60,472 nucleotides of DNA from an uncultured Brevinema sp. GTDB lineage: Bacteria; Spirochaetota; Brevinematia; Brevinematales; Brevinemataceae. The stretch covers positions 1-60,472 of the forward strand of contig CAMQSH010000001.1 of the NCBI GenBank assembly GCA_947036575.1. Direction: 5' to 3'. Below are positions 1 to 60,472 of this stretch, one piece after another. Position numbers and translations under genes: made by a program. Each line of letters starts with the position of its first letter. Within the stretch, counting starts at the first letter, position 1. The notes under the pieces were generated by a model. That model worked only from the letters and a program-made list of their open reading frames with translations, searched no databases and had not been told where the DNA came from.

Positions 1-1
1 T

Positions 2-1420
2 ACCTCTACACGGCAAATTGTAGCTATGCAACAAGCTGTAAAAACAGCTGTAGATACTATTCTTAACGTTTCAGATAATAATGTTTTAGGCTTATCTACA
101 GAATCCTCAGTAGTTATACGGCTAATAACTGGTACTCAGGGAGCTATAGCTACTGTTACTTTATCTACTACAGATGATTATCTGTTTGAAGATAATAGAA
201 ATACTAAAACCTTTATAGTAGTTTTAGCTGTTGAAAGAGTTCCTACAACAAGTATTTTGAATACTCAATTAGCAAGAACGTTTACAGGTGCTGCTAATGA
301 CCAATCTATTACTATTAATGAAACTACAGGTACTGCTGGCATAGAGTCAGGTGGAATCATTATTGCTTCAGATGCTAATGGTGTATTTACATCTGCTGGT
401 ACTGCTATTGTTACTTTAGCTGATGCCGATAATACCTCTACACGGCAAATTGTAGCTATGCAACAAGCTGTAAAAACAGCTGTAGATGCTATTCTTAACG
501 TTTCAGATAATAATGTTTTAGGCTTATCTAAAGAATCCTCAGTAGTTGTACGGCTATCTGGTATTCAGGGAGCTGAAGCTACTGTTACTTTATCTACTAC
601 AGATGGTTACCTATTTGAAGATAATAGAAATACTAAAACCTTTATAATAGTTTTAACTCGTCTAGATATAGTATCTATTATAGATTCTTCTGCATTTAAT
701 GTGCCTGCTACACCTACTAGTCAAGGAACTGCTGGAACAGCAAGTTTTACAATTCCTGTTGACTTTAATGATGTTACTATTAAAGTTCCTACTTATTTTC
801 ATAATAAAGATAACCTACTATATAATGAGAAAAAAGATGCTGTTACAAAAACTTTCAAATCTATGCCAACCCCTATAGGAGTAGAAATAACCGCTATTGA
901 AGAAGATATTCATAGTTCCAAGGTTACTATCACTTTTGGTGCCAAAGATGGTTATAGATTTATTGATCATAGTCCTAGCAAAAGATTCACAATCTACCTT
1001 TCTGGTTATTTTGGTGATGGTACACAAACCATTGAAGAACCTTCTTATTTTGTTCCAGGTTTTGGAGTAATTCCTAGTGGGATTCAGTTAGATCCAGGCT
1101 TTGTTCAACATAAACGTCTTGTTCATGCTACTGTTAGAGGTAATGTGAATAACCAAAAGATTGCTGTTATGCAAGCACTTGATCAGATGTTTTATAATGC
1201 AAGTATATACGCTCCTCTATTACCTGAGGGAATAAAATATACAAAAAAAACTCCTAGAGCTAGAGTTAAACTAGATGCAAAAGGGAAACCAATGCTATAT
1301 GACAATCAAGGTTACTTTATAGTTACTTTACCTCAGCAAGATGGATATTATATATTTAATCAAGCTGATAAAACAAAAAAAGAAATAACAATAAGAGTTC
1401 AATGGCTTCCTGGTTACTAA
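2..1420 (+). CDS. repeat-containing secreted/surface protein, C-terminal part (5' end outside window)
   Basis: The frame is open from the window edge. The residues before the listed Met (TSTRQIVAM) match the second repeat copy. A ~75-aa module recurs 144 codons apart. A terminator follows. Confidence 0.6.
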   Translation, partial: TSTRQIVAMQQAVKTAVDTILNVSDNNVLGLSTESSVVIRLITGTQGAIATVTLSTTDDYLFEDNRNTKTFIVVLAVERVPTTSILNTQLARTFTGAANDQSITINETTGTAGIESGGIIIASDANGVFTSAGTAIVTLADADNTSTRQIVAMQQAVKTAVDAILNVSDNNVLGLSKESSVVVRLSGIQGAEATVTLSTTDGYLFEDNRNTKTFIIVLTRLDIVSIIDSSAFNVPATPTSQGTAGTASFTIPVDFNDVTIKVPTYFHNKDNLLYNEKKDAVTKTFKSMPTPIGVEITAIEEDIHSSKVTITFGAKDGYRFIDHSPSKRFTIYLSGYFGDGTQTIEEPSYFVPGFGVIPSGIQLDPGFVQHKRLVHATVRGNVNNQKIAVMQALDQMFYNASIYAPLLPEGIKYTKKTPRARVKLDAKGKPMLYDNQGYFIVTLPQQDGYYIFNQADKTKKEITIRVQWLPGY

Positions 1421-1435
1421 AATTAAAAGTTAATA

Positions 1436-1468
1436 AAAACCCCTACCTTTATTTGGTAGGGGTTTTTC
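1436..1468 (+). terminator. rho-independent terminator
   Basis: Stem CCCCTACC (1440-1447) / GGTAGGGG (1455-1462), followed by a T-run. Confidence 0.8.
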
Positions 1469-1556
1469 TATACTCTATATTTATTCCATAGGTAGCTATC
1501 TTATTGATATTACTATTATAAATAATAAAACAAACTATATAATGTTTTCCCTTGAT

Positions 1557-1623
1557 TTATAATAATAATGAATCATAATATATTTTTTTCATTATTTTCT
1601 CCTATCGTTATTAATAAATAACG
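1557..1623 (-). pseudogene. relic of the operator + RBS + first 11 codons of an EEP-lipoprotein-like gene
   Basis: Minus strand reads CGTTATTTATTAATAACG-ATAGGAGAAAATAATGAAAAAAATATAT... (MKKIYYDSLLL*). This is nearly identical to the 5' module of the 5058..6134 gene. Confidence 0.6.
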
Positions 1624-3932
1624 TGTTTTTTATAAGTTAAAGAATAAGTCATTCCCTTGTTTTTTGTGGTATCGACAGAAACTATTAATACACCATTATC
1701 AAGTTTAGCAGTTACCCCTTCTGAAGCATCAAAAGATTTAACATCACTAATAGTTAATTCAAAAGGTTTTTCTGAAAATAGAGGATCAGCAAAAGACACT
1801 TCATAAGAACCATTATTTAATTTTTCCATATAAGTTAGTTCTCTACTAGTGCTTATATTATTATATATTCCTTCTGCAAAAAAGTTTAACGCTAATAAAG
1901 AAATATTTTTATGATAAGCTCCATGAATATTATCTTCTACAATGAGGTCTATAGGATTTTGATAAGATTCTACAAATTCAGGAGTTGCATTAGGTAATAA
2001 ATAATAAACTAAAGAAGCATTTTGAGGACGAATACCATGATTAAATGTTACTAAAGCATATTCATTATTAAAGATATTAGTAGTAGATCTTTTATCTATT
2101 TTATTAATATCACCCCAAGCTCCTGAAGTGGTTTTTCTTTCTACACTAACATTTTGTTCTGTTGGAAAATAGTAAGCAAGGGAGGTACTTGGTGTGTTAT
2201 CTTGAATATGAATAGTTTTAACTAATTGATTTCCATTTTTTAATTCTTGTCCATTGACTAATATATTATTATTTGAAAGTAGTCTTCTATTTTCTATAGT
2301 AGTTTCTACACCATAACTAGAATTGTCTTTGATTCCAGAATTAATGAATACAATTTCATCATCAAACATAAACCATGATTTTTTAGCACCTAAACTTTCA
2401 TTCATATTAGAAATACTCATCCCTGCAGCTCCATAAGTACCCAAAGATAAACCTCCAGAATACTCATTAAAAGAGTAATCCTCTCTAGGAAAATCATTTA
2501 CATAAGCACTTTGTCCACCTTGCATCACAATACGACCTGATGTAACATTTCTAGGACGAGTAACTCTTGTAACCCCAGCCATTCTATAAGGATCTATTGT
2601 TGGCCAATAAGAACCACCATACTGTATTGTATCCGTATAAAGAGAAACAGTACCATCGCCTTGATACCAAGGTTTGATATTTTCACTATTAATACTTTCA
2701 TTTTTTGCAATTCTAGTAGAAGAACGTGCTATAGAAAATGTATATGTTGGGCGTCTATGAATGTTTCTTTCCATTGCATTAAAAGCAAAATGTTTATCTT
2801 GAGCATCTATTCTATCTGTTATTGATTTATCCATAATTTCTTGAGCTTTTACGTTTAGTACAGATGCTGGATTGCCTCTAAAAAATGTTTTATTACCTTC
2901 TAACCAAGATTTAAGAATAGATTCTAATGTTTTTTGATTTTTAGAATCTGCTATTAAAGCAATTTTTAATAAACTTTCTATAAAACCATTACCAAGAGTT
3001 GTTGCAGCATCATAAGAACGAGCAACAGATCTTCCCCTGACATTATCAATAACAGATCCTTTATAAATAATAGGTTCTATAGAGTTGTACAACCAATCAT
3101 ATAAAATAGGATCTAAGATATCCCATTGCGTACCTGATAATAAATATAAAATATTAGAAAGGCGACCAATCAGTACATTACCATAAGAACCTGTATAGGG
3201 TACATCAATATGTTGAATAAAAGATCCATCTTTATAAAATCCATCTCCACTTTCTACAATAACATATAATGTTTTTACTTGTTCTATTGTTTTGTCAAGA
3301 AGTGCTTCATCTTCCATTACAAGAGCTTGTAAAATTTTGATTAGTCCAAGATCTGCTAAGTTAGCACCTGTATGTCTTTTACAAACAAGATCAATTTGAA
3401 TATAATTATCAATAGAATTCATATAACTTTCTCTTTGAGAAGGAGTCAAATCATCATAAAGCATAATTGTCATTTTAATAAGATCCCCAGGAGCTCCTAT
3501 TTGCCAATCCCACCAATTACCATAATAATCTTGGTCTGCAAGATAAACATTATTTATCATCCAATCGAGAGAATTTGTAATAAAAGTGTGAACTTCTTTA
3601 TTCTGATATTGAGCTGTCCCTAGTGTTTTATAGGCTAAAACAATAGGAGTAATATTACGATATCCTCGAGTAATATGAGCTGGATTCGTTTTCCATTGAT
3701 CATATTCTTTCCAGATTTCTGTTCTATTTTCATCAAGATTTGCTGTTTCCATTAATTTTGTCGCTCTATCTGATATACTTTTCACATACTTTTGAGAGGA
3801 TTCAGCTTTTAATTGTTTTGTATTACCAATTAAAAATTCTGCCCATTTATCTCTTAATTGTTTCATTTCACTGCCACCACTCATACTACATGAGCTTAGT
3901 AATAAGATAAGTAAAATACTAATTATTTTCAT
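1611..3932 (-). CDS. polysaccharide lyase family 8 (hyaluronate/chondroitin lyase), lipoprotein
   Basis: PL8-like motifs NWWDWQIGAP and GDGFYKDGSFIQH. Lipobox LLSSCS. 773 aa. GAG-locus context. Confidence 0.85.
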   Translation of the reverse strand: MKIISILLILLLSSCSMSGGSEMKQLRDKWAEFLIGNTKQLKAESSQKYVKSISDRATKLMETANLDENRTEIWKEYDQWKTNPAHITRGYRNITPIVLAYKTLGTAQYQNKEVHTFITNSLDWMINNVYLADQDYYGNWWDWQIGAPGDLIKMTIMLYDDLTPSQRESYMNSIDNYIQIDLVCKRHTGANLADLGLIKILQALVMEDEALLDKTIEQVKTLYVIVESGDGFYKDGSFIQHIDVPYTGSYGNVLIGRLSNILYLLSGTQWDILDPILYDWLYNSIEPIIYKGSVIDNVRGRSVARSYDAATTLGNGFIESLLKIALIADSKNQKTLESILKSWLEGNKTFFRGNPASVLNVKAQEIMDKSITDRIDAQDKHFAFNAMERNIHRRPTYTFSIARSSTRIAKNESINSENIKPWYQGDGTVSLYTDTIQYGGSYWPTIDPYRMAGVTRVTRPRNVTSGRIVMQGGQSAYVNDFPREDYSFNEYSGGLSLGTYGAAGMSISNMNESLGAKKSWFMFDDEIVFINSGIKDNSSYGVETTIENRRLLSNNNILVNGQELKNGNQLVKTIHIQDNTPSTSLAYYFPTEQNVSVERKTTSGAWGDINKIDKRSTTNIFNNEYALVTFNHGIRPQNASLVYYLLPNATPEFVESYQNPIDLIVEDNIHGAYHKNISLLALNFFAEGIYNNISTSRELTYMEKLNNGSYEVSFADPLFSEKPFELTISDVKSFDASEGVTAKLDNGVLIVSVDTTKNKGMTYSLTYKKHVIY

Positions 3933-3943
3933 AAAATAACTCC

Positions 3944-4870
3944 TTAAAATTGAAATCTAGTAAGAACACCGATATTAAGACCAAATGGTTGACGTTTTGT
4001 AGTTGTTTGAGTACCATTGACTACAAATTCAACCAAAGGCATAATAGCAAAGTAAGAACTTAGCCATGTTTCCATTCTGAATCTTGTTGAAAAGTAAAAC
4101 ACATTTGCTGTATTAGGATTAAATTCTCCATACTCTTCACCTGTGTCAGGATTTTTACCAGGATTATAAATATATCCTAAAAATCTAAATCTATATCTTG
4201 TATAAAAAGTAAATCTATTAATTTTTGAAGAAACTCTAGGACTCCAATTATGATGAATATCAAAAGTTGTATACTCCCACATGGAACGTCTAAATTCAGT
4301 TCCTTTAACACCATCAACAGTAACATCTTTATATCCAGTACCATTAAGCCAAAAACGTGTGGATAATTCATATTTTACTGATGTCGTAGGATTAGGTCTA
4401 TGAGTATAAGATGCAAATACTTGTAATCTACCTCTCGTATCAAACTCTAATGCTAAATAAGGAGTAATATAAGCATGCAAAAATAACATATAATTAAGAT
4501 TGACACTATCTCCTGCCAATCCATTAGCATGTTGTGACCAATTATAAGACCCATAAGCCCAAAATTTGAATGAAAAACGAAGCATCCCATTAAAAAACCA
4601 AGGAGTACCATAACCCCATTCTATTTCGTAACAAGGATTTATTCTATCCATTGCACTAACTGTGCTATTAGGATCATCTAATAATTTTAAAGGATTTGCT
4701 TGGGTAAACCAAAATAGATACATCCCTATCTGTTCTTTAGGCTTTGCTACTGCTTGTACAGCGATTGGATCATCTGTTGTTAACTCCTCAACTAGCACAT
4801 CTTGTGCAAATACACTGACTGATGAAAATAATATAACAAATGCTATATTAATAAATGAAAAATTTCTCAT
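3944..4870 (-). CDS. outer-membrane beta-barrel porin-like protein (copy A)
   Basis: Signal peptide, alternating aromatic/polar beta-strand pattern, C-terminal ...TRFQF. 11 nt upstream of the PL8 gene. Paralog of 6229..7140. Confidence 0.65.
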   Translation of the reverse strand: MRNFSFINIAFVILFSSVSVFAQDVLVEELTTDDPIAVQAVAKPKEQIGMYLFWFTQANPLKLLDDPNSTVSAMDRINPCYEIEWGYGTPWFFNGMLRFSFKFWAYGSYNWSQHANGLAGDSVNLNYMLFLHAYITPYLALEFDTRGRLQVFASYTHRPNPTTSVKYELSTRFWLNGTGYKDVTVDGVKGTEFRRSMWEYTTFDIHHNWSPRVSSKINRFTFYTRYRFRFLGYIYNPGKNPDTGEEYGEFNPNTANVFYFSTRFRMETWLSSYFAIMPLVEFVVNGTQTTTKRQPFGLNIGVLTRFQF

Positions 4871-4883
4871 AATTATCTCCTAT

Positions 4884-4901
4884 CGTTATTAATTAATAAC
4901 G
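4884..4901. promoter_or_regulatory. 18-bp perfect palindrome CGTTATTAATTAATAACG (putative operator)
   Basis: Perfect dyad 13 nt upstream of the porin start. The same element occurs at 6145-6162, 7154-7171 and 1606-1623. Confidence 0.6.
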
Positions 4902-5057
4902 TATTTTTATTATTCCACTATATCCTTTATAAAATTATATTAATTATTTTATTTTTTACAAAGTTCTTATGATTTTAATTATAAAAAGAAGCCTTAATGA
5001 TATTGTTCGTATTACTAAGGATTTTTTATTAATATAACTATGTTACACATGTGTTAT

Positions 5058-6134
5058 TTATTTTTTTGGAGCAAAATCAAAGGTGGTAACCACTACTTTA
5101 TGATCTGATGGCCATACCCCTAATGGGTTGATAATATTATCTTCTGTATTTTCTACATATGTTTTATTATATGCTATTGTATTTTTTGGTCCTACAATTA
5201 CAGATGATTTAAGAGCAATCTTTGGATTTGGATAAAAATGAATAAAATTAATTCTTTCTCGTTCATCTGCTTCGGGAGACCATGTTAACATTCCTCTATC
5301 AGTAGCACTAAGATTAGTATTGTCTGCAGGATATGTAAATCTAGGATGGGTAACTGCTGATGGATATAATTTTCTATAACTATCAACAAAACCAGCTTTT
5401 TCTAAAGTTGCAGTACTATTCCAATTGAATACTACCCCATTATGACTGTAGAGATCTTTTGTTTCTTCTGTCCAGTCTAGATGTGAAGGTTCATTATAAT
5501 CTCCACCAATCAACACGATAGTTCCGTTTGCAATATCTGTTTGCACATCTTTTACAATTGCAGCTACGGACTCATCACGCATTGATGCTAAATTTTGTTT
5601 TTCAATTAGTGCTATATCAGTTACAGGAGCATCCATTTTTTTGAAAGTATCACCATCACCAAAAGCAGAACCATCGTAACCTCTAGGGAGTATCACAGCA
5701 TAATTTTTATAATCAAGATGCGCACTATATACAGCAAAAGGGACACCGTCTATCTCTGTTGTTAATTTAACAACATTTTCAAACACTTTTCCAACTTTAT
5801 TCATATTAGAGTAGATAGTAGTAAATGAAGTAAGTGGATATTTTGAAAGGATAGCAGCATCGTCACTCATTTGGAAGTAGTATGTGATTCCTTTAGCTTT
5901 TAAGTCTGTTGTGAGTTTTTCTAAGAAATTCACATCATTATAGTGACGGACTTCACTAAGAGTCACAAAGTCTGGGCTATACTCTGTAATTTCGTTTACT
6001 ATAGCAGGATATCCATTGGGAACTTTTGTTCCCTCTTGCCATACATTGAATTGCATGATTGAGACTTGTTTGTCCTCATTTGTAGAACAAGAAGCCATTA
6101 CTAGTAATAATACTAATATATATTTTTTCATCAT
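5058..6134 (-). CDS. endonuclease/exonuclease/phosphatase (EEP) family lipoprotein
   Basis: Lipobox LVMASCS. EEP motifs IMQFNVWQEG, TLSEV, GGDYNE, SDH. Confidence 0.75.
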   Translation of the reverse strand: MMKKYILVLLLVMASCSTNEDKQVSIMQFNVWQEGTKVPNGYPAIVNEITEYSPDFVTLSEVRHYNDVNFLEKLTTDLKAKGITYYFQMSDDAAILSKYPLTSFTTIYSNMNKVGKVFENVVKLTTEIDGVPFAVYSAHLDYKNYAVILPRGYDGSAFGDGDTFKKMDAPVTDIALIEKQNLASMRDESVAAIVKDVQTDIANGTIVLIGGDYNEPSHLDWTEETKDLYSHNGVVFNWNSTATLEKAGFVDSYRKLYPSAVTHPRFTYPADNTNLSATDRGMLTWSPEADERERINFIHFYPNPKIALKSSVIVGPKNTIAYNKTYVENTEDNIINPLGVWPSDHKVVVTTFDFAPKK

Positions 6135-6144
6135 TTTCTCCTAT

Positions 6145-6162
6145 CGTTATTAATTAATAACG
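6145..6162. promoter_or_regulatory. 18-bp perfect palindrome CGTTATTAATTAATAACG (putative operator)
   Basis: Identical to 4884-4901. Lies in the 5' leader of the EEP gene. Confidence 0.6.
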
Positions 6163-6228
6163 TATTTTTATTATTCCACTATATTCTTTATAAAATTATA
6201 TTAGTTATATTATTTTATAGAATAACCC

Positions 6229-7140
6229 CTAAAATGAAAATCTAGTCATAATACCAACATTAAGCCCAAATGGTTGCCGTTTTGTAGTTGTTTGAGTACC
6301 ATTTACTACAAATTCAAGTAATGGGATAACAGCAAAGTAAGATGATAGCCATGTTTCCATCCGAAATCTTGTTGAAAAGTAAAATACATTTGCTATATTA
6401 GGATTAAACTCTCCATACTCTTCACCTGTATCAGGATTTGTATTTGGAGCATAAATATTTCCTAAAAATCTAATTCTAAATCTTGTATAAAAAGTAAATC
6501 TATTAATTCTTGAAGAAACTTCAGGGCTCCAATTGTGATGAATATTAAAAGTTGTATAATCCCACATAGAGCGTCTGAAGATGGCCTTTCCATCAATATC
6601 TTTATATCCATTACCATTAAGCCAAAATCGTGTAGACAATTCATATTTTACTGATGTAGTAGTATTAGGTCTATGCGTATAGGATATTCCTGCTTGCAGT
6701 CTTCCTCTAGTATCAATCCCTAATACTACATAAGGGGTAATATAAATATTCAAAAATAACATGTAATTAAGAGGAGTACTGTCTCCCTGTAATCCATTTA
6801 CATGTTGTGACCAATTATAAGACCCATAAGCCCAAAATTTAAAAGAAAAACGAAGCATTCTGTTTAAGAACCAAGGTGTACCATAACCCCACTCTATTTC
6901 GTAACAAGGATTTATTCTATCCATTGCACTAACTTCACTATTAGGATCATCTAATAATTTTAAAATGTTTGCTTGGGTAAACCAAAATAAATACATCCCT
7001 ATCTGTTCTTTAGGTTTTTCTATTGCTTGCACAGAGATTGGATCATCTGCAGCTAAATCAGCCATTGTATCTTGTGAAAACACACTAACTGATAAAAATA
7101 ATATAACAAAAGCTATATTAATAAATGAAAAAAATTTCAT
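6229..7140 (-). CDS. outer-membrane beta-barrel porin-like protein (copy B)
   Basis: High identity (roughly 85% by eye) to 3944..4870. Signal peptide. C-terminal ...TRFSF. Confidence 0.65.
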   Translation of the reverse strand: MKFFSFINIAFVILFLSVSVFSQDTMADLAADDPISVQAIEKPKEQIGMYLFWFTQANILKLLDDPNSEVSAMDRINPCYEIEWGYGTPWFLNRMLRFSFKFWAYGSYNWSQHVNGLQGDSTPLNYMLFLNIYITPYVVLGIDTRGRLQAGISYTHRPNTTTSVKYELSTRFWLNGNGYKDIDGKAIFRRSMWDYTTFNIHHNWSPEVSSRINRFTFYTRFRIRFLGNIYAPNTNPDTGEEYGEFNPNIANVFYFSTRFRMETWLSSYFAVIPLLEFVVNGTQTTTKRQPFGLNVGIMTRFSF

Positions 7141-7153
7141 TATTATTTCCTAT

Positions 7154-7171
7154 CGTTATTAATTAATAACA
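7154..7171. promoter_or_regulatory. operator-like palindrome, one mismatch (CGTTATTAATTAATAACA)
   Basis: Same position relative to the start codon as the copies at 4884 and 6145. Confidence 0.5.
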
Positions 7172-7208
7172 TATTTTTATTATTCTACTATCATTTTAAT
7201 TATATATA

Positions 7209-7252
7209 AAAAAAGCCTTAATAATATTGTTAAGTATCATTAAGGCTTTTTT
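7209..7252. terminator. bidirectional rho-independent terminator
   Basis: AGCCTTAAT (7214-7222) / ATTAAGGCT (7239-7247), flanked by an A-run and a T-run. Lies downstream of kduD. Confidence 0.75.
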
Positions 7253-7294
7253 GTTAAATACCTTTATATTAATTATCTATTATTAATTAGTTTT

Positions 7295-8056
7295 TTATCT
7301 TGCTAACCAACCACCATCAACAGGGATAATTGCTCCATGAAGATAATTGGATGCATCTGATGCGAGGAACACAATAGGTCCTTGTAGATCTGATGCCAAT
7401 CCCCATGATCCAGCTGGGATACGAGAAAGAATTGCTTTTGCTCTTTCTGGATCAGCCATAATAGGTGCTGTATTGTCAGTATCCATATATCCAGGTGCTA
7501 TTGCATTGACATTAATATTATATTGTGCCCATTCATTTGCCATGAGTCTTGTTAATCCTGCTGCTGCACTTTTTGAAGCAGTATAAGAAGGAACTCTTAT
7601 GCCACCTTGAAAAGAAAGCATGGAACAAATATTAATAATTTTTCCTCTAACTTTTCTTGCTATGTAATGATTTGCTACTGCTTGTGATAAAAAGAATAAG
7701 ACTTTTGAGTTGACATTCATGACATCATCCCAATCTTTTTCTGAAAATACCAAAGAATCATCTCTTCTTATAATACCAGCATTATTGACAAGAATATCAA
7801 TTTTACTAGCACTTGCAAGAGCTTCTTGTACTAAATTTGGGATCACATCTATTGATGAAAGATCTGCCTTGAGCATAAAATAAGGATTCCCTATTTCTTT
7901 CAATTTTTTTTCTGTATCTTCAGCATTGTCTCTATTAACTGCAACAATTGTTGCCCCAGCCTCTGCCAAACCAAGAGCCATACCTTGACCTAAGCCTGTA
8001 TTACAACCTGTTACCATAGCAACTTTACCATTGAGTTTAAAATTATCTAAAATCAT
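7295..8056 (-). CDS. kduD: 2-dehydro-3-deoxy-D-gluconate 5-dehydrogenase
   Basis: 253-aa SDR, collinear with E. coli KduD (GKVAxVTGCxTGLGQGMALGLA ... IAVDGGWLAR). Confidence 0.9.
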   Translation of the reverse strand: MILDNFKLNGKVAMVTGCNTGLGQGMALGLAEAGATIVAVNRDNAEDTEKKLKEIGNPYFMLKADLSSIDVIPNLVQEALASASKIDILVNNAGIIRRDDSLVFSEKDWDDVMNVNSKVLFFLSQAVANHYIARKVRGKIINICSMLSFQGGIRVPSYTASKSAAAGLTRLMANEWAQYNINVNAIAPGYMDTDNTAPIMADPERAKAILSRIPAGSWGLASDLQGPIVFLASDASNYLHGAIIPVDGGWLAR

Positions 8057-8075
8057 TATAATTCCTTATTATTAT

Positions 8076-9275
8076 TTACCAATATAATTCCCATTCATTG
8101 TCTGTGTATAATCTCATAAGAGCTTCCATATAAAAATAGTCACCCCAAGTATTACACTCTTCCATGCCTCTTTTTGTATGCCATGAATAGACACCCTCTA
8201 AAAGTAAGCCATTAGAATTAGGGTCGTTATTTGCAGTAGAATAATTAGCTATTAACTCTCTCATGATAGCATGTGATGCCCCAAGATAAGATTTTTTAAG
8301 AGGATCATTAGCATCTAGATATTTATCCATTTCTAACATTCCACAAACTGCAATTGCAGAAGCTGAAGAATCTCTTACATGTCCATCATTTGCACCAAAA
8401 ATAAGATCCCAATAAGCAACTTCATCTTCAGGACAGCGATTGAGAAAATAATTTGTCATCCCTTTGTAAAGATCAATAAGTTGTGGGTTTTTTGTATAAA
8501 TATAAGTAAGAGGTAGTCCGTAAACACCCCAAGCTTGACCTCTAGCCCAAGAACTCGTATCGCTATATCCTTGTCTCGTTACTCCTTTAACGGGAGCTCC
8601 TGTTTTGGAATCAAAATAAAAAGTATGATAGGCAGATGCATCATCTCTAACTACTGTATTACAAGAACTAACCATATGTTTTGTTGCTAAGTCTGAATAT
8701 TTTTCATCCTTCGTAACTTCTGTTGCCCAATAAAGAAGAGGTATATTAAGTAAGCAGTCAATAATAAGTCTATAATTTTCTTCTGCTCCCAATTCTCCCC
8801 AAGCTTGAAGAAATTGTCCTTTTTCTTGAAAACGAGAAGCTAATTGATTTGCCGCTTTAATAGCTGAGTCTTTACCCATTTCGTTACCTGTTAATTTGTA
8901 AGCAGCAACACAACTAGGAGTATATAAAAATCCCATATCATGGTGATCTACTTCAATCTTTCTGTCTATTCTGTCAGTATAGCTAACAACTTGTATTTCT
9001 GCTGCTTTTCTGTATTTTTCATCACCAGTATATTCATATGCTAGCCAAAGAATTCCTGTCCAAAAACCATTTGTCCAGTCCACATTTTCAATAGGCTCAT
9101 ACACATGACCAAAGCTATTTGGCCCAGGAAATTTATCAGTAAACATAGGAAGAGCATCTGAAATTTTTTGTATAGCACCATCAAGAGCTTGTTTAACTTC
9201 TTCTTTTGTTAGAAGAGTAACGTTTTTATAATACTCTTGTTTTTTTAATGGTTCTATAGCTATTGATTTAATCAT
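8076..9275 (-). CDS. ugl: unsaturated glucuronyl hydrolase, GH88
   Basis: 399 aa, GH88-sized, (alpha/alpha)6 barrel-like sequence. Sits in the classic ugl-PTS-kduI-kduD context. Confidence 0.8.
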   Translation of the reverse strand: MIKSIAIEPLKKQEYYKNVTLLTKEEVKQALDGAIQKISDALPMFTDKFPGPNSFGHVYEPIENVDWTNGFWTGILWLAYEYTGDEKYRKAAEIQVVSYTDRIDRKIEVDHHDMGFLYTPSCVAAYKLTGNEMGKDSAIKAANQLASRFQEKGQFLQAWGELGAEENYRLIIDCLLNIPLLYWATEVTKDEKYSDLATKHMVSSCNTVVRDDASAYHTFYFDSKTGAPVKGVTRQGYSDTSSWARGQAWGVYGLPLTYIYTKNPQLIDLYKGMTNYFLNRCPEDEVAYWDLIFGANDGHVRDSSASAIAVCGMLEMDKYLDANDPLKKSYLGASHAIMRELIANYSTANNDPNSNGLLLEGVYSWHTKRGMEECNTWGDYFYMEALMRLYTDNEWELYW

Positions 9276-9290
9276 GATATTACTCCTTAT

Positions 9291-10118
9291 TTAAACAACT
9301 GTAAAAATACCAAAATAACTAGTAATTAATGAGAAAAAGATAATTCCCCAAATAAGCACTTGGATACTAACTTTTTTACGTACTAAATGAAGAAGTATCA
9401 TCAATGTTATTACTGATAAAATACCAGGCATAAATTTATCTAATACATCTACTTGTAAATTAAACATTTTAGTTTCAGATAATTGAAATTCAATAGCAAA
9501 TTTAAATCTAATAAATGCTGCTGTTAAACCACCAATACTGATTAAACCAATATAAGAAATAATTCTATTTAATTTAGTCATTTGATCTTGTAGGGTATCT
9601 AAAGCTTCAGAACCTCTTGCATAGAGATCTTTCATCCCAAACCAATTGATTAAACGTAATACATTAATAATAGGAAATAAGACTGCTAAAAAGAATGCCA
9701 TATAAATGACAGGTGCGTTATCTGCACTAGCAACTAGTCCACCACTAATAGCTAAACTACCTACGATTCCTCTAGTTACCGCTCTCCAGTTTACAGAGAT
9801 AGAATCTCCAATAGCAGAAAATGGTCCCATAAGAGCTATTTTCATTGCACGAATTGCATCTGGACTTTCTTTGTGTTCTTCCATTGCAAGAACAATTCCT
9901 ATCAATCCTAAGGAAACATAAGGGTGTGTATTCAAAAATTCTGTATGTCTTCTACATGCAGCTACATAATCTTCTTCTTTTTTGTGAATTTTTCTTAATG
10001 CAGGTTGTATAGCCCATAAAAATCCTAATCCTTGCATACGAGCATAGGAAAAACAATGCTGTATATAAAAACTTCTAAAAAATAATTGTCTAATATCTTT
10101 TTTATCTAATATTGCCAT
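9291..10118 (-). CDS. PTS mannose/sorbose/GalNAc family EIID
   Basis: 275-aa membrane protein with a typical IID N-terminus (FFRSFYIQ..SYARMQGLGF). Confidence 0.85.
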   Translation of the reverse strand: MAILDKKDIRQLFFRSFYIQHCFSYARMQGLGFLWAIQPALRKIHKKEEDYVAACRRHTEFLNTHPYVSLGLIGIVLAMEEHKESPDAIRAMKIALMGPFSAIGDSISVNWRAVTRGIVGSLAISGGLVASADNAPVIYMAFFLAVLFPIINVLRLINWFGMKDLYARGSEALDTLQDQMTKLNRIISYIGLISIGGLTAAFIRFKFAIEFQLSETKMFNLQVDVLDKFMPGILSVITLMILLHLVRKKVSIQVLIWGIIFFSLITSYFGIFTVV

Positions 10119-10127
10119 GATCCTCTC

Positions 10128-10919
10128 CTATATACCATCATTTTCATTAGAAGATGTTAATTGTAAATTTTTGACATCTTCTAATAGATCTTCACCCGCT
10201 CTATATTGTAATAAAGCAATAGAAATAGCAAGTAAAGAAATTCCTAAAGGTGGTACTTTCAAATAAATTGCTATTAAAAACCCTAAGAAATAATATACAG
10301 AATTTTTTGGTGTAAAGAAATAACTTAAAATAATAGCGAAACCAACAGCTGGTAAGATACGTCCAGAGAGTTTGAATCCTTCTAAAATCCATACTGGCAT
10401 ATTAGTAATAAATGCTTCTATATAATTTGCTCCTACAGAAATAGCAACAACTACAATAATAGCATGATATAAACCATGTATACATGTTCCTACAAGAATT
10501 GATTTTGTTGCTTTTTCTATTTCTCCATTCTCAATAAGTGCCTCGATTCTTGGAACTCTTGTTGAGTTTATTGCAAACCAAAAAGTAACAGCAGCTTGTG
10601 TTAATAATGCTGCTGGAAAGGCAATAGCTAAAGTATATTCAGGAGACTGTCCTGATGAAATTGCTAATGCTATTCCTATAGCAGATCCTATCATTCTATT
10701 TGGAGGTTGTGCTCCACCTATGGATTTCATTCCTAAGAATATTAATTCAAAAAAACCACCATAAACTATCCCTTCTAAAGGTTGTCCTAAAATAAGTCCT
10801 ACAAAAAAACCTATTTGCATAGGGTATTGCATACCCCAAAAGCCTACTAAATCATCAACAGAACTAATAAATACTACTATTCCTATTAATAAAGCTTGTA
10901 TAATTGATATTTCTCCCAT
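10128..10919 (-). CDS. PTS mannose family EIIC
   Basis: 263-aa polytopic membrane protein between IIB and IID. Confidence 0.85.
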   Translation of the reverse strand: MGEISIIQALLIGIVVFISSVDDLVGFWGMQYPMQIGFFVGLILGQPLEGIVYGGFFELIFLGMKSIGGAQPPNRMIGSAIGIALAISSGQSPEYTLAIAFPAALLTQAAVTFWFAINSTRVPRIEALIENGEIEKATKSILVGTCIHGLYHAIIVVVAISVGANYIEAFITNMPVWILEGFKLSGRILPAVGFAIILSYFFTPKNSVYYFLGFLIAIYLKVPPLGISLLAISIALLQYRAGEDLLEDVKNLQLTSSNENDGI

Positions 10920-10928
10920 TTTTAACTC

Positions 10929-11423
10929 CTAAAATGTTAATTTTTCTATAAAAGGTATTAAATTATCTTTTGCTGTTGTTGGAATCATTTGAGCATCTAT
11001 CTTTACATTTTTGCTTACAAGATATTTGAAAGCATCTAGCTCTACTTGATCCACATAAATAGCATGCTGTTCAATCAAAAGTTTTTTTCCATCGCCTTCA
11101 TGCATATTTGCTACAATAATACTCTCAATCTCTATTCCACCCTCAACTAATTTAGCCAACGCTATGGGTGTTCTTGATAATAATAAAATATGTTGCTCAG
11201 GTTTTGCTTTATTGATAACTTCTATTGTTTTGTCAACTGAGAAAAATCTCACAGCAACCCCTGGAGGGGTACTCATTTTTAATAAATTTTGTTGCATTGT
11301 ATCTGTTGCAACAACATCATCTACAACGACAATGATGTTTGCTTTTACTGTTCCTGTCCAAGTAATAGCTACTTGACCATGTATTAAACGATTATCAATA
11401 CGAACTAAACGAATATCTGGCAT
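10929..11423 (-). CDS. PTS mannose family EIIB
   Basis: N-terminal IRLVRIDNRLIHGQV phosphorylation motif. 164 aa. Confidence 0.85.
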   Translation of the reverse strand: MPDIRLVRIDNRLIHGQVAITWTGTVKANIIVVVDDVVATDTMQQNLLKMSTPPGVAVRFFSVDKTIEVINKAKPEQHILLLSRTPIALAKLVEGGIEIESIIVANMHEGDGKKLLIEQHAIYVDQVELDAFKYLVSKNVKIDAQMIPTTAKDNLIPFIEKLTF

Positions 11424-11432
11424 TTTTATCTC

Positions 11433-11538
11433 CTAAGGACACGAAGTCCGAAATGCAGTTATATACAGGGATGTATATTAATAACGGCTAAGGACACGAA
11501 GTCCAAAATACAGTTATATACATCCCTACATATAACTG
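11433..11538 (-). repeat. 55-nt-period direct repeat with mutually exclusive hairpins in the kduI-EIIB intergenic region
   Basis: CTAAGGACACGAAGTCC(G/A)AAAT(G/A)CAGTTATATACA occurs at 11433-11467 and 11488-11522. One 12-bp stem pairs 11467-78 with 11516-27. A competing 9-bp stem pairs 11511-19 with 11530-38. Confidence 0.6.
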
Positions 11539-11577
11539 TAAGCTTATCAGTAGGCATCATGTTTTGTATGGCATTAC

Positions 11578-12408
11578 CTATTTTAAATCGTCCATAGAAA
11601 TCATATCCATGTCTCCATAGTTTTGGTTATCACCCAACATCGCCCAAATAAAGGTATAATTACTTGTTCCTACACCTGAATGTATAGACCAAGGAGGAGA
11701 AATCACAGATTGTTCATTAGAAACAACAAGATGTCTTGTTTCAGAGGCCTGTCCCATAAAATGCATTACTCTTGAATCTTTATCCATATCAAAATATAAA
11801 TACACTTCCGAACGACGATCATGAGTATGACAAGGCATAGTGTTCCACATATTATTAGGTTCTAGTACTGTCATTCCTAATAGTAACTGACAAGATTGGC
11901 AAACACTAGGATCAATAAATTTGTAGATAGTACGTTTATTAGAATTTACATTATCACCTAAATGGGTAGGATTTGCTGTTTCAATATTGATTTTTACAAT
12001 AGGATATTCTTTGTGTGCAGGTCCAGAAATCACATAAAATTTTGCAGGTTTAGAAGAATCTTCAGATTTGAATTTTAGGTCTTTAATCCCTTTACCTAAG
12101 TAAATACCATCTTTATTTGCCATTGGGTATTCAACACCATCACAGGTAATAACGCCCTTACCACCAATATTAATAATACCAGCCTCTCTTCTTTCTAAGA
12201 AATAATCAGAACCAATTTCTTTATTTAAAATTAATTCTAATTCCTTAGTTACAGGTTGGATTCCTCCAATAATAAATCTATCATCTTGTGCATATGATAG
12301 TATTGTTTTATCTGATTGAAACAATGTTTCAATCAGAAAATTCTCCCTTAATTGGTTAGTATCCATTCCTTTTGCATGATTAGGGTGAACAGAATAAAAT
12401 TGTTTCAT
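11578..12408 (-). CDS. kduI: 5-dehydro-4-deoxy-D-glucuronate isomerase
   Basis: 276 aa, collinear with E. coli KduI (NLWNTMPCHTHERR ... SIHSGVGT..YTFIW). Confidence 0.92.
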   Translation of the reverse strand: MKQFYSVHPNHAKGMDTNQLRENFLIETLFQSDKTILSYAQDDRFIIGGIQPVTKELELILNKEIGSDYFLERREAGIINIGGKGVITCDGVEYPMANKDGIYLGKGIKDLKFKSEDSSKPAKFYVISGPAHKEYPIVKINIETANPTHLGDNVNSNKRTIYKFIDPSVCQSCQLLLGMTVLEPNNMWNTMPCHTHDRRSEVYLYFDMDKDSRVMHFMGQASETRHLVVSNEQSVISPPWSIHSGVGTSNYTFIWAMLGDNQNYGDMDMISMDDLK

Positions 12409-12429
12409 TGAAACCTCCGTATATTTTAA

Positions 12430-12455
12430 GTCATTTCACACTTAAGTGAAATGAC
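12430..12455. promoter_or_regulatory. inverted repeat GTCATTTCAC-N6-GTGAAATGAC (putative KdgR/IclR operator)
   Basis: 10-bp perfect arms between the kduI RBS and the divergent IclR gene. Confidence 0.5.
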
Positions 12456-12771
12456 ATTCTATTTATATTATAAAGGAATATTAATAAAAATCAACATTTT
12501 AAACTTTATTTTTATTAATATTTTTATTTTATTATTGTGTAAACAATTATATTTATACAAACACTCTAAATAAATAAAACATTATTCCACTAACCTTTTA
12601 TAACACCTGAAATCACAAAAATATACAACTATATATCATTAATTTACAAGTTATAATGAAATGTTATTCTACATGAATATTATAAATCAACATATTAAAA
12701 AAAAACCATTGATTTTAACAAAAAACAATGTTATAATTGAAGTAAATTATAACTCATTGGAGCTTTTTTTT

Positions 12772-13545
12772 ATGAACGAATCATCAAATAGTATTCTTTT
12801 ATTAGATCAATTTTTTCAAATTTTCCAATTAATGTCACAAAAAGAATTGGTAACAATAACAGAATTAAGCAAAGAGACTAAGATTCCACCCTCAAAAGTA
12901 TATAGAATTTTATCAACACTTGTTGAATTAGAATATGCTTTTAAAAATACCTATGATTGTTATGGCTTAACATTAAAAATCATGAATATTTCTAACAATG
13001 TCTTGCAACACTATGAGATTACTCAAAAAGCATATCCCTTTTTAAAAGAACTAGTAAACACAACAAAAGAAACTGTTCATTTAGCCCAGCAACATGACGA
13101 ACACGTTATCTATGTAGGAAAAGTAGATAGTCCTCATGCTTTAAGAATCCACTCCTATGTTGGTAAAGTTGCACCTTGTTATTGTACTTCTTTAGGGAAA
13201 GCTATTTTTGCTCATTTACCAGTAGAATATCTTCTCAAATTATTAGAAAAAGTTGAATGGGTTCAATATACAGACACCACCATAACTAATCCTCAAGACT
13301 ATATAAAAGAACTAGAGCTAGTAAAAACACAAGGCTATAGCGAAGACAGACGAGAACATGTAGATTTTATGCATTGCTATGGCGCTCCTATTTTTGATTA
13401 TACAGGAACTTGTATTGCCGCTATTAGTGTTTCTACTCCTGTCTATCGTTGGTCTGAAGAGAGAGTCCAAAATGAGATTCTTCCAGCATTATTAAAAGCA
13501 AGTCATCAGATCTCTTCTTTATTTGGATATGTTCAAAAACCCTAA
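12772..13545 (+). CDS. IclR-family transcriptional regulator (KdgR-like)
   Basis: IclR HTH plus effector domain. I prefer the ATG at 12772 (GGAG 10 nt upstream, 257 aa) over the listed 12661 start. Confidence 0.8.
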   Translation: MNESSNSILLLDQFFQIFQLMSQKELVTITELSKETKIPPSKVYRILSTLVELEYAFKNTYDCYGLTLKIMNISNNVLQHYEITQKAYPFLKELVNTTKETVHLAQQHDEHVIYVGKVDSPHALRIHSYVGKVAPCYCTSLGKAIFAHLPVEYLLKLLEKVEWVQYTDTTITNPQDYIKELELVKTQGYSEDRREHVDFMHCYGAPIFDYTGTCIAAISVSTPVYRWSEERVQNEILPALLKASHQISSLFGYVQKP

Positions 13546-13569
13546 TAAATAATAACTAAAGGAGTTTAC

Positions 13570-15444
13570 ATGTCTTTATTTTTAGATAATAACATCTCTA
13601 TGTATTCTTCCTTAGATTCTGAGAAAATAAAACTACTCCACGAAGCAGATCAATTACTAAAAAATCAAATTTCTTTTACTCATGAATGGGATATGGAACG
13701 TTGTGATCAACAATTTCTTTTTGAAGGAAATTGGGAAATGGATCCTATCAATGATCCAGAATGGACATGGATGCTTAATCGTTGTCGTTTTATAGAACAG
13801 CTGGGGTTAGCATATTATATCACCCGCAATATAGATTACGCTCATCATGCACAAAATCTCATCACCCAATGGATAACTCAAAATCATATCTCACCAAAAC
13901 ATACAAAAACTGTTTGGCGTAGAATTGATACAGGGATTCGTATTGTCCATTGGATAAAAGCCTTAGAATATATGCAAGATGTTTGCTCTCCAGAATTTAC
14001 AAAAATGGTAAAAGAATCTCTCCATGAACATGGGAAATTTTTAGTTGAAGGATTAAGTAATACATCTTACACTAGTAATTGGGGAGTTTTAGAGTTCCAC
14101 GGACTTTTTTGTTTAGCACTTACTTATGATTTTTCAGAATCACCAAAATGGTTAGAATTATCTCTTAAAGTTTTACAAACCACCTTAGAATGCCAAGTTT
14201 TAGCTGATGGAGTACAATGGGAACGCTCTCCCATGTATCATAATGAAGTATTAACGTGTTATTTACAAGTGATTTTTTTAGCACATAAACTTGATATTAC
14301 ACTAGTGAACTTTTTTAAAACCAAAGTAGAAAAAATGGTTTTTGCTAATCTTTATTGGCAAAAACCTAACGGTAATCAAGTGCTTTGGGGAGACAGTGAT
14401 GATACTAATCTTTGTCAACTTATTAGTGTTGCTGGAGCTATCTTAGGCAAAGGCGAATTCAAGCAAGTACCTCAATTAGATTTAGACTATCATTTTTATT
14501 TTAGCTCTCTGTATGAGCAAGTAAAAACTATTATACCTATGATAGGATCTCATTATTTACAAGCAGGTGGGCTATTAACATTAAAGGATGATGATTCTTC
14601 AGACTCAAGTTATCTATCCTTTATCACTAAAAATTTTGGTGGAGGGCATTCTCACAGTGATCTTTTACATATTAGCTACTATGCAAATAACAAAGATTAT
14701 TTGATTGATTGTGGACGCTTAACATATACAGAAACAGCAGATAGAAAATATCTTAAAAGCTCTCAAGGACATAATACGATCATTATTAATGATAAAGAAA
14801 ACACCTTATATAAAGACTCTTGGAGTACAAGTAAGGAAGCTCGTTTTGTCACAGGGACTTGGGAAACAAATCAACAATTCGATTGGGCATATTCGCATGA
14901 TCTTTCTTATCTAACCGATGGAGTTTTTCTCACAAGAAATATTATCCGTTTTGGTAAAGAGGGATTTTTATTATTAGATTTAATCCAATGTAATTCCAAA
15001 ACAAATTTCAAATTGAGCTTTAATACACCAAGATCTATCCATACAGATAACAAACAAATACATCTTGAAGATTTAATTTTACATACGAATTTAGATTATT
15101 CTATTTCAAAAGGAATTTGTTCTTATCACTACAATAGCAAACAATCTTGTAATAAAATCATTCAAGAAGCTACAATTTCTCAAAACACGATTATTGCTAA
15201 TTTTTTCACCTTCAAAAAACATGCTACTATTACTGAATTTAATATCATAGATAGAAAAAATCGAGAAGTCGCCTCCCATAAGGCTAAAGGATTTTCTATA
15301 ACAATAGGAGACGATAGCTATACTATTTTATATAAAATAGAACCTAGTGCTAAAAATTCTGGATTCTTTTTAGAATATAAGAGTAAATTTTATATGAACT
15401 CTCACATTTTATTAAAGAATGACATAGAAATTTTTAATTTTTAA
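13570..15444 (+). CDS. heparinase II/III-family protein (no signal peptide; putative cytoplasmic oligo-uronide lyase)
   Basis: 624 aa. N-terminal alginate-lyase-like helical region plus a C-terminal GGGHSHSDLLH motif typical of the Hepar_II_III family. Confidence 0.7.
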   Translation: MSLFLDNNISMYSSLDSEKIKLLHEADQLLKNQISFTHEWDMERCDQQFLFEGNWEMDPINDPEWTWMLNRCRFIEQLGLAYYITRNIDYAHHAQNLITQWITQNHISPKHTKTVWRRIDTGIRIVHWIKALEYMQDVCSPEFTKMVKESLHEHGKFLVEGLSNTSYTSNWGVLEFHGLFCLALTYDFSESPKWLELSLKVLQTTLECQVLADGVQWERSPMYHNEVLTCYLQVIFLAHKLDITLVNFFKTKVEKMVFANLYWQKPNGNQVLWGDSDDTNLCQLISVAGAILGKGEFKQVPQLDLDYHFYFSSLYEQVKTIIPMIGSHYLQAGGLLTLKDDDSSDSSYLSFITKNFGGGHSHSDLLHISYYANNKDYLIDCGRLTYTETADRKYLKSSQGHNTIIINDKENTLYKDSWSTSKEARFVTGTWETNQQFDWAYSHDLSYLTDGVFLTRNIIRFGKEGFLLLDLIQCNSKTNFKLSFNTPRSIHTDNKQIHLEDLILHTNLDYSISKGICSYHYNSKQSCNKIIQEATISQNTIIANFFTFKKHATITEFNIIDRKNREVASHKAKGFSITIGDDSYTILYKIEPSAKNSGFFLEYKSKFYMNSHILLKNDIEIFNF

Positions 15445-15515
15445 AGAATATTATATTATCAAAGCCCCCTCACCTTTTAATAAGATGAGGGGGCTTTGAT
15501 AATATAATATTCTTT
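15443..15515. terminator. bidirectional terminator, 30-bp perfect inverted repeat
   Basis: AAAGAATATTATATTATCAAAGCCCCCTCA (15443-15472) pairs with its exact reverse complement at 15486-15515. Lies between convergent genes. Confidence 0.8.
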
Positions 15516-15523
15516 AGGAGAAG

Positions 15524-16675
15524 TTACCATTCGGCAAAAGAACCATCTTGATGTCTCCAAATTGGATTTTTCCAATCATGTGATTTTAAAGATTGTTCTT
15601 CCATAAACTTTTCATTAATTTCAACACCTAAGCCTGGTTTTGTAGGAAATCCTAAAGACCCTTTATCAAAATCAAATATTTCTGGATTTGATAAATAATC
15701 TAATACATCATTACCTTTATTATAGTGAATCCCTATGCTTTGTTCTTGGATTACTGCATTATAAGCAATAGCATCAACTTGTAAACAAGATGATAAAGCT
15801 ATAGGACCAAGAGGGCAATGAGGAGCAAAAGCTACATCGTAGGCTTCTGCCATCGCTGCGATTTTTTTACATTCTGTAATTCCACCAGCATGAGAAAGAT
15901 CTGGTTGAATAATATCAACATACCCTTGCTGAAGAATATTTTTAAAATCCCATCTAGAGAATAGCCTTTCTCCTGTTGCTATAGGAATACTACAAGCCAT
16001 AGCAATATCCCTAAAAGATTCCCCATTTTCACATAATACAGGTTCTTCAATAAACATTGGATCAAATTCTTCTAATTTTTTAGCTAAAACTTTCGCCATA
16101 GGTTTGTGGACACGTCCATGAAAATCTATTGCTATTCCAAAATCTCTTCCACAAGCTTCTCTGATACTAGCAACTCTTTCCAATACAGCATCTATTTTAC
16201 TATAATTATCAATAAACTGTAGTTCTTCTGTTCCATTCATTTTAATAGCAGTAAAGCCAGATTTTTGTCTATCTTTTGCCATAGCTATCACTTCTGAAGG
16301 TCTATCTCCACCTATCCAAGAATATGCTCGAATAGAAGTACGACAAAGCCCACCTAACAGATTGTAAACAGAGGTATTTAATTTTTTACCTTTAATATCC
16401 CAGAGTGCTTGATCAATACCAGATAAGGCAGACATCAATACGCCACCCCCTCGATAAAAACCACCTCTATACATTATATTCCATAAATCTTCAATGTTTG
16501 AAGGATCTTGCCCTACAACATAAGAGTCCATCAATTCTTTAACTGCAGCTTTAACAGAGCTAGCTCTACCTTCTAGTACAGGCTCTCCCCATCCTACAAT
16601 ACCTTCATCTGTTTCAATTTTTAAAAATAACCATCTAGGAGGTACTTGATATAATTTGTAAGATATAACTTTCAT
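15524..16675 (-). CDS. dgoD: D-galactonate dehydratase (enolase superfamily)
   Basis: N-terminus [30 protein letters not shown] is near-identical to E. coli DgoD. 383 aa. Confidence 0.8.
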
Positions 16676-16692
16676 AAAATCCTCTTTTTTAT

Positions 16693-17982
16693 TTATTTAC
16701 CATAAATTAAATTTGGCAAGAACAATACTATTTCTGGGAATAAGATTAATAGCACTTGTGTTATTAACATTGCTAGTAAAAATGGCCAAATATGCCGAGA
16801 AATTTCTAGTAAAGATGTTTTAGTAATTGCTTGAGCTGTAAACAAATTAACTCCAACAGGTGGTGTTAAAAACCCCATTTGTCCTGCAAGTACAAACATA
16901 ATACCAAAATGGATAGGAGATACTCCCATTTCTATTAATATTGGTAAAAATATAGGAGTAAAGATTAGAATCATTGCTTCAATTACCATAAATGTCCCAC
17001 AAACAAGAGTTAATAATAAGAATATAAAGTAAACTGAGTATACTCCGCCTCCATAAGCTACTAAAACTTCCGCTATACTCTGAGGAATACGAGCTATAGT
17101 AAGATAACGAGAAAAACCTATAGCAAAGCCTAAAATAATAACAACCGTTGCTGTTATTATACCTGATTGAGCTAAAATCGGTAAAACTTCTTTTAATTTT
17201 ATTTCTTTATGAATAAAACAACCAACTATAATTGCGTATAGAACTGCTACAACCGCTGATTCCGTAGGGGTAAAGATTCCACTATAAATACCTCCTAAAA
17301 TAATAACAGGTGATAGTAGAGACCACTTTGCCTCCCATAAAGCTACCCACAATTCTTTTGTGGAGAGAGGTTCTGTTGCTGTGCTTTTGTACCCTTTATG
17401 ACGAGAAATAATATAGTTGGTAAGAATTAACATTCCCCCAGCTAAAATACCTGGAACAAAACCTGCTGTAAACATTTCTCCAACAGAAACTTCTGCTGCA
17501 ATTGCATAAATAATCATTGTAATAGACGGAGGAATAAGAACTCCCAATGATCCAGCACTAGCTGTTAAAGCTCCCGCATAGTTGATATCATACCCATCTT
17601 TTTTCATAGCCGGAATCATGATTGCACCTATTGCAGCAACAGTTGCTTGAGAAGATCCAGAAATGGCTGCAAAAAACATACAAGCAACAACAGTGATTAT
17701 TCCTAATCCTCCTGTAACACCACCTACCATATTAGAAGCCAAACGAATAAGGCGTGTAGATATTCCACCCTTTTCCATTAACAATCCTGCTGAAATAAAC
17801 ATAGGGATAGCTAAAAAAGTATAGGTATCTAAACCACTAAAGGCTGTTTGTGCAATTAGTGCTAAGGATACATCTTGTATTAATAAAATACCTACAACAG
17901 ATACCCCTATAGAAAATGCTATAGGTACACCTATAAAGATAGATACAATAAAGATTCCCATCATTATTAAAAAAGTATCCAT
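16693..17982 (-). CDS. TRAP transporter large permease (DctM family)
   Basis: 429-aa polytopic protein adjacent to the Q and P subunits. Confidence 0.85.
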
Positions 17983-18456
17983 TTATTCCTCTCCTTTCAT
18001 TTCTATGATTCCATATCTGTTTAATATAACTTGTAGTATTCTAATTATAGTAACAACAAACATTATAGGAATAATAGAGTACACTATAAACATTGGTATA
18101 TTTAAAGCCGGTGAAGTTTGATTTACAGAGTATGCATTTTTCACTATATCTAAACTTGCATATCCTATCATACATAATAGTACTATCACTACAATATTAC
18201 AAAATGTATTGATATGTTTTAATATGTGAGGAGGACAAATAAGATCAATTATTTCAACACGTACATGCTTGTTGTATTTGAACCCTAAGCTCATACCGAC
18301 ATATATCATTAAAATAAATAAATATCTGCAAATTTCTTCTGTCCAAGATAGTGAAAAATTAAGTAAAAATCTTGACATAATTTGTAGGGAAGAAAAGACT
18401 ATTAATAAGACCATACAGCAAGTAACAATATAGTATTCTGGTTCTTTTGTTTTCAT
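17983..18456 (-). CDS. TRAP transporter small permease (DctQ family)
   Basis: 157 aa with 4 TM segments. Abuts the DctM start. Confidence 0.8.
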   Translation of the reverse strand: MKTKEPEYYIVTCCMVLLIVFSSLQIMSRFLLNFSLSWTEEICRYLFILMIYVGMSLGFKYNKHVRVEIIDLICPPHILKHINTFCNIVVIVLLCMIGYASLDIVKNAYSVNQTSPALNIPMFIVYSIIPIMFVVTIIRILQVILNRYGIIEMKGEE

Positions 18457-18473
18457 AACTTTACCTTCAATTT

Positions 18474-19460
18474 TTATTTGTATTCAGCTATCTCTTTTTT
18501 CAAGTTATTGTAAAGTTCTGAATTAATTTGATTACCAAATTTATCTGCGACTTTTTGAGAACCATTTTTAAGATCTGATAAAAATTCTTGACTAGGTTTT
18601 ATGAATACGATCCCGTCTTTTTCCATAGCAATTTGAGCCACATTATCATCTTCTATAAGTGATACACTCATATCAGCAATAGCTATATTTGCAGCTTCCT
18701 GAACAATTTGTTGTTCTTCAACTGTCAGTGAATCATAGAATTTTTTACCTACAACTAATGTTACCCAATCAAATACATGCCCATCTAATGTTATAGAATC
18801 CAAAGCTTCGTGTAAGCGTTGTGAATATATATTACCAAGAGGGTTTTCTTGACCATCAATAACGCCTTGTTGTAATGCTGTAAACATTTCACTAAAAGGC
18901 ATAGGAGTTGGATTTGCTCCTAGAGCTTTAAAAACTTCTAAATGCATATTGTTTTGTAAAGTTCTTAGTTTAAATCCTTTTAAAGATGCTAAAGAGTCAA
19001 TAGGTGTTTTTGCAGAACTTAAATGTCTAAAACCAAACGGTGCAAAACCTAAATTAACATAACCATTTTTTTCGAAATAAGGATCTAATTTTGCTCCCCA
19101 TGGACCATTCACAATATCCATAGCCATTTTTTGGGAAGAGAATAAAAAAGGAATCGCAAGCAGGTTTACTTCGGGGATTAGATTTGCTAAAACTGCAGGA
19201 GATGGTAGGTTCATTTGAGCAACATCAATTTTGATTTGTTCTAAAACTTCTAAATCAACACCTATAGAATTTCCACCGTGCAATTCTACAGTAATAGAAC
19301 CTTCTGTTTTTTCCTCTATATATTTTTTAAAATCTACCAAAGCTCTTTGTTCAAAATGTCCATCTGGAACACCGAATCCTACAACCATTTTTTTTGTTTT
19401 GGTCTCTTGTTGTCCACAAGCTGCTAATAAAACTACTAACCCCAATATTATTTTTTTCAT
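18474..19460 (-). CDS. TRAP transporter solute-binding lipoprotein (DctP family)
   Basis: DctP-like sequence. I prefer the start MKKIILGLVVLLAACG at 19460 (GGAGG upstream). Confidence 0.8.
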   Translation of the reverse strand: MKKIILGLVVLLAACGQQETKTKKMVVGFGVPDGHFEQRALVDFKKYIEEKTEGSITVELHGGNSIGVDLEVLEQIKIDVAQMNLPSPAVLANLIPEVNLLAIPFLFSSQKMAMDIVNGPWGAKLDPYFEKNGYVNLGFAPFGFRHLSSAKTPIDSLASLKGFKLRTLQNNMHLEVFKALGANPTPMPFSEMFTALQQGVIDGQENPLGNIYSQRLHEALDSITLDGHVFDWVTLVVGKKFYDSLTVEEQQIVQEAANIAIADMSVSLIEDDNVAQIAMEKDGIVFIKPSQEFLSDLKNGSQKVADKFGNQINSELYNNLKKEIAEYK

Positions 19461-19545
19461 AATAACCTCCAATTCAGTTATCTTATGATATTTTACATCT
19501 TCAAATATTATCATAATATTTTTATATGCTTTTTATTTAATTATT

Positions 19546-21210
19546 TTATTTCCAAACAGCACCTTTTGCAGCTGAACTTGCTAGATTTTTATAATTATGT
19601 AAAAATCCATCTGCGATTTGTTTTTCAACAGGTTTATAATTTTGTTTTCGTTGATCTAGTATATTTGAGTCTACTTCTAAAGTAATAGCATTATGAACAA
19701 TATCAATTGTAATCATATCTCCATTATTAATTAAAGCTAAAGTCCCACCTTCATAAGCCTCAGGAGAAATATGTCCTACAAATAAACCTCTATTAGATCC
19801 TGAGAATCTACCATCTGTAATCAAAGCACATTTATGTAATAATCCCATACCTTCTAGCATTTTCATAGCTTGGTACATTTCAGGCATTCCTGGACCACCT
19901 TGAGGGCCTTCATAACGAATAACAACAACCATTCCTTCTTTTACTACCCCTTGAACAATTCCATCAACCGCATCTAATTCAGAATCAAAAACAATAGCTG
20001 GTCCTTGAAAAGTTTCCATACCTTGAGGGATAGCTGATGTTTTTACGATACACCCATCGTCCGCTATATTACCATATAAAAATTTTAATCCAGCTTTTTC
20101 AGCAAAGGGAGTGTCCATAGCTTTGATAATTTCGGGTCTAGGACTGAGTGGTGTTTGATCCAATATTTCTTGTAAGATCTGTCCAGAAACAGTGTTAACG
20201 TCTCCATTCAAAATTGATTCTAAAGATTTTAAAACACAAGGAACACCCCCAGCTTCAAAAAAATCAATCATATCGTACTCAGATGAAGGATAGACAGAAG
20301 TTGTCTGCGGGCAAATATCCACTATTTTTCCAATATCAGCAAGACTTAATTCTCCTAATCCAGCTTCTTGATAAATTGCTTGCAAGTGCATTACAGCATT
20401 TGTTGAACCACCCAAAGTCAAAAGAAACTTTATAGCATTATCAAAGGCTTTTTCTGTCATAATCTGACGGCTTGTGGTTCCTTTTTTTGTTAAATCAACA
20501 ATCGCTCGTCCTGTTTTTTTGGCATATTCAAAGCGTTGAGGATCGATTGCTGGTACTACAGCACTACCAGGAAGTGACATACCCAAAGCTTCTGAAATAC
20601 AACACATGGTATTTGCTGTTCCCATCATTGCACAAGAACCACAAGTTGGTTCTGCGATATTTTCTATATTTTCAAATTCTTCTTCTGTAATTTTACCTTG
20701 TTTTTTCCAGCCTATTGCCTCAGTTATAATATTACCATCCCAATGTTTACCTTTGTACACTGCTGGGTACATAGGACCACCATTAATTAAAATAGCTGGG
20801 ATATTAAGTCTAGCTGCTGCCATAAGCATACCTGGTACAATTTTATCACAAGAAGCTAGTAATACTATTGCATCAAAATTATGTGTTCTACACATAATCT
20901 CAACAGAGGCCGCGATAATATCTCTAGCAGGTAAAGAATATCTCATACCTTCATGCCCTGCTGCAATACCATCACAAGGAGCTATCACTCCAAAAGACAT
21001 AGAAGTACCACCATTTTCTTTTATACCTTCTTGAACAGAAGTACAAATGTTATTAAGATTAAAATGTCCAGGATTTGCATTCGTAAATGAATTCGCAATA
21101 CCGATTATTGGTTTTTTCAAATCTGAATCATTAAAATTCATTGATTTATACAATGCTCTTTTTAAAGCTCCATCATCTCCGCGTAAAATAGGATTAAATT
21201 GATTTTTCAT
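19546..21210 (-). CDS. IlvD/Edd-family sugar-acid dehydratase
   Basis: 554 aa with IlvD/Edd motifs (CDGxxxG, Fe-S cluster cysteines). Confidence 0.8.
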   Translation of the reverse strand: MKNQFNPILRGDDGALKRALYKSMNFNDSDLKKPIIGIANSFTNANPGHFNLNNICTSVQEGIKENGGTSMSFGVIAPCDGIAAGHEGMRYSLPARDIIAASVEIMCRTHNFDAIVLLASCDKIVPGMLMAAARLNIPAILINGGPMYPAVYKGKHWDGNIITEAIGWKKQGKITEEEFENIENIAEPTCGSCAMMGTANTMCCISEALGMSLPGSAVVPAIDPQRFEYAKKTGRAIVDLTKKGTTSRQIMTEKAFDNAIKFLLTLGGSTNAVMHLQAIYQEAGLGELSLADIGKIVDICPQTTSVYPSSEYDMIDFFEAGGVPCVLKSLESILNGDVNTVSGQILQEILDQTPLSPRPEIIKAMDTPFAEKAGLKFLYGNIADDGCIVKTSAIPQGMETFQGPAIVFDSELDAVDGIVQGVVKEGMVVVIRYEGPQGGPGMPEMYQAMKMLEGMGLLHKCALITDGRFSGSNRGLFVGHISPEAYEGGTLALINNGDMITIDIVHNAITLEVDSNILDQRKQNYKPVEKQIADGFLHNYKNLASSAAKGAVWK

Positions 21211-21227
21211 AATTATTTATTTCCTTA

Positions 21228-22103
21228 TTACAATTTGAATTTTTCACAAAATTCTTGAATAATCTTAAGATCGATTTCTTGATTATAATGAGGGCTTCTA
21301 CAAAAACTGGAGCTAATAATACCTCTGTATTGAAGAATTACTTTTTCCACTTTTATAATATACTCCACATGTCCCATCCATATATCAATATATTTTTTAA
21401 GTTCTATGTGCATATTTTTAGCTTGTTCTTTTTTATCATTACAATATAACTCATAAATTTGAGTATACAGTTCTGTAAAAGAACAACCTGGAATAATTCC
21501 AACCCCACCTCTATCTAAAACAGATAACATATGAATTCCAGCATATCCATTCAAAATATTTGCTTTAGGATAAATATTTAACAATTCTTCAATTTCATTG
21601 ATAGGATTAGGAGATTCTATTTTATAAACTAGATGGTTAAATTTTTTACCTAATTGATACATATCATCCATTGTAAATAAACAATTTGTTTCCGTAGGAG
21701 CATACTGCAAAATAACAGGAATACTGACTTTTTTTAAAACACTAGTAACATGATCAATCAGTTGCTCTTTATTAGGATTTAAGAAAAAAGGGGGAAGAAG
21801 CATTAATGCATCTGCGCCTTGTTGCTCATATTCTACAGCTTTTTTACCAGCAACTTCCGTAGAATGATCTGTGACTGATATAATTTTTTTACTAGTAGAA
21901 TTACCTGTATTGATATATATATCAACTAATTTTTTTTTCTCATCATCTGTAAGTTTATAAAATTCACTAGCAATACCAAATAAAATAGATCCTTGTGCAT
22001 CCATATTTTCTAAATGATGTGCTAATTTTTCAAAGTCTGTATAGTGTACTTCACCAATTTCTGTAAAGGGCATAGCTACTACGGGGAATATTCCTTGTAA
22101 CAT
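21228..22103 (-). CDS. DapA/NAL-family class I aldolase (2-keto-3-deoxy sugar-acid lyase-like)
   Basis: 291 aa with a DHDPS-family N-terminus. Sugar-acid operon context. Confidence 0.65.
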   Translation of the reverse strand: MLQGIFPVVAMPFTEIGEVHYTDFEKLAHHLENMDAQGSILFGIASEFYKLTDDEKKKLVDIYINTGNSTSKKIISVTDHSTEVAGKKAVEYEQQGADALMLLPPFFLNPNKEQLIDHVTSVLKKVSIPVILQYAPTETNCLFTMDDMYQLGKKFNHLVYKIESPNPINEIEELLNIYPKANILNGYAGIHMLSVLDRGGVGIIPGCSFTELYTQIYELYCNDKKEQAKNMHIELKKYIDIWMGHVEYIIKVEKVILQYRGIISSSFCRSPHYNQEIDLKIIQEFCEKFKL

Positions 22104-22109
22104 AATTTT

Positions 22110-23138
22110 TTACCTCTGTACTCTTCCAGATCCATCTCCACCCATTAGTGCTTCGACTTCTGATCTTGTTACCAAATTCCAATCTCCATAAATGCTATGT
22201 TTCAAACAAGATGCTGCAACAGAAAATTCTAATGAATCTTGAGGCTTAGTGTATAACTTCAATCCACTGAGTAATCCTCCAGCAAAAGAATCTCCACCAC
22301 CAACTCTATCAACAATATCTGTAATACTATATTTTTTAGAAATATATAATTCTTGATTTGTATAATAAATAGCACTCCAATTATTATGATCAGCACTAAC
22401 GCTTTCTCTTAATGTTGTAGCAATTCCTGTTAAATTGGGGTATAATTCACATACTTTTTGTAATAGTGGTTTATAATCACTAGCTTCCAAATGTCCTTTT
22501 GTCACATCATTATCAAGCTCTATTCCCAAAGCAAGTTGAATATCTTCTTCATTAGCAATCAGTAAATCTGTATATTTAACAATAGAAGGCATTACTTCTG
22601 AAGATTTTTTGCCATAGTTCCATAACTTTTTACGGAAATTCAAATCACAAGATACCTTTACACTTCGTTTTTTAGCTTCCTGTACAGCATATAATGTTAA
22701 ATCTGCAGCACTTTGACTTAGAGCAGGAGTAATTCCAGAGACATGTAGCCAGTCTGCATTTTCAAATATTTTATCCCAATCAAAATCATTAGGAATAGCA
22801 GTACTAATAGAAGAATCCTCTCTATCATAAAGCACTGTGGATCCTCTTTGATTGGAGCCTCTCTCTACAAAATAAACACCCATTCGTTTTCCAGTCCATG
22901 CAATAGCTGTAGTATCGACTCTTTGTCCTAATAATAGTTCTTCAGCTTTTTCACCAAGAGCATTTTTAGGAAATGCTGACACATAGCGACTAAGAAGTCC
23001 AAATCTACTACAAGAAACACAAACATTAGCTTCACCACCACCAAAAGTAGCGTTTAATTCTGGACTTTGTAGTAATCTATCATAATCAGGTGCTGTTAAA
23101 CGAAGCATTAATTCGCCAAATCCTACTATATATTTCAT
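22110..23138 (-). CDS. kdgK: 2-dehydro-3-deoxygluconokinase (PfkB family)
   Basis: PfkB motifs FGGGEANV and GGGDSFAGG. 342 aa. Adjacent to eda. Confidence 0.85.
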   Translation of the reverse strand: MKYIVGFGELMLRLTAPDYDRLLQSPELNATFGGGEANVCVSCSRFGLLSRYVSAFPKNALGEKAEELLLGQRVDTTAIAWTGKRMGVYFVERGSNQRGSTVLYDREDSSISTAIPNDFDWDKIFENADWLHVSGITPALSQSAADLTLYAVQEAKKRSVKVSCDLNFRKKLWNYGKKSSEVMPSIVKYTDLLIANEEDIQLALGIELDNDVTKGHLEASDYKPLLQKVCELYPNLTGIATTLRESVSADHNNWSAIYYTNQELYISKKYSITDIVDRVGGGDSFAGGLLSGLKLYTKPQDSLEFSVAASCLKHSIYGDWNLVTRSEVEALMGGDGSGRVQR

Positions 23139-23771
23139 CTAAACCTCTTTTAATAATTTACAGACTTCTTGAAATCTATTTTCTATTTCTTTCCATTCAT
23201 TAGCAACAATTAAATTTTTAGGGCAAATCCAAGAACCACCACAAGCAGATACATTATCTAATTTGAGATAATCAGATACATTTTCTAAACTTACTCCACC
23301 TAAAGGCATAAATTGTACTTCTGTGTGTTTATAAACAGATTCCATTGCTTTAAGCCATTTGATGCCTCCAGCTACTTCAGCAGGGAAGAATTTGATCACT
23401 TTAAAACCATAAGAAAGACAAAACTCTAATTCAGCAGGAGTTGATACTCCGGGGATATAGTCATATCCTTTTTTAGCACAATATTCTACTAATTTTGGAG
23501 TAAAACCAGGACTAATGAGCAATTCTGTTCCAGTTAATAATACTTCATCAGCTAATTCTGTACTTAAAATAGTAGCAGCAGCTGTTGCTACTTGAGGATA
23601 ATCTTTTTTTAAGATTTTTAATGCTGTCATTGCGTATTCTGTTCTCATTGTTAGTTCAATAGCAGGTATATATTGGGAACACAAATCTGCTAAATTTCTC
23701 AATTCATTTTCATTATCTACTACAGCAACAGGAATAATTTTTGCTGCTAAATATTGATCCATTATTTTCAT
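23139..23771 (-). CDS. eda: KDPG/KHG aldolase
   Basis: 210 aa with motifs IELTMRT, GVSTPAE, KFFPAE. Confidence 0.88.
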   Translation of the reverse strand: MKIMDQYLAAKIIPVAVVDNENELRNLADLCSQYIPAIELTMRTEYAMTALKILKKDYPQVATAAATILSTELADEVLLTGTELLISPGFTPKLVEYCAKKGYDYIPGVSTPAELEFCLSYGFKVIKFFPAEVAGGIKWLKAMESVYKHTEVQFMPLGGVSLENVSDYLKLDNVSACGGSWICPKNLIVANEWKEIENRFQEVCKLLKEV

Positions 23772-24037
23772 AAAACCACCTTTTTTATAAGTCTATTATT
23801 AATATAACCCTCCCCCCCTTAATACACCACCAGTTTCATAAACCCTTTGTAATTATAATGGGTTATTTTTTTATAATTACATTTACATTTATTATAAATT
23901 GAATTCCTATTTTATCAACACTAATTTTATAATAAAAAATATTCTTTATAAACATATGTAATATAACAAGTTAAACATGCGTTTTTTTATCATTTTAAAT
24001 TTATTATTTTTATTCCTCTTGCAAAAAATCTCATTTT

Positions 24038-24060
24038 GTTATAGAATATAATTCTATAAC
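24038..24060. promoter_or_regulatory. 23-nt palindrome GTTATAGAAT-ATA-ATTCTATAAC (putative IclR autoregulatory operator)
   Basis: 10-bp perfect arms immediately upstream of the RBS of the 24073 IclR gene, in the divergent eda promoter region. Confidence 0.5.
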
Positions 24061-24072
24061 TTAGGAGTTTTT

Positions 24073-24852
24073 ATGAGTAGTACATCGGATAAGAGTCCCG
24101 CTCAAGCAGGATTAATTATTAAAGCTTTTGCTATTATCAAATTATTGTCAACAAAAAGAGAAATGAGCCTCAAAGATATTGGTTTACAAACCAATATAAG
24201 TAGTACTATGACATACAAATGTCTACAGACTCTTTGTGATCTTGGCTATGCTTATCAAAATAAAACAACACAACACTATGGGCTGACCTTACGCTTAGCG
24301 TCAATTTGTTCTAATATTTTAACCCATTATGAAATAACACAATTAGCAATCCCAACTATGCAGGCCCTAGGAGACGATATTAAAGAAACTATCCACCTAT
24401 CAGTCCGTGAGGATACAGAATGTATTTATTTACATAAAATTGATTCACCACATGTCCTACGCCTATATTCTCAAGTTGGTAAAATCGCCCCTTTATATTG
24501 TACGGGCTTGGGTAAAGTTTTATTAGCTTATGAAGATCAAAAAATCATTGACACTATAACAAAAGATATACAATATAATAAATTTACAGAACATTCTATC
24601 CTCTCTGCTCAACAATTTCAAGAACACTTAGCCATAGTAAAAACTCAAGGATATGCTGAGGATATTGAAGAACATGCTTATCATATTCGTTGTGTTGCAG
24701 TTCCTATCTTTGATTATAACAATCATATTTGTGCCGCAATGAGTGTTTCTATCCCTATTGCTCGTTGGACTCCTGAAATTAGAGATCTTCATTTACAAAA
24801 ATTATTAGTAGCCTCTAAAGAAATTTCTTACCTCATGGGACATGAAATCTAA
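24073..24852 (+). CDS. IclR-family transcriptional regulator
   Basis: 259 aa. Paralogous to 12772..13545 (shared HYE/ITQ.A.P, ETxHL, YCTxLGK motifs). Confidence 0.85.
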   Translation: MSSTSDKSPAQAGLIIKAFAIIKLLSTKREMSLKDIGLQTNISSTMTYKCLQTLCDLGYAYQNKTTQHYGLTLRLASICSNILTHYEITQLAIPTMQALGDDIKETIHLSVREDTECIYLHKIDSPHVLRLYSQVGKIAPLYCTGLGKVLLAYEDQKIIDTITKDIQYNKFTEHSILSAQQFQEHLAIVKTQGYAEDIEEHAYHIRCVAVPIFDYNNHICAAMSVSIPIARWTPEIRDLHLQKLLVASKEISYLMGHEI

Positions 24853-24872
24853 TATATTCTATAATATCAATC

Positions 24873-24906
24873 AAAAAACACCATGCTTATGCTATGGTGT
24901 TTTTTA
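24873..24906 (+). terminator. rho-independent terminator
   Basis: ACACCAT / ATGGTGT stem followed by a T-run. Confidence 0.75.
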
Positions 24907-24976
24907 TTTTTATCTAGGATAGTAAGAGTAAACTCTTTTTAATAATTTTTTAATTCTCTCATCAAATTCATAATAT

Positions 24977-25396
24977 TTAGAGTAGTACCTTTTTTATATT
25001 TTGAGCTTCTAAAAATAAAACAGGAGTGATCTCTGGATAGGTAAGATTAAAAGGCAATTCATCAAAAAATGCAATTTCTTCCATTTCGCTATCTGGTATA
25101 GACCCAAATTCTTTTATTTCAGCAATAAACACTATTCCATTTGCTTCACCTATTTTGCCACATACACAATAGTCGAATGCCGGCATTATTGTAAATATAG
25201 TAGCCCCTGATTCTTCATAAAGTTCTCTTTCTGCTGCCTCGAGAGCATTTTCTCCAGTTTCTATATGTCCCCCTTGTGTTTCCCATGTTGTACGATTTTT
25301 ATGACGACTTAATACGATTTTGCCTTTGTGACTCGAAATTACGACCACAAATTTGTAATTTTTTAATTTATTGAGTGTATATGTTTTACATTCCAT
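24977..25396 (-). CDS. NUDIX hydrolase
   Basis: Nudix box GGHIETGENALEAAERELYEESG. Confidence 0.85.
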   Translation of the reverse strand: MECKTYTLNKLKNYKFVVVISSHKGKIVLSRHKNRTTWETQGGHIETGENALEAAERELYEESGATIFTIMPAFDYCVCGKIGEANGIVFIAEIKEFGSIPDSEMEEIAFFDELPFNLTYPEITPVLFLEAQNIKKVLL

Positions 25397-25431
25397 ATCT
25401 TATTACCTCTTTATAAAATAGTGAAGTATAA

Positions 25432-25932
25432 TTAAATATTTCCTTTAACAAATTTTAATGTTTTGACACAAATTTCATGATCCTCTCTACGACTCAATCC
25501 CGAAACAGTAACCGTTCCCACCATACCGAGTTCTTTCACAATAATAGGAAAAGATCCCCCACACAGTTTGTATTCATAAGGATCAATCCCAAATTTATCA
25601 CAAAATTCATCTATACCCATCATGTTTGCCTTTACATCGATACAAGCAGAGCTCAGTCCAAAATATTCCACTGTTCTTCTCTTACCTTCTATCCATGCTA
25701 TTGTATTTTGTGTTGAGCCATACTGATAATGAGTATATATAGGCATTCCATTAAGTACAATCTCTACGCCCATAGGCTTAAAACCATCTTTAGGTTTTTC
25801 CATCTCTTCTACGATTTTTTCGAATAATATCTTAGCCATTTCACAAGTGAACTTTGAAAAAGACAAGCCATTTTCTTCATCGATTAGATCTTGTTCTGTC
25901 ATTCCATATATTTTTTTACCATAATCAGCCAT
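25432..25932 (-). CDS. UPF0303 / heme-degrading (GlcG/HbpS-like) domain protein
   Basis: 166 aa with a C-terminal GGSFPI...VGTVTVSGL..EDH pattern. Confidence 0.6.
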   Translation of the reverse strand: MADYGKKIYGMTEQDLIDEENGLSFSKFTCEMAKILFEKIVEEMEKPKDGFKPMGVEIVLNGMPIYTHYQYGSTQNTIAWIEGKRRTVEYFGLSSACIDVKANMMGIDEFCDKFGIDPYEYKLCGGSFPIIVKELGMVGTVTVSGLSRREDHEICVKTLKFVKGNI

Positions 25933-25942
25933 TTTAATACCT

Positions 25943-27574
25943 CTATTTTTTTTCCATGTATTCTTCTAATTGTGAGTATAAAGTGATCACTTTAGGTCCA
26001 AAAATAATCTGCATAGATTTATCTTTTTTTAACACACCATGTGCTTTGAAAGATTGTATCCAAAATTCATCTTCTTTCGCTAAGACAGGATCAACTAATT
26101 CTAATCGTAATCGTGTAGCACAATGAGTCATAGAAGTGATATTTGCTTTCCCTCCCAAGGCATCAATAATACTCATCACATTATCTACTCCTACTTCTCT
26201 TTGAGATTTAAGAGATTGATAATCTTTTTTTGTAAGTAATGTAAAATCTTCATTATCAGATCTCCCAGGAGTTTTGAGATTAAATTTAATAATTGCCCAT
26301 TTGAATATTCCAAAATATAGTACAAAATACAAAGGTAACTGCCATAACAAGGCCATAGCATGGACTTTATTTGGTTGAAGTAGATTTGGAAACATATTTC
26401 TTAGAGATTCTCCCATGATAGATACATTAAAAAATTCAGTTAACACATAAGCCAAACCTGACAAAGGAGCATGAATTCCATAGTATAGTGCTGGAGCAAC
26501 AAATAAAAATGTGTATTCTATAGGTTCTGTTATTCCTACTAAAAGTGCTGTTGCAACTGCTGGGATAAGAATAGACTTTGCTACTGCTTTATTCTTATCT
26601 GAAACACAGCTGTACATAGCACAACAAGCTCCTGTCAATCCAGCATCTTGCCATAAGATTCGTCCAGAAATAAAATTCCTAGTGATATAGCCTAGAGAGT
26701 TTGGATCACCTAATTGAGCAAGTCTTATATTGCTAACCCCTTCATAAATAACACCACCGACTTCCATTGATCCACCTAACTTGGTATATTCAATAGGAAA
26801 AGCAATCAAATGATGAAGCCCAAAAGGTAATAAGGCTCTGTCTAAAAATCCAAAAGTAAAAGTTCCAAATAGTCCAGCAGATGTAATAAACTTACCTAAA
26901 GAGATTAATCCTGATCCAAAAGGAGGCCAAATATAATACCAAATCAATCCAAATCCTACTGCATAGATCATTGTCATAAAAACGGCTGCTCTAGAGCCTG
27001 AAAAAAATGCTAATGCTGATGGTAATACAGTATCACAGTATTTATTGTGAACAAAAGCAGCACTTAATCCTGCAATAATACCCCCAAAGACACTCATATC
27101 ATAAGAAAATATATTAATAGCAAAGCCAAACAATGCTTTATAATTTTGAGCTTCTTGGGTAGTCATTCCTTGTGCTATCAGATTCTCTACAGCAAGCGTG
27201 TCCATAGAAATATGATTTAAGGTAAGCATCGTGTTAATGACTGTATTCATTGCTAAATACATAACTACACCAGAAAACGCCCCCCAACCTTTATCTTTTT
27301 TACTCATTCCGAAAGCTATTCCTGTTGCAAAAAACAAAGGAAGATAACGCATAACCATAAATCCTAAGTTATTAATAACTGTAAATACACTAACAATAAA
27401 ACTACCTTCTGTAAAGATATTCTCAAGACGCATTGCTCTGATATTTTCCATATTAGAAAAAGGACTTCCTATACCTATAAATATCCCTGCAATCACTAAT
27501 AATATAACAGGAATCATCATAGATCCAGCTAGTTCTTGAAATCCCTGAGTAAATTTTTGTTTTAATTCTTTCAT
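25943..27574 (-). CDS. PTS glucose-superfamily EIICB
   Basis: Polytopic EIIC followed by C-terminal EIIB with the CATRLRL phospho-Cys motif. Confidence 0.85.
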   Translation of the reverse strand: MKELKQKFTQGFQELAGSMMIPVILLVIAGIFIGIGSPFSNMENIRAMRLENIFTEGSFIVSVFTVINNLGFMVMRYLPLFFATGIAFGMSKKDKGWGAFSGVVMYLAMNTVINTMLTLNHISMDTLAVENLIAQGMTTQEAQNYKALFGFAINIFSYDMSVFGGIIAGLSAAFVHNKYCDTVLPSALAFFSGSRAAVFMTMIYAVGFGLIWYYIWPPFGSGLISLGKFITSAGLFGTFTFGFLDRALLPFGLHHLIAFPIEYTKLGGSMEVGGVIYEGVSNIRLAQLGDPNSLGYITRNFISGRILWQDAGLTGACCAMYSCVSDKNKAVAKSILIPAVATALLVGITEPIEYTFLFVAPALYYGIHAPLSGLAYVLTEFFNVSIMGESLRNMFPNLLQPNKVHAMALLWQLPLYFVLYFGIFKWAIIKFNLKTPGRSDNEDFTLLTKKDYQSLKSQREVGVDNVMSIIDALGGKANITSMTHCATRLRLELVDPVLAKEDEFWIQSFKAHGVLKKDKSMQIIFGPKVITLYSQLEEYMEKK

Positions 27575-27583
27575 AAATTTCCC

Positions 27584-28879
27584 CTATTTTTCATTATATA
27601 ATTCATTTAATCGTAATATAGCTTCTGTATAGATTATCAACGACTTCATCAAATCATCAATGAGCATTTTTTCATTAGCATGATGAGAATTTGGTCTAAA
27701 ATCAGGAAAACAAGGACCAAATGCTATTGCTCGTTTAAAAGATCTCGCATAAGACATAGCCCCCATTATTAACGGCTTTGATTCCATATCTTTTGAAACT
27801 TTCTGATAAGTATCCATTAATATTTGTATCTCTGGACTATCTTCAGATTCTACTACTAAGGGCATTTCTTTTTTAATCTTAAAATGAATATCAAATTTTT
27901 GACATTCTTCTGTTATTTTATAAAGCATTTTTTCTCTATCATTTTGGGACATAAATCTCATATCACCCGTAATAGACAAAATATCATTATCTAATCGTGC
28001 TCCAATAAGAGCAATCGTATTAGAAATATTTCTTGTTATATCACTAGGAACACTATCTATGCCTAGCTGAACACCCAACCCATCACCTAATTCATATAAT
28101 AATTTCCATATACCCTCTTGAGGCATCGTTTCTGCCCACAAACTCAAGGCATTCACATTACGATAAGGGTGACGTGAAGGTTGTTTTTCACAAGAAAATT
28201 CTTTTTTAATCCCATCACTGATAACTTCTACATAATCACAAATAATTCCCGTATCAAAACTTGTATTCAAAAAATCTATTCCCTTTACTTTACAAAACAA
28301 TTCAAATTGTATCATTCCTTTTTCTACCATTACAAAAGGAAAATTGCCATCAGCAACCATAACAAATTGGGGTTCCTGATGTTTGACTAGGTAATATTTC
28401 ATACATTCCCAAGAAGTTTCTTCAGCTCCCCCAAAAATCAATCGTACTTTTGGAAATAGTTTTAGTTGTTGAATAATTTTGACCGCATACAAACCCAATA
28501 AGCCTGCTGCTTTATCATCATTCACACCTAATCCATACCAAGTTCCATCTTTCTCTGTTAAAACTAAAGGCGGAGAATCCCATAATTCTTCTTCGTATAT
28601 TTTTACTGTATCCAGATGTGTCGCAAATCCTATTTTAGGATTTTTCCCATAATCTGCATGAAAAGCATAACCCCCTACAGAATCTACAGCTAATCCTTCT
28701 CGTTTGCAGAAGGTCTTCATCAAATCAAACACACTAGCTACACCTTCACCAAAAGGCATATCAGGAGTAGCGGTATTTTTATCTTCCCAGGAATTCAGAG
28801 CAATTAATTGTGTTAAGTCATCTTTAAAAGAATCTTTATAAAAATAAGCATATTTTTTAATAAGATCTAATCGCATCAT
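27584..28879 (-). CDS. M20-family metallopeptidase / dipeptidase-like
   Basis: Metal-ligand motifs HLDTV, NDDKAAG, GGAEETS. Confidence 0.75.
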   Translation of the reverse strand: MMRLDLIKKYAYFYKDSFKDDLTQLIALNSWEDKNTATPDMPFGEGVASVFDLMKTFCKREGLAVDSVGGYAFHADYGKNPKIGFATHLDTVKIYEEELWDSPPLVLTEKDGTWYGLGVNDDKAAGLLGLYAVKIIQQLKLFPKVRLIFGGAEETSWECMKYYLVKHQEPQFVMVADGNFPFVMVEKGMIQFELFCKVKGIDFLNTSFDTGIICDYVEVISDGIKKEFSCEKQPSRHPYRNVNALSLWAETMPQEGIWKLLYELGDGLGVQLGIDSVPSDITRNISNTIALIGARLDNDILSITGDMRFMSQNDREKMLYKITEECQKFDIHFKIKKEMPLVVESEDSPEIQILMDTYQKVSKDMESKPLIMGAMSYARSFKRAIAFGPCFPDFRPNSHHANEKMLIDDLMKSLIIYTEAILRLNELYNEK

Positions 28880-28880
28880 G

Positions 28881-29606
28881 TTAAGCTTTCAAACCAAATT
28901 TTTTCGCTGCATTATCTATAGAAGTTCTACATTCTTTTACCCCTGCAGCAATTCCATCAGTATGCTTGAAGATTGCAGAAGATAATACAATCACATCAGG
29001 AGAATGCTCTATTAATGGCTCTAAATTGTCAGATCTCAAGCCACCATCGATAGCTAATTCACAACGAGGATTTTTTTTGTCGATTTCTGCTCTTGATCTA
29101 CGGACAAGATCCACTACTGATCTTCTCCAACCCCAATTATCTTTTCCATCTGTGTCGTCGACACCATGAGTACAGATATTCAAGCGATCGATATCATAAA
29201 TAGCTTCTTCTACTAGACTCAAAGGAGTATAACAACCTATGGTTAAACCAATTTTCATATTACGAGTACGACAATAATTAATGAGATACGCCAACGGTGC
29301 ACCTATAAAATGCTCTGCTGGTACGGTTAGTAAGTTTGCTCCAGCAATAGCAATATCATTAACGAATTGTTCATCAATAAATTCTGTATAAAAATGGCAT
29401 TCAATAGGTACTTTTACAAAAGGACGAATTCCCGTAATTACTTGATGTCCACCCATTAATTGCATATTTCTAAGGTTGTGCATATCTGCCGCATCAGATT
29501 GAATATAATCAACCCCTGCATCGGATGCTTGTTTTGCTACATCAGCAATATGTCCAAAATCTACATGAGAAAGTCCTGCTGCTATTTTAATATGTTTGAA
29601 TTCCAT
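28881..29606 (-). CDS. ribulose-phosphate 3-epimerase-like (ketose-phosphate 3-epimerase family)
   Basis: RPE-like TIM barrel. I prefer the start ATG at 29606, preceded by GGAGG. The listed TTG start overlaps the RBS. Confidence 0.6.
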   Translation of the reverse strand: MEFKHIKIAAGLSHVDFGHIADVAKQASDAGVDYIQSDAADMHNLRNMQLMGGHQVITGIRPFVKVPIECHFYTEFIDEQFVNDIAIAGANLLTVPAEHFIGAPLAYLINYCRTRNMKIGLTIGCYTPLSLVEEAIYDIDRLNICTHGVDDTDGKDNWGWRRSVVDLVRRSRAEIDKKNPRCELAIDGGLRSDNLEPLIEHSPDVIVLSSAIFKHTDGIAAGVKECRTSIDNAAKKFGLKA

Positions 29607-29639
29607 AATATCCTCCAAGATATTTTTATATTAACAAGT

Positions 29640-30407
29640 TTATTTTATTTTTACTTTATATTCTCTGATAAGATCAAATTGTAAAATCCCATAATCTTCA
29701 TGCCTTAAGATAGTATGTCTACACTCAAAAGGTAATAAAGATTTATCATCACAATAGGATAATCTTTTTACCCCTAATAAGGCATAGCCTTCTTTTACAC
29801 CAAGCGTTTCCGCTATTTTTTTATCTGCTATTTTTGAAAAAAAGCTCTCAGAATAATAAACAACTTCAATATTATTAATCATATGAAAATATTGTTTAGG
29901 CATTTTTTTAACATTATTAAAATAACTATCTGAAAAAGAAGAAATTTTATCCCCATCCAAATAAGTATCTTCCCAGGCTATAACATTACTATCCAGATAT
30001 CTCAGCCCGTGAATAACATGATAAGATTCCCATTCTTCTATAGGGCAAGCCCCCGTATTCTCGATATTAGGAAGAGCATATTGAGCAGAAATAATCGTAC
30101 ATTCTGTAGTTTCTGAGAAATTATTTTGGCTTATATTCACATTTTTTTTGGTACTGGTATTATAAAAAGTAGTACTTGGTAATTTTATTACCTTCGTTCC
30201 TTTACCTTGATAGGATTCGACGATTCCTTGAGTAACCAATCGAGCAAGTGCCGTACGAATAGTGATCCTACTCACTCCGAATTTGGATTCTAGTCGCCCT
30301 TGAGATGGGAGAAACTCGCCTATTCTGTATTCTCCCATCACTATCCAGTAGCAAATCCTCTGCTCTACTTGATACACTAATGGTATTGGATTATTTCTAT
30401 CAAACAT
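29640..30407 (-). CDS. GntR/HutC-family transcriptional regulator
   Basis: N-terminal wHTH (LPSQGRLESKFGVSRITIRTALARL) plus a UTRA-sized C-terminal domain. Confidence 0.85.
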   Translation of the reverse strand: MFDRNNPIPLVYQVEQRICYWIVMGEYRIGEFLPSQGRLESKFGVSRITIRTALARLVTQGIVESYQGKGTKVIKLPSTTFYNTSTKKNVNISQNNFSETTECTIISAQYALPNIENTGACPIEEWESYHVIHGLRYLDSNVIAWEDTYLDGDKISSFSDSYFNNVKKMPKQYFHMINNIEVVYYSESFFSKIADKKIAETLGVKEGYALLGVKRLSYCDDKSLLPFECRHTILRHEDYGILQFDLIREYKVKIK

Positions 30408-30445
30408 AATGCCCCAACATGTTATATATCTATACCAACATTATA

Positions 30446-30499
30446 ATGTAGAAATCTATTTATTACTAGACAAAAATAGTAATAAATAGATTTCTACAT
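30446..30499. repeat. 23-bp perfect inverted repeat with 8-nt spacer
   Basis: TGTAGAAATCTATTTATTACTA (30447-30468) pairs with its exact reverse complement at 30477-30498. No flanking U-run. Confidence 0.8.
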
Positions 30500-30540
30500 A
30501 AAACTTTATCAAATAATAAAATAAATAAAAAAATAATCAC

Positions 30541-30575
30541 AAAAAACCCTCTCATAAATGAGAGGGTTTTTATTT
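30541..30575. terminator. bidirectional rho-independent terminator
   Basis: CCCTCTCA / TGAGAGGG stem flanked by an A-run and a T-run. Confidence 0.8.
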
Positions 30576-30606
30576 ATATTAGTTAGATATATAATAAGTT
30601 AACTTA

Positions 30607-31191
30607 TTATATTTTTTCATAACCAGTCATTTCTAGTTTACCAAGAGCAATTGATGTATCTGATACATATACTCCAGATACAGCATATAATTTGTCGCCA
30701 TCTACGATAGAACCTATATACGATTCTGTTTTGCCAGGTTTAGCTTTTTCAGCAGGACCTGAAGCTTAACCACCAACAGTTTTATTCGCATCAACAAGGT
30801 ATAAGTTTAATTTACCAGCTTCGTCAGCTGTTAATCCAGTATGTGTTGCATAAGCACCAGCATCTACTTTTGTACCAGGAGTTGCGGTATAGTAAGCTGA
30901 AACAGTTTTTACTGTACCGTCTGCTTCATTAGCTTTAGTTGTTGTTACTGTAGCAGTTACCATAGCACCTTTATCGCCAGTATAGACGTAAGTTCTACTT
31001 GTTGATTGTCTTCCTTGAGTATCTTCTTTAGCAACATTTTGCCAAACAGAATCAGCTTTAGGAAAGTTTTTTTCCATTTCTGCAAATATCTTATCAGTGT
31101 CTTTAGTGACATCTAAAAGTGGTTTAGGTACTGTAGTACAAGCCCCTAAAAATAATACGCTTAATACAGCGACGTTTAAAATTTGTTTCAT
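30607..31191 (-). pseudogene. lipoprotein gene interrupted by an in-frame TAA at 30766-30768
   Basis: Lipobox LGACT. After the TAA the same frame stays open for 52 more codons (ASGPAEKAKPGKTESYIGSIVDGDKLYAV...YEKI*). It ends just before the terminator. Confidence 0.6.
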
Positions 31192-31310
31192 AATATGAAA
31201 CCTCCATGAGTTTTTTCCTCTTTCTTGAGAAAATTTTTATTCTTTATTATTATTTTTAAAATATTAAAATATATTGTAATAACAATCGCCATCTTACTTA
31301 TCTCCCTCTA

Positions 31311-31339
31311 TTGACAATCACTTTAATAAGAGTTATACT
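31311..31339 (+). promoter_or_regulatory. sigma70-type promoter TTGACA-17-TATACT
   Basis: -35 at 31311-31316 and -10 at 31334-31339, upstream of the 31370 CDS. Confidence 0.6.
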
Positions 31340-31369
31340 ATCTACATAAACAAAATATAGAGGGAAACA

Positions 31370-31948
31370 ATGAAAACTTTTATTTTATTATTATTACTGA
31401 CTACTGGTAATGTTGCAATATCACCAGCTCAGTCTATTACAAAAAATTTTAACAGTATAATAGCTCCTATTATTGACAACTATCCAAAAACTTTTGAAGT
31501 CCAAAGAAGAAGAAGCGTCAGAAGAACAAGACGTACTACTCGTCGTGCTCCAAATCAACAAAGACAGAATCAACAATCCAATCAAAGAAATCGTTCAGGA
31601 TTATTTGGGGGATTATTTGGAGGAATGCTTTTAGGTAGTATGTTTGGAAATATGTTTGGCGGTGGTGGTGGCGGTGGATCCCTACTGATGATTATATTAC
31701 TAGGCTTTGGTATCATGGCATTTTTACGTGCTAGATCTCACAGAAATAATTCAGACCGTTACACAGATATTCAATCTGATAATTATTCAAACAACTATTT
31801 AGACAATGATACAGATGACAACGAAGATGAAGTTGCCGAAGAAACCATCGAAGAAATCTACGAAGACGATGTCCTAGTAGAAACCAGACGTACTTTTAGT
31901 AACTCCTCTGACGTTGAGATTACTGACCATAGAAAAGATAAAAAATAA
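31370..31948 (+). CDS. low-complexity membrane protein (Arg/Gln-rich, Gly-zipper TM, acidic tail)
   Basis: Signal peptide, RRRSVRRTRRTTRR, GLFGGLFGGMLLGSMFGNMFGGGGGGG, one TM segment, D/E-rich C-terminus. No recognisable family. Confidence 0.5.
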   Translation: MKTFILLLLLTTGNVAISPAQSITKNFNSIIAPIIDNYPKTFEVQRRRSVRRTRRTTRRAPNQQRQNQQSNQRNRSGLFGGLFGGMLLGSMFGNMFGGGGGGGSLLMIILLGFGIMAFLRARSHRNNSDRYTDIQSDNYSNNYLDNDTDDNEDEVAEETIEEIYEDDVLVETRRTFSNSSDVEITDHRKDKK

Positions 31949-31977
31949 TAAAATACTAAAGATAAAAAAAGCTCATC

Positions 31978-32616
31978 CTAGTGATGAGCTTTTATCATAT
32001 GTTTTTTTAATATATAAATAATAGTAGAATAAAAAGCCGTATCCTTAGGCAATCTTTCTAATAAGATGAGTGCATCGTTCTCCGTTATATTATCAATATC
32101 TGTATAGATTTTTATAACTTCTTTTCTTTTGTCTTTTAATTTTTTATCATTCAAATTTAATTTATTTATACTTGCCCAAGCTTTTTGATTTGAAGGATCT
32201 GATCTAATTTCTCCAGTCAAAGAGTACGTAAAATTTTTAGCACAATGTGGATCTAGTGGAGATATAAAACCATAAGCAGGATCATAATTTTTTTTATGTT
32301 TTCCACAATGATCTAATTTTGTTCCATCTATTCTATCTCCCCCACAAGACATAACAATATTATTATAATGATAAGATTTGTCTTGATAAGTACTTCTTGG
32401 ATAAATATGTTCAATATGACTTAAACTGATACCATTTTTATTCTCACCCTCAGGCAATTCATCCTCACAGTAAGCACAGAGATAGGACTGTTCTTCTTTT
32501 AATATATCTTTCACACTATTTTTTAAATGATTCTTTAAATTATCCCAAACACCTGTATGCTGTTGAAATTGTTGTATAATAGGATCTAAAAGTTTTGTTT
32601 TTTTAATATATTTCAT
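31978..32616 (-). CDS. ptuB: HNH endonuclease, Septu PtuB-like
   Basis: CAYCE ... HIEHIYPRS ... NNIVMSCGG ... HCGKHK (HNH/zinc motifs). 212 aa. Starts 3 nt after the ATPase stop. Confidence 0.65.
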   Translation of the reverse strand: MKYIKKTKLLDPIIQQFQQHTGVWDNLKNHLKNSVKDILKEEQSYLCAYCEDELPEGENKNGISLSHIEHIYPRSTYQDKSYHYNNIVMSCGGDRIDGTKLDHCGKHKKNYDPAYGFISPLDPHCAKNFTYSLTGEIRSDPSNQKAWASINKLNLNDKKLKDKRKEVIKIYTDIDNITENDALILLERLPKDTAFYSTIIYILKKHMIKAHH

Positions 32617-32619
32617 TGG

Positions 32620-33885
32620 TTATTTTCCCAAGATTTCTATTCTTTTAACCCACGCGTTTAACTTGGTTATTTCAGTATCATTACCTATTTTTTCTTTGAG
32701 TATCTTTATTGCTTGTTTGGCTTTATCTACTTTTTTATCATCTAACAAAGTATATATATTTTTGATTTGATCTTCTATTTCAAAATCTCTTTTTGATGAA
32801 TCCATAATATATTCTAAAATTTGATCACTCGTTTTACCATACATCACATGTTCTAATTGTAGTGGCTTAATATTATTTGTTTCACTAAGTTCTTGTTGGT
32901 TCAAAATAAATACAGAACAATTAGAAATACTAGAAATTACTTGAGGGGAATGGGTTGTAACAATAAATTGACAATTTGGAAATATTTCTACTAATTTTGG
33001 TAATATTTCTCTTTGCCATTTTGGGTGTAAATGCAATGCAATTTCATCAATGAAAATAACTCCTTTACCTTTTAATGGATCTAACAAGCTATGATTTAAC
33101 ATTGTTAACCTTCGTGCTATATCCCCTATTAAAGCTATATAAAGTTTTTCTCCTTGAGATAATAATTCCATATCTAACTCGGAAACAGTCCCATCATATA
33201 ATTTTTTTGTTAGTAATAATAGATGTGGGTGTCCTCTTTGTAATTTGATAAAATGAAATCCTGTGAATTTTTGAATAGCTGCTTTAACTGGTTGTAAACT
33301 ATCAACTAATATTCCCGTTTCTCGTAATTTTTCATTAATAATATCATCTTGATTACGATACCATTCGAAAAAAAGACGAAAATCAGTTTTACCTGTCAAA
33401 CAATTATCATAAGCATTTATTCTACTAAACTCATTTTTAATTGTTACATTTATAGGCATCATCATAACAGCTCTTTCAGCACGATAATAGGCTATTAGTG
33501 GTAAATCAATAGTATCATTATCATCATAGAGTTTTTCTATATTATTATTTTTTTGCTCTGAAAAATTTTGCTTATAATGAGTAGGCTTATTTTTTATTAT
33601 TGAATAATCAACAGTACAATCTGCTGATAATTTGTACATATCACTAGAAAACACAATCCCAATATTACAAGAACGTTCATTTTTACGAATGTCTGTTTTT
33701 TTATTAAAAACAATTTGTTTTTGAGGAAAAGGAAGTGCTCTATTCAACAACAAAGCACAAGCATCAAGAATAGACGTTTTACCAACACCATTATTTCCAA
33801 TAATAATATTCATTTGAGGATGAAATTGTATCTTACAACTTGCTATGCCACGAAAATTTTTTAGGGTTACATCCTTCAATATCAC
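32620..33885 (-). CDS. ptuA: AAA/ABC-like ATPase, Septu PtuA-like
   Basis: Walker A GNNGVGKTS, signature-like LSQGEK, Walker B VIFIDEIALHLHP, TTHSP. GTG start with a GGGAG RBS. Confidence 0.65.
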   Translation of the reverse strand: MILKDVTLKNFRGIASCKIQFHPQMNIIIGNNGVGKTSILDACALLLNRALPFPQKQIVFNKKTDIRKNERSCNIGIVFSSDMYKLSADCTVDYSIIKNKPTHYKQNFSEQKNNNIEKLYDDNDTIDLPLIAYYRAERAVMMMPINVTIKNEFSRINAYDNCLTGKTDFRLFFEWYRNQDDIINEKLRETGILVDSLQPVKAAIQKFTGFHFIKLQRGHPHLLLLTKKLYDGTVSELDMELLSQGEKLYIALIGDIARRLTMLNHSLLDPLKGKGVIFIDEIALHLHPKWQREILPKLVEIFPNCQFIVTTHSPQVISSISNCSVFILNQQELSETNNIKPLQLEHVMYGKTSDQILEYIMDSSKRDFEIEDQIKNIYTLLDDKKVDKAKQAIKILKEKIGNDTEITKLNAWVKRIEILGK

Positions 33886-33971
33886 TACACTACTCCCTCA
33901 GATTATTTTATAAATCTTAGTATTTAACTTCTATTAGAAAATTCCTAATAGAAGTCTTCTAATCGAGCTTT

Positions 33972-34601
33972 TTATTTTGTAAAAATTCCAAAAGGTTTGC
34001 CCATAGGAATAAATTCTCTTTTGAATTGAGTATTTAATACTGTTCCTGCTGCACCATAAAAGGAAACAAGTGATATTAATAATTCAGAAATCCCAGCTAA
34101 TTGATGAGTTAGTTCTGTCGCAATTCCAAAAGTTGTTAGTGATAATCCTATAAATAAAAAATTTATGAGCAAAAAAATAATAAATAACACTTTATTCGTT
34201 TCCATAGAAGCAACTGTCATAAATAAGGTGAAAATAAGATACCCAACAAATGCAACTCCTAGTTGATTTATATCTGCATTTTGTGCCATTTCTTCGCCGA
34301 AAACACCATGTTGTATCATCCATGTTGTACCAACAGCAAACCAAAAAAAGCCATATCCACAGAATGCTGTTGCCCCAAAAGTATTATTTAACTTTGCATC
34401 TAGCATACCTGCATAAAATTGAGCTATAGCACCCAAAAAGATAGCCCATGGTATTACCAAAGAAGTACCCTCTGTAAATCCTAATTTTTGTGATGAAGCA
34501 ACTAAAGTAACCATTGCTAAGCCAAAAAGACCTATTGCACTAGGATTTGCTACAACTTCAGCTACCTTTGTAACCTGTGAATCATTTGAGTGTTCTGACA
34601 T
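33972..34601 (-). CDS. satP: GPR1/FUN34/YaaH-family acetate/succinate channel
   Basis: NPSAIGLFGLAM N-terminal motif. 6 TM segments. 209 aa. Confidence 0.75.
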   Translation of the reverse strand: MSEHSNDSQVTKVAEVVANPSAIGLFGLAMVTLVASSQKLGFTEGTSLVIPWAIFLGAIAQFYAGMLDAKLNNTFGATAFCGYGFFWFAVGTTWMIQHGVFGEEMAQNADINQLGVAFVGYLIFTLFMTVASMETNKVLFIIFLLINFLFIGLSLTTFGIATELTHQLAGISELLISLVSFYGAAGTVLNTQFKREFIPMGKPFGIFTK

Positions 34602-35063
34602 CTAATTTTCTCCTAAGATAATTGTATTATTAATATTTATGTCGGTTTGTGTACTAGAAAAACTATACTATCATCACTATAAAAACGTGCTTTCTAACTT
34701 ACTATATTGTTATTTTTATCTAGTAAATTATTTTATAATTATCTTAAAATCCATAAAAAACATATGAGTTCTGTATATATTTTTTTTATTTGTTGATTAG
34801 ATTTTTTGCTTATTTTATTTGTTTTTATCCAGTAAGACGTATTTAGTATGATTCCATATAAAACTAATATTATAGAATCTATTAGTTTTGGTATGATATA
34901 AAAGATAGGAAGAATCATCATCACAAAATGATATTTTATTAGAATAGATATTTACCCCTATTATATTAAGTATCTATATCTCCCCCAATACTAATTATCT
35001 TTAATATTATATCATTTGCACTTTAAAAATGCAATACTATTTCACTATATAATAAACAATTTA

Positions 35064-35092
35064 TTGACAAAAGATTATTCCTATGATATAAT
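35064..35092 (+). promoter_or_regulatory. perfect sigma70 consensus promoter TTGACA-17-TATAAT
   Basis: -35 at 35064-35069 and -10 at 35087-35092. The predicted +1 is near G35099. Confidence 0.75.
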
Positions 35093-35098
35093 AAAAGT

Positions 35099-35331
35099 GC
35101 TTACATTTTAGGATCTTTTATAGATCTCTTTTATTTCTATCTTAGATTTATTAAAGATAGAGGTTTTCTGTGTAGAAAATCTCTTTTTATTTTAAATCTA
35201 AGAAGTGTGTCTCCATATTTGTTTTTATAACTACTTCTATCTAAATTCATATTAATTGCTCATAGCAGTTTGTGTATTTTTACGGAAGTAGTTATAAATA
35301 GAAATATTTAGATCTTTCCTAAAATGTAAGC
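35099..35331 (+). ncRNA. structured RNA of unknown class (~233 nt, Y-shaped, 5' and 3' ends paired)
   Basis: A 15-bp perfect closing helix (35099-35113 / 35317-35331) starts at the predicted +1. There are further helices and two capped arms. G.U pairs fit only the + strand. No ORF. Confidence 0.6.
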
Positions 35332-35586
35332 AATACAAACTCTATGGGCTTTTTTAGTGATATAGGGATTAGCGTAGCACGACTAATAGCTTACTGCATT
35401 TAGAGAACGTAGAAATAATTTGTTAAGTAAAATCTCTTAGACAAAAAACAATATAGAAGATCTTATGCTCTAGAATATGGGACGCCATACCTTAAGTATA
35501 TAGACTCTATATACGTTATATTAAATTAATATCACAAAATAATATATAGTAGTGTATAAAGAATATACAGTACAAGGAGTATATAA

Positions 35587-36006
35587 ATGAAAAAAATTCT
35601 TATTTTAGGATTAATTTTTGCAGCTGTAGGATGTTCTAATGAACCAGAGCTAAATATGGACGAGATCAACAAAGCTGCTGCCTTAGCAATGCTAAAAGGA
35701 TCTTACAAAACAACTGTGAATACTCCTATTATTTCAGAAGTGTTTATAACTATAGGAACAGATGTCACTATTGATACTTTAAATTTTTCTATAACAGCAA
35801 CAGATGTTGCAAACAATCTTAGCTTTGAATACCTAGAAGTAAAAGAAGGTTGGGTTGTTTATAAAGTTACCTTTAATAGTAAAACCAAATATACAGCTTT
35901 AGGAACTGGTAACGGTTTTATTATAACAGAATCTATGGACTTCAGAGATAGTCAAGATGCTCTTACTTTTCCAGAAGAAGGAAGACCATTTCTTAAAAAA
36001 CAGTAA
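35587..36006 (+). CDS. lipoprotein, unknown function (copy 1)
   Basis: Lipobox AAVGCS, AGGAG RBS. Paralog of 36273..36746. Confidence 0.7.
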   Translation: MKKILILGLIFAAVGCSNEPELNMDEINKAAALAMLKGSYKTTVNTPIISEVFITIGTDVTIDTLNFSITATDVANNLSFEYLEVKEGWVVYKVTFNSKTKYTALGTGNGFIITESMDFRDSQDALTFPEEGRPFLKKQ

Positions 36007-36026
36007 TTAATTACTAATTTACTAAT

Positions 36027-36061
36027 TAAAAAAGCCTCTATTAATTTAGAGGCTTTTTTTA
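36027..36061. terminator. bidirectional terminator (copy 1)
   Basis: AGCCTCTA / TAGAGGCT stem with an A-run and a T-run. Confidence 0.75.
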
Positions 36062-36062
36062 T

Positions 36063-36165
36063 CTATATTTTATCCATAGTAGCAATAAAGAGATTATATA
36101 ATTCATCATATTCTTCTTTTTCACCAAGATCTGCTAACATCTTGTCTAGTTTGTTAATACTATCT
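36063..36165 (-). pseudogene. duplicated 3'-terminal fragment of the cyclase-like gene
   Basis: Near-identical to 36802-36905. Encodes ...SINKLDKMLADLGEKEEYDELYNLFIATMDKI* with no upstream part. Confidence 0.8.
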
Positions 36166-36205
36166 AATAATTTTTACCAAATTGAGATTTTTTATTTCAA
36201 TCTAT

Positions 36206-36234
36206 TTGACATGTTAATCCGATTATATTATACT
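36206..36234 (+). promoter_or_regulatory. sigma70-type promoter TTGACA-17-TATACT
   Basis: Lies in the duplication junction, upstream of lipoprotein copy 2. Confidence 0.6.
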
Positions 36235-36272
36235 ATATTATACAAAAGGTGTACACTACAAGGGGTATATAA

Positions 36273-36746
36273 ATGAAAAAAATTCTTATTTTAGGATTAA
36301 TTTTTGTAGCTGCAGGATGTTCTAATGAACCGCAACTAAACAAAAAGTCGCAACTAGATGAAAAGCCTCAACTAGATGCGGACGAGATCAATCAAGCTGT
36401 TGCCCTAGAAATGCTAAAAGGATCTTACAAAACAATCGAACTTACTGGTTTTATTTCGAAAGTGGATATAACTATAGGAACAGATGTCACTATTGATACT
36501 TTAAATTTTTCTATAACAGCAACAGATGTTGCAGACAATCTTAGCTTTGAGTACCTAGATATAAAGGGAAAATGGGTTGTTTATAAAGTTACCTTTAATA
36601 GTGAAACCAAATATACAGCTTTAGGAGCAGGAAAGAGTCGTGATGGTACCGAAAGTTTTATGCTAATAGAATCTTCTACATTCCGAGATAGCCCAGATGC
36701 TGTTACTTTTCCAGAACAAGGCATCACATTCCTTGATAAACCATAA
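36273..36746 (+). CDS. lipoprotein, unknown function (copy 2, with inserted KSQLDEKPQLD segment)
   Basis: Lipobox AAAGCS. Long identical blocks with copy 1 (TIGTDVTIDTLNFSITATDVA.NLSFEYL). Confidence 0.7.
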   Translation: MKKILILGLIFVAAGCSNEPQLNKKSQLDEKPQLDADEINQAVALEMLKGSYKTIELTGFISKVDITIGTDVTIDTLNFSITATDVADNLSFEYLDIKGKWVVYKVTFNSETKYTALGAGKSRDGTESFMLIESSTFRDSPDAVTFPEQGITFLDKP

Positions 36747-36765
36747 TTAATTACTATTTTATAAT

Positions 36766-36801
36766 TAAAAAAGCCTCTATTAATTTAGAGGCTTTTTTTA
36801 T
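36766..36801. terminator. bidirectional terminator (copy 2) shared by convergent genes
   Basis: Same AGCCTCTA / TAGAGGCT hairpin. Confidence 0.75.
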
Positions 36802-37605
36802 CTATATTTTATCCATAGTAGCAATAAAGAGATTATATAATTCATCATATTCTTCTTTTTCACCAAGATCTGCTAACATCTTGTCTAGTTTGTTGATACT
36901 ATCTATTTTTTTATATTTAATATTATCTATTATCGCAGACTCCATATGCTCATCATAATCAAATACAATATTTTTCCAATCTCTACAATACCATATAATT
37001 GGATATGCTCTATTATTCCAAACTCCTTTGAGTTTTTCATAGCTCACTATTCTTAAATGTTCTGATATATTACTTTTACATGCATCAGGGCATTGCATTT
37101 TGTACAGTGTGTAGGCTAGTTTGGCACATACTATTATTCTGCCTTTTGTCACATATTTAGTAATCCTAAAGCCAGTGTCAATATCACTCCCTATAAAATC
37201 GAGAGAATCATTAGCACATCCTGTAGATAAAGCCACATTATTATAATTTTTTATGGTCTCATTATATTCAGTAATATCAGCAGCCCATACAGAAGATTTC
37301 GCATAAATAGAATTATCGTCAGATAAAGATTCTTGTATAATAGTTAAAGTATTGTCTATATATTCAAGTATTTTATACATTTCTGTCTTATCTTTTATCA
37401 CTACATAAAATAAAATCTCATCCCCTAAACGCTTCCATACTTTTAGCTCTGAATAAACAAAACAACTCCTCAAATATTCAGCTGATATTAGATAGAAATC
37501 ATGAAATACTTTAGGCCATTTTTTTGGATATTTGTATTTATATGCTGTAGAATCTACTAAATCGATAGATATAAAAACATATAATAACTCTTCTTGTTCT
37601 GCCAT
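36802..37605 (-). CDS. palm-domain nucleotide cyclase-like protein (class III cyclase / GGDEF / mCpol superfamily), orphan
   Basis: Motifs FISIDLVDST, WKRLGDEILF, DFIGSDIDTGFRI. Start moved to the ATG at 37605, 8 nt after AAGGAGG. Confidence 0.55.
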   Translation of the reverse strand: MAEQEELLYVFISIDLVDSTAYKYKYPKKWPKVFHDFYLISAEYLRSCFVYSELKVWKRLGDEILFYVVIKDKTEMYKILEYIDNTLTIIQESLSDDNSIYAKSSVWAADITEYNETIKNYNNVALSTGCANDSLDFIGSDIDTGFRITKYVTKGRIIVCAKLAYTLYKMQCPDACKSNISEHLRIVSYEKLKGVWNNRAYPIIWYCRDWKNIVFDYDEHMESAIIDNIKYKKIDSINKLDKMLADLGEKEEYDELYNLFIATMDKI

Positions 37606-37643
37606 GTCACCCCCCTCCTTTCTATTAAACAACCGTAAGATAT

Positions 37644-37672
37644 ATTATAGTTGATAAAAACATATATATCAA
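37644..37672 (-). promoter_or_regulatory. sigma70-type promoter TTGATA-17-TATAAT
   Basis: Minus strand -35 at 37667-37672 and -10 at 37644-37649, upstream of the cyclase-like gene. Confidence 0.65.
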
Positions 37673-37691
37673 GTGTTTTTTATAGTATATA

Positions 37692-37734
37692 CAACTACTT
37701 AATTATTTATCAAAAAAACTCAACACAGTCTCAA
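37692..37734. repeat. dispersed motif CAAC(T/C)ACTTA..TCAAAAAAACTCAACACA(G/A)TCTCAA, copy 1
   Basis: The second copy is at 59951-59986. Confidence 0.6.
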
Positions 37735-38008
37735 ATAGAAGTTTAATTTCAACTTATCTTATATATGTTTTTATATATTATAGATATTTTGTTTAAAATT
37801 AAAAAAGGATAAACCTTTATATTACAAATTTTTGCCCAAATATTTAGACCTTAAGGTTATTACTTTGATACAGATTTAATATCTATAGAAATTACTTCTA
37901 TTATACCCCTAGAAAATAATACTTAACAAAGAATATAATAGAGGAGAAATAAAATCTTCATTTATTAAAAAATAAATATCTCAAGGCATGATAAGGAAGA
38001 TATATAAC

Positions 38009-38050
38009 AAAAAAAGCTCTCATGTTCCAAATAAGAAACACGAGAGCTTT
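38009..38050 (-). terminator. rho-independent terminator of the mng operon
   Basis: Minus strand AGCTCTCGTG...CATGAGAGCT followed by a T-run. Confidence 0.7.
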
Positions 38051-38142
38051 ACTCTCAATTTTACAGCAGTCTACTCAAAAATATCTGAAATTGTTCTTTA
38101 AAATAGCAAACCAATCTATATTCTATGACATGTTGGTATAAT

Positions 38143-40758
38143 TTACTTAACTAAAATAGTAATAATTTTATTTGGAGCAATATTCGTTAAAAAGATAACA
38201 CCATTATTCTGTTGAATTTCTTCTTTGATCTCTTCTTTAAGATTTACTATAAAGGCTTTTGTAATATTTGTATGACAGATAATTTTACCAGAAATATGTT
38301 GATCTCTATAGGGATTAAATATACGAATAATAATACCTTGATTGTTTTCAGATACTTTTAATACACTTAACTGTATATCTCCTTTTAGTGTTAAAAATTG
38401 GTAAGAAGATGGCGTTGTTTTATCTTCTAAATTAAGTTTCATAGCATTATAAGGAATCTTATTATAATTAATAACAGGTGTTGTAAATGCACGAGCTTTA
38501 TCAAATGATGTCACTTCATTTCCTTTATACCAATATAAACCAAAGTTATAGGATTGTACCCCTTTCATTTGAGAATCGGGTGTAGGTAAGGAAATACCTG
38601 AAGGTCGACCAGGTCTATTTAATAATTCTGATTTACCAAGGAATCCTACACTTCTCATTAACGTTAAAGCAATAGTGCTATTGTTAAGAATTTCATATTC
38701 ACGAATTCCATCAGTTAAACAGCTAAAGCCTTCGTTATTATTGTACAGTCCTATAAAAGACATCATAGAATATATATTTACAGGCTTTTCAGACCAATTT
38801 TCTTCTTCCCAAACATCTAATGTTGGATCATGGAGAGGTCTTGAAATCAATCCAAACTGTTGGTCCGCAATAGATTCAAAACATATAAGATCTGTTGGTA
38901 TTAGTATACGTATACGATGATCTACTGCTTCGTTATCAAATACAACTTTAGTGTAGATTTTAGGATCATTGTCTTTAAGAGTTAACAAAATTGTTACAGG
39001 CATATTAATACTTGTTTTTTTCCTTGCTCTTTCACTAAGGTCTTTTGGTAATGATAATGTGTATTCAATTTCTGCTTTTTGAATACTAGCTTCCGTATAA
39101 ATTTTAGTAGTTGCCTCAGCTTTGTGAGAGGTGAAAATCCAATCTTGTTTTGGAGGGGAATAATCATATTCATCACCATCATCTCCACTATTTTCAAGCA
39201 ATAAAATATTTTCAAATTCTTTTTGAAGTTCTTTATTAAAAATATTTATTGTACCATTTTGGTTAAAAGAAATCCTAAAAAATTTGTTTTCTAAATGAGT
39301 TGCAGAAACTTTGGAAAGTAATTGAGTAGTACTTTCTGTAGCTTCTACATAAAAAATTCTATATCCCATACTTGGTAAATCAGCTTCAAATTGAATATGG
39401 TATTGAATAAAAGGATTATATTCACCATAATGAACAATTTGTCTATCAATTAAACCTGGATCGATTTCTTCTTTAGAAATAATTTCAAAATCAACAAAAT
39501 CACCTTGTTCGTCATGAATTTTAATATTGTTAGCTCTAATTCTCACAATAGATTCATGAATTTCTGTCTTAGCCTGAGGAAGTAAATTAAATAATACAAG
39601 TTTATCCTTACTTTCAAAATCTTTGTTATGATCTGCAATTTTACGTTTTATAAAATTGGTAAGTTTATCAATCTTATCTTCAGCTAAAAGAAAACGTTCT
39701 TTAATTTCTCTATGAACTTCGTCACTGCAACAACAACCTATACTATCATGAGCATGATTTTTCATAATAAGTTTCCAAATATGTTCTATAAGTCCATGAT
39801 GATATTCAAAGCCTAAAGAGTAGGCAATAGTCATTAATGGCTCTAAAATATTAGTGATTTTATTTTCAATTCTACTATTAAGAACTTTGATATCCATACG
39901 AGTTGATGAAATAGATCTATGAACACGCATGTATTTACCATCATTGAACTCTCCTTGAATAGTATCTAATTGAGGGTTCTCGGATAAAATTTCTTCATAA
40001 ACTTTATCATAAGAACTTAAGAAAAATTCACAATCAGGAAAAGCTTTATTTAATGTACCAATAACTTCGTGGATATCTTTTTGTAAAGGCATCTGATCAT
40101 GTCCGTTTGGAAGAATTAATACATTTGTTGTAGCTCCTTTTTCAAGGACTTGAAGATATATTGTTAATCGTTTTTGTAATGCTTCCATATCATTAGGCAA
40201 ATATTTTCCAATAGCATAACCGAGAGGTAGGATTTGAGCTAAAACCTGGCTACCATCATTGGATTTCCAATTAAATTCTGTTTTATCTGTTCCATGACGT
40301 TCTGAACAACCTCTCCAAAATATTGATTTATCAATATCAAAGCCTTTGAAAATTTGAGGTAATTGCTCACTTTGCCCAAAAGAATCAGGAAGATATCCTA
40401 TTTTCATGTGATCGCCAAATTCATTACAGTCTTTAATTCCATAAAGAAGATTTCTGATGATTGACTCACCATTAATAACAATAGTATCCGTTTGGGTATA
40501 CCAAGGTCCAATAATAAGTTTACCTGCTTCAACAAGCTTTTTGATTCTATTTTTATTTTCAGGTTTAATAGCAAAGTAGTCTTCTAAGATACAAGTTTGA
40601 CCATCAAGAACAAAATGAGGGTAATTAGGGTCGTTTTCTAAACGTTCAAGTATTTCTTCCATATTATTTATAAGTAGAATACGAGATTCTTCTGATGTAA
40701 AATACCATTCTCGATCCCAGTGAATATGTGGTATAATATGTACTCTTTTTTTTAACAC
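38143..40758 (-). CDS. mngB: GH38 alpha-mannosidase (mannosylglycerate hydrolase-like)
   Basis: N-terminal VHIIPHIHWDREWYF. 871 aa (E. coli MngB is about 877 aa). Follows the fructose-family PTS gene. Confidence 0.8.
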   Translation of the reverse strand: MLKKRVHIIPHIHWDREWYFTSEESRILLINNMEEILERLENDPNYPHFVLDGQTCILEDYFAIKPENKNRIKKLVEAGKLIIGPWYTQTDTIVINGESIIRNLLYGIKDCNEFGDHMKIGYLPDSFGQSEQLPQIFKGFDIDKSIFWRGCSERHGTDKTEFNWKSNDGSQVLAQILPLGYAIGKYLPNDMEALQKRLTIYLQVLEKGATTNVLILPNGHDQMPLQKDIHEVIGTLNKAFPDCEFFLSSYDKVYEEILSENPQLDTIQGEFNDGKYMRVHRSISSTRMDIKVLNSRIENKITNILEPLMTIAYSLGFEYHHGLIEHIWKLIMKNHAHDSIGCCCSDEVHREIKERFLLAEDKIDKLTNFIKRKIADHNKDFESKDKLVLFNLLPQAKTEIHESIVRIRANNIKIHDEQGDFVDFEIISKEEIDPGLIDRQIVHYGEYNPFIQYHIQFEADLPSMGYRIFYVEATESTTQLLSKVSATHLENKFFRISFNQNGTINIFNKELQKEFENILLLENSGDDGDEYDYSPPKQDWIFTSHKAEATTKIYTEASIQKAEIEYTLSLPKDLSERARKKTSINMPVTILLTLKDNDPKIYTKVVFDNEAVDHRIRILIPTDLICFESIADQQFGLISRPLHDPTLDVWEEENWSEKPVNIYSMMSFIGLYNNNEGFSCLTDGIREYEILNNSTIALTLMRSVGFLGKSELLNRPGRPSGISLPTPDSQMKGVQSYNFGLYWYKGNEVTSFDKARAFTTPVINYNKIPYNAMKLNLEDKTTPSSYQFLTLKGDIQLSVLKVSENNQGIIIRIFNPYRDQHISGKIICHTNITKAFIVNLKEEIKEEIQQNNGVIFLTNIAPNKIITILVK

Positions 40759-40773
40759 AATGTGCTCCTTTGA

Positions 40774-42657
40774 TTATTTTGTAGCTTTTTCTTTCCAAGA
40801 AACAAGAATAACTGTTGAAATTAATGCACCTAAAACTGCACTAAAAAACCAAATTGAAGAAGCTATAACAGTTTCTAAAAGAGTATTAGGTTCTAGTAAA
40901 AACAAAGAGAAAATACCAGCACCTGGAACTTGTAGACCAATTGCAAAGTATGCTACAATTGCACCTGTTACCATAGACCCAATGACAAAGGACGTAATAA
41001 CACGGATAGGATCCTCAAGCATAATAGGTATAGCACCTTCGGTAATACCAGCTAAACCAAGAATCCAAGTAGATTTTCCACTTTCAATTTCAAAATCTTT
41101 AAATAGTTGAGGTTTCCACATAGTTGCAAAAGTACTTGCAAATGCTGACACCATTTTTACAGAAGCAAATGTTGCATAAGGTACATAGTTACCGTTTGCT
41201 AATGCTCCTAAACAAAATGCATATGCAGCTTTATTTACAGGACCACCAAGATCAAAAGAAACAAATCCACCTATCATAGCCCCAAGTAAGATTGCATTTG
41301 ACCCAGAGAGATCATTTAACCAGTTTGTCAAGCCTGTATTAAGAGCTGAAACTGGAGGGCCAACAACAAATAACATAACAGTACCAACAGAAAATATTCC
41401 CAAAACAGGATAAAGCCAAAATGTTAAAAATCCATTGAGAGAATTACTGACACGGATTTTTTTGATTAAACGCATTATATATCCAGCAATAAATCCACCC
41501 AACATACCACCTAAAAATCCAGCCCCAACCATATTAGCAGCAACACCAGCTGCCATACCTGGAGCTAAGCCAGGCTTATCAGAGAGTGCAAACGAAATAT
41601 AGCCAGCTATCATAGGTACCATTAATTGTCCAAGAATATTGCCACCATATTTTCTATAAAGCCATAACCAAGATCCTTCTTGTCCATATAATTCCTGTAA
41701 ACCAAAGGCTTGAGCTATTAAAACAGCGATAGCAAGGGTCATGGATCCACCAACAATAACAGGTACAGCATAAGAAATTCCTGTCATAAGAGCTCTTTTC
41801 ACTTCGTCTTTTTTTGAAATCTCTCCGGTTTCATTTGGAACAAAGTCTTTACCTGTAGATTGCTGTGCTAAAGCTCTTTCAAGAAGTTGTTTTGGCCTTT
41901 TAATTGCTTCTGTGACTCCTACATTAATAATAGGAAGGTGAGAAAAACGTTCTTCATTTTTTATAGTAACTTCTGTTGCAAAAATTACAGATTTAGCGTT
42001 TTGGAGAGTGGAATTTGTTATTTCACTATCAATACCACCAGCACCTTGAGTTTCCACGAATAATGAGATCCCCATTTCTTGAGCAGCTTGTTTAAGCTTC
42101 TCAGCAGCCATATATGTATGAGCCATTCCAGAAGGACAAGCAGTAACTGCAAGGATAATATCATCTGTTGAAGAAATATTTTCTGGAGTATTTTCTTGTT
42201 TTGTGCTAGTAAATATATCTAAGAATTGCTTTGGTGATGAACTTTTTAGTAAGTTTTCAATCATGGAACTAGAACTTAACTTTGAACCTAATTCCTGTAA
42301 AATATCAATATGAACATCATTAGCATCTTTAGTTGCCACAATAGTAAAAATCAATTGAACTTTTTCAGAAGGATCTTCTTGTGCCCAATTAGAAATAGGT
42401 TTTTCTAATACTAAAACTACAAGAGTTGTTTCTTTCACTGCTTGTGATTTACAATGTGGAATTGCTAATAAATCTCCTAAAGCCGTAGGACCTTCAGATT
42501 CTCTTTTTTGAAGATCTCGAATATAATCTTCTTTTGATATAATAATATTTTTGTTAAATAAATGCTCTGCTAAAGTAGAAAAAATTTCTGTTTTAGATTT
42601 TGCAGAGGAATAGAGAATAATATTATCTTCCCTTAACATATTACTTACTAAATTCAT
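40774..42657 (-). CDS. mngA: PTS fructose-family EIIABC (2-O-alpha-mannosyl-D-glycerate-type)
   Basis: EIIA (AIPHCKS), EIIB (AVTACPSGMAHTYMAAEKL), then a polytopic EIIC. 627 aa. Confidence 0.75.
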   Translation of the reverse strand: MNLVSNMLREDNIILYSSAKSKTEIFSTLAEHLFNKNIIISKEDYIRDLQKRESEGPTALGDLLAIPHCKSQAVKETTLVVLVLEKPISNWAQEDPSEKVQLIFTIVATKDANDVHIDILQELGSKLSSSSMIENLLKSSSPKQFLDIFTSTKQENTPENISSTDDIILAVTACPSGMAHTYMAAEKLKQAAQEMGISLFVETQGAGGIDSEITNSTLQNAKSVIFATEVTIKNEERFSHLPIINVGVTEAIKRPKQLLERALAQQSTGKDFVPNETGEISKKDEVKRALMTGISYAVPVIVGGSMTLAIAVLIAQAFGLQELYGQEGSWLWLYRKYGGNILGQLMVPMIAGYISFALSDKPGLAPGMAAGVAANMVGAGFLGGMLGGFIAGYIMRLIKKIRVSNSLNGFLTFWLYPVLGIFSVGTVMLFVVGPPVSALNTGLTNWLNDLSGSNAILLGAMIGGFVSFDLGGPVNKAAYAFCLGALANGNYVPYATFASVKMVSAFASTFATMWKPQLFKDFEIESGKSTWILGLAGITEGAIPIMLEDPIRVITSFVIGSMVTGAIVAYFAIGLQVPGAGIFSLFLLEPNTLLETVIASSIWFFSAVLGALISTVILVSWKEKATK

Positions 42658-42667
42658 ATACTTCTCC

Positions 42668-42681
42668 TTAGTATATACTAA
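42668..42681. promoter_or_regulatory. 14-nt perfect palindrome TTAGTATATACTAA (HutC-type operator candidate)
   Basis: Abuts the mngA RBS. Shares the GTATATAC core with 42717-42728. Confidence 0.55.
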
Positions 42682-42716
42682 TAGATGTAAATACTAGTAT
42701 ATATTTATATCAACAC

Positions 42717-42728
42717 TGGTATATACCA
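42717..42728. promoter_or_regulatory. 12-nt perfect palindrome TGGTATATACCA (HutC-type operator candidate)
   Basis: Matches the GT-N-TA-N-AC architecture of GntR/HutC operators. Confidence 0.6.
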
Positions 42729-42802
42729 ATCGTTTGTTTATTATACAGTATGTTTTTATTTTTTACAAGTAGAAAAATCATTATATTAATAAAAAATATA
42801 AA

Positions 42803-43501
42803 TCATTTATTTTCAATGATTTGTATAAATTTACATTGCTGTTGATTATAGAATACAGTAATAAATTCGAACAACTCATTAGATGCTAAATATCTTGAAA
42901 AATCAATACAAAAAACTGCTGAATTATTAATATTTCCAAAGATAGTTGCAATTTCATCACAGGGGGTGATAACCTTAAATTCTTTTTTAAGCTTATTAAT
43001 ATTCAATCCACTTGTTTTGAAATACTCCGTGAGGGAGTTTTGTAAGATCTCAGGAGTAAGATTCAAAAATTTTGTAGGGATAACACCCTGTTCATAAGCA
43101 AATACATTATGTTGTTTATAACGAATACGAGAAAAATCATATACAGTATCTGTAGAATTTATATCAAACAATTGTTGATAATGAGAGGAGGCTGGAATAA
43201 TTTGGAATTTATTCACAACACTTTCTACGTCTTGTTGTTGTCGTTGAAAAGCAAGTGACTCCTCAAGGTGGACTTCGATTTTATCAATTTTATTTACTAC
43301 AAAAGAGCCCTGTCTAGAAATTTGATATAAAACATTTTCTGCAACAAGTTGTTCTATACTTTTTCTTGCTGTCATACGGCTAACTTTAAATATTTTTGAC
43401 AGTACAAGTTCTGAAGGAATACGTGAATCTCCTTTGAAAAATCCTACTGCTACTTGTTCTCTTAAATAATCTGCAATAATTTTATATTTTACTACTTGCA
43501 T
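42803..43501 (-). CDS. mngR: GntR/HutC-family regulator
   Basis: wHTH (IPSELVLSKIFKVSRMTARKSIEQL) plus a UTRA domain. Lies upstream of mngA-mngB. Confidence 0.7.
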   Translation of the reverse strand: MQVVKYKIIADYLREQVAVGFFKGDSRIPSELVLSKIFKVSRMTARKSIEQLVAENVLYQISRQGSFVVNKIDKIEVHLEESLAFQRQQQDVESVVNKFQIIPASSHYQQLFDINSTDTVYDFSRIRYKQHNVFAYEQGVIPTKFLNLTPEILQNSLTEYFKTSGLNINKLKKEFKVITPCDEIATIFGNINNSAVFCIDFSRYLASNELFEFITVFYNQQQCKFIQIIENK

Positions 43502-44228
43502 TATGAATCCTAGAATTTTTATCTTATTTTAGTATGTTTATTTATGAAAGTCAAGATAGACTAGTTCTATTTTATAATTATACCTATAATATTAGAACTT
43601 TTTTAAACTATTATGTAGATAATAATATTGTAATACCCAAGATAATACATTCATTAAAACAATGTTTACCAAGAAAATCAAGGATATTCAAGAATATCGC
43701 TTTCTTAATATTAGACAATTTAATTATGATTAGAAATTTATAGAGCAATTGAGTGTCAGGCTTAACAAAGTACTAAATAATATAATGATGAATTTTTAGA
43801 GAGATTCTGAGGAGGAAATACTCCTTAAATCAAAGTAAAAAAGAGTAGTTTTTAAAAGAAGCTATTTCTAACCATAATTTGAGAAATATTATATTTTAGG
43901 GCTAACCAAACTTTGATTGCGCTGAGTAAGAAAACAATATCGTTTCACTTCTTGTTTTCTAAAGAGTTTAAAATATCAAAAAAAGATGGTTTATTTTCAA
44001 AAATACTTGACAAATATATCCATATATATTATATAATATTTATATTAGTGAATGAATATACTCTTTTTTACAGGCATCCTTGCCCATAAAGTTAGGCATA
44101 CCCTTCTAGCATGGGGGTCTAAAACATCCTATTTCTAAAAGCACATGGTTATTCAAATAAAAACTTGAAAATTTCTTGACCAACAATCCAATAATATAGA
44201 AAATTATACTCACGCTAGGGTTCAAGCT

Positions 44229-44260
44229 AAGGACAAAGTATAATACTTTGTCCTTTTTTT
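44229..44260 (+). terminator. orphan rho-independent terminator
   Basis: GGACAAAGT (44231-39) / ACTTTGTCC (44245-53) plus T7. There is no credible + strand CDS upstream. Confidence 0.7.
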
Positions 44261-44472
44261 GTTTTAAATCTATAATAGATATTAACAAATCCCCAAAGAA
44301 TTACCTATAATAAAATTATAGAATGCATATAATCCCAAGTATAACACCCCTTTGGAGTTATAATTAGTGAATAAGGTAACATAATTAGAATACATACAAG
44401 GCTCGTAATAATCCACTCTATAAATAAAAAAATTATTTCTATTAGTAAAGCCCTTGATATTTTGGTAATATT

Positions 44473-44943
44473 TTACTTTAGAACAAAATCTTCATCAAAT
44501 AACGTAGAAAAATTAGGATTTATTAGCTCTTCGTCTGTTATTATCCCACCAGCTTGTTGGTATAAGGATAAAGCTGTGTTTAAATTAGTCATAATATACT
44601 CTGCATAATGCGCTGGCTTACCATCAAAGTGTTTTGAAAAAGAAACATCCAGGTTTGCTGCAGGATAGCTTTTTTTAGAGTATGTAGTATCTTTATAATA
44701 TATTATAGGATAATTTCTCAAAATATACGAACTGCCTGTCCAATCATAGGGTCGTTCATCGGAACTGTTAAATAAATATTCATGCCAAAAACCCCCATTA
44801 TCTTTTTCTATGTTTGCTGGCAATACAGCTGTTTTACCCTGCAAAGCATAAAATCGATAAATTTTCTCTGTTTGATACCAATTATGTTTGGAGAAAGCCA
44901 TGTAGTTAAACTGAGGTATAGTAGTTAGACATATACAACACAC
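44473..44943 (-). CDS. hypothetical protein, 5' end uncertain
   Basis: The open frame continues upstream through a signal-peptide-like KRFSIFVTIFVCC without an ATG. Only a GTG is available. Confidence 0.35.
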   Translation of the reverse strand: MCCICLTTIPQFNYMAFSKHNWYQTEKIYRFYALQGKTAVLPANIEKDNGGFWHEYLFNSSDERPYDWTGSSYILRNYPIIYYKDTTYSKKSYPAANLDVSFSKHFDGKPAHYAEYIMTNLNTALSLYQQAGGIITDEELINPNFSTLFDEDFVLK

Positions 44944-44989
44944 AAAAATAGTAACAAAAATACTAAATCGTTTTTCTGGTAAAATTGTA

Positions 44990-46174
44990 TTAATATAACC
45001 TATCCCCCATTAAAAGAATGGCTAAAAACATGAGGTTACATGTAGATCGCACATTACCATATAGTACCCAAAACAGACCACTACCATACATATTATTCCC
45101 TTGGGATATTAAAGAAAAATTGAAAACCAAGAGTACTACTATCACAGATACAAAAATCGTTATCATACGCCAAAAAAGCAATGAACCATTGTTTAAAACA
45201 ATATGTGTTTTTTGATTTTCTATAGATATTTTGGGTTTTGTAACTAAAAATATCAGCACTATGGAGACAATTAAAAAAATGAACCATACTGTTCAGACAT
45301 TATACAAGTAAAAAATAGATTTTATAAAGGAACTAATATATTCAGAAAGCTAACTAAGTAAAGTTTCAAAAGAGGCCCTGTCCGTGCTTTAGCAATATAT
45401 TATAGGTGGGGTGACATAAAAAATAAAACAATTCCTAATAGATAAAGAAATAAAGGAGCCCAAAATTGTTTAAACGCTTTTTGATAGATAGCAAGGATCG
45501 TTTTAAAATCCCATTTATATAACACTCCATTTATTAAAACACTAATAAATAAAATACTTAACAATATACCTATAGATATTAATATGAATAGAACTCACAA
45601 AAAAAGCTGTAATACATAATATCCATTTAGATATCTGTATTTTTTGTTGAATGTATACTTTTGAAAAGACAAGTAAAGCTAAAAGAAAAAGAATCAATCC
45701 AAAAATATATGTAAAATGCTGTATATAAAAAATTATTACTTGTTAAGCCGGAACCACTAATAACTGTACCATACCCCCTGAAAAAATAATCATTAGAGAA
45801 GACAATCGTTTGTCATATATATAGGCAGAAAAGGCAGAAATTACAAATATTATAGTAGCAAAGCTTAGACCAATAAAAATTTTAGGAATTATATTATCAT
45901 TTGGATGAATATTTTGTAATACAGATGTCCCGTGAGCAATAAAATTAAGCATCCAGCTTGGTAAATACTTGCCTTGATCTGTCGTTTTAATAAACTCTAT
46001 TATACTGTCAGTATATATAAAACTCCATGCAAACTCATCTTGTCTATAGGTATTATTTTGTAGGAAAATAGTAAATCCAACAACTATTCCTATAAAGATC
46101 AAGGTGTTCAAGATATTCCGAACAGTAGTGTTAGCGTAGGCACTATAAAATTTTTGTAACAACGCATTAACCAT
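44990..46174 (-). pseudogene. decayed polytopic membrane-protein gene(s)
   Basis: Hydrophobic reading frames (45743..46174, then YIQHFTYIFGLILFLLALLVF..., GILLSILFISVLING..., and 44990..45259) follow one another in different frames. Confidence 0.4.
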
Positions 46175-47371
46175 GTGAATCCTTCCTTTTTGTAATTATA
46201 TTATTAATATTTAAACTTACTTTTTGAGTGATATAAGATATTATTTTTGCTAGAGCTATACACACTATGATCGTAAGTACTATCCTAACAAAGAAAAACA
46301 ATAAATAATAAATTTCTATATTTATGTTTAGCTTACCTAGAGAAGCTAAACTTGGCAAAATAATATATTGTAATGGATCATGTAATAAATAAATCATAAA
46401 ACTGTACACCACCACAGGGTTTTTCTTTTTTTCTTTCTCTTTTTCTTGATAAAGCAATGTGCATATGTTAACGATAATAAAACTTTTAAGGAGCATACTC
46501 GTCAAAGTTAATAAATCAGTGTTATTAAATCGGACTGAAATAAGGTAAAGCACAGGTAATAATAGTGATACAAAAGGTACAATAACAGGTTGTTTTTGAA
46601 TATATTTACTATAAAAATACCCTATGGTAAAAAAAAGTAAATAATAATTTGAAGAGATAGAGCCATACCCTGGTAGTATTAAATTAAAATATGTGAGAAA
46701 TATAATAAATATAATCGTAAAAAGATCATTCTTTAAGAATATCTTATGTATAATATAAAAGATAGGAAATGTCCAAAATAATGTGAGTAAAAACCATAAG
46801 TGCCCTGTATATACTTGTGTATCATGATAGAATGTCATAAAACGAAATAGAACACGCCGTAAGCTATCATCTCCATAAAATGAAGTGAAAAAATATTTTA
46901 TAGGAATCATAAAAAATAAGCCCGTAATAAAAAATGGTGTTATTAAAGATTTAAATTTATCTGCTAACAGTACATCTAAGCTTGGGTACTTTCCTTCTAC
47001 TAAAAAAAACGTTAAACCACTTAAGAAAAAGAAAAAAGGCATATGAAAAGAATAAATAAAGGATCCTATTCGGTGCATATATAGGTATAGATGACTAAAT
47101 CCTAATCCTGTAAAAAATCAGTATAGTCAGCCCCACCCATACTATAATAAGTTGAATGACCTATAACAACAAGAACAATTCCTAATAATCTCATTGAATC
47201 TGTAACTTGTCGAGAAGTGGTGTGAGATGATGCTTTATTATAAAAGATTAGAATAATTAAAAAGATAAAATAATATAAAATATATGTAGATATATCTTTA
47301 CCTGTCATTATTAAGTATGTTCCTATTGATAATGAAATTAGTAATAAAATCCAAGTGGCTGATTTATTCAT
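46167..47371 (-). pseudogene. acyltransferase family 3 (O-acyltransferase), split by stop/frameshift near 47078-47104
   Basis: The N-terminal piece (DSMRLLGIVLVVIGH) and the continuation (FHMPFFFFLSGLTF) sit in different frames, 23 nt apart. Confidence 0.55.
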
Positions 47372-47471
47372 ATTTTCTCTTCTTATAGTTTATTTGGTAA
47401 ATAATAGCCTGTTTGTAATTTCCACAATTCATAAATAATTTTGAAATTGCTACTCATTGTGATTTTTGTTG
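47365..47471. repeat. 107-nt direct repeat (copy 1): relic of the GT2 3' end + intergenic + ATGAATAAA
   Basis: About 93% identical to 49526-49632. Encodes KITMSSNFKIIYELWKLQTGYYLPNKL*. Confidence 0.85.
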
Positions 47472-49532
47472 TTATTTATTTGTTAAATTATATTGTTGAA
47501 TTAAACCATCTATATCTTGGACTCCTTTTTGATCTTTGAGAAGTCCTCTCACAAAAATATACTGTTTTAGAGTAGATACATAATCAACAGATTTAATATT
47601 TATATTATAAGTATTTGCAGCTATAAAAACTTTACCTACTCCATTTTTATCTATCATAACAGGGACGTTTAGCTTTCCATCTCCTGGTCTACTAAAATTT
47701 TTACTAACTCCATATTCTTCTGAAGATATTAAATAAGCCAATTCATAAGGTGATTCATAGTTATAGTGAAAATTGACGTGGTATTTCATGTTTTTATGAT
47801 AAAATGGAACTCCTTCTTTAGGAATAGTCTCATAATCTACACTAATAACAGTCATATAAAATGGAAAGTCCTTTGGTAAAATATTTGGTGGGTAGGAGAC
47901 TTCTATAGTTATATTCTCAGTGTTATTATTGAGAATACTAATCTTTGGCTCAGGAACATTTACAAGATTTGCATTCTTTGTCGTCTGTTTTTCCCAAATA
48001 ACACCAAAATCATTAAGAAGTATAGGCTTGTAATTAGCAAATACTAATTCATATAATTCAAAATTAGCAAACCAAATCCATGGTTGCCAGTAACTCCACT
48101 CTATTGTAGGATTAAGAAAATATCTAGGATTTTCATTGATAAACTCATTTTTATACTGAGTCGTATTTTTCTTACCTAATGCATGAATTACATAGTCAAT
48201 TTGAGAAGGATTAAATTTTTGAGAACGGTCTTCATAAGCCGTAGGATAACTTGAGAATGTGGTATTTGTACCAATCACTTTTTGGAACTCAATAATTTCA
48301 TTTTGGTAACCAGTAATAATACCTTGTTGTTTGACAGCCATAGCTCTAGCAAGCACAGAAGAAAAAGGAATTTTTCTGAGGTAAAGTCCACTTAAAATAA
48401 ATGCTGTTACTAAAATGATAGTTGTAAAAAGTTTGGGGGATTTTTTATTAATGGATTTAAATATAAACAGTACTATAACTCCTACAAGAAGTATGATTAA
48501 CATATTTGACCCTTGCGAGATAATATTTCCATTGGTATAAAAATACATAAAACTAGCTAGTGTTATATGAAGAGATAGTGTGAAATATGTGTAGGAAGAT
48601 CGGGAAAATCGAAAAATCATCATCCCTAAAAATATAATTAAAATAATTAATATTTTAGAATTGAGTAATTGATTGAAAAATATTGGGATATGTTGACTTA
48701 TGAAAAAAGGGAAATAATGATAATACCATACTTGAGCAGTGCCAGCTTCTTTTGTAAATGAAAACCAATTAAAATAATTACCCAGAGTGAGTAAAGATAC
48801 TATTAGAAAATTAGAAATCAGGATTAACAAAATCATTGACAGGGATAAAAAAGCCAGTGATTTAATTGATTTCTTTTCTTTGAAGAATAAATAAAGAATA
48901 AACATCGTCGGATAAATGGGTAATAATGCAAATCCATAATCATTACTCCATATACTTAAAATGCCACAAGATATTGCTAAGAGTAATCCTCTGTGAACGT
49001 AATTTTTACCAGGATTTAGAGAATGAGAAAAAACAATAGCTATAGGAATAACAGAAAATACACGCCAAAATCGAAGTGAATTATCCACTATCATTAAATC
49101 TCCTGCAAAAAACGTACATATTAGTGCTACGATTATTCGTGATGATTTAGATTTTTCCATAATTCCTAATAAAAAATAGATCCCAATGAATAGAACAAGT
49201 GGTTGTAAATGTGTAGCAATTAGAGAAGAATGAAAACTCCCTCCAAAGAGAGCTGTCAAAATAGATGTTATATAAAGAGGTCCAAATCCAAGATAGTAAT
49301 AAAAATCCTTGAAAGGAATCTGCCCATCTAATAAGCGTCTGATGCCGTTATAAGTTTGATAATCTCCATTAATAGGGCTGAAAACAGGATATGTAACTCT
49401 GAACAAGGCAGCACTTCCAACACTAAGTATAAAACTTATTATAGCTAATAATATTGTAATATTGATAAAAGTAATAGGTCCAATTTTGAAATTTTTAAGA
49501 TTTTCTATATAAGTTGTAAATTTTTTATTCAT
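47472..49532 (-). CDS. polytopic membrane protein with large C-terminal extracytoplasmic domain (GT-C-like glycosyltransferase candidate)
   Basis: 686 aa with about 12 TM segments in the first ~400 aa, then a soluble ~280-aa domain. Glycan operon context. Confidence 0.5.
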   Translation of the reverse strand: MNKKFTTYIENLKNFKIGPITFINITILLAIISFILSVGSAALFRVTYPVFSPINGDYQTYNGIRRLLDGQIPFKDFYYYLGFGPLYITSILTALFGGSFHSSLIATHLQPLVLFIGIYFLLGIMEKSKSSRIIVALICTFFAGDLMIVDNSLRFWRVFSVIPIAIVFSHSLNPGKNYVHRGLLLAISCGILSIWSNDYGFALLPIYPTMFILYLFFKEKKSIKSLAFLSLSMILLILISNFLIVSLLTLGNYFNWFSFTKEAGTAQVWYYHYFPFFISQHIPIFFNQLLNSKILIILIIFLGMMIFRFSRSSYTYFTLSLHITLASFMYFYTNGNIISQGSNMLIILLVGVIVLFIFKSINKKSPKLFTTIILVTAFILSGLYLRKIPFSSVLARAMAVKQQGIITGYQNEIIEFQKVIGTNTTFSSYPTAYEDRSQKFNPSQIDYVIHALGKKNTTQYKNEFINENPRYFLNPTIEWSYWQPWIWFANFELYELVFANYKPILLNDFGVIWEKQTTKNANLVNVPEPKISILNNNTENITIEVSYPPNILPKDFPFYMTVISVDYETIPKEGVPFYHKNMKYHVNFHYNYESPYELAYLISSEEYGVSKNFSRPGDGKLNVPVMIDKNGVGKVFIAANTYNINIKSVDYVSTLKQYIFVRGLLKDQKGVQDIDGLIQQYNLTNK

Positions 49533-49632
49533 ATTTTCCTTTCTTATTGTTTATTTGGTAAATAATAGCCTGTTTGTAATTTCCACAATTCATGAATAAT
49601 CTTGAAATTGCCACTCATTGTGATTTTTGTTG
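49526..49632. repeat. 107-nt direct repeat (copy 2)
   Basis: Overlaps the genuine GT2 3' end and the start of the 686-aa gene. Confidence 0.85.
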
Positions 49633-50326
49633 GTGTTTTTCCTTTGGGGGGATAGACACGAGATACGGGAATTTCACAAACTTTGTAGCCTAATTTTGGT
49701 GCCATTACAGACATATAAAATAGTAATTCATAAGCAGTAAAAATATCACGAAAAATAGAAAGATTCGTATCTTCTAAAAATTGACGAGAAATACCTCTGT
49801 ATGCAGAAGTTGTATCTGTATATTTAAACCCAGACATAAAGCTAATCCATGGTGCATGAACTAATTTTACAGCAAGAAAGCGAGATAAAGGTGTGTTTTC
49901 ATGAAAACCACTTAGAACAAACCGAGAACCTTGAATAAAATCTTGTCCCTTTTCTAACTCAGTAATAAAATTAGGAATCGCATCAACTCCATCTTTATTA
50001 TTACCATCAATAGTAACAATTCCTTTGTATCCTCGATTAAGAATAAAGTCAAATCCCATACGGAATTGAGCTCCTTGTTTACCAGCACCTGTCTTAATAA
50101 GTAAAGTATTAATATTCATTGATTTCAAAAAATCGTGGTCAGTACTACCGTCAGTAGTATTTCCATCAAAAATAATAATATCAGCAATTTTATCAATTCC
50201 TTGATCTAGCATTGTTTGTAATTCTTTTTTGATTTTTTCACCTTCGTTTAGGAGGGGAATCCCTACACAATAGTCGTGTTGTTTTGGAGAAAATTCAAAA
50301 ATATCATAACTTGGAACTTGTCTCAT
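49544..50326 (-). CDS. family 2 glycosyltransferase (polyprenol-phosphate sugar synthase-like, soluble)
   Basis: GT2 fold motifs (IPLLNEG, IFDGNTTDGS, TIDGNNKDG). 260 aa. Confidence 0.7.
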   Translation of the reverse strand: MRQVPSYDIFEFSPKQHDYCVGIPLLNEGEKIKKELQTMLDQGIDKIADIIIFDGNTTDGSTDHDFLKSMNINTLLIKTGAGKQGAQFRMGFDFILNRGYKGIVTIDGNNKDGVDAIPNFITELEKGQDFIQGSRFVLSGFHENTPLSRFLAVKLVHAPWISFMSGFKYTDTTSAYRGISRQFLEDTNLSIFRDIFTAYELLFYMSVMAPKLGYKVCEIPVSRVYPPKGKTPTKITMSGNFKIIHELWKLQTGYYLPNKQ

Positions 50327-51171
50327 TATAAGTACTCCTGCACTAGTTTTATGGTGTTATCTAATAATTCTAAATCTGTTGTCTGTGATACCATTTCTAT
50401 AGAAAGCATATTCATATTTTTTGCACTTGTAAAATATCCATCATTTGTAGGTGCAGAAAATGATGGTATGCAAGCTGTTTTATAACTAGAAATATATTGT
50501 TCTATCTCTATTCTAAATTCATTAAAATTAGTTTTTAAAAAAGGAATACTAACATGAGCATGTCTTACATCTTTTATATTAGAAATAATCTCAGAGATAT
50601 TTTCTTGTTCTAAAATCATAGTACTGAGATCTAGATTTATCCATATATTATTCCATCTATTACTACTAATAAAATCTTGAACTTTTGTAGTGGTAGTCAA
50701 AAAATTAGTGCCATATTGGCTAGAGTTAGCTTCAATGTTAAGAAAGCATTTTTTTTGTTCAGCATAATTATTTAGTTCTGTGAAAAATTCAATAGCAACA
50801 GAGTCGTCCCCATTCTCTGGGAGTATTCTTAGTTTTGGAGATCCAAATACTAAATTTTTGATTTCTAAAGATGAAGCGATATTAATGGCTTTTTTAGTGG
50901 ACTCTAGAAGATTTGCTCTTTGCTCATCTGTCCCAAATAAGAAAGCATCTTCGACTCCAAAATGAATACTCTGCATGGATACAGCACGAAGTCCAAAAGA
51001 TTCCCACTCTTGTTGGCAGCTTAGGTAAAAGTCAATATCCTCGTTAAGAGCCTTACTACTGAGTTTACTCAATACTATTTCAATGAATGTCACCTTGTTA
51101 TTTTGTAGTAATGTATAGACACTTAGTCTGTCCGTATTATCCCATGCTAGGTTAGAAATACATAGTTCCAT
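50326..51171 (-). CDS. sugar-phosphate isomerase/epimerase (xylose-isomerase-like TIM barrel)
   Basis: 281 aa with AP-endonuclease-2/TIM-like features. Its start overlaps the upstream stop. Confidence 0.55.
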   Translation of the reverse strand: MELCISNLAWDNTDRLSVYTLLQNNKVTFIEIVLSKLSSKALNEDIDFYLSCQQEWESFGLRAVSMQSIHFGVEDAFLFGTDEQRANLLESTKKAINIASSLEIKNLVFGSPKLRILPENGDDSVAIEFFTELNNYAEQKKCFLNIEANSSQYGTNFLTTTTKVQDFISSNRWNNIWINLDLSTMILEQENISEIISNIKDVRHAHVSIPFLKTNFNEFRIEIEQYISSYKTACIPSFSAPTNDGYFTSAKNMNMLSIEMVSQTTDLELLDNTIKLVQEYL

Positions 51172-52103
51172 TAAAGCACTCCATTTTCTATAAAAAAGTC
51201 TATAAGCTCTGATAAAATTTGTTTTTTATTATAAAGATATGTTGTGTTATCCCATAGAGAAGCAAAGTTAGATTTCATATTATAATCAAATTTGTTAGCT
51301 GTTGTATTATTAAACTCTTTATGAAATAGTATATTCATAATTTCCTTTGGTGTAATGGGATGTGAACAAATATTCAATTCTTTAATATTGTTTGTAAGAG
51401 CCTTATTTATATCATCATAAAGGTGTCTTAAGTTGTAAAATTGAAATAAGCTATCAGCATTGGTGAATTGTAAAGATGTGAAATTTAATTTATTAAAAAC
51501 AGAATATATTTCTTGTAGCATTCTATCTTCATGGGCAGAATCTTTTTGAAATTGATACATACTCTTTGATTCATTTAATAAATAATATTTGTTGAGAATA
51601 GGTTCCTGATTAGATAGCTCTTCAAATTTATCTGCTTTAAGAAAGGCAGGAGCAGGATTGATAATATCATAAAGAAAATTCTTCTTGATTTTATAGCCAA
51701 ATAATGCTGGTAAACGAACAATTAAATGTTTTTCAAACATTTCAGCAAATTGAAGTTCTGCCATTCGTCTATGATCTCCATAAGGAGTATTTGTATCAAA
51801 TTCTAAAGAACTTTCATCTGCTGTAACAGGTTGAGAATAAACAGCGATTGTAGAAATCAAAACAGCCGTTTTTGCTTTTACTGTTTTTAGAATATCTAAG
51901 ATATCTTGGATATTTTTTTTATCTTGTTCTGGATTTGTATTTGCTACAAACATTTCTGCAGGAATCCCTGCACATACGAGAAAATCAAATTCTTTATTTT
52001 TGATCTCATGAATATTTTTTGAGTTATACAGATCTGTGAAGCTTGTTTTTTCTAGGAGATTACCACCGACAAATCCAGTATATCCAATTAAAGCTGTTTT
52101 CAT
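51171..52103 (-). CDS. NAD(P)-dependent epimerase/dehydratase-like (extended SDR)
   Basis: N-terminal Rossmann motif IGYTGFVGGNL. 310 aa. Confidence 0.6.
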   Translation of the reverse strand: MKTALIGYTGFVGGNLLEKTSFTDLYNSKNIHEIKNKEFDFLVCAGIPAEMFVANTNPEQDKKNIQDILDILKTVKAKTAVLISTIAVYSQPVTADESSLEFDTNTPYGDHRRMAELQFAEMFEKHLIVRLPALFGYKIKKNFLYDIINPAPAFLKADKFEELSNQEPILNKYYLLNESKSMYQFQKDSAHEDRMLQEIYSVFNKLNFTSLQFTNADSLFQFYNLRHLYDDINKALTNNIKELNICSHPITPKEIMNILFHKEFNNTTANKFDYNMKSNFASLWDNTTYLYNKKQILSELIDFFIENGVL

Positions 52104-52111
52104 AATTTTTC

Positions 52112-53011
52112 CTATAATTTTGTTATTTGTTTAACCCTGTAAATAGGTCCATGTTGAATTTCCTTACCCAACATTCCTAAGTAACGGACAATAATTGATA
52201 AGATCCCAAAAATTCCTGTCAATCCAAAGGAAATAAGTACAAATAAAGTGGTCCACCCAGGAGCAATATCTTGTTTAAATAGGTGAATACAAACAGCATA
52301 GATTATCCCAAGTATAGAAACAACAAAACATGTGCTAGAAATTAAAAAAGCAATCCTTGGTAACAAATCTGAGAACATCATCATATACAATGTATATTCA
52401 TTTTTTGATAGTAAAACATTTTTATTTGTCTTATATTCAATTGCTTTAGTTTTATATCCAGTGGTTTGCAATAACACTCTTAAAGGAAGTATTTTACTAC
52501 TTGTTAATGTATAAGTATTCAACACTCTTTTGGAGATTAAAAATATGAATTCATGCTGAACAAGAATTTCTTCTTCGGATACCCAATTAACAAGTCTAAG
52601 TATTGCTCTATGTCTAAACTTACTATAACGAGTACTTAGCACTATAATATCAGTACCATTTTTATGTTCATCATACATCAGTTGTAGTTGAGAAATTAAA
52701 TCTGGTATTGTCCCATCTGTAATAATAAAAACAGAATCTCCTTTAGAAAATTCAATACCAGCCCTTAGAGCGTGGTCTTGAACATGCCCTCTCCCCATAT
52801 CTACAAACATAATATCGTTGGATGTAGGTTGCAGGATTTGTTTTAATTCATGTGCTGATAAAATAGAATTATTGACCAATATAAGTTCGTAATATTCAAA
52901 GTAAGAGGATATCCATGTTTCTAATTCGTTAAATTGCTTAGCACTAAGATTTATTAAAGAATCATAGTATACAACAAAAGAAGCATAGTTTTTTTCTTTT
53001 TGATTAATCAA
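52112..53011 (-). CDS. family 2 glycosyltransferase with C-terminal TM pair (GtrB/ArnC-like polyprenyl-phosphate glycosyltransferase)
   Basis: GT2 N-terminal domain plus two C-terminal TM helices. 299 aa. Confidence 0.65.
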   Translation of the reverse strand: MINQKEKNYASFVVYYDSLINLSAKQFNELETWISSYFEYYELILVNNSILSAHELKQILQPTSNDIMFVDMGRGHVQDHALRAGIEFSKGDSVFIITDGTIPDLISQLQLMYDEHKNGTDIIVLSTRYSKFRHRAILRLVNWVSEEEILVQHEFIFLISKRVLNTYTLTSSKILPLRVLLQTTGYKTKAIEYKTNKNVLLSKNEYTLYMMMFSDLLPRIAFLISSTCFVVSILGIIYAVCIHLFKQDIAPGWTTLFVLISFGLTGIFGILSIIVRYLGMLGKEIQHGPIYRVKQITKL

Positions 53012-54312
53012 TTTTTTCTCCTTGTAAATATTTGTAAAACAGGTCTAACAAAAGAGAGAATCTCTTCTTTATCAGGCACGCTACACAATACAGCTAATAC
53101 CATTAAAAACCAAAATGGCACAAACCATAAAACATAGTTCATTCCTACATGAACCGCTGAATGTTGCATAAAAATAATATAATGAGATAAGGCTCCAAAA
53201 AAAGATAAAATAATAATAACATATAGAGCAAGTATTTTTTGTGCAGGAATAAGAATACCCGTTCCAATAAGCTGTAGCATACGAGGAAATATGTGTCCAA
53301 GAAAACGTAGAAATATAATTGTTATTCCTATAGCGCTACCTATAGCCAAGGATATTCCGTAAATTTTAATATCAAAAATATATAGCTCTAAAACACCTAA
53401 TAGTGTATATATAGAATCTTCATCATACTCTAATCTAGTATTTATAGTACGCCAATATAATCGACCTAAGATTAGGTCAAAATTACCCAGTAATATAGTA
53501 TGAATGATCAAAGTAACTACAATACCTAATATACAAGCTGCAGATGTTTTAAGAAAAATAGAGAAAAATTCTTTCCAAATCCACCCTCTTGAAAGAGCAA
53601 AATAAAAAATAGGTAGGGTAGTCATTATCATAATGGTAGTGAGAAATTCGTATCCCATACTTGCCTTTAGGGCAATAGTCAAAAATACAAATAAATACAT
53701 ATATTTATAATGTTTTTCATTTTGTTGATATAAATAATATGCTACAACAAGTAAGGGTAAAAACCAAGACCAAGTCATCCAATAAATATTACGAGCAAAT
53801 ATTGTTAACCATATATTTGTAGATATCACCCACACGCCCATAATACTTACAGAAAACAAACCAAATTCATATGCCAAAAATGTCAGTAATAATGCTAACA
53901 CAAGAGCTGTGGCTAAGGCAACAACTGCTTGGGTAAGTCGGTAACTTTTCCATTGACTATAAAGATCATCTTTAAAAATTACTCTTGTGCCAAGTTGGTA
54001 AAAAGGACGTAATAATATGCTTTGCACACCTAAATGAGAGGTGTACATGCTTACACTATCGATATTTGTAATATCAGGAATTTTGTCATAAGCAACCATG
54101 CCTATATTTTGTAAAAAATGCTTTGAATGTTCAGGAAAAATATCATCAACTATTAGATCAGTGAGAATTAAATTGGCACTGTCATGTTGATGATACCAAA
54201 AAACATCCCATTTACTAATACTCAGAAAAGCAGTCATTCCATTGAAAAACCACAGGACAAAAAATATTAGAAAAAATATTTTATATTTATTTGTTACAAT
54301 CATTGTTTTCAT
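53008..54312 (-). CDS. polytopic membrane protein (glycan polymerase / GT-C-like candidate)
   Basis: About 10 TM segments. I prefer the start MKTMIV at 54312 (AAGGA upstream) over the listed 54375, which overlaps the FAD gene by 47 nt. Confidence 0.5.
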   Translation of the reverse strand: MKTMIVTNKYKIFFLIFFVLWFFNGMTAFLSISKWDVFWYHQHDSANLILTDLIVDDIFPEHSKHFLQNIGMVAYDKIPDITNIDSVSMYTSHLGVQSILLRPFYQLGTRVIFKDDLYSQWKSYRLTQAVVALATALVLALLLTFLAYEFGLFSVSIMGVWVISTNIWLTIFARNIYWMTWSWFLPLLVVAYYLYQQNEKHYKYMYLFVFLTIALKASMGYEFLTTIMIMTTLPIFYFALSRGWIWKEFFSIFLKTSAACILGIVVTLIIHTILLGNFDLILGRLYWRTINTRLEYDEDSIYTLLGVLELYIFDIKIYGISLAIGSAIGITIIFLRFLGHIFPRMLQLIGTGILIPAQKILALYVIIILSFFGALSHYIIFMQHSAVHVGMNYVLWFVPFWFLMVLAVLCSVPDKEEILSFVRPVLQIFTRRKN

Positions 54313-54328
54313 TAATTTAGTCCTTGTT

Positions 54329-55441
54329 TTATAAAAATTTATCCATTTCATAGATAGTGTTAATTTTACCACCAAGTACAGAAATAAAAGTGGGTGATTC
54401 TGAATCTTGCTGGATGATTACGGGTCGAGAATCGGATAAAGAACTTGCCTGTATTAAGGCTTTTACTGTAAAAATACTTCCATTGTATTCTGGTAAAATA
54501 TCATATCGAAGATATTTTTTTGCTAATTGATACATATGAACCCAAGCTGATTCGGGACGAACAGGACAAATATTACAGTTTTGCACTTGTTTTGTAGAGC
54601 AGGTTTTTGATTTTTTTTGACAAGAAAAATCAGGTGTATCAGAAAAGGATGTTTCATGAGGTGTGTACCGTACAGCAGATAAAGAAAATTGCCCTTGAAA
54701 ATCAAAAGGCATTAAGGAGAAAAATGGCCCGTCCATGACGGTTAAACCATAGTTTTGCAAAGCTGGGGGAACATTACACAGCACCATTTCTGTAAGTTCA
54801 AATTTCATAGGCAAAAGATTAAAACCAAAAGCTTGAATAATAGTGTTTAGAGATCCATATGTAGTATTTAATACCCAGTCTGCCTCTATAGGAGTGTGAT
54901 TGTCACTTTTAATAATCCAATGAGAACTTTGAGGGATGACCTCTTTTAAGCGAAAATTTGGAATGAATTGAATATTATTCGTATTTTGAATTTGTTCTAA
55001 AAAATAGTCTTTAAGTTTTAGCATATCAACTGTATATTCTAAAGCACTATATGTAGCCTCTATATATTCTGTGTTGAAAAATTGTTGTGAATTTATTGGT
55101 GTATATGGAATAGACGCTTCTCTACAGAATTTTTCAAAATTTTCAGCAGATGCAAAAGAAAACTGTTTTGCAACAGCATAAATTTTACTGTAATTATCTA
55201 GAACAGCCATAGGATATTCTAAATGAAAACGCTCAAAATATTCGTTACATTTAATAGCTGTATGTAAAGATCGAGGATAATGATAACCATTGTGAAGACG
55301 CGCTTGATTAACATATGTTGCTCGAGAGAAAATATCAGTATCATAATCTAGTAGTGTGATTTTTTTAAGAGGGTTTTTTTGAGCTAATTTAAGAGCAGCA
55401 TAGCAACCATATATACCTGCTCCAAATATTACATAACTCAT
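54329..55441 (-). CDS. FAD-dependent oxidoreductase (Rossmann GxGxxG type)
   Basis: N-terminal VIFGAGIYGCYAALKLA. 370 aa. First gene of the operon. Confidence 0.7.
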   Translation of the reverse strand: MSYVIFGAGIYGCYAALKLAQKNPLKKITLLDYDTDIFSRATYVNQARLHNGYHYPRSLHTAIKCNEYFERFHLEYPMAVLDNYSKIYAVAKQFSFASAENFEKFCREASIPYTPINSQQFFNTEYIEATYSALEYTVDMLKLKDYFLEQIQNTNNIQFIPNFRLKEVIPQSSHWIIKSDNHTPIEADWVLNTTYGSLNTIIQAFGFNLLPMKFELTEMVLCNVPPALQNYGLTVMDGPFFSLMPFDFQGQFSLSAVRYTPHETSFSDTPDFSCQKKSKTCSTKQVQNCNICPVRPESAWVHMYQLAKKYLRYDILPEYNGSIFTVKALIQASSLSDSRPVIIQQDSESPTFISVLGGKINTIYEMDKFL

Positions 55442-55710
55442 ACTATACTCCTAAACACAAATACAAATACTTTTAAATAATCACTGTTGGCAGAAAAATA
55501 TTATAAATCATTTCATCGTTTTTGTCAATTCTACACCCTATTTATCTCTTAACTTTTGTAAAATTATCAAAAACAGTTAAAAATATTTACTGTTTCTAAG
55601 TAATATTTCACTATAATATTTAAAAACTTTAAGTATTTACAAACAAACATATTAAAACTTTATATTCATATATCAAATAAAATCTTGTTTAATTTAAAAT
55701 ATAAATTATA

Positions 55711-55743
55711 ATTACAATACAAATTACAATACAAATTACAATA
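55711..55743. repeat. 12-nt tandem repeat ATTACAATACAA x ~2.75
   Basis: Immediately upstream of the AGGAG RBS of the GH36 gene. Confidence 0.7.
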
Positions 55744-55757
55744 TTAGGAGATATTTT

Positions 55758-58004
55758 ATGTCTATTTCTATAAAAAATCAACAATTTCACTTACAGACAC
55801 CTACAACTAGTTATATTATGGATATTATATCAACTGGGGAATTGAGACATTTATACTACGGAAATAAACTTCATCAAGATGCAAAGTTAGAACACACAAA
55901 TCTTACTATGGTTTTAGCGGAAAGTCCAACAAAAGACAGGACCATATCTTATTATAATATTTCTCGTGAATATCCTAGCTATGGACGCTCTGATTATAGA
56001 GAAGGTTCTATACATATTCAAAATGATCAATATGGGGATACTATTATTGAGTTAGAATATTTATCTCATTATATTATATCAAATTGTCCTTCTTTAAAAA
56101 ATTTACCACATATTAGAAATACACAAGATAAGGCTGAGACTTTAGTTATTACTATGATTGATAAAAGTTTAGGATTAGAGATAGATTTATATTACACTAT
56201 CTTAGAAGAAAGTGATGTAATTACTCGATTTTCTATTATTAAAAATACAGGTTCTATGAACTTAAAGATATTATCTGCATTATCTTTATCGTTGGATATT
56301 TGTTGTGATAAAAATTGGGAACTTATTACTCTGAATGGTACTTGGGGTAGAGAAAGAAAATTAGAACGTTCTCCTATTTCTTATGGAGCTCATTATATTT
56401 CGAGTACTCAAGGTAACAGTAGTTCTTCTTTACATAATCCTTTTGGGATGCTTGTACGTCCCTATACAACAGAAACTAGTGGGGAAGCTATTGCAACGTC
56501 TCTTATTTATAGTGGAAATCATAAATTAAATGTTGAATTAACACCCCTAGATAATTTAAGACTTATGTTAGGTATCAATCCTTTTGATTTTAATTGGTCC
56601 TTAAATCCTGGTGAAGAATTCACTACTCCTCAAGCTGTTATTTGTTACTCAAGTCAAGGTATGGGCAGCGTTTCTCGTGAACTACACCATTTTGTTCAAA
56701 ATAGAATTATTAACCCAAAATGGAAAGACCATCAACGTTATATTCTTATTAATAATTGGGAGGGAACATACTTTGATTTTAATGAAGATAAAATTCTTGC
56801 TATGGCAGAAGAGGCTAAAAAACTAGGTATTGAATTATTCGTTCTTGATGATGGGTGGTTTGGACATAGAGACAATGATTTTACCTCATTAGGGGATTGG
56901 TTTGATTATAAAACTAAACTACCTAATGGAATAAAAGGTCTCTCTCAAAAGATCTCAGACCTTGGGTTAAAATTTGGACTTTGGTTTGAACCAGAAATGA
57001 TTAGTGAAGATAGTGATCTCTTTAAAAATCATCCAGAATGGCGTATTGAATGTCCTAGATATATACCTTGTCAAGGTCGAAATCAATATGTATTAGATAT
57101 GACTAGAAAAGATGTTCAAGACTATTTATACGAAAAAATTAGTAGTGTTTTAGAGGAATCTACAATTCATTATGTGAAATGGGATAAAAATCGAAATCTT
57201 ACTGATATTATGAGTAGAGAATTACCAGTAAATCAACAAAAAGAATTTGTACATCGTTATATGTTGAGTCTTTATCAACTTTTTGATCGTTTAATAACAA
57301 AATTTCCTGACATACTCTTTGAAAGTTGTTCTGCTGGAGGAAATCGTTTTGATTTAGGAATGTTGTACTATATGCCTCAAACATGGGCTAGTGATAATAC
57401 AGATGCTATTCAACGCCTTGATATCCAGTGGGGTTCTAGCATGGGCTATCCTCTATCTTCTATAGGTTCTCATGTTTCAGAAAGTCCAAATCATCAAACA
57501 GGAAGATATGCCTCTCTTCAACTAAGAGGTGCTGTTGCTTTATTTGGAACTTTTGGTTATGAACTAGATCCTCTTAAAATCCCTTTAAAAGAAAAGGAAA
57601 TTATCAAACAACAAATCCATGCATTCAAAAAATATAGAACACTTATTAGTCAAGGTGATTTTTATCGTATTCAAAGCCCTGAAACAAATGTTTGTTCTTG
57701 GGGTGTTGTTTCCTCTGATAAAACAGAAGCGTTAATCATGGTCACAAGAATACTATCTTCTGCAAATCCTACAATGATAAAAATTAACATTCCTAATTTA
57801 ATTTCAAGTGCATTGTATTCTGTAGATGAACTAGGAATAACAGCCTATGGAAATGAATTAATGAATTCAGGACTTTGGATGCCTGTCTCTAATGAGTTTA
57901 TTAAGAATACAGAATTATCTTGTTTCTGTTCTTGGAATAGATCAGGGATAGATCCTTGTTTTCCAGATTTTTCAGGAATGGTTTTTCATATAAAAAAAAT
58001 ATAA
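55758..58004 (+). CDS. GH36 alpha-galactosidase
   Basis: Motifs FVLDDGWF, VKWDKNRN, ESCSAGGNRFD. 748 aa. Confidence 0.88.
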   Translation: MSISIKNQQFHLQTPTTSYIMDIISTGELRHLYYGNKLHQDAKLEHTNLTMVLAESPTKDRTISYYNISREYPSYGRSDYREGSIHIQNDQYGDTIIELEYLSHYIISNCPSLKNLPHIRNTQDKAETLVITMIDKSLGLEIDLYYTILEESDVITRFSIIKNTGSMNLKILSALSLSLDICCDKNWELITLNGTWGRERKLERSPISYGAHYISSTQGNSSSSLHNPFGMLVRPYTTETSGEAIATSLIYSGNHKLNVELTPLDNLRLMLGINPFDFNWSLNPGEEFTTPQAVICYSSQGMGSVSRELHHFVQNRIINPKWKDHQRYILINNWEGTYFDFNEDKILAMAEEAKKLGIELFVLDDGWFGHRDNDFTSLGDWFDYKTKLPNGIKGLSQKISDLGLKFGLWFEPEMISEDSDLFKNHPEWRIECPRYIPCQGRNQYVLDMTRKDVQDYLYEKISSVLEESTIHYVKWDKNRNLTDIMSRELPVNQQKEFVHRYMLSLYQLFDRLITKFPDILFESCSAGGNRFDLGMLYYMPQTWASDNTDAIQRLDIQWGSSMGYPLSSIGSHVSESPNHQTGRYASLQLRGAVALFGTFGYELDPLKIPLKEKEIIKQQIHAFKKYRTLISQGDFYRIQSPETNVCSWGVVSSDKTEALIMVTRILSSANPTMIKINIPNLISSALYSVDELGITAYGNELMNSGLWMPVSNEFIKNTELSCFCSWNRSGIDPCFPDFSGMVFHIKKI

Positions 58005-58039
58005 ATTAAAATAATATAAGAATACAAGGAGTAATATAT

Positions 58040-59365
58040 ATGCTTAGTTTTTCAGAGAAATCTGCCTACGGTATGGGGGCTTTTGGTAAAGATATTGCTA
58101 TTACCACAGTTTATTTATTTTTAATGTTTTACTTAACAGATGTTGTTGGACTAAATCCAGCTTTTGTTGGTACCTTATTTTTAATTACTCGTTTATGGGA
58201 TGCTTTTAACGATCCTATGATGGGAATGATTGTTGATAATACTCGTACTAAATGGGGGAAATTCAAACCTTGGATAGCTATTGGAACTATTACGAATTCA
58301 ATTATTCTCTTACTATTATTCTATCAACCTTCTTTTATTAGTAAAGATGGTATGTATATTTATATTACTATTACTTATGTTTTATGGGGCATGACATATA
58401 CAATGATAGATATTCCTTTTTGGTCTATGGTTCCTGTTGTTGCAACTTCACAGTCTGATAGAGCTCAAATTGCTACTATTTTACGATTTTGTGCAAGTAT
58501 CCCATGGATGTTAGTGGGTACCTTTGGATTGAGTATTATTTCTAAACTCAGTGGAGGAAGTATTCAGGCTATAGAACAAAGTCAAGGCTTTTTCTTAATA
58601 ACAGTAGGATTGATTTTTATTTTTAATCTCTCTATATTAATCTTATTAGTTAAATTAAAAACAAACGAGAAAGATAATACCCACCAAGAAAAAATTACTA
58701 TTAAACAAGCATTTACTATCATTTCTAAAAATGATCAATTACTAGCATTTATGGGAATTGTTTTACTTTTTAATAGTATGGTCCAATTAGTTAATGGAGC
58801 AAGTCTATACTTCTTTACTTATGTTTCTGGAGATAAGAATTTATTTAGTGTGTTTTCTGGCGTAGGTGGTATTGCAGAATTAGCTGGCATTTTTTCCTAT
58901 CCTATTATTGCAAAATATTTAGATCCTAAAAAATCATTTGCCTTAGCTTGTACTATTCCTATTACGGGTTGGTTGTTACTTCTTTATTCAAGTTATTTTG
59001 CACCTACTAATATTCCTATTGTAATGTTTTCAAGTATTTTTTATAAAATTGGTGCAGGATTATTTTTAGCTGGATCTATAGTAATGCTTGCTAATATTGT
59101 AGATTATTCTGAGAAAAAATTTGGTACACGAAATGAAAGTATTATATTCTCTATACAAACTCTCTTGGTAAAATCAGCTTCTGCATTTAGTGGTTGGATA
59201 GTTGGAATTTCATTAGCTCTTTCTGGATATATAGCAAATCAAGTACAAACAGAGTCAGTACTGATGACTATCCGTATGTTAATGACAGTTATTCCTTTAG
59301 TACTTGGATTATTAGCACTTTATATAGATAAGAAATATTTCAAATTACATTCTATTCAAGATTAA
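58040..59365 (+). CDS. glycoside-pentoside-hexuronide (GPH):cation symporter (melibiose/raffinose-type)
   Basis: GPH signature RLWDAFNDPMMGMIVDNTRTKWGKFKPW. 12 TM segments. Confidence 0.85.
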   Translation: MLSFSEKSAYGMGAFGKDIAITTVYLFLMFYLTDVVGLNPAFVGTLFLITRLWDAFNDPMMGMIVDNTRTKWGKFKPWIAIGTITNSIILLLLFYQPSFISKDGMYIYITITYVLWGMTYTMIDIPFWSMVPVVATSQSDRAQIATILRFCASIPWMLVGTFGLSIISKLSGGSIQAIEQSQGFFLITVGLIFIFNLSILILLVKLKTNEKDNTHQEKITIKQAFTIISKNDQLLAFMGIVLLFNSMVQLVNGASLYFFTYVSGDKNLFSVFSGVGGIAELAGIFSYPIIAKYLDPKKSFALACTIPITGWLLLLYSSYFAPTNIPIVMFSSIFYKIGAGLFLAGSIVMLANIVDYSEKKFGTRNESIIFSIQTLLVKSASAFSGWIVGISLALSGYIANQVQTESVLMTIRMLMTVIPLVLGLLALYIDKKYFKLHSIQD

Positions 59366-59379
59366 ATAAATACAAGAGG

Positions 59380-59965
59380 TTACAAAGACCCCCCCCCACC
59401 CTCAACAATAGCCACTTCCTCAGGCCTCAATTCATAGAGAGCATAAACGAGTTTATTGATCTGATTTTCTTCTACGCTAATATCTTAATTCGATTCTTTC
59501 TTTTTTAGGATTTTACCTACTAAGTCCGTGATCTGAGTTTCCTACTCTGGTGTAGCTACTGATATTGGGAACTTTACGAGTCTATCTTTCCTATCCTTTA
59601 TCACTAAGTTATATAGGTGATATAAATTTATAAAATAAATAATATCCTAGTTGTGAAAATAAAATTCCCATAATATAGGGTAAATGATTCCCTGTCATAA
59701 TAAAATTTTTTTATCAGGATGTATTCCTTTTGTATCATAGCAAAAACTAGCTTATTGCGTTGTTTCAAGATAGATAATCTTAGGTTTATCAAAATCTTCT
59801 AAATAAGCATAATTACAAAGATTATCAGGAGTATCTCCTTGATTTTGTTATTTCTGTACTGTTTTGATCTAGGTGTTTTTTGATAGCTGGATAATCATCA
59901 ATTTTGATAGGATCTATATTTTTTCTTTTTACCCCATTATGAGTGTTTATCAACCACTTATCAAA
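59380..59965 (-). pseudogene. decayed C-terminal (TaqI-like specificity) region of a type IIG/Eco57I-like RM methyltransferase
   Basis: Minus-strand fragments in three frames: FDKWLINTHNGVKRKNIDPIKIDDYPAIKKHL; QGDTPDNLCNYAYLEDFDKPKIIYLETT; KERIELKILAVEENQINKLVYALYELRPEEVAIVEGGGGSL*. Confidence 0.7.
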
Positions 59966-59986
59966 AAAAACTCAACACAATCTCAA
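59951..59986. repeat. dispersed motif, copy 2
   Basis: CAACCACTTATCAAAAAAAACTCAACACAATCTCAA. Matches 37692-37734. Confidence 0.6.
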
Positions 59987-59994
59987 CATGTTTT

Positions 59995-60472
59995 TCACTT
60001 TATTAATTTAGAAATTTCTTTAGCTTGTGGGTGAGCAAAAGTTCTTATTAATTCAAAGAGAATACTTTCATTAGAGCTGATAAGTACCCCTTCTTGTTTT
60101 AATCGCTCTAGAGCGAGTGTTTTATTTTCTAATTTGCGAGAAGAAATAGCATCCCAAATCACAATAGGCGTATACCCTGATTCTTTAAGATCTATTGCCG
60201 TTTGTAGTACACAAATATGAGATTCTATTCCACAAATAATAACGTTTTTAATAGCGTTCGTTTTTAACCATTCTTTGTAAGGGATATTATCAACGCAACT
60301 AAACTCTATCTTTTCAAAATAATGATAATCCGAGAGTCGCTCTTTAATAGGTGGCACTGTTATACCTAGTTTAGCAGAGTTTTGTTCTGTGATGGCAATA
60401 GGTAAATTTAATAAGCTACATCCTTTAATAAGAGCACAACAATTTGCTAATAGCTTTTCATACTCATAAATA
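59995..60472 (-). CDS. isochorismatase-family (cysteine hydrolase) protein, N-terminus outside window
   Basis: The frame stays open upstream of the listed GTG to the window edge (IYEYEKLLANCCALIKGCSLLNLPIAITEQNSAKLGIT...). Catalytic-Cys region VIICGIESHICV. Confidence 0.7.
   Translation of the reverse strand, partial: IYEYEKLLANCCALIKGCSLLNLPIAITEQNSAKLGITVPPIKERLSDYHYFEKIEFSCVDNIPYKEWLKTNAIKNVIICGIESHICVLQTAIDLKESGYTPIVIWDAISSRKLENKTLALERLKQEGVLISSNESILFELIRTFAHPQAKEISKLIK

Follow-up and report, generated by a model that had tools for sequence, protein, structure and literature searches.

A multi-copy family of structured RNA in uncultured Brevinema with a predicted pseudoknot between its 3' tail and a distal arm

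Structured bacterial RNAs of more than 200 nt outside the known classes are rare, and past cases have opened new biochemistry. OLE, GOLLD, ROOL and the raiA motif are of this kind: they exceed 200 nt, contain many strongly covarying helices, and are often located in variable regions of the genome. The RNA described here comes from Brevinema, a spirochaete that is a common, uncultured member of fish-gut communities. The literature found on the genus consists of gut-microbiota surveys, mostly of fish, and of spirochaete taxonomy, and the papers listed include no work on RNA. The likeness to OLE, GOLLD, ROOL and raiA is one of kind only and lies in the size above 200 nt, the many covarying helices, the long-range pseudoknot, the noncoding character and the frequent location in variable genome regions. 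The Brevinema RNA, in contrast, matches none of their Rfam models, is smaller, has a GC content of 25%, is restricted to one genus and occurs as paralogues within a genome whose helices have diverged completely.

The analysis concerns a 60,472-nt stretch of DNA, here called the window, which contains a single copy of the RNA and has an average GC content of 30.7%. The structured RNA of this locus very probably belongs to a genuine family that is transcribed independently. This family is previously undescribed, multi-copy and so far found only in Brevinema. The novelty is that of a new RNA family and not of a new function, for which the comparative support is unusually clean considering that it comes from just ten sequences. 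Unusual properties are the pairing of the 5'-terminal nucleotide, the 17-bp pseudoknot that ties the 3' tail to the distal arm just before a U tract, the conservation of a terminator-like hairpin within the RNA, and the helices of the paralogues, which are fully diverged yet still paired.

Promoter, fold and covariation

The sigma-70 promoter and the helix coordinates given in the earlier note were exact to the base when checked against the sequence (Table 1). The -10 box is extended by a TG at 35084-35085 (TGaTATAAT, 35084-35092), and with the TGn included the promoter scan score is 12/12. No other site in 34500-36100 scores above 10/12, and weak sites in this region are more frequent in shuffled sequences than observed. 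A discriminator of 6 nt separates the -10 box from G35099, which lies 7 nt after the -10 box and would be the transcription +1 of the RNA. The same geometry, with a -35 box, exactly 17 nt, a -10 box, exactly 6 nt and the first G of P1, is found in 9/9 copies, these being the nine with a readable 5' end.

Table 1. Positions of the promoter, the RNA elements and the downstream gene in the window
Feature	Positions	Strand	Description
Sigma-70 promoter	35064..35092	+	-35 TTGACA 35064-69, 17-nt spacer, -10 TATAAT 35087-92
P1 5' strand	35099..35113	+	Closing helix with 35317-35331, perfect 15 bp
P2 and P3 5' strands	35122..35140	+	P2 35122-27 with 35310-15 (AGATCT); P3 35132-40 with 35298-306 (TATTTCTAT)
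Arm 1	35141..35202	+	Basal helix 35141-50/35193-202, hairpin P4b, U tract
J4/5 linker	35203..35224	+	22 nt; length and sequence differ among copies
Arm 2	35225..35297	+	P5 helix 35225-38/35284-97 around conserved apex 35239-35283
P7 5' strand	35258..35275	+	3' side of arm-2 apex, GCUCAUAGCAGUUUGUGU; predicted to pair with 3' tail
3' strands of P3, P2 and P1	35298..35331	+	P3 35298-306, P2 35310-15, P1 35317-31; from fold and covariation
3' tail	35332..35355	+	Linker A, P7 3' strand AUACAAACUCUAUGGGC 35333-35349, U tract UUUUUU 35350-55
Semi-conserved 3' extension	35356..35449	+	Terminal CAAAAAAC 35442-49 marks the junction left by a ~130-nt deletion
Lipoprotein gene	35587..36006	+	139 aa, lipobox AAVGC; downstream, outside the RNA

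The plus strand folds with a minimum free energy of -82.6 kcal/mol, against -36.2 +/- 3.7 kcal/mol in 200 shuffled sequences, none of which folds as well (z -12.6). The minus strand reaches -65.8 kcal/mol (z -9.7). The AGATCT helix, the TATTTCTAT helix, both arms and both capping hairpins that had been proposed earlier are all present in this fold. The rod formed by P1, P2 and P3, the first pair of which uses G35099, leads to a three-way junction from which arm 1 and arm 2 emerge. P1 comprises 16 bp if T35098/A35332 is counted.

Ten distinct variants were obtained, all from uncultured Brevinema (MAGs and ENA metagenomes), and the loci are designated by L numbers. At least two copies are located on one contig, the 3.3-kb contig L009 (L009a and L009b). 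A covariance model of the 3' half (R2) gave no further copies. The sequences of the helices are almost wholly different among the copies, with the pairing retained, and the compensatory changes to be expected of a conserved fold are found in the helices of the homologues. For nine sequences, 95.2% of the cells are paired as compared with 76.2% after shuffling, and double changes are found at 47/77 pairs. None of the 500 shuffles matches any of the five covariation measures, and slid controls are 40-45% paired. The 5' end of L016 is truncated at the edge of its contig and could not be aligned to P1-P3; this variant was used from arm 2 onward only.

Both sides have changed in 14/15 pairs of P1, in which 100% of the cells are paired (alignment A10) and which has 15-19 bp in the different copies. 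P2 is paired in 98% of the cells with both-side changes in 4 pairs, and P3 in 99%, with the sequence also conserved. All counted pairs of P5 (12/12) are altered on both sides; between L026 and L027, for example, CACG/CGUG is replaced by CCAG/CUGG. Sequence conservation within the family is highest at the apex of arm 2. The J4/5 linker is extended to ~80 nt in L022.

The paired positions contain 62 G.U cells and 6 A.C cells. The plus strand is therefore the folded strand, and the orientation that had been read from two G.U pairs in the window is borne out by the homologues.

The covariation also bears on an explanation at the DNA level, in which the locus would be a mobile repeat such as a MITE, a site of recombination, or a cruciform. 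Its ends are similar to terminal inverted repeats, it is multi-copy, contigs often break there, and it lies in variable regions beside hypervariable surface-protein genes. With promoter-carrying repeats of the Correia and MITE type it shares its small size, its several intergenic copies close to genes of surface proteins, and its inverted-repeat ends. The copies of the Brevinema element, however, are not near-identical, and at most helix positions the differences among them are compensated rather than random. The G.U/A.C asymmetry indicates one folded strand, so that the structure is strand-specific. A precisely placed promoter is retained in every copy, P7 lies outside the "inverted repeat", and neither target-site duplications nor, in the window, flanking direct repeats were found. 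A DNA element is for these reasons a most improbable explanation.

In arm 1, the hairpin P4b (35159-69/35174-84, loop GUGU) and the U tract at 35185-35194 resemble an intrinsic terminator, designated T1, and were flagged as terminator-like by the scan. The stem covaries and the U tract is kept in every complete variant; L010 keeps the U tract though it has no A-rich partner there. It could accordingly be supposed that the main product is a RNA of ~95 nt ended by T1, with the free 5' 42 nt as a seed and the long form as a self-masked read-through product. The canonical form of T1 (-10.9 kcal/mol, followed by UUUUUAUUUU) and its covarying stem agree with a short product. The best-conserved part of the RNA, however, is its 3' two-thirds, and the 5' seed is almost wholly different among copies ahead of the same gene. 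Moreover, P1, P2, P3 and P5 all covary, and the full-length fold is therefore under selection. The short product is thus very unlikely to be the main one.

The 3' tail and helix P7

The RNA had been taken to end at 35331, with a length of ~233 nt. This end is too early: the next 17 nt belong to the fold and the conserved RNA runs to ~35355. The 3' end is probably located within the tail, 35332-35355, to judge from the pairing and the U residues found there. The tail is conserved in all variants and its best pairing site is the apex strand of arm 2 in 10/10 variants (z -4.7 to -7.2). The resulting duplex, P7, has 17 bp and an energy of -22.6 kcal/mol and forms a pseudoknot relative to P5, P3, P2 and P1. 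At least three U directly follow P7 in 9/10 variants.

In P7, 95.9% of the cells are paired, which is matched by just 4/500 shuffles. The covariation is modest, with 2 double changes only and most positions invariant. The 8-bp pairing between loop and tail, taken alone, is paired in 71/72 cells, yet this is not above shuffles; the signal is that of the full 17-bp helix.

In the window the strand 35258-35275 can alternatively form an apical hairpin, which has an energy of only -7.0 kcal/mol. This 7-bp hairpin of arm 2 had been proposed as a part of the structure. Covariation of the hairpin is absent, and the pairing that is kept is that of the apex with the tail. A local hairpin of the tail (CUC-UAU-GGG) was also considered as a terminator; it forms in L009b and L004 only and is not possible in L016 or L010. 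P7, which fits all variants, is therefore preferred to this local hairpin. A stable helix directly before U residues, with a 5' strand that has a weaker hairpin as its alternative, also has the look of an attenuator.

Downstream of the tail no convincing fold was found in 35356-35460 and the homologous sequences (z -2.2 to +1.1).

Coding capacity and comparison with known RNA classes

The absence of an ORF stated in the earlier note holds for the plus strand inside the RNA, where no ORF reaches 20 aa. Across nine variants no frame is open through the element on either strand, and of the small ORFs on either strand none is conserved. An AUG in the tail is without a Shine-Dalgarno sequence and is replaced by GUG in L009b and by AUA in L016. 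A type I toxin-antitoxin mRNA of the hok type was considered and rejected, as the 9 copies share no conserved small ORF.

The RNA had been described as belonging to no recognised class, and Rfam 15 likewise gives no family match. The 60-kb window has 0 matches at the gathering score. In 34600-35700, with E values up to 10, only two chance matches (a miRNA and a snoRNA) were obtained. For five other loci, with E values up to 1, only matches far below the threshold and to unrelated families were obtained, namely miRNA precursors, a few sRNA or antisense models and U6. ARAGORN predicted 0 genes in the window and no tmRNA. BLASTN gave no match to plasmids and one chance match of 45 nt to phages. 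Viral contigs gave no match, and neither did an exact 20-mer search of the JGI metagenomes. A degenerate three-anchor pattern had one match in JGI (L021), located inside a coding region and regarded as a chance match.

A highly diverged housekeeping RNA (6S, SRP, RNase P, tmRNA or Y RNA) could have been missed by the Rfam models. The strong promoter, the stem closing the 5' and 3' ends and the predicted stability are features of such RNAs, and the RNA is similar to 6S RNA in being predicted to be abundant and stable, closed by pairing of its 5' and 3' ends and driven by a strong promoter. Against this stand the searches with Rfam, at the relaxed E values given above, the result of ARAGORN, and the GC content, which is below that of the window. 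The several divergent paralogues per genome are a further difference. Compared with 6S RNA, a rod with a central bubble, the Brevinema RNA is branched, with a three-way junction and a pseudoknot, and it is multi-copy, lacks the central bubble and does not match RF00013. A housekeeping RNA is barely credible as an explanation.

Neighbouring genes and possible modes of action

The RNA is located in variable regions of Brevinema with surface-protein and defence genes, and it may therefore bear on the control of the cell surface. At all loci but L010 where the neighbour is readable, the RNA is followed on its own strand by the gene of an exported protein (lipoprotein, OMP or secreted ankyrin). The RNA and the exported-protein gene have the same orientation in the window, L006, L004, L016/L014, L009a/L022, L028 and L026/27.

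This arrangement would suit a cis-acting leader or conditional terminator, that is, a sensor domain before genes of exported proteins. In such a leader the weak apex hairpin would be the anti-terminator and P7 with its U tract the terminator, and the global fold or its binder (ligand, protein or temperature) would decide on read-through into the lipoprotein, OMP or ankyrin gene. The conserved junction and apex amid variable helices form a pattern like that of riboswitches. As in riboswitch and attenuator leaders, U residues come right after a stable helix, here the 17-bp P7, and the terminator-like strand can be sequestered in an alternative hairpin, here one of -7 kcal/mol. The RNA is also, like these leaders, usually located upstream of a co-oriented gene.

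The sequences between the RNA and the gene differ among the loci. A segment of ~130 nt in L006, L004, L016 and L014 contains a back-up terminator together with a promoter that belongs to the lipoprotein gene. This terminator/promoter module is absent from the window and from L005, so that co-transcription, and hence a role in cis, is possible in these two. In this strain, transcription through the RNA may thus extend into the lipoprotein gene of the window. L028 is perhaps a third such locus, as no promoter could be recognised in the stretch that separates its RNA from the lipoprotein gene.

Several observations argue against the leader. Consensus promoters of their own precede the downstream genes in L006, L004, L016, L009 and L026, and back-up terminators follow the RNA in L028, L026, L027, L004, L006 and L016, so that at most loci the RNA and the gene are separated by strong promoters and extra terminators. 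The L010 copy is followed by two terminators and then by a gene in convergent orientation, and counts as a copy without a downstream gene. The start codon is located 165-430 nt past the tail. The association with lipoprotein, OMP and ankyrin loci is statistically weak in view of the small number of loci, some of them paralogous blocks, and the genes around the RNA point to no class of ligand. The strands of the supposed terminator, which are pseudoknotted, are separated by 57 structured nucleotides; to our knowledge there is no precedent for an intrinsic terminator of this kind.

A cis-acting leader is consequently considered rather unlikely. More doubtful still is its boldest form, a new kind of sensory RNA with a pseudoknot-built intrinsic terminator whose strands come from the apex of the distal arm and from the tail after P1. 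In this form termination would need the whole 230-nt domain to be folded, with ligand, protein or temperature setting the read-through into surface-protein genes. If true, the pseudoknot terminator would be an undescribed attenuation logic for exported proteins of a gut spirochaete.

The earlier note had suggested a switchable leader in which a second GCTTACTGCATT box competes for the closing helix. The box is present at 35389-35400 in the window but is missing in L004. In L009b the stretch homologous to the box stays AGCUCUUACU while P1 is GUUAAAACC; the box thus does not covary with P1, and the switch is not upheld. An obligatory role as a leader is not supported either, considering L010 and the downstream genes that mostly have promoters of their own. 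Nor does variation within the RNA follow the identity of the downstream gene. Different RNA helices are found in L009a and L022 ahead of a 99%-identical OMP gene, and an identical RNA is found in the window and L006 ahead of lipoproteins that are only 48% identical.

The preferred explanation, held tentatively and taken as a whole, is a free-standing noncoding RNA gene of ~255 nt with several paralogous copies per genome, which gives a protein-binding RNA acting in trans. The protein-binding, trans-acting mode is in itself put forward with more reserve, as a possibility suggested by the structure and context. Transcription of this free-standing gene would start at G35099, and P7 with the U tract at 35350-55 would set the 3' end. 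Since both termini would be buried in helices, the RNA is predicted to be long-lived and abundant. The conserved hairpin and U tract of arm 1 could act in pausing or partial termination, or as an Hfq-like binding module. AU-rich single strands, namely the 5' side of the apex, the 8-nt strand after P7 and the U tract of arm 1, would be displayed, and the RNA would act as a protein scaffold or decoy and not by pairing with mRNAs. A base-pairing sRNA of the Hfq type acting on the adjacent gene was considered and rejected, the duplex energies with the start regions being within those of shuffles at 5 loci.

On the other side of the locus, the Septu-like pair described earlier is real, in that the genes are PtuA and PtuB, but a functional link with the RNA does not follow. 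Among the loci compared, the pair is found near the RNA in the window and L006 only; neither the ORFs nor the called genes close to the RNA on L009, L010 and L026-L028 include a Septu gene. L004, L016 and L022, which are on short contigs, lie outside this comparison. The neighbour that had been called cyclase-like encodes a 276-aa protein that matches no family.

The second-best matches of PtuA and PtuB are the ATPase and HNH profiles of retron type I-A, and the RNA shares with the msr-msd of retrons its own promoter, terminal inverted repeats that form a closing helix, and short hairpins followed by a long hairpin. A retron-like or other template of a reverse transcriptase, closed by a1/a2-type repeats around msr-like hairpins and a long msd-like one, is nevertheless hardly probable at all. 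The RNA differs from msr-msd in having no adjacent reverse transcriptase: Pfam gave no RVT domain in 10 neighbours in the window or in the scanned neighbours of L009 and L010, and the gene calls of L026-L031 list no reverse transcriptase. A conserved priming (branching) G is also lacking, copies of the window type having UCUUUUAU after P1 and other copies UAGAAAU, with no G conserved at a fixed position, and P7 is an additional 3' pseudoknot helix. The restricted occurrence of the Septu genes likewise argues against a retron, as does the position of yaaH, which in the window intervenes between the RNA and the Septu genes.

Promoter, fold and family of the RNA

The element is preceded by a perfect sigma70 promoter, as the earlier note had claimed. 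TTGACA (35064-69) and TGaTATAAT (35084-92) are separated by a spacer of 17 nt as read from the sequence, and a consensus scan scores the promoter 12/12 plus the TGn extension. In the same scan, weak promoter-like sites within 1.6 kb around the RNA were fewer than in shuffles. The strand beginning at G35099 forms a perfect 15 bp helix (P1) with 35317-35331, and neither helix arm has a further exact copy within the window. For the + strand the minimum free energy is -82.6 kcal/mol, while shuffles give -36.2 +/- 3.7 (z -12.6); folding of the - strand is weaker (-65.8 kcal/mol). All helices described in the earlier note are present in the minimum-free-energy fold. The GC content of the RNA is 25% compared with 30.7% for the window.

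A comparison with Rfam 15, suggested in the earlier note, gave no matching family, and no related sequence was found in the plasmid collections, phage collections, viral contigs and JGI metagenomes searched. A 20-mer from the apex of arm 2 matched two species genomes, both uncultured Brevinema sp. MAGs (L009 and L010). Further loci, likewise designated by L numbers, came from ENA and Logan assemblies, with proteins of the neighbourhood as starting points. A covariance model built on the three closest sequences (R1) was then used to pick out the family. With a family-level model covering the 3' half (R2), the 60-kb window yielded no second copy, and 173 kb of Brevinema DNA gave no copy besides the tabulated variants. 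Contig ends fall within or beside the element in many cases, which is expected if it is a repeat. Three variants (L004, L014 and L022) occur in one metagenome sample, ERZ28619698.

Read as a retron, a MITE, 6S RNA, tmRNA, a type I toxin or an antisense RNA to the adjacent gene, the element in each case lacks one or more of the defining features. In kind, the Brevinema RNA comes closest to the large orphan structured RNAs and to attenuator leaders, but it belongs to neither group. It is filed as a new RNA family, so far confined to one genus; a limited literature search on Brevinema found no RNA work, and an earlier description is possible.

Coordinates of RNA variants and of features at their loci
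Feature	Locus	Coordinates	Strand	Remark
RNA	window	35099-35356	+	L006 identical
RNA	L004	196-452
RNA	L009a	2174-2430
RNA	L009b	404-140	other strand	shares 3.3-kb contig with L009a
RNA	L010	1920-2175
RNA	L022	82-405
RNA	L028	7252-6996
RNA	L026	7312-7034
RNA	L027	1892-1615
RNA	L016			truncated; also found as L014 and L017-20
Segment, ~100-130 nt	L006	about 4716-4860
Segment	L004	about 470-600
Segment	L016	about 285-400
Lipoprotein genes, two paralogues	window	35587-36006, 36273-36746 (together 35587-36746)	+	downstream of RNA
Lipoprotein gene	L006	5001-5465
Lipoprotein gene	L014	304-774		P0007
Lipoprotein gene	L016	532-963		P0004
PtuB	window	31978-32616	-	upstream; PADLOC E-value 2e-43
PtuA	window	32620-33885	-	upstream; PADLOC E-value 6e-116
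YaaH/SatP-type membrane protein	window	33972-34601	-	upstream
276-aa protein	window	36802-37632	-	beyond lipoprotein genes; 267 aa as called elsewhere; conserved in L006
Exported protein, 183-208 aa	window	31370-31948
Exported protein	L009	566-1192
Exported protein	L026	10001-10552
AIPR protein	L028	4317-6344
Restriction-modification, Fic	L026	10629-17587
ORF-free stretch	L028	7253-8110		858 nt
ORF-free stretch	window	34602-35063		460 nt
Tandem ~35-nt units	L009	440-520	-
Back-up terminator CCUCAUAGCAUUUGUUAUGAGG + U5	L028	about 6935-6965	-

Start, strand and pairing

Nine copies have a readable 5' end, and their promoter geometry is the same throughout. The -35 box, which is TTGACA in seven of them, is followed by a spacer of exactly 17 nt, TATAAT or TATACT, exactly 6 nt, and the G that makes the first P1 pair, and from this we infer the start at G35099. 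The DNA 5' of the -35 box shows no relatedness between loci.

Covariation on homologues, also proposed earlier, was analysed in a model-guided alignment of nine sequences (A10). Standard pairs make up 95.2% of its 673 cells, against 76.2% when shuffled, although fitting to the model's structure biases these figures in favour of pairing. The same helices were obtained independently of A10 by single-sequence folding of L009b, L022, L026, L027 and L028. Both sides have changed in 47 of 77 pairs, and none of 500 shuffles reached the observed value on any covariation measure. With the partners displaced by 1-3 columns, pairing falls to 40-45%. Compensatory changes affect 14 of 15 pairs in P1 and all 12 in P5, the basal helix of arm 2. 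L026 and L027 are near-identical, yet P5 reads CACG/CGUG in one and CCAG/CUGG in the other. G.U cells number 62 in the family alignment and A.C cells 6; pairing on the opposite strand would therefore reach only 86.9%. This agrees with the promoter direction, as did the two G.U pairs of the earlier note. No reading frame is open across the whole element in any copy; the earlier note had likewise seen no ORF. The element is an RNA, transcribed from the + strand and probably beginning at G35099.

The 3' tail and the P7 helix

The family has in common a rod (P1-P2-P3) and two arms separated by a variable linker. Arm 1 has a covarying hairpin (P4b) and then a conserved U tract (UUUUUAUUUU); arm 2 is made up of P5 and an apex that is highly conserved. 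The 19 nt 3' of P1 (AAUACAAACUCUAUGGGCU, 35332-35350) are kept in every variant. Positions 35333-35349 within them (17 nt) are the complement of the apex on its 3' side (35258-35275), and the 17-bp duplex that results, designated P7, has -22.6 kcal/mol. When each variant's own tail was compared with its entire own body, the best partner was the same apex strand in all ten (z -4.7 to -7.2; 0/300 shuffles as good). Differences in the apex are matched by differences in the tail or by a bulge shift: GGGUA faces UGCCC in L009b and UAU faces AUA in L016, while L022 and L027 have AGAGC.

By column P7 is 95.9% paired, a value reached by only 4 of 500 shuffles, and it has two double changes; the covariation evidence is modest because most positions are invariant. 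By all measures P7 surpasses the competing 7-bp apical hairpin of the earlier note, which is 84.9% paired (no better than shuffles), has no double change, is broken in four variants and reaches only -7.0 kcal/mol. RNAalifold on the 3' half alone also chose P7. The helix is well supported but not proven. It crosses P5, P3, P2 and P1 and therefore makes a pseudoknot, and the gap of one nucleotide to P1 on the 3' strand makes coaxial stacking plausible. UUUUUU follows P7 directly in the window, and at least three U are found there in 9 of 10 variants.

The apical loop CUCAUAG of the window (35261-35265) resembles the tRNA-Met anticodon loop, and inside P7 its CAU pairs with AUG in the tail (35344-35346; GUG in L009b). 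In L016 the loop triplet is UAU and its partner in the tail AUA. As there is neither a Shine-Dalgarno sequence nor a conserved ORF, the likeness is probably coincidence.

Promoter placement, fold, strand and P7 are supported by the data. The transcript would begin at G35099 and end at the U tract after P7, with both ends helical and hence protected; together with the consensus promoter this predicts a stable, abundant RNA. Three conserved single strands, the 5' side of the apex (freed on P7 formation), the U tract of arm 1 and the 8 nt that follow P7, may form a protein-binding surface; the RNA would then be a trans-acting scaffold or decoy. Taken as a whole this account is tentative, its chance falling slightly short of even. 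The arm-1 hairpin and U tract resemble a canonical terminator (-10.9 kcal/mol), and the conserved 3' two-thirds of the RNA needs transcription through it.

Downstream genes and genomic neighbourhood

P7 with its U tract and the apex hairpin are formally a terminator/anti-terminator pair, and the RNA might instead be a conditional terminator or leader for the downstream gene. In keeping with such a cis role, the co-oriented gene that follows codes for an exported protein wherever readable, except in L010, and L028 shows no promoter between RNA and gene. Other observations speak for a stand-alone RNA. In L010 two terminators and a convergent gene lie 3' of the RNA. Downstream genes have near-consensus promoters of their own in L006, L004, L016/L014, L009/L022 and L026, and conventional terminators lie 20-150 nt past the tail in L028, L026/27, L004, L006 and L016. 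A given RNA variant does not go with a given downstream gene: almost every helix differs between L009a and L022, yet the downstream OMP gene is 99% identical, while the window and L006 have identical RNAs and lipoproteins only 48% identical. RNA-mRNA complementarity was not above shuffles. A conditional terminator or leader is the main rival of the trans account and is rated clearly less likely.

The window and L005 lack a segment present in L006, L004, L016 and L014. It carries a covarying back-up terminator hairpin and a TTGACT/TTGATT-N17-TATAAT lipoprotein promoter, and their absence also speaks for a cis role. A CAAAAAAC direct repeat bounds it in L006; one copy is left in the window, at the junction (35442-35449), and between the two repeats the window and L005 have lost the segment, roughly 130 nt. 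In the window strain the RNA unit and the lipoprotein gene are fused by this loss, and no source of lipoprotein mRNA is recognisable there except transcription from the RNA promoter.

Very different lipoprotein alleles lie behind identical or near-identical RNA and 5' UTR sequences, and the two tandem paralogues of the window are 67% identical. The pattern suggests a surface lipoprotein that is diversified in cassette style. In L028, and in this copy only, the back-up terminator after the RNA resembles the arm-2 apex sequence and has a 5' strand complementary to the tail of that RNA.

The PADLOC E-values show that the Septu-like pair first noticed upstream is real, consisting of PtuB and PtuA. 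The label 'cyclase-like' for the 276-aa neighbour was not confirmed, with no match in Pfam, NCBIfam or PADLOC. No tRNA or tmRNA genes occur in the window. RNA copies sit in variable islands with defence and surface-protein genes.

The Septu pair is complete (PtuB then PtuA) and 1.2 kb from the RNA. Its second-best PADLOC matches are retron type I-A HNH and ATPase profiles; no reverse-transcriptase domain was found in the 10 neighbouring proteins scanned. An AIPR abortive-infection protein is found near the L028 copy, and a type I restriction-modification system with a Fic protein near the copies in L026-L031. Members of an exported-protein family, with a signal peptide, a RRRSVRRTRRTTRR stretch, a Gly-rich membrane segment and an acidic tail, lie 0.2-3 kb from RNA copies at three different loci. 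P0016 and the L009 member are 66% identical, and no Pfam or NCBIfam family scored above its cut-off. Long ORF-free stretches lie upstream of the RNA promoters in L028 and the window. At L009, three tandem units (AAAAUCCCUCUUGNCAAAGGNAUUCGNCUUAUUUC) abut the L009b promoter on its upstream side; each holds a -35-like TTGNCA, that of the last unit being the real L009b -35 box.

Follow-up and report, generated by a model that had tools for sequence, protein, structure and literature searches.

A divergent class III-type nucleotide cyclase gene of Brevinema that stands alone and may descend from a protease-coupled, Pycsar-like module

The DNA analyzed here, a stretch of 60,472 nucleotides from an uncultured Brevinema sp. 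(the window), contains a monocistronic gene for what is, judged by predicted structure and motif register, a genuine though highly divergent nucleotide cyclase of class III type. On balance, we favor the view that the gene encodes a stand-alone cyclase which is active and derives from a Pycsar-like module in which the enzyme was coupled to a protease, and that it is expressed from a promoter of its own bearing an operator-like palindrome. The protein belongs to a large family, with 2286 clusters at 50% identity, that escapes the Pfam, NCBIfam and PADLOC models; 77 homologs of the window protein were found. The features of the locus are listed in Table 1.

Table 1. Features of the cyclase locus (positions in the window)
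Feature	Position	Strand	Basis and details
Cyclase coding sequence, 267 aa, divergent class III-type	36802..37605	-	ORF and translation; ATG 37605-37603, stop codon 36802-36804 included
Palm core (cyclase homology), residues 6-206	36988..37590	-	AF2 model, Foldseek, conservation, motif register
Helical C-terminal segment, residues 207-267	36805..36987	-	Model secondary structure and family alignment
Promoter	37644..37674	-	Promoter scan; -35 TTGATA 37672-37667, -10 TATAAT 37649-37644
Shine-Dalgarno region, AAGGAGGGGGG	37610..37620	-	Sequence; GGAGG core 37618-37614, 8 nt before ATG
Bidirectional intrinsic terminator	36767..36798	.	Terminator scan; 13-bp stem between A-run and T-run
Orphan copy of the 3' end (~36 codons) of the cyclase gene	36063..36176	-	Direct repeat and tblastn

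In the ORF listing, the gene begins at an upstream TTG (37632), giving a product of 276 aa; the Shine-Dalgarno sequence and the starts of homologs agree with the ATG. A sequence-only reading of this DNA had recognized a palm-domain cyclase from three motifs, FISIDLVDST (residues 11-20), WKRLGDEILF (residues 57-66) and DFIGSDIDTGFRI (residues 136-148). Comparison with 202 family members indicates that these motifs are not a chance occurrence, as they make up the near-invariant core of the family. The assignment of the third motif was also borne out: D136, G139, D143 and R147 align residue for residue with D-x-x-G-x-x-V-N-x-x-x-R. The GC content of the gene does not differ from that of its neighbors.

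The AF2 model of the 267-aa protein (pLDDT 92.1, pTM 0.91) was compared with the PDB using Foldseek, and the best 50 matches were all class III adenylyl or guanylyl cyclase domains, with E values from 1e-8 to 6e-7 and target-normalized TM-scores reaching 0.83. The palm fold claimed from sequence is therefore found, and it is of the class III type. The suggested likeness to mCpol and GGDEF proteins was not supported: no mCpol, Cas10 or GGDEF entry appears among the best 50 PDB matches, and in a fold search among viral proteins the best named matches were guanylate-cyclase-domain proteins, with GGDEF proteins far lower (E 1e-3 or worse).

Searches that rely on sequence and profiles gave no comparable link. 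Scans of the window protein with Pfam, NCBIfam and PADLOC gave no meaningful match (none in PADLOC at E<=10), PF00211 matched neither the window protein at E<=10 nor any of 38 family members, and sequence and profile searches of the PDB gave no match. With hhalign, comparison with class III adenylyl cyclases gave E 0.24, which is below significance and makes the alignment usable for motif register alone; its target combined six mammalian adenylyl-cyclase domain sequences, taken from PDB alignments, with a consensus sequence that was checked separately. Since no sequence-profile method ties the protein significantly to class III, the assignment rests on predicted structure and motif register.

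Within the family, to whose profile the window protein matches at E 3e-96, D15, G61, G139, D143, G145, F146 and R147 are conserved in 100% of 202 members, and D62 in 99.5%. The whole family-invariant set (D15, K23, G61-D62, G139, D143, G145-F146-R147 and Y201-P202) is present in the window protein. Loss of the catalytic Asp residues among homologs, which the sequence-only reading had named as evidence against a cyclase, is thus not what the family displays. The global profile alignment of the family with class III cyclases is collinear and places D15 and D62 in register with F-x-D-x-x-G-x-T and K-x-x-G-D, a register that we infer and that carries no statistical support. The spacing D-x2-G-x3-D-x3-R aligns with the canonical D-x2-G-x3-N-x3-R; R147 matches the transition-state Arg, and the position of the transition-state Asn is taken by the invariant D143 (both 100%). 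The palm core accordingly bears the predicted metal-binding pair D15 and D62, K58 and D136 at predicted base-specifying positions, D143 at the canonical Asn position, R147 and K193. The window cyclase is most likely catalytically competent, with the Asp at the canonical Asn position as a point against.

An extension of about 85 aa and unknown function had been noted at the C-terminus. The extension exists; the model confines it to about 60 aa, and its place in the family can now be given. The segment is conserved family-wide, and alignment places it as the piece that joins the cyclase to a Nudix-like domain in longer relatives (P0007-P0009 and others). The window protein stops exactly where these relatives enter that domain.

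The gene had been described as an orphan without an effector partner, and the question had been raised whether its homologs normally carry a transmembrane, TIR or 2TM-beta effector. The first statement is true of the window but does not extend to the family, and the neighborhood survey gave another norm, an upstream metalloprotease gene and a fused Nudix-like domain. Relevant observations on the family can be summarized as follows. In 36 of about 48 related loci, a gene for an ImmA/IrrE (CapP-like) metalloprotease of ~175 aa lies directly 5' of the cyclase gene, abutting and mostly overlapping it. The HExxH motif is kept in 44 of 44 partner proteases. Their best PADLOC match is capP (1e-28 to 1e-29), and RmrA models are matched as well, with E values down to 8e-26. 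The capP match is limited to positions 4-149 of a 242-position model; hence, the C-terminal part is missing from the partner protease. Of 47 loci, only 3 have an XRE-type HTH gene at a distance of up to 600 bp. N-terminal extensions of the cyclase co-occur with ImmA in family members, and the extension was considered as the ImmA target; this idea was rejected because ImmA also accompanies cyclases whose N-termini are short, namely P0008, P0009 and the P0070 branch.

The C-terminal Nudix-like domain is found in 124 of 210 members (59%). This domain has a degenerate Nudix box (R-E-U-x-E-E), and most of the fused members (15 of 22) have Ser, Ala or Gly where the critical Glu would stand. An active hydrolase effector is therefore doubtful, and the domain is probably a ligand-binding one. 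When a full-length relative was run against PADLOC, the only match was PDC-S07, through the Nudix part.

The likeness to Pycsar put forward in the sequence-only reading holds for some of the relatives: the Pycsar effector PycTM adjoins 8 of 46 related genome loci, and the locus of Clostridioides phage phiC2 contains the PycTM effector p40. These neighbors were identified with Pfam (E 7e-12, above the curated cut-off) and with the PADLOC PycTM models (best E 2e-28). PycTM is absent from most of the 46 loci surveyed, so that the analogy with Pycsar may hold for a subset only. The window has neither PycTM nor a PycC match. The flanks of related loci often hold restriction-modification genes (type I), MADS genes and integrases, and also relaxases; the three-gene phiC2 module (p40-p42), which like the L012 operon of Priestia koreensis represents the canonical form, sits between a lysis cassette with AbiF and the integrase. 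In Clostridioides difficile and Leptospira, well-known temperate phages carry family members as well, annotated as hypothetical or as "Nudix hydrolase". Neither a description of the ImmA-cyclase-Nudix module nor biochemical or phage-challenge work on any member was found in the literature searched; an earlier computational mention is possible. We consider that the ImmA-cyclase(-Nudix-like) module is most likely a protease-coupled relative of Pycsar.

In Brevinema, this arrangement has been pared down. The upstream ImmA/IrrE gene is missing from every Brevinema-clade copy examined, the window included, and neither ImmA, Nudix or PycTM nor any remnant of them was detected in the 60-kb window by tblastn and HMMs built for the family. 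P0008 and P0009, the closest relatives with a linked ImmA gene (60% and 44% identity), combine ImmA with a cyclase-Nudix fusion. In locus L003, which lacks ImmA, a stand-alone copy is followed directly by a Nudix-fused one in the same orientation. The protease has been lost in the Brevinema lineage, and the window copy has lost the Nudix-like domain as well. All catalytic residues are kept in the window copy, and dN/dS between the window gene and other Brevinema-clade copies is 0.16-0.37; the cyclase core alone is thus under purifying selection in Brevinema. The Brevinema-clade copies are found in different, non-syntenic positions, and a single metagenome sample contains two that have diverged. 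They lie amid housekeeping sugar-utilization genes, with no obvious defense islands save a nearby Septu system, a setting that counts against the favored view.

The near-consensus promoter (TTGATA-17-TATAAT) that had been pointed out agrees with the consensus at 11 of 12 positions and is retained in four Brevinema-clade copies (window, L009, L055 and L057). In this AT-rich stretch, promoter-like sites occur no more often than expected (19 observed vs 20.6 expected). Within the promoter lies an operator-like inverted repeat, ACTTGATA (37674-37667) and TATCAACT (37656-37649) separated by 10 nt; in the form ACTTGATA-N10-TATCAAGT, the repeat overlaps the -35 element and the spacer. Its arms are kept in the same four copies, and the 10-nt spacer is variable. 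The palindrome suggests control by a repressor encoded elsewhere.

A G6 run between the Shine-Dalgarno sequence and the ATG had been proposed to modulate translation. The run is present (37615-37610), but it overlaps the GGAGG Shine-Dalgarno core and is not conserved in L009, L055/L010, L057 or L003, and its length does not vary among three identical copies. A role as a phase-variable or translational switch was therefore rejected.

Other details of the flanking DNA agree with the earlier description. Downstream, the terminator is common to the cyclase gene and to a convergent lipoprotein gene (36273-36746), and the hairpin lies between an A-run and a T-run and so can act both ways. Upstream, the non-coding stretch estimated at about 500 bp measures 510 bp (37633-38142), contains no ORF of at least 50 aa and includes the terminator of the upstream GH38 gene (38013-38050). 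A direct repeat (36017-36176 and 36756-36915, 96% identity) accounts for the orphan duplicate between two lipoprotein genes, which has 94% amino-acid identity to residues 232-267 by tblastn and stems from a tandem duplication of ~740 bp. Rfam had no match anywhere in the 60-kb window. A complete Septu system is located 3 kb from the cyclase gene.

The scheme that we favor can be outlined as follows. As expected from the class III fold, two copies of the cyclase would pair head to tail. Each active site would hold two metal ions on D15 and D62, and the NTP would be bound by K23, K58, D136, R147 and K193, with the invariant D143 standing in for the ribose-orienting Asn; the products would be a 3',5'-cyclic NMP and pyrophosphate. 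The ancestor may have been a mobile module, spread over many phyla and temperate phages, in which an ImmA/IrrE (CapP-like) protease gene overlapped the start of a cyclase-Nudix-like fusion gene, with PycTM in a minority of cases. The Brevinema remnant would then be a single-gene cassette with its own promoter, operator-like palindrome and terminator, acting as a stand-alone generator of cyclic nucleotides whose receiver, if any, would be encoded away from the locus. The fold, the residue conservation, the architecture of the family, the loss of the partners and the selective constraint are results of the analysis; enzymatic activity, product, defense role and repressor control are what we infer. 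As neither a receptor nor an effector is encoded within 60 kb, a signaling role would be without visible output.

Four other explanations were weighed against this scheme. It is unlikely that the gene encodes a housekeeping second-messenger cyclase, involved in carbon-metabolism control of the cAMP/cGMP type in Brevinema and unrelated to phage defense. Three of the four Brevinema-clade contexts do adjoin sugar loci (GntR/PTS or dihydroxyacetone kinase), the gene is under purifying selection, and K58 and D136 occupy what we take, from numbering in the established class III literature, to be the adenine-specifying Lys and Asp positions of adenylyl cyclases; in addition, a short divergent branch of the family (L048) adjoins GroEL and a stand-alone cNMP-binding protein. 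However, a core regulator would not be expected to occur as non-syntenic copies, two of them diverged within one sample; ImmA-linked modules are the nearest relatives, in a wider family found on mobile elements and phages, and the 60-kb window contains no CRP-like or cNMP-binding gene. We are more skeptical of a self-contained toxic effector that drains the NTP pool or floods the cell with cNMP and is silenced by a repressor which, bound to the palindrome, replaces ImmA. Because most family loci lack a separate effector, the cyclase, with or without the Nudix part, may itself be the output; the resemblance of the ImmA partner to RmrA, the M78-peptidase antitoxin of RosmerTA, fits a toxin-antitoxin logic, and the conserved inverted repeat on the -35 element and spacer would suit silencing. 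Yet no repressor gene accompanies the Brevinema-clade cassette, the near-consensus promoter suggests appreciable expression, and an unguarded toxin is unlikely to last as several copies under purifying selection.

Could the window protein be a regulatory or partner subunit, forming a heterodimer with a Nudix-fused paralog elsewhere in the manner of the eukaryotic C1/C2 halves, or else a decoy? Class III cyclases are obligate dimers, and the tandem arrangement of stand-alone and Nudix-fused copies in L003 is what such pairing might look like. PycC is dimeric too (PMC11224242). We nevertheless regard this explanation as very unlikely: no residue of the catalytic set is missing from either L003 paralog or from the window copy, with no asymmetric degeneration of the heterodimer type, and the 60-kb window holds no second cyclase copy and no Nudix-like gene. 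A palm enzyme of the GGDEF, mCpol or Cas10 type, making cyclic di- or oligonucleotides in a Panoptes-like pathway, deserves hardly any credence. The G-D-E of WKRLGDEILF has a superficial likeness to GGDEF and the palm fold is common to all these enzymes; against this stand both fold searches described above, the lack of any Pfam GGDEF or PADLOC match, and the lack of an adjacent 2TM-beta effector or CARF partner.

The favored scheme of an active stand-alone cyclase can be carried further, as a tentative proposal. The window gene might represent the pared-down end of a so far undescribed, protease-gated relative of Pycsar, in which a CapP-like ImmA is coupled to the cyclase and not to a repressor, the degenerate Nudix-like domain senses nucleotides and PycTM is an optional output; in Brevinema, the cyclase might now exist as a single-gene module in several copies under repressor control, either signaling to unlinked receptors or working alone, by NTP depletion or cNMP flood.

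How Pycsar-type cyclases sense infection is not explained in two descriptions of these systems (PMC11224242, PMC13069673). The overlap with a protease gene and the Nudix-like fusion point to a possible activation route, in which the protease would act by cleavage or release and the Nudix-like domain would sense a ligand. The orphan copies of Brevinema amount to a natural experiment in which the cyclase core by itself is kept by selection, which implies either that the enzyme is useful without partners or that the partners act in trans.

Among known systems, class III cyclases such as CyaC (1WC4), Cya2 (2W01) and Rv1900c (1YBT) are the best structural matches of the window model and share the collinear series F-x-D...T, K-x-x-G-D, D-x-x-G-x-x-x-[N/D]-x-x-x-R and a late K-G. 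Sequence identity to them is, however, only 10-15%, with no significant profile match; the family has an invariant Asp for the transition-state Asn, and the window protein carries the family-specific helical C-terminal segment of ~60 aa and no sensory N-terminal domain. GGDEF diguanylate cyclases are more distant, as the window protein has L-G-D-E-I only and does not match PF00990; mCpol/Panoptes and Cas10 palm enzymes differ in structural matches, PADLOC models and neighbors, as noted above.

The protease partner of the relatives recalls the CapP/CapH, ImmA/ImmR and IrrE/DdrO switches, being an M78 metallopeptidase with HExxH and capP as best PADLOC match; CapP itself is activated by single-stranded DNA. 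Unlike those switches, an XRE repressor gene adjoins the family loci only in the three cases mentioned, the gene that the protease gene overlaps is that of the cyclase, and the window has no protease. The overlap with the cyclase gene instead of a repressor gene makes the cyclase a likely substrate or regulator of the protease. RosmerTA (toxin RmrT and M78-peptidase antitoxin RmrA) is likewise a two-gene module made of an M78 peptidase and a variable second protein. Going by PADLOC names, RmrA has an additional N-terminal region of ~130 residues that is absent from the partner protease, and the second gene of the family module is a cyclase and not RmrT.

Pycsar pairs the pyrimidine cyclase PycC with a PycTM or PycTIR effector (PMC11224242). 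The window cyclase is matched by neither the PADLOC PycC models nor PF00211, and most family loci, the window included, have neither PycTM nor PycTIR; conversely, the family has an ImmA/IrrE partner and, in 59% of members, a Nudix-like domain, and neither figures in the published descriptions (PMC11224242, PMC13069673). With Pycsar, the window protein shares a class III-type cyclase made of one domain and a conserved pair of catalytic Asp residues, and the loci of its relatives share PycTM in the subset described, the proximity of other defense genes and residence on prophages.

The 267-aa minus-strand ORF described in the sequence-only reading is present in the window, and its product matched no Pfam, NCBIfam or PADLOC model and no PDB sequence. 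An AlphaFold2 model built from 38 homologues (pLDDT 92.1, pTM 0.91) was compared with the PDB using Foldseek, and the 50 best matches were all catalytic domains of class III adenylyl or guanylyl cyclases, Cya2, CyaC, Rv1900c, Ma1120, RhGC and CyaB among them (E 1e-8 to 6e-7; target-normalised TM-score up to 0.83). The cyclase fold proposed from sequence was thus recovered. The cyclase core spans residues 6-206 and is followed by a confidently modelled helical segment (residues 207-267).

Profile-profile alignment against a small class III alignment was not significant (E 0.24) and puts DFxGxDIDxGFR on D-x-W-G-x-x-V-N-x-A-S-R in exact register; F-x-D...T and K-x-x-G-D are collinear with class III cyclases when a global alignment is forced. 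Residue roles follow those established for class III cyclases: the predicted metal-binding Asp pair is D15 and D62, K58 and D136 lie at the predicted adenine-specifying Lys/Asp positions, R147 is the transition-state Arg by predicted register, and the aligned position of the ribose-orienting Asn is taken by D143; K193, in an L-K-G motif, is probably the late phosphate-binding Lys. Among 202 family members, D15, D143 and R147 are conserved in 100% and D62 in 99.5%. By the terms of the sequence-only reading, homologues lacking the catalytic Asp residues would have refuted it; because these residues are kept, the cyclase reading survives.

A profile search covering 1.84 billion representatives yielded 2286 clusters at E<=1e-3, of which 1268 reach E<=1e-30, with a wide, patchy distribution (Spirochaetota, Bacillota, Proteobacteria, Verrucomicrobiota, Fibrobacterota, Actinomycetota, Patescibacteria and others). 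The gene had been described as lacking a partner. This holds for the 60-kb window, where genes for ImmA, a Nudix-like domain, PycTM and CRP-like proteins are all absent, and fails for the family: a ~175-aa Peptidase_M78 (ImmA/IrrE) gene lies directly upstream of the cyclase, on the same strand, in 36 of the ~48 loci examined. In the five called gene pairs the protease gene runs 1-47 nt past the cyclase start, and in P0042 ImmA and cyclase are naturally fused into a single protein. HExxH is kept in 44/44 partner proteases; in PADLOC they match capP best (1e-28 to 1e-29) and RmrA next. The search for an effector beside homologues, suggested in the same reading, did reveal a PycTM-family membrane protein adjoining the module in 8/46 genome loci (Pfam PF18967, E 7e-12, above the curated cut-off; PADLOC PycTM models, best E 2e-28), the usual partner being the protease. 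Also found repeatedly around the module are type I and MmeI-type restriction-modification genes, MADS genes, integrases, relaxases and a KAP NTPase.

A C-terminal Nudix-like domain of ~150 aa, matching the PADLOC candidate PDC-S07, is present in 124 of 210 members, and in the alignment the window protein ends at the exact point where this domain starts in relatives. The Nudix box is degenerate, with [E/K/R]-[S/A]-Y-x-[D/E]-D in place of R-E-U-x-E-E; across 22 fused relatives (L011-L038), the critical Glu is replaced by Ser, Ala or Gly in 15, while W-E-F-G-C and Y-x-x-D-F are kept. The domain may bind nucleotides rather than hydrolyse them.

The module is also phage-borne. In Clostridioides phage phiC2 (L060, 4321-6986), the ImmA-like metalloprotease p42, the cyclase-Nudix protein p41 and a convergent PycTM-like p40 sit between the integrase and the AbiF-containing lysis cassette. 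Matches covering 93% of the cyclase-Nudix protein occur in the temperate C. difficile phages phiC2, phiCD27, CDKM9, phiCDHM19 and phiCD508, the gene neighbourhood having been inspected in phiC2 only. Leptospira phage LE1 and Leptospira plasmids carry the module as well. The phage cyclase-Nudix genes are labelled hypothetical or "putative Nudix hydrolase".

Relatives with 82% and 75% identity, the closest to the window protein, come from MAGs named uncultured Brevinema sp., which makes Brevinema the probable source of the window; ImmA is absent from every Brevinema-clade copy. Both ImmA and the Nudix-like domain occur in the nearest ImmA-linked relatives, P0008 (60%) and P0009 (44%). On a Brevinema-like contig (L003, 7086-9308), a stand-alone cyclase (272 aa, 79%) immediately precedes a cyclase-Nudix fusion (435 aa, 71%), and a protease gene was found for neither. 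Most simply, ImmA was lost first, a duplication followed, and the Nudix-like domain was lost last. A rival reading of low probability makes the product a partner subunit for a Nudix-fused paralogue. The stand-alone copies show no decay, with pairwise dN/dS of 0.16-0.37 and every invariant residue kept. They are non-syntenic, each monocistronic, and lie among housekeeping genes (GntR/PTS/GH38 in the window, GntR/PTS in L057, TetR and Dak/PTS in L055); a housekeeping messenger cyclase is a less probable rival reading. Two diverged stand-alone copies, P0006 and P0004, each beside sugar-utilisation genes, occur on different scaffolds (L055, L057) of one metagenome, ERZ28620385, either as paralogues of one genome or from two co-resident strains. 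Separately, a short (~206 aa) divergent branch in Eremiobacterota/Vulcanimicrobiota MAGs (L048, L050, L052; 5977-7109) lies directly 3' of groEL without ImmA and may be a housekeeping offshoot; in L048 a stand-alone cNMP-binding-domain protein (PF00027, E 1e-18) follows it.

A toxin held off by a repressor is another less probable rival, and here the promoter is relevant. The AT-rich stretch has no excess of promoter-like sites (19 vs 20.6 expected), but the near-consensus site claimed earlier is present and kept in three further Brevinema-clade copies. In the promoter block common to four copies (window, L009, L055, L057), the 8-nt arms ACTTGATA and TATCAAGT are kept and the 10-nt spacer is variable. 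Conservation of the right arm is not accounted for by sigma-70 promoter elements, and the repeat resembles an operator that a dimeric regulator would bind; the cyclase cassette is not accompanied by a regulator gene. A GGDEF/mCpol-type synthase, to which a motif resemblance had pointed, is unlikely given the PDB matches; among viral proteins, the best named fold matches are guanylate-cyclase-domain proteins, and no GGDEF protein scores better than E 1e-3.

Features of the cyclase locus and neighbouring Septu genes
Feature	Position	Strand	Basis or remark
Cyclase ORF, 267 aa	ATG at 37605, stop 36802-36804	(-)	ORF and translation
Shine-Dalgarno GGAGG core	8 nt 5' of cyclase ATG	(-)	sequence
Three cyclase motifs	residues 11-20, 57-66, 136-148		window protein
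Promoter-like site TTGATA-17-TATAAT	37672-37644	(-)	11/12 consensus positions
Inverted repeat ACTTGATA-N10-TATCAAGT	37649-37674	(-)	overlaps -35 element and promoter spacer
Terminator hairpin, A-run and T-run at flanks	36767-36798		common to cyclase gene and convergent lipoprotein gene
Terminator of preceding GH38 mannosidase gene	38013-38050		inside 510-bp spacer upstream of cyclase
G6 run	37610-37615	(-)	overlaps Shine-Dalgarno sequence
PtuA (Septu)	32620-33885	(-)	match E 6e-116
PtuB (Septu)	31978-32616	(-)	match E 2e-43

The bidirectional terminator previously proposed is present, and the cyclase gene is a separate transcription unit because the upstream spacer contains the GH38 gene terminator. 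The G6 run, once suggested to modulate translation, is given no weight because it is absent from related copies and the same in all three identical copies. A ~740-bp tandem duplication (35539-36915) comprises a lipoprotein gene with its terminator and ~114 nt from the 3' end of the cyclase gene; identity between the lipoprotein copies is only 76-87%, compared with 96-100% for the terminator and cyclase fragment, which suggests that the lipoproteins diverge fast or that gene conversion acts on the 3' end. In the ~1 kb (34602-35586) that separates the SatP-like gene from the first lipoprotein gene, no ORF exceeds 61 aa, and there are two imperfect inverted repeats (35140-35203 and 35210-35312). 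A complete Septu system (31978-33885, minus strand) lies ~3 kb from the cyclase gene. No Rfam family reached its gathering threshold in the whole window (1-60472).

Fold, conserved catalytic set, family architecture, partner loss and selective constraint are established by these analyses; everything functional about the window cyclase we infer. The cyclase would pair head to tail and cyclise an NTP using two metal ions. The Lys/Asp pair, under the classical rule, suggests ATP as substrate; the pyrimidine pocket of PycC enzymes uses other residues (PMC11224242). The occurrence of PycTM beside relatives speaks for Pycsar-type messengers. Within the complete module, the CapP-like protease would gate the cyclase via cleavage or release, the Nudix-like domain would sense a nucleotide, and PycTM, where present, would execute the response. 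In the window only the generator would be left, its output acting on an unlinked receiver or via the nucleotide pool itself.

The family represents a class III/Pycsar-like cyclase system with a protease partner, which the window carries as a reduced orphan. We did not find the ImmA-cyclase-Nudix module or the cyclase family described in the literature searched; an earlier in-silico mention may exist. For learning how defence cyclases become activated, the family is a promising starting point, and the window copy is its least informative member in that respect. Family and partners look like a mobile, defence-type module, related in logic to Pycsar as defined in PMC11224242. ImmA/ImmR, IrrE/DdrO and CapP/CapH are repressor-paired, whereas the module proteases have an XRE repressor gene within 600 bp in only 3/47 loci, and their conserved companion is the cyclase.
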